A stretch of DNA of 11,392 bases, taken from contig JBIPSI010000064.1 in NCBI GenBank assembly GCA_044070495.1, forward strand, positions 1 to 11,392. The letters run 5' to 3'. The notes beneath the pieces were generated by a model that had not been told where the DNA came from, made no database searches, and was given only the letters and a program-made list of their open reading frames with translations. This document shows, piece by piece, positions 1-11,392 of this stretch. This DNA is from Spirulina sp. GTDB taxonomy: Bacteria; Cyanobacteriota; Cyanobacteriia; Phormidesmidales; Phormidesmidaceae. Made by a program: the position numbers and the translations under genes. Numbering within the stretch: the first letter of the stretch is position 1; each line of letters starts with the position of its first letter.

Positions 1-77
1 GCGTTGTCGAAATCCGGACAAGCTATCGTAAGTCATAAGCCTTTGCCGAGATTGGTTGTGCTTTCTCAGCTTCGGCT

Positions 78-112
78 AAAAAGCAGCCCGAGCAAGACTC
101 GGGCTGCTTTTT
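78..112. terminator. Bidirectional intrinsic terminator
   Basis: Perfect 15-bp inverted repeat AAAAAGCAGCCCGAG (78-92) / CTCGGGCTGCTTTTT (98-112) with 5-nt loop CAAGA. A5 and T5 flanks give a U tract on either strand. Lies ~210 bp downstream of the asparaginase gene. Confidence 0.9.
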
Positions 113-322
113 CCTTTGGCCTTAGTCTAAACTCCAGTTAGGTAGACTCCCCTAGGAACATAGTCCAGACAACTTCTCGATCCTGATGGATACCCCGGCT
201 TAGGCGGCGGATACCAAACCCTGAGGGCTGACCCATGGTTTAAACGGGCGATGAAACCTAGCCCCTACGGTTTAACGGATTGGGAATTCCGATACCGATA
301 TCTAGGGCTGTGAATCCAGACG

Positions 323-1285
323 CTAGTAGATCAGGGGCAGTTCGCCCACCACATCTAAGCGCTTGAATTTGCCAATTTCCATGTAGGTTTCGGCTAGGGT
401 ATCGGCCACGGCAGGGAGAATCCAGCCCATTTGTTTGAGGGTGAAAATAGCGGTGGCGTACTTGGCCCGTTTGGATCCATCCATCACCTTAATTGCCAGT
501 CCCAAACCGTCCCCCACTTTGCCAATGCACTGAATCCCCTCAGCACCGGATTTGCTCACCAGGTCGCCGTCGGTAAGCTCCATCAGTTTGGTATCAAAGG
601 CATCGGGGCCGCCCACCAAGTCGGGATGGCTGGTCATGGCGCGGATAATGCGTTCCATTTCCAGGTTGTCGCCGGAGGAGAGCATGGCGAAGAGGGTGGC
701 CATCTGGCGCAACTGCATGAAGTAGGTCGGGGCACCGCAGTCGTCATGGGCCATGATGAACTCGTCGGCGGGCATCCCTAGCAACTCGGCCATGCGGGAA
801 AGGATCAGCTTTTGGACGGGATGGTTGCGGTCGAGGTAGCTTTCTAGGGGCCAGTTTTGCTGGTGGGAAACGGCCAACATCCCTGCATGTTTGCCGGAGC
901 AGTTGTGCTCTAGGGGGCTTTTGCGGCCCGCCGGGGTGGGACAACGCAGGGCGGTGGAATCTAGATCCGACTGCCAGAGAATGTGAAACACCTGGCGCAC
1001 CTGCTCGATGGTGCCCTGGTGGGATCCGCACATAATGGCGAGATCCTGGTCATTGAGGTTGTAGCGCTCCATCGCCCCAGCGGCGGTTACGGCTAGGGCT
1101 TGAAAGGGCTTCAGGGCCGAACGAATGAAGGTGGCCAATTCGGGATTACCCGCCACCGAAAGGTTGCGCCCCCGGGCATCGCACACCACCACATGGGCCG
1201 TATGACTGGATTCGACAATGCCCTCACGCAACAATTGCACGTCTAGCTCTTTGGTTTGGTGGCGGTTTACCCGGCTGCTGGTCAT
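323..1285 (-). CDS. L-asparaginase II family protein (class 3, Rhizobium etli AnsA-type), 320 aa
   Basis: Family motifs RSALKPFQA (RSxxKPxQA), NCSGKH, DDCG and SKSGAEG. Follows CGLD27, as is usual in cyanobacteria. Confidence 0.92.
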   Translation of the reverse strand: MTSSRVNRHQTKELDVQLLREGIVESSHTAHVVVCDARGRNLSVAGNPELATFIRSALKPFQALAVTAAGAMERYNLNDQDLAIMCGSHQGTIEQVRQVFHILWQSDLDSTALRCPTPAGRKSPLEHNCSGKHAGMLAVSHQQNWPLESYLDRNHPVQKLILSRMAELLGMPADEFIMAHDDCGAPTYFMQLRQMATLFAMLSSGDNLEMERIIRAMTSHPDLVGGPDAFDTKLMELTDGDLVSKSGAEGIQCIGKVGDGLGLAIKVMDGSKRAKYATAIFTLKQMGWILPAVADTLAETYMEIGKFKRLDVVGELPLIY

Positions 1286-1319
1286 AGGGGATGCTCTGGC
1301 TGAAGGATGGAGATGGGGA

Positions 1320-1370
1320 GGTTATTGGCTATTGGTTACTGGTTATTGGCTATTGGTTACTGGTTATTGG
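1320..1370. repeat. Heptamer tandem repeat (STRR-like), 7 units with a 21-bp higher-order period
   Basis: GGTTATT GGCTATT GGTTACT GGTTATT GGCTATT GGTTACT GGTTATT GG, read directly in the CGLD27-asparaginase spacer. Confidence 0.92.
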
Positions 1371-1404
1371 GTGAGCGGCATGATTGGGGAGCGGCCCCGT
1401 CATC

Positions 1405-1902
1405 TTAGATCAATTGCCAGGTAATGAGCCCTAGGCTGAGCAGGGCCGCAATGGTGCCGATGGTTTTGCGAATGCGCTGCAACACGGGCTGCACTTGGTA
1501 ATCCACAATCAGGCGATCACGGTTGGAGACCTCCTCCGGCTTCACCCATACCTGTCCGTCGTACCAGCCCGATTCTTCGTAGGGCACCTTGTCTTGCTTC
1601 AGGCGTCCGCCGACATGCGCCCAACCCACATAGAGCTGCATCAAGGCCAGCATGGGCAAAATCAAGGCTCCCATCGCCGCACTGAGGGTAAAGGGCAGGG
1701 GATGTTTGGCCGGAACAAAGCTTGCCGCCGCCATGGGGCCAGCCACCAGCCAGCCGACCAGCCACAAAATCACAACTGGTTTGAGATAGCCCTTCAGGTC
1801 GCGGCTACCCCAGCTATAGAACCAAGACTCGCGCACATCCTGGTATTCGTTAATCGGCTGCTGTTCCGCCGGCACCGGACATCGTTGCGCCATTCTGACC
1901 AT
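1405..1902 (-). CDS. ycf36: CGLD27 / Ycf36 (DUF1230) family membrane protein, ~165 aa
   Basis: Signatures CPVPxEQQPxNEY, LYVGWxHV and YEESGWYDGQxWxKP, plus hydrophobic segments. Start moved from the ORF track (2016) to ATG 1902, which has GAGG 6 nt upstream; ATG 1893 is an alternative. Confidence 0.9.
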   Translation of the reverse strand: MVRMAQRCPVPAEQQPINEYQDVRESWFYSWGSRDLKGYLKPVVILWLVGWLVAGPMAAASFVPAKHPLPFTLSAAMGALILPMLALMQLYVGWAHVGGRLKQDKVPYEESGWYDGQVWVKPEEVSNRDRLIVDYQVQPVLQRIRKTIGTIAALLSLGLITWQLI

Positions 1903-2182
1903 CCAAAACCTCGTCTCTAGCCTAAACGAATTCCCCTCAATTCGGTACGTCGCTGATTGGCCCCACTCCCCTTCTAGGCAGATTAGAACGCAAATTAGAA
2001 CACCGTGGATCTTCACCCTTGGGGTGCCGCGCTAGCCGCACAGACGATGGGTGACGGGAGGGAATCTGGGAGAGGGGCTAATCCTGGGAGCTATCCAAGA
2101 AATTCGGCGGATCTTATGCCTGGGCTGATAACTTAAGCCGCCCTAGGGGCTTGCTAAGCAAAGACGATTTCAACCTACCATC

Positions 2183-3610
2183 GTGCATCGACTACAATCT
2201 TCCCGCTGGCGTTTGGGGATCGGGTTTGGCCTAGGGCTGTTGCTGTTTGTGGGCCTCAGCAGCCAGTTTCGTAGCGACGCCAAGCTTCCGACCCTCTCGC
2301 CATTGCCCCAGGATCCCTACATCCAAGCCTATTTCAACCAAAGTCAGGCCTCGGTCTACACCGACCCCTACCGCAACATCACCCGCTACGGCGATGATCT
2401 GGAACAGGTGATCATCGATGCCATCCACAGCGCCCAAACCTCCGTGGATGTGGCGGTTCACGAGTTTACCCTGCCGCACATTGCCCAGGCTCTCAGCGAA
2501 CGCCAAGCCCAGGGTGTGCGGGTGCGGGTGGTGGTGGAAAACAGCTACAGCACCCCCATGGCCCAGCGCCAAGGCAACGATTTTTCCTTTTTGGATGAGC
2601 ACGAACGCAACAAGGCCACCGCGCTGTATCAGTTCGTAGACCTCAACCAAGACGGCACCCTCAGCGCCGAGGAAATCGCCCAGCGCGACGCCCTCGCCAT
2701 CCTCGACCAGGCCCAAGTGCCCCGCATCGACGATACCGCCGACGGCAGCAAGGGCAGCGGCCTGATGCACCACAAGTTTATGGTGATCGATGGGCGGCGG
2801 GTGGTCACAGGTTCCGCCAACTGGACGATGAGCGACATCCACGGCGACCTTGGTACCGAAGAGAGCCGAGGTAACGCCAACGCCGTTTTGGTGATTGACA
2901 GCCCTAGCCTAGCCCAAACCTTCGCGGCAGAATTTGCCCTGCTGTGGGGCGATGGCCCTGGAAAAGCCGAGGACAGCCAGTTTGGTCTGCAAAAGCCTGC
3001 CCGTCCGGCCCAACGCGCCGCTGTGCCCGGTTCCACGGTGGAGGTGCAGTTTTCTCCCACCTCGTCCACCCAGCCCTGGGCCAACAGCGTCAATGGTCTA
3101 ATCGCCAAAACCCTGGGCCAAGCCACCCAGCAGGTAAACCTGGCGCTGTTTGTGTTTTCCGAGCAGCCCATCAGCAACCAGCTCTGGACGTTGGCCCAGC
3201 GGGGGGTTCCCATCCAAACCCTGATTGATCCGGGCTTTGCCTACCGCAGTTACAGCGAAGGGCTAGATATGATGGGCCTGAGCCTGCCCGACCACCGCTG
3301 CAAAATGGATGGCGAAAACCGCCCTTGGCCCACCCCCATCACCAGCGTCGGCACGCCCACCCTGGCCGAAGGCGACAAACTGCACCACAAATTCGCCGTT
3401 GTAGATGGCCTCACGGTGATAGTTGGATCCCAAAACTGGAGCAACGCTGCCAACACCACCAACGACGAAAACCTGCTGGTGATCCGCAACCCCACCGTCG
3501 CCGCCCACTTCCAGCGCGAGTTTGACCGCCTCTACGGCACCGCCCAACTCGGCCTCACCCCCCAGCTTCAGCGGGCCATCGACAACCAGCGCTCCCAGTG
3601 TGGCCTGTAG
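2183..3610 (+). CDS. Phospholipase D / nuclease superfamily protein with two HKD motifs (ComA/Slr0197-like, no C-terminal HhH domain), 475 aa
   Basis: HHKFMVID (2768-2791) followed by GSANW, and HHKFAVVD (3383-3406) followed by GSQNW. Basic-then-hydrophobic N-terminus (signal or anchor). EF-hand-like loop DLNQDGTLSAEE. GTG start. Confidence 0.88.
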   Translation: MHRLQSSRWRLGIGFGLGLLLFVGLSSQFRSDAKLPTLSPLPQDPYIQAYFNQSQASVYTDPYRNITRYGDDLEQVIIDAIHSAQTSVDVAVHEFTLPHIAQALSERQAQGVRVRVVVENSYSTPMAQRQGNDFSFLDEHERNKATALYQFVDLNQDGTLSAEEIAQRDALAILDQAQVPRIDDTADGSKGSGLMHHKFMVIDGRRVVTGSANWTMSDIHGDLGTEESRGNANAVLVIDSPSLAQTFAAEFALLWGDGPGKAEDSQFGLQKPARPAQRAAVPGSTVEVQFSPTSSTQPWANSVNGLIAKTLGQATQQVNLALFVFSEQPISNQLWTLAQRGVPIQTLIDPGFAYRSYSEGLDMMGLSLPDHRCKMDGENRPWPTPITSVGTPTLAEGDKLHHKFAVVDGLTVIVGSQNWSNAANTTNDENLLVIRNPTVAAHFQREFDRLYGTAQLGLTPQLQRAIDNQRSQCGL

Positions 3611-3708
3611 AGTATTGCTCTCGCTATTGTGTCGTTTTTTGTCGCAATTAAACTACAGCTTAAAGCCTATGAAGAACCGTAAACAGGCTTATTTTTGGCA
3701 ATCAATCA

Positions 3709-3717
3709 TGCTAGATT
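3709..3717 (+). promoter_or_regulatory. Candidate extended -10 promoter (TGcTAGATT)
   Basis: TG-n-TAGATT matches TGnTAnnnT in an AT-rich context and would place a TSS near 3724. No good -35 element. Confidence 0.4.
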
Positions 3718-3723
3718 AAACCT

Positions 3724-4075
3724 ATCGAAAGACAACTGAATAACCATACAAGCCTCGCTCTCTTTCTGAGGTTTCCCCAAAGAAAAAGCAGGCTGGTGAC
3801 AGGTTCACCAAACCCCAAAACCAACCTTGTTCAGTTCACTTAGAGACACTAACTTAGGCTGTTGCCGCGTTAAACATCTCGCCCTTTATGTCGGTCAAGA
3901 CATCGAACTCCAAGGTTTACTCACCCCTACGTTTGTCAATTCTTTGCTTGTTTCCTATTGCTTGCTCCTTGAGATAAGTAATTCAACCTGAAACACGGAC
4001 AAACTGAACCGTTGTTTTTCGCTAAATAAACTTCTAACGAAGGGTGGCCATGGCGGCTACCCTTTAGTTGTTTTT
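3724..4075 (+). ncRNA. Candidate structured non-coding RNA (~350 nt), family not recognised
   Basis: Lies between a candidate -10 and an intrinsic terminator. No ORF of 60 aa or more. Several hairpins and long-range helices are visible, and the G-U pairs favour the + strand. Confidence 0.45.
4040..4075 (+). terminator. Intrinsic terminator
   Basis: Stem AAGGGTGGCC (4040-4049) / GGCTACCCTT (4055-4064), 10 bp with one G-U pair that works only on the + strand. Followed by TAGTTGTTTTT. Confidence 0.7.
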
Positions 4076-4116
4076 GGGATGAATTTTAGATGGGTCTTAG
4101 GGGTATTTGCAGAAGC

Positions 4117-4145
4117 TTGAAAAGGACTTGTCAAAAATCTATGTT
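4117..4145 (+). promoter_or_regulatory. Candidate sigma70-type promoter
   Basis: TTGAAA (4117-4122) - 17 nt - TATGTT (4140-4145). Confidence 0.4.
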
Positions 4146-4188
4146 GGCTTGCTATTTCTTCAATCAGTACTATGCAAAATGACCACTA

Positions 4189-4215
4189 TTGGCTAGGGAA
4201 ACTTGGCTAGGGAAA
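4189..4215. repeat. Tandem direct repeat, 13 bp x2 (14-bp period)
   Basis: TTGGCTAGGGAAA-C-TTGGCTAGGGAAA. Confidence 0.85.
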
Positions 4216-4453
4216 TTATTTTCTGGGCAAACCCTGACTCGCTTAGTTCTTGATTGTCCCTTACCCCTAGCTCTGGTTGCCTGCCCCATCTCCCAAGTAC
4301 GTCGGGCGCAGCAAAGCGGAACCGAACCCCCGCCGACATAACCATGGGTTTGGGTGGCCGAGCCTGGGGGTTTGAGGTTATGGTAAGCCTAGGTAAACTC
4401 ATAATGACTTTACTTAGGTGTCCCCTGGAGTTTCCGTCGAGGGTGGTTGTCAT
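4193..4453 (-). CDS. Possible small hypothetical protein (86 aa)
   Basis: ATG start (MTTTLD), divergent from prlC with a 106-bp spacer, and GC-richer than the adjacent non-coding DNA. No recognisable domain. Confidence 0.3.
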   Translation of the reverse strand: MTTTLDGNSRGHLSKVIMSLPRLTITSNPQARPPKPMVMSAGVRFRFAAPDVLGRWGRQPELGVRDNQELSESGFAQKIISLAKFP

Positions 4454-4559
4454 CGCCTAGCTAGGACAATCCGGCGGGAATCAGGGAAAATGACTGACAT
4501 GATGGCCCTGTAGTGATTGCCACTTCATACCCTTAACGAGCATTCTTAGCGTTCTAACT

Positions 4560-6644
4560 ATGACAGCGACTACTGTACAAAATCCTCTGCTGATCGGATC
4601 TGGGCTACCTCCCTTCGACCGAATTGAAACCGCCCACATCGTTCCGGGCATCACGGCTTTGCTGGAGAACCTAGCGGCGGACTTTCAATCGCTGGAGACC
4701 AGCGTTTCGCCCACCTGGGAGGGTTTGGTGGAACCCCTGACCCGGATTGAAGAGCGGCTGAGCTGGAGTTGGGGCATTGTGGGGCACCTGATGGGGGTGA
4801 AAAATAGCCCCGAACTACGCGCCGCCTACGAGGAAGTGCAGCCTGCCCTGGTGCAGTTTGCCACCCAAATGGGCCAGAGCAAGCCGCTGTATGAAGCCTT
4901 TACGCAACTGCGGGCCAGTGCCGAATGGGACAGCTTTGACCCGGCTCAGCAGCGGATTGTGGAATCCTCCATTCGCGAAGCAGAACTGTCGGGCGTAGGG
5001 CTGGAGGGGGCCGATAAGGATCGCTTCAACGAGATCCAGCAGGCCCTAGCGGAACTGACCACCAAATTTTCTAGCAACGTGCTGGATGCCACCAAAGCCT
5101 TCAGCCTCACCCTCACTACCGCCGAGGAGATTGACGGCCTGCCCCCCAGTCTGCTGGCCCTGGCGGCCCAACTGGCCCGCGCTGAGGGGGAAGAGGGCGC
5201 AACCCCCGAAACTGGCCCCTGGCGGATTACCCTAGATTTCCCCTGCTATGGGCCGTTTATGCAGCACAGTCGGCGGCGGGATCTGCGGGAGAAGCTTTAC
5301 CGCGCCTTTGTCACCCGTGCCTCTGAGGGCGATTTGGACAATAACCCCAACATCGAAAAAATTCTGGCCCTGCGCCACGAAATGGCGAACTTACTGGGCT
5401 ATGGCACCTACGCTGACCTGAGCCTCGCCCGCAAGATGGCTCCTTCGGTAGAAGCCATTGACAAACTGATGGGCGAACTCCGCAGCGCCAGCTACGACAC
5501 CGCCGTGAAGGAGTTGTCGGATCTGCAAACCTTCGCCGCCGAAAAAGGGGCCGCCGAAGCCCACGACCTCACCCACTGGGACACCGCCTTTTGGGCCGAG
5601 CGCATCCGGGAAGAAAAGTACGGCCTCAACGACGAAGAACTGCGGCCCTATTTCCCCCTGCCCCAGGTGTTGGATGGGTTGTTTGCCTTGGCGAACCGCA
5701 TCTTCGACATCACCATTGCTCCCGCCGACGGCGAAGCCCCGGTGTGGCACCCCGATGTGCGCTACTTCCAGGTGCTCAATGGCGGTGGCGAACCCATCGC
5801 CCACTTTTACCTCGACCCCTACAGCCGACCCGCCGAAAAGCGCGGTGGGGCCTGGATGGACACCTGCATCAACCGGGGCAAAACCGCCGAACAGGTGCGC
5901 CTGCCCGTGGCCTACCTGGTGTGCAACCAAGCGCCCCCGGTTGATGGTAAGCCCAGCCTGATGACCTTCCGCGATGTGGAGACCCTGTTCCACGAGTTTG
6001 GCCACGGCCTGCACCACATGCTCACAAAAGTGGACTACACCGGGGCCGCAGGCATCAACAATGTGGAGTGGGATGCCGTGGAACTGCCCAGCCAGTTTAT
6101 GGAGAACTGGTGCTACCACCGCGATACCCTGCTCACCCTAGCCCGCCATGTGGACACCGGGGCACCCCTGCCGGAGGATCTGTACCAGAAAATCGTTGCC
6201 GCCCGGACGTTTATGACCGGCAGCGCCATTCTGCGCCAGGTACGCTTTGGCTGGACGGACATTGAACTCCACCACCGCTACCAGCCCAACGGCGGCGAAA
6301 CCGTGGCCGAAGTGAACCAGCGCATTGCGGCCCAGTCCTCCATCCTGAAGCCCTTACCGGAGGATTCCTTCCTCTGCGCCTTCACCCACATTTTTGCTGG
6401 GGGCTATGCGGCGGGCTACTACAGCTACTTCTGGGCCGAGGTGCTGAGTGCCGATGCCTTCGCGGCCTTTGAGGAGGTGGGCCTAGAGAACGAGCAGGCT
6501 GTCGTAGAAACGGGGCGTCGGTTCCGGGATACGGTGCTAGCTCTGGGCGGTAGCCGCCACCCGATGGAGGTATTCAAAGCCTTCCGAGGGCGTGAACCCA
6601 GCACCCAAGCCCTGCTGCGTCATCGGGGGTTGGTCGCCGCCTAG
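4560..6644 (+). CDS. prlC: Oligopeptidase A (peptidase family M3A), 694 aa
   Basis: N-terminal NPLL...LPPF, zinc motif HEFGH (5991-6005), KRGGAWM, WDAVELPSQFMENW, HIFAGGYAAGYYSY and FRGREP. Confidence 0.96.
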   Translation: MTATTVQNPLLIGSGLPPFDRIETAHIVPGITALLENLAADFQSLETSVSPTWEGLVEPLTRIEERLSWSWGIVGHLMGVKNSPELRAAYEEVQPALVQFATQMGQSKPLYEAFTQLRASAEWDSFDPAQQRIVESSIREAELSGVGLEGADKDRFNEIQQALAELTTKFSSNVLDATKAFSLTLTTAEEIDGLPPSLLALAAQLARAEGEEGATPETGPWRITLDFPCYGPFMQHSRRRDLREKLYRAFVTRASEGDLDNNPNIEKILALRHEMANLLGYGTYADLSLARKMAPSVEAIDKLMGELRSASYDTAVKELSDLQTFAAEKGAAEAHDLTHWDTAFWAERIREEKYGLNDEELRPYFPLPQVLDGLFALANRIFDITIAPADGEAPVWHPDVRYFQVLNGGGEPIAHFYLDPYSRPAEKRGGAWMDTCINRGKTAEQVRLPVAYLVCNQAPPVDGKPSLMTFRDVETLFHEFGHGLHHMLTKVDYTGAAGINNVEWDAVELPSQFMENWCYHRDTLLTLARHVDTGAPLPEDLYQKIVAARTFMTGSAILRQVRFGWTDIELHHRYQPNGGETVAEVNQRIAAQSSILKPLPEDSFLCAFTHIFAGGYAAGYYSYFWAEVLSADAFAAFEEVGLENEQAVVETGRRFRDTVLALGGSRHPMEVFKAFRGREPSTQALLRHRGLVAA

Positions 6645-6704
6645 AACCTTCGGGTTCCTGCCCTGGGGGAAGCACGCTATACCCTAAGCTGCTCTCCCCA
6701 GGGC
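6644..6704. terminator. Twin hairpins between convergent genes (terminator or 3' stabiliser)
   Basis: GAACC-TTCG-GGTTC (6644-6657, cUUCGg tetraloop), then a long stem GCCCTGGGG...CCCCAGGGC (6660-6704) extended by AGCA/TGCT and GCT/AGC. No U tract. Confidence 0.55.
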
Positions 6705-6754
6705 TGCGGCTTCTAGGCATCGCATCTCTATCCATAGGAGCCTGGGCAAACCCC

Positions 6755-6958
6755 TCAAGGATGGATTTTGACGCGGCCATTCTGAATGGCATCGAAGAGG
6801 CGGTTAATTTGGCGACGTTCGGCTTCATCCACGGTGCCATCGGCCAGCACTAAGGCAGACAGCGCCTGGTACTGGGTTTGGGTGATATACCGAGCTTCTA
6901 GCACTTGGCTAACCAATTCCGTAACGGGGCAATCGGGTTGGGATGGAGAGGAGGACAT
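6755..6958 (-). CDS. Small helical hypothetical protein of cyanobacterial type, 67 aa
   Basis: Pattern LV.QVL...YIT......L......L..AI..GRVK resembles small cyanobacterial proteins. Acidic loop ADGTVDEAE. Fills the gap between prlC and the next gene. Confidence 0.75.
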   Translation of the reverse strand: MSSSPSQPDCPVTELVSQVLEARYITQTQYQALSALVLADGTVDEAERRQINRLFDAIQNGRVKIHP

Positions 6959-7144
6959 AGCGCAGACTGACCAGGACGACTCTGGTGTTAGCGTGCCCGT
7001 TTAGTCTCTGTTTTGAGACACAAAAGGCACAAATTGTCGCAATACAATACCCAACTGCAACACAATGGGAAAAATTCGCTACCCTAGACGGTCGTGGGGT
7101 TAGCCCAAGACGATGTTAAGGGCATTTTGCAGGGAAGGTGGCCA

Positions 7145-7717
7145 ATGATCAGGCTCCAACAACTGAAGCGACAGCGAGTGGGGCTCATCCTCGGCGGAGT
7201 GGGGTTACTGTGGGGGCTAGGAAGTTTGGCGACGGCAGGGCTGGCGCAGGAGGTGGCTGGCTTAGTCCCAGATAAACCGACCGATCTTGCCCTGGCCGAG
7301 ACGAAGCAAACCGCAGCCCAACGCTACACAAACGCCATGCTGGTGGGCTATGCAGCGGCAGAACAGGGCGACTATCACACGGCTCTGATTAACTTTCGCC
7401 GCGCCCTGGCGGCACGTCCGGGGGATCGCTACGCCCTCGCCGCCATCCGCAACATGGAATCCTACATCGCCATGCAGCGGGCTGAGGCCGCCAAACGGGC
7501 TGAAATCGCTCGTCTAGAAACCACCGTTGCCGCCGCTGTGGCCGCTAGCGACTGGGCCTGTGCCGCCGCCTCGGTGGATCGCCTCGTGGAACTGGTGCCC
7601 CCCACCTCCCCCGACCGAAGCAGACTGATCGCCTACCGGGGAGAACTGGCGGGTATGATTGCCTCGCGAGATAACCTAGATAGCTGGTCTACGGTGTGTC
7701 CGGGCGGGCAAATTTAG
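7145..7717 (+). CDS. Secreted TPR-like hypothetical protein, ~190 aa
   Basis: ATG 7145 with GGGAAGG upstream is preferred to GTG 7094. Signal-peptide-like N-terminus ending AGLA|QE. TPR-like segment GYAAAEQGDYHTALINFRRALAARPGDRYA. Two Cys in the C-terminal half. Confidence 0.75.
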   Translation: MIRLQQLKRQRVGLILGGVGLLWGLGSLATAGLAQEVAGLVPDKPTDLALAETKQTAAQRYTNAMLVGYAAAEQGDYHTALINFRRALAARPGDRYALAAIRNMESYIAMQRAEAAKRAEIARLETTVAAAVAASDWACAAASVDRLVELVPPTSPDRSRLIAYRGELAGMIASRDNLDSWSTVCPGGQI

Positions 7718-7793
7718 ATCAAGTGAGACGCAATTAGCCAATTGAGGCGAACGATTCCTTGGAGTCATGTGGGCGTAAAAGATCCGTGATCCT

Positions 7794-8687
7794 ATGACAG
7801 ACGCAAACCAGGCCAATGTTTCCAAGACTGAGTTCCCCAATGGATTCCCCCATGCGGTCAGTGCTGAATGGCTAGCCGCCCACCTGAACGATCCCCAGGT
7901 GGTGGTGATAGACTGCCGCTTTTCCCTGGCCGACCCACAACTGGGTCAGCAACAATACGATGCCGGACACATCCCCGGAGCCTGGTACCTCAATTTAGAT
8001 CAAGACCTCTCCAGCCCGGTACAAGCCCATGGGGGTCGTCATCCCCTGCCCGATTGGGATGCCTTCTGTCAGCGCCTCGAACAGATGGGGGTATCCTCGA
8101 CTTCGCCCCAAGGCCCCACCCAGGTTGTCATTTATGATGCCTCACGGTTTGCCTTTGCCTCGCGCCTATGGTGGATGCTGAAATACCTCGGCCACGATGC
8201 CGTGGCGGTGCTGGATGGCGGCTGGAACGCATGGCAACAGGGCGGCTATGCCGTGAGCACCGAAGTTCCCGAACCCCGATCTGGCCAGTTCATCCCCCGT
8301 CCCCAGGCGGGTTGGCTTGTCGATATCGACCATGTGCGCCGCCGCAAGGATGACCCGGGGGTGCGGCTGATTGACTCCCGCGAACCGGCCCGTTACCGGG
8401 GTGAAGTGGAACCCATCGACCCCGTGGCCGGACACATTCCCGGTGCCAGCAACCAGTGTTGGCAAGAGGTATCCACCCCAGAGGGCTACCTCCTACCCGC
8501 CGCTGAACAGTCTCAACGCTGGGACAGCCTAACGGAGGCCGAAGAAACCATCGTCTACTGCGGATCGGGGGTCACCGCCTGTGTCAACTTGCTCTCCCAA
8601 GCCATGGCCGACAAGCCCTTGGCTAAACTCTACGTCGGCGGCTGGAGCGACTGGTGTTCCTACCCGATGACAACCCCAGACGCCTAA
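7794..8687 (+). CDS. sseA: Sulfurtransferase (tandem rhodanese; 3-mercaptopyruvate/thiosulfate sulfurtransferase, SseA-like), 297 aa
   Basis: Two GHIPGA motifs, GGRHPLP, RLWW, LDGG, active-site loop CGSGVTAC and C-terminal LYVGGWSDW. Confidence 0.93.
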   Translation: MTDANQANVSKTEFPNGFPHAVSAEWLAAHLNDPQVVVIDCRFSLADPQLGQQQYDAGHIPGAWYLNLDQDLSSPVQAHGGRHPLPDWDAFCQRLEQMGVSSTSPQGPTQVVIYDASRFAFASRLWWMLKYLGHDAVAVLDGGWNAWQQGGYAVSTEVPEPRSGQFIPRPQAGWLVDIDHVRRRKDDPGVRLIDSREPARYRGEVEPIDPVAGHIPGASNQCWQEVSTPEGYLLPAAEQSQRWDSLTEAEETIVYCGSGVTACVNLLSQAMADKPLAKLYVGGWSDWCSYPMTTPDA

Positions 8688-8827
8688 TCAAACTAATCTA
8701 TCAGGAGGCTAACGATACAAGGGCGGCCCAGGTACCGCGCCATAACCGCTTTTTAGTCACCGTCACGCCATCCCATGATCATTCACCAGTTGATGAGTGG
8801 GTTACCCATGATGATGCTTGCCTAATC

Positions 8828-8861
8828 TCAGCCCATTGAGGCAGATGCGCCCCAGGGCTGA
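8828..8861. terminator. Hairpin between convergent sseA and vapC
   Basis: TCAGCCC (8828-8834) / GGGCTGA (8855-8861) with inner GGC/GCC pairing. No strong U tract. Confidence 0.3.
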
Positions 8862-8903
8862 AACCAATCGCCTAAGTTGTTGCCGTTTTTTGTCAAGCAA
8901 GGC

Positions 8904-9308
8904 CTATCGATTCACCCAGTTTTCTAGGCGCAATTCGGGAATGCGCTGAAACTCATCAGTATTGTTGGTTACTAGGATGAGATTCCGAGCGATGGCCTGG
9001 GCTGCAATCAGCATGTCCATTGCCCCAATAATTGAACCCTGCCGCGACAGCAAGGCTCTAAGTTGACCATAGGCTTGGGTTGCCGCTAGGTCAAAGGCCA
9101 GAATCTCCAACGGCAGTAAGAATTGCTGGAGGGCGGCTCGGTTGGCCTCGGTCTGCTGGCTTCTGTAGGCACCATACTCTAGCTCAGCCACGGTGATGGC
9201 AGAAACGCCAATGTCCAGCGGCCTATGGGTGTTGAAGCGATCTCGTACCTCTGGCGGCTTGCGTTTGATGATGTAGATGCAGATGTTGGTATCGAGCAGG
9301 TATTTCAT
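8904..9308 (-). CDS. vapC: Type II TA toxin VapC (PIN-domain RNase, tRNA-fMet-cleaving type by resemblance), 134 aa
   Basis: MKYLLDTNICIY, AELEYG, IGAMDMLIAAQA and LVTNN..EF.RI..L.LENW; acidic PIN residues are present. Confidence 0.95.
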   Translation of the reverse strand: MKYLLDTNICIYIIKRKPPEVRDRFNTHRPLDIGVSAITVAELEYGAYRSQQTEANRAALQQFLLPLEILAFDLAATQAYGQLRALLSRQGSIIGAMDMLIAAQAIARNLILVTNNTDEFQRIPELRLENWVNR

Positions 9309-9538
9309 TCAAACAACGGCTCCCGATCCTCCAAGGGCGGCTGTTCGCGGGTTGCCATAAAGTCATCCGTGAAGTGGCTGAGGCTGTCAAACAGAGGTTG
9401 CCAGGGCTGATCGGTGCTGAGCAGGACGATAGCATTACCCACTTTTTTGATGTAGACCTCTGTACCGTTGAGATGGAAAGCCGCAGGCAAAACCACAACC
9501 TGGCCATTTTCGCTTGTCAGTAATGGGGTGGTTTCCAT
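9305..9538 (-). CDS. vapB: Type II TA antitoxin VapB (AbrB/MazE-like), 77 aa
   Basis: ATG 9538 with AGAGG upstream (shorter than the 100-aa ORF call). GQ.V.LP..F...G.EVYIKKVGNAIVL...PW..LF.SL pattern. ATGA overlap with vapC at 9305-9308. Confidence 0.92.
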   Translation of the reverse strand: METTPLLTSENGQVVVLPAAFHLNGTEVYIKKVGNAIVLLSTDQPWQPLFDSLSHFTDDFMATREQPPLEDREPLFE

Positions 9539-9629
9539 GGCTAAACCTCTGGGCGACTTACCTCTAGGGTACTGGTTTCTCCAGGCCGGATGATCTCCTT
9601 GGGCCATTCCATCTCAACGACCCTCTCAG

Positions 9630-9693
9630 AGAAACCCGGTTTCTGGCCACCGCTAGGGATCTGGGCTGGGCTACCCCAAGAAACCGGGTTTCT
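9630..9693. repeat. REP/REPIN-like doublet of 15-bp imperfect palindromes
   Basis: AGAAACCCGGTTTCT (9630-9644) and its exact reverse complement AGAAACCGGGTTTCT (9679-9693), separated by 34 nt and ending 9 bp from the WD40 stop codon. Confidence 0.85.
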
Positions 9694-9702
9694 ACCCCCC
9701 GC

Positions 9703-11022
9703 CTACCGCCAAGCCGACCGCTCACAGGTGCGCCGCGCCAGCCGTGCGGTTTCATCGGTCTTGCTGTTGTCCACAAGGTAGGGGCGAATGCGGTTGCAGG
9801 TATAAGTCACCCAGGCTGCCCCTGGCTTCCACACTTGTCTCGCCCACAGTGTGCCATTTTCATCGAAACTGACGATAGTTTCCCCATTCGGGTTGATGCC
9901 AACAGAACTAATCGTTACCAAATGGTCTCGGAAGGGTGGCGCAATGGGACGACCCTGGCGATCCCACAGCCGCACCGCGCCATCCTTACTGCTACTGCCG
10001 ATAGTATTCCCATCCGGGCTGATGGCAACAGAACTGATCCAACCCTGATGGCCCCGAAAAGGCTCTCCGATGGGCTGGCCTCGGCGATTCCACATCCGCA
10101 CCGTGCCATCCTCACCGCCACTGATGATGGTCTCCCCATCCAGACTGAGAGCCACAGACCTAACCCAACCCTGATGGCCCCGAAAAGGCTCTCCGATGGG
10201 CTGGCCTCGGCGATCCCACATCCGCACCGTGCCATCCTCACCGCCACTGATGATGGTCTCCCCATCCAGACTGAGAGCCACAGAACTGATCGTTCCCGAA
10301 TGACCCGGGAAGGGTGGTGCGATGGGCTGGCCTCGGCGATTCCACAACTGCACTGTGCCATCCTCACCGCCACTGATGATGGTCTCCCCATCCGGACTGA
10401 AAGCTACAGAACTGACTTGATCCTGATGACCTTTGAAGGGCTCAGCAGTAGGATGGCCTTGGCGATCCAGCATCCGCACCGTGCCATCTTCACCACCAAT
10501 GACGAGGGCGTCCCCATTCGGGCTGCGTGCCTCAGGTAGAACCCAAGCTGGGCCCGATGGTGCAACGGGCTGGCCTTGGCGATCCCACAGCCGCACTGTG
10601 CCATCAGACCCTCCACTGATGATAGTTTCCCCATCTGAGCTAAGGGCCACAGACATGCCCCAACCCGAATGACCCTTGAAAGGTAGTGCAATGGGCTGGC
10701 CTTGGCGGTTCCACAGCCGTACCATGCCATCCAGACCACCACTGGCGATAGTATTGCCATCTGCACTAAGGGCCACAGACATGACCCTATCTGAATGCCC
10801 CTGAAAGGGGGGGGCAACAGGCTGGCCTTGGCGGTTCCACAGCCGTACCGTGCCATCCTCACCACCACTGACGATAGTATTACCATCCGTGCTGAGAGCT
10901 ACAGACGTGACCCTATCTGAATGCCCCTGAAAGGGAGGTGCAACAGGCTGGCCTTGGCGGTTCCACAGCCGTACCATGCCATCCAGGCCACCACTGACGA
11001 TAGTATTGCCATCTGCACTAAG
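9703..11022 (-). pseudogene. 5'-truncated WD40-repeat protein (about 9.5 repeats plus C-terminal Cys-containing tail)
   Basis: 42-aa GH...WD/WN repeats. Similarity starts abruptly mid-repeat (LSADGNTIVSGG at 11022). The in-frame 78 codons upstream overlap unrelated gene fragments and have no convincing start. The frame is open, so a translated chimera cannot be excluded. Confidence 0.8.
9950..11022. repeat. 126-bp tandem coding repeats (WD40 units) with high DNA identity
   Basis: 10039-10158 and 10165-10284 differ at 1 of 120 positions by eye. A second sub-family of similar units lies at ~10650-11022. Confidence 0.93.
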
Positions 11023-11170
11023 AGGATATTTGGAAAGTAGCAATTGGCACAGAGTGACCCGGAACGCAGAAAAGGCTTCCTCGGTATTAGGCTCAGAGTA
11101 ACGAACACTGTAGCTCCTTGGAAGCCATAGTTTAATTGCCTCCTTGTTAAGAGTACAGCATCCTCTCCTC

Positions 11171-11209
11171 ATCAAGAGCGGTTTTATCATCGTGACAATG
11201 GCGGTGTAA
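11171..11209 (-). pseudogene. Fragment resembling the C-terminal HNH motif of a group II intron reverse transcriptase/maturase
   Basis: LHRHCHDDKTALD matches the recalled cyanobacterial intron-encoded protein ending LLHRHCHDxKTAxD. Only 13 codons long. Confidence 0.6.
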
Positions 11210-11215
11210 TATGAA

Positions 11216-11341
11216 GCCGATACAGCTTGTACCCACAAACAGGGCATAGTCAGCAATACCGTTAGCCGTTGGCCATTCGGCGATCGCCATATTCTTCCCC
11301 TTAACGGGTCTTACGCCCTTGTCATGACGCAAGTTTTGGGA
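11216..11341 (-). pseudogene. hsdR: Internal fragment of a type I restriction endonuclease R subunit (EcoKI-like HsdR nuclease domain)
   Basis: SQNLRHDKGVRPVKGKNMAIAEWPTANGIADYALFVGTSCIG matches the HsdR LR..KG.RP..G.N.AIAEWPT...ADY.LFVG segment. Ends just before the expected EAK. Confidence 0.85.
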
Positions 11342-11343
11342 AA

Positions 11344-11391
11344 TCCAGAAACCAATAATAAATCAAGCATTCTGTGTGGTTCTTCTCGGCG
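11344..11391 (-). pseudogene. Fragment resembling tRNA hydroxylase MiaE, running off the window edge
   Basis: RREEPHRMLDLLLVSG resembles the MiaE segment R..EP.RLLD.LLV.GLIEARS and breaks before LIEARS. Only 16 codons are visible. Confidence 0.5.
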
Positions 11392-11392
11392 G

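Follow-up and report, generated by a model that had tools for sequence, protein, structure and literature searches.

In yeast, plants and mammals, stray mitochondrial DNA and retroelement cDNA are captured at breaks by end joining, a process that depends on the Ku/ligase IV pathway and leaves short unlinked fragments in tandem, with overlaps of 0-2 nt and filler bases at the joints. We know of no bacterial case in which three foreign fragments were captured, and DNA taken up by transformation enters cells single-stranded. Short fragments are also concatenated outside the cell, through blunt ligation or template switching while libraries are built or amplified; the chimeric inserts formed in this way are normally single and pruned. 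Our literature search on chimeric inserts found no directly matching paper. Two reports on natural transformers describe how short foreign DNA can enter genomes without long homology, by short-patch double or homology-facilitated illegitimate recombination, routes that need microhomologies or a homologous anchor and insert one segment (10.1101/2023.11.22.568220; PMC3240628). A preprint reports that foreign segments within contigs are common in MEGAHIT genomes, with 444 of 640 near-complete MAGs affected in simulated sets (10.64898/2026.10.15.759294).

We analyzed a window of 11,392 bp that makes up the entire contig C64 of a 5.31-Mb cyanobacterial assembly (74 contigs, 56.7% GC, 97% completeness and 1.18% estimated contamination). 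Its last 264 bp, positions 11129-11392, form a tail of three short pieces attached to the left end of an insertion sequence (IS). The tail resembles eukaryotic break capture in its tandem unlinked fragments, its minimal overlaps and its filler base, but no Ku or LigD was found in the host genome. It differs from the illegitimate recombination routes in having three segments that overlap by no more than 1 nt. With chimeric inserts it shares unrelated short pieces, homology-free joints, an extra base, DNA of a second organism and an unmatched end, although here the molecule was kept by the assembler as the sole continuation of the locus. As in the interspecies chimeras described in the MEGAHIT preprint, a foreign segment lies in a contig of an otherwise clean, near-complete genome; those chimeras are joins made by the assembler, whereas the pieces in the window are shorter than the k-mer and share no words (10.64898/2026.10.15.759294). 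The features of the locus are listed in Table 1.

Table 1. Features at the right end of the window (coordinates on the plus strand; strand of each feature as given).
Feature	Position	Strand	Remarks
nSTAND1-WD40 gene, 3' part (WD40 repeats, 126-bp units)	9703..11018	-	Pfam WD40 E 1.8e-91, 8 stretches
3-bp target-site duplication	11019..11021	.	TAA on + strand, TTA in gene orientation
IS5-family left end, 107 bp	11022..11128	+	terminal inverted repeat GAGGATATTT... and 5' leader to A,T of transposase ATG
Group II intron ORF tail, 84 bp with two shared end bases (11128-11211)	11129..11210	-	0 mismatches to donor records
hsdR internal piece, 130 bp	11211..11340	-	residues ~269-312 of 1128-aa Limnospira protein
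Filler base	11341..11341	.	in neither neighboring piece; donor records end at 11340 and begin at 11342
miaE internal piece, 51 bp, cut by contig end	11342..11392	-	0 mismatches to donor records

The initial annotation had described the tail as a patchwork standing in place of the 5' half of the WD40 gene, and the repeat array as entered in mid-unit. Neither the replacement nor the entry in mid-unit held. The 5' half of the gene lies at the end of contig C12, where an nSTAND1 NTPase domain (E 2.9e-116) and the first WD40 unit are followed by TTA and then by the right end of the same IS, and the IS sits exactly at a WD40 repeat-unit boundary. The TAA flank was found at one of five full left ends of the IS (on C64) and at one of six right ends (on C12); every left flank reads TNA, and each of the five full left flanks has its own partner among the six right flanks. 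When the IS is taken out with one of the duplications, ...SVAL joins SADGNT... in frame, with the repeat boundary intact. The unique TAA common to C64 and C12, together with the restored frame, indicates that one IS insertion split the nSTAND1-WD40 gene.

The ORF listed at 9703..11256 (517 aa) extends from the WD40 repeats through the IS end and the intron piece. This extension is spurious, its N-terminal ~80 residues being read-through of unrelated DNA. The internal repeats of the gene are 71-75% identical. The two units that flank the IS are 93% identical at the DNA level, compared with 66-75% for the gene's other units, a difference that points to duplication or conversion of a unit in the recent past. 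On C12, near 153625-153645, we observed a run of seven C where the in-frame unit of the window has eight, and the frame is shifted ~40 nt before the IS; this may be either decay of a dead gene by frameshift or a homopolymer error.

Most of the ~150 bp previously left unassigned consists of the IS left end with its terminal inverted repeat, preceded by the target-site duplication. Copies of the segment 11018-11128 with 98% identity lie at or close to the ends of contigs C2, C4, C44, C62 and C8. The other copies run on with GACATCAG... into the transposase, whereas the copy in the window breaks off at 11128. A full copy, on C8, encodes a ~260-aa transposase (263 aa) with DUF4096 and DDE_Tnp_1 domains (E 3.2e-28 and 2.6e-22). 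The element is ~940 bp long, begins with GAGGATATTTGG... and ends with ...AAATATCCTC, produces 3-bp TNA duplications, and is present in six near-identical copies that break the assembly. In its GAGGATATTT... repeats, its TNA duplications, its single transposase and its near-identical copies it is like the IS5-family elements with DUF4096 and DDE_Tnp_1, and it would fall in the group with a 3-bp TNA duplication, which we take to be the one named IS1031/IS427-type. The inverted repeat and target duplication of the family are both present in the window, but the copy there retains only nt 1-107 of a whole element, stops at the transposase start codon and has no codon beyond 'AT'. It is thus a remnant or an end, not a whole element.

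The window copy is identical to the active copies except for one private base, a C at 11082, which it has in common only with old diverged copies on C28 and C21. These (C28:3158-3268 and C21:63330-63423) are left-end remnants of a related IS at 82-85% identity, the one on C21 being followed by a scrap of the transposase region, and they indicate that decayed IS ends are common in the host genome. At C16:137345-137426 we also observed a miniature derivative of the IS, in which ~28 nt of left end are fused to ~55 nt of right end; it is MITE-like and has TGA flanks.

In the tail itself, much of what had been read from the letters was borne out. Three minus-strand frames had been reported, RREEPHRMLDLLLVSG at 11391-11344, a 42-codon AIAEWPT...ADY frame at 11341-11216 and LHRHCHDDKTALD at 11209-11171, and had been assigned to MiaE, type I HsdR and the HNH tail of a group II intron protein; the frames are where they were placed and all three family calls survived testing. 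The lower GC noted for this part was likewise confirmed (46.6% for 11129-11392, compared with 56.7% for the genome). By aligning contigs of four public runs on 10800-11392, we refined the boundaries of the pieces to 11128-11211, 11211-11340 and 11342-11392. The minus strand is the sense strand of all three pieces. The earlier remark that no repeats separate them is correct, as 10980-11392 contains no repeat, direct or inverted, of 9 nt or longer, and hence nothing between the pieces in that interval that would resemble a CRISPR-like, repeat-spaced record. Compositionally the tail lies at the 7th percentile of 264-bp windows (z -1.6 under a 4th-order model of the genome), a value that is not decisive. 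Pfam searches of the 61-aa and 26-aa frames of the tail returned no domain.

The intron piece consists of the last 20 codons of an intron-encoded protein (...LHRHCHDDKTALDEERMLYS*) and 18 nt more. It matches a 176-nt record in public runs X1 and X2 with 0 mismatches and, in these donors, ends just before domain V. Upstream in the donor record, ...NLQL completes the HNH motif, and downstream there is a domain-V-like hairpin, which by eye matches domain V of the intron in genome G336. To the end of the protein encoded by that bona fide intron the piece is 89% identical over 36 nt, at a site 35 nt before an RF00029 hit. The piece is multicopy in the donors, with variants and a depth of 100 to more than 2000. 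In the window, 10800-11392 gave no Rfam hit of any kind better than E 2.6, ribozyme domain V/VI included, and in the host genome we found no RF00029, no GIIM domain and no group II intron.

The hsdR piece matches positions 2509-2638 of records of 3702-3738 nt in runs X1, X2 and X9 with 0 mismatches. Its translation is identical at 42 of 42 residues to Limnospira/Arthrospira HsdR (residues 270-311). The exact 42-aa string is present in all 13 full-length members of the cluster and absent from one member of 790 aa; the next best protein is 88% identical. Beyond the piece, agreement ends at once: the window differs from HsdR exactly at the two ends of the piece, and it reads Ser where Limnospira HsdR has Thr. 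At the DNA level, 25 of the 401 genomes drawn from the class (host included) gave hsdR matches, all at 83% identity or less and all stopping at 11211 and 11340. No other copy of hsdR was found in the host genome. As a 130-bp internal fragment, the piece does not hold HSDR_N and helicase domains in one ORF. By tblastn it matches an HsdR-like gene of a congener (E 2.6e-9). In congener G005 (C45:1-2430) we observed an EcoKI-type hsdR that matches the Limnospira piece over 72 nt at 77% identity and whose DUF4145-like N-terminal frame has a stop ahead of it.

The miaE piece was found with 0 mismatches inside records of 3827-3944 nt in X1, X2 and X9. Its 17-aa frame is 75-87% identical over 14-16 aa to cyanobacterial MiaE (E 7e-10 to 1e-6; the database was small, with 26 loci), and these 17 residues are all that is present of the full di-iron hydroxylase of ~200 aa. 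The possibility that this frame belongs to an upstream stretch of hsdR displaced by a frameshift was considered and rejected, as the frame matches MiaE and a separate donor record. The host has an intact miaE of its own on C23, with no more than 9 nt in common with the piece.

Judged by sequence identity, the tail pieces are foreign to the host and their donor is Limnospira (Spirulina). The other 5.3 Mb of the assembly contain none of the 18-mers of 11129-11392. Each piece was traced without mismatch to contigs of runs X1, X2 and X9, which come from three unrelated studies, and in these runs the pieces lie on separate records with flanks unlike the window. They are thus not adjacent in the donor, in keeping with the earlier statement that such genes are not normally neighbors. 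The depths of the hsdR and miaE records are equal within each run (18.6/20.4, 38.2/39.3 and 38.3/40), which fits one donor genome, and the 42 of 42 residues of HsdR shared with all 13 full-length Limnospira/Arthrospira members give that donor its name. The same three runs have no cover on 10800-11127, and run X8 covers the WD40 and IS pieces and has none on most of the tail; these are contig data, in which holes prove nothing. As for the source run of the assembly, no public run contained more than 0.26 of the sampled words.

Other collections gave little. Exact words of the hsdR, intron and miaE pieces were absent from the genome contigs, viral contigs and metagenome contigs that were scanned, Escherichia coli genomes had no match to the tail, and plasmids yielded a single hsdR homologue at 77%. 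No match above 83% was found in the 401 genomes of the class draw, nor in four families (48, 90, 17 and 57 genomes).

The joints were checked for microhomology, and overlaps of 0-1 nt and one filler base were found. The IS and the intron piece share one T at 11128, the intron and hsdR pieces share one base at 11211, and between hsdR and miaE stands the filler base at 11341. No adapter motifs were found at the joints, and inspection by eye revealed no proximity-ligation scars of the GATC or AATT type there. With overlaps of at most 1 nt and pieces shorter than k, the joints were not made by the assembler and must pre-exist in the reads.

What the assembler contributed can be judged from the contig ends. 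A terminus-anchored match of at least 99% elsewhere in the assembly was found for 112 of 148 contig ends, and at 63 of these 112 the match is exactly 141 nt long, which identifies the assembly as a k=141 de Bruijn graph. The right end of C64 is one of 20 contig ends without a match in the bin. We viewed five other unmatched ends (C46, C15, C3, C11 and C43) and found tandem repeats or an IS start, and a patchwork in none. The last ~130 bp of C11 and the first ~140 bp of C43 both enter a heptamer microsatellite, (CCAATAA)n or its complement, and these two contigs are probably neighbors across a tandem array that exceeds the k-mer. The end of C3 (1-360) consists of tandem CTTCAACCTTCACCCCCTAAAC-like units and, after them, a long palindrome rich in AT. 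Within the window, far from its right end, GC drops to 40-47% over 0.7 kb (3600-4350), with genes of ~60% GC on either side. C64 is unbranched from the WD40 repeats through the C at 11082 into the tail, from which it follows that no competing branch with that C and the IS interior survived in the k=141 graph. If the assembler behaved as we assume, the absence of such a branch means that the chimeric form was not a rare minority among the reads of the locus and that reads passing normally into the IS were either missing or far fewer.

The anatomy of the tail, its origin from foreign DNA and its blunt joints are observations; where and when the joining took place we infer. At a rough probability of 55%, we favor a reading in which the tail is a chimeric molecule made in vitro and attached to the IS end. 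The IS landed at the repeat-unit boundary of the WD40 gene, leaving the 3' half and the left end on C64 and the 5' half and the right end on C12. Limnospira DNA would have been present in the same sample or laboratory, and during library construction or amplification short fragments, one from the host IS locus and three from Limnospira, would have been concatenated outside the cell. The k=141 assembler would then have carried the concatemer as a tip on the IS end.

Several observations argue for an origin in vitro. The tail is a contig end without a match in the bin and is 100% identical to another, much-sequenced genus; the real locus already has a perfectly matching partner, C12; and the host genome, in which no Ku, no LigD_N and no group II intron were found, shows no known machinery for making the tail in vivo. 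That foreign segments are reported to be common in MEGAHIT genomes points the same way (10.64898/2026.10.15.759294). Against an origin in vitro stand the requirement that the joints exist in the reads and the lack of any branch in the contig between the unique WD40 sequence and the tail, the C at 11082 included. This C is moreover the state of the old diverged copies and would fit an IS copy that is genuine, of greater age and perhaps really truncated. The joints are free of adapters, and the five other unmatched ends showed no second patchwork, so that there is no sign of a systematic artefact. We weighed four further readings and left a small share of the probability unassigned.

The first of these places the joining in the living host, where a break in the IS at the transposase start would have been sealed with three short environmental fragments of Limnospira DNA; the patchwork would then be chromosomal, as an insertion in the IS or a truncation of it. 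We consider such capture possible, though it is a less likely reading than a chimera and on balance a doubtful one. The initial annotation had proposed serial capture and ligation at a break, with a chimera among its alternatives. Its description of separate short foreign pieces, butt-joined, stands; for the ligation in the cell, its own alternative is now the more likely.

In favor of capture in the cell, the contig has no branch between the unique sequence and the tail, the locus-specific base at 11082 included, and the blunt joints, which show 1 nt of overlap and one added base, resemble end joining. The presence of ComEC in the host would make DNA uptake possible, and the donor is a cyanobacterium whose three pieces lie in the same orientation. 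Other observations count against it. Neither Ku (PF02735) nor LigD_N (PF13298) had a match in the 97% complete host genome, so that bacterial nonhomologous end joining was not found there, although the profiles were positive in controls (PF02735 in Bacillus subtilis and PF13298 in Methanosarcina acetivorans). The known transformation routes need an anchor or microhomologies and insert one segment, not three in tandem. With 0 mismatches in 265 positions, the event would have to be very recent. In the rest of the genome we saw no other Limnospira-like piece, no intron and no 18-mer of the tail, and the contig ends 51 bp into the third piece.

An RNA intermediate is an unlikely further source. 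A reverse transcriptase, for example that of a Limnospira group II intron or one used in vitro, would have copied intron RNA, jumped to hsdR mRNA and then to miaE mRNA, and the resulting cDNA would later have been linked to the IS end. When such enzymes switch templates they leave 1-nt overlaps or one extra base, and the joints fit this. The three pieces are sense on one strand, so that the plus strand from 11129 onward is antisense to all of them, and the first template would be an abundant intron RNA of the donor (depth 100 to more than 2000, compared with 19-40 for single-copy DNA). A common orientation of three pieces is, however, expected by chance in one case in four, and the copy begins just upstream of domain V and not at the 3' end of the intron. 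Copying of RNA would leave the joint to another organism's IS unexplained, and nothing indicates that the library contained RNA.

A pure assembly misjoin, in which k-mers shared with Limnospira contigs of the same metagenome led the assembler into them, is improbable. The assembly is a k=141 de Bruijn graph with the join at a repeat, and the preprint reports interspecies chimeric contigs as frequent in such assemblies (10.64898/2026.10.15.759294). An assembler chimera should show a shared word of k-mer length at the joint, and none was found: three successive joints within 264 bp share 0-1 nt only, each piece (84, 130 and 51 nt) falls short of k, and none of the tail's 18-mers recurs in the rest of the bin. 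Nested deletions, an alternative in the initial annotation by which a larger transferred Limnospira block was whittled down to three remnants, would agree with the common orientation and the single donor genome and are very improbable, given that the pieces lie on different donor records at least ~1.4 kb apart, that one comes from a multicopy intron, that several deletions would be needed after a transfer too recent for any base change, and that a filler base is present.

The real biology at this locus is ordinary, an active IS having split an nSTAND1-WD40 gene, and the significance of the tail is low to moderate unless its junctions are confirmed in independent DNA. If the tail is an artefact, the matter is one of quality control: 264 bp from another genus stand at the end of a contig in a public genome whose contamination is estimated at 1.18%, and an ORF caller would report a bogus 517-aa "WD40 protein" that reads through the IS end and the scrap of intron. 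If capture in the cell is true, the tail would be rare and direct testimony that a bacterium mended a break with several pieces of DNA from another species. It would be a natural, repeat-less fossil of multi-fragment capture, whose fragments were possibly pre-joined as a template-switched cDNA of the intron reverse transcriptase. Such capture would have proceeded without the known end-joining proteins and would bear on how short environmental DNA enters genomes.
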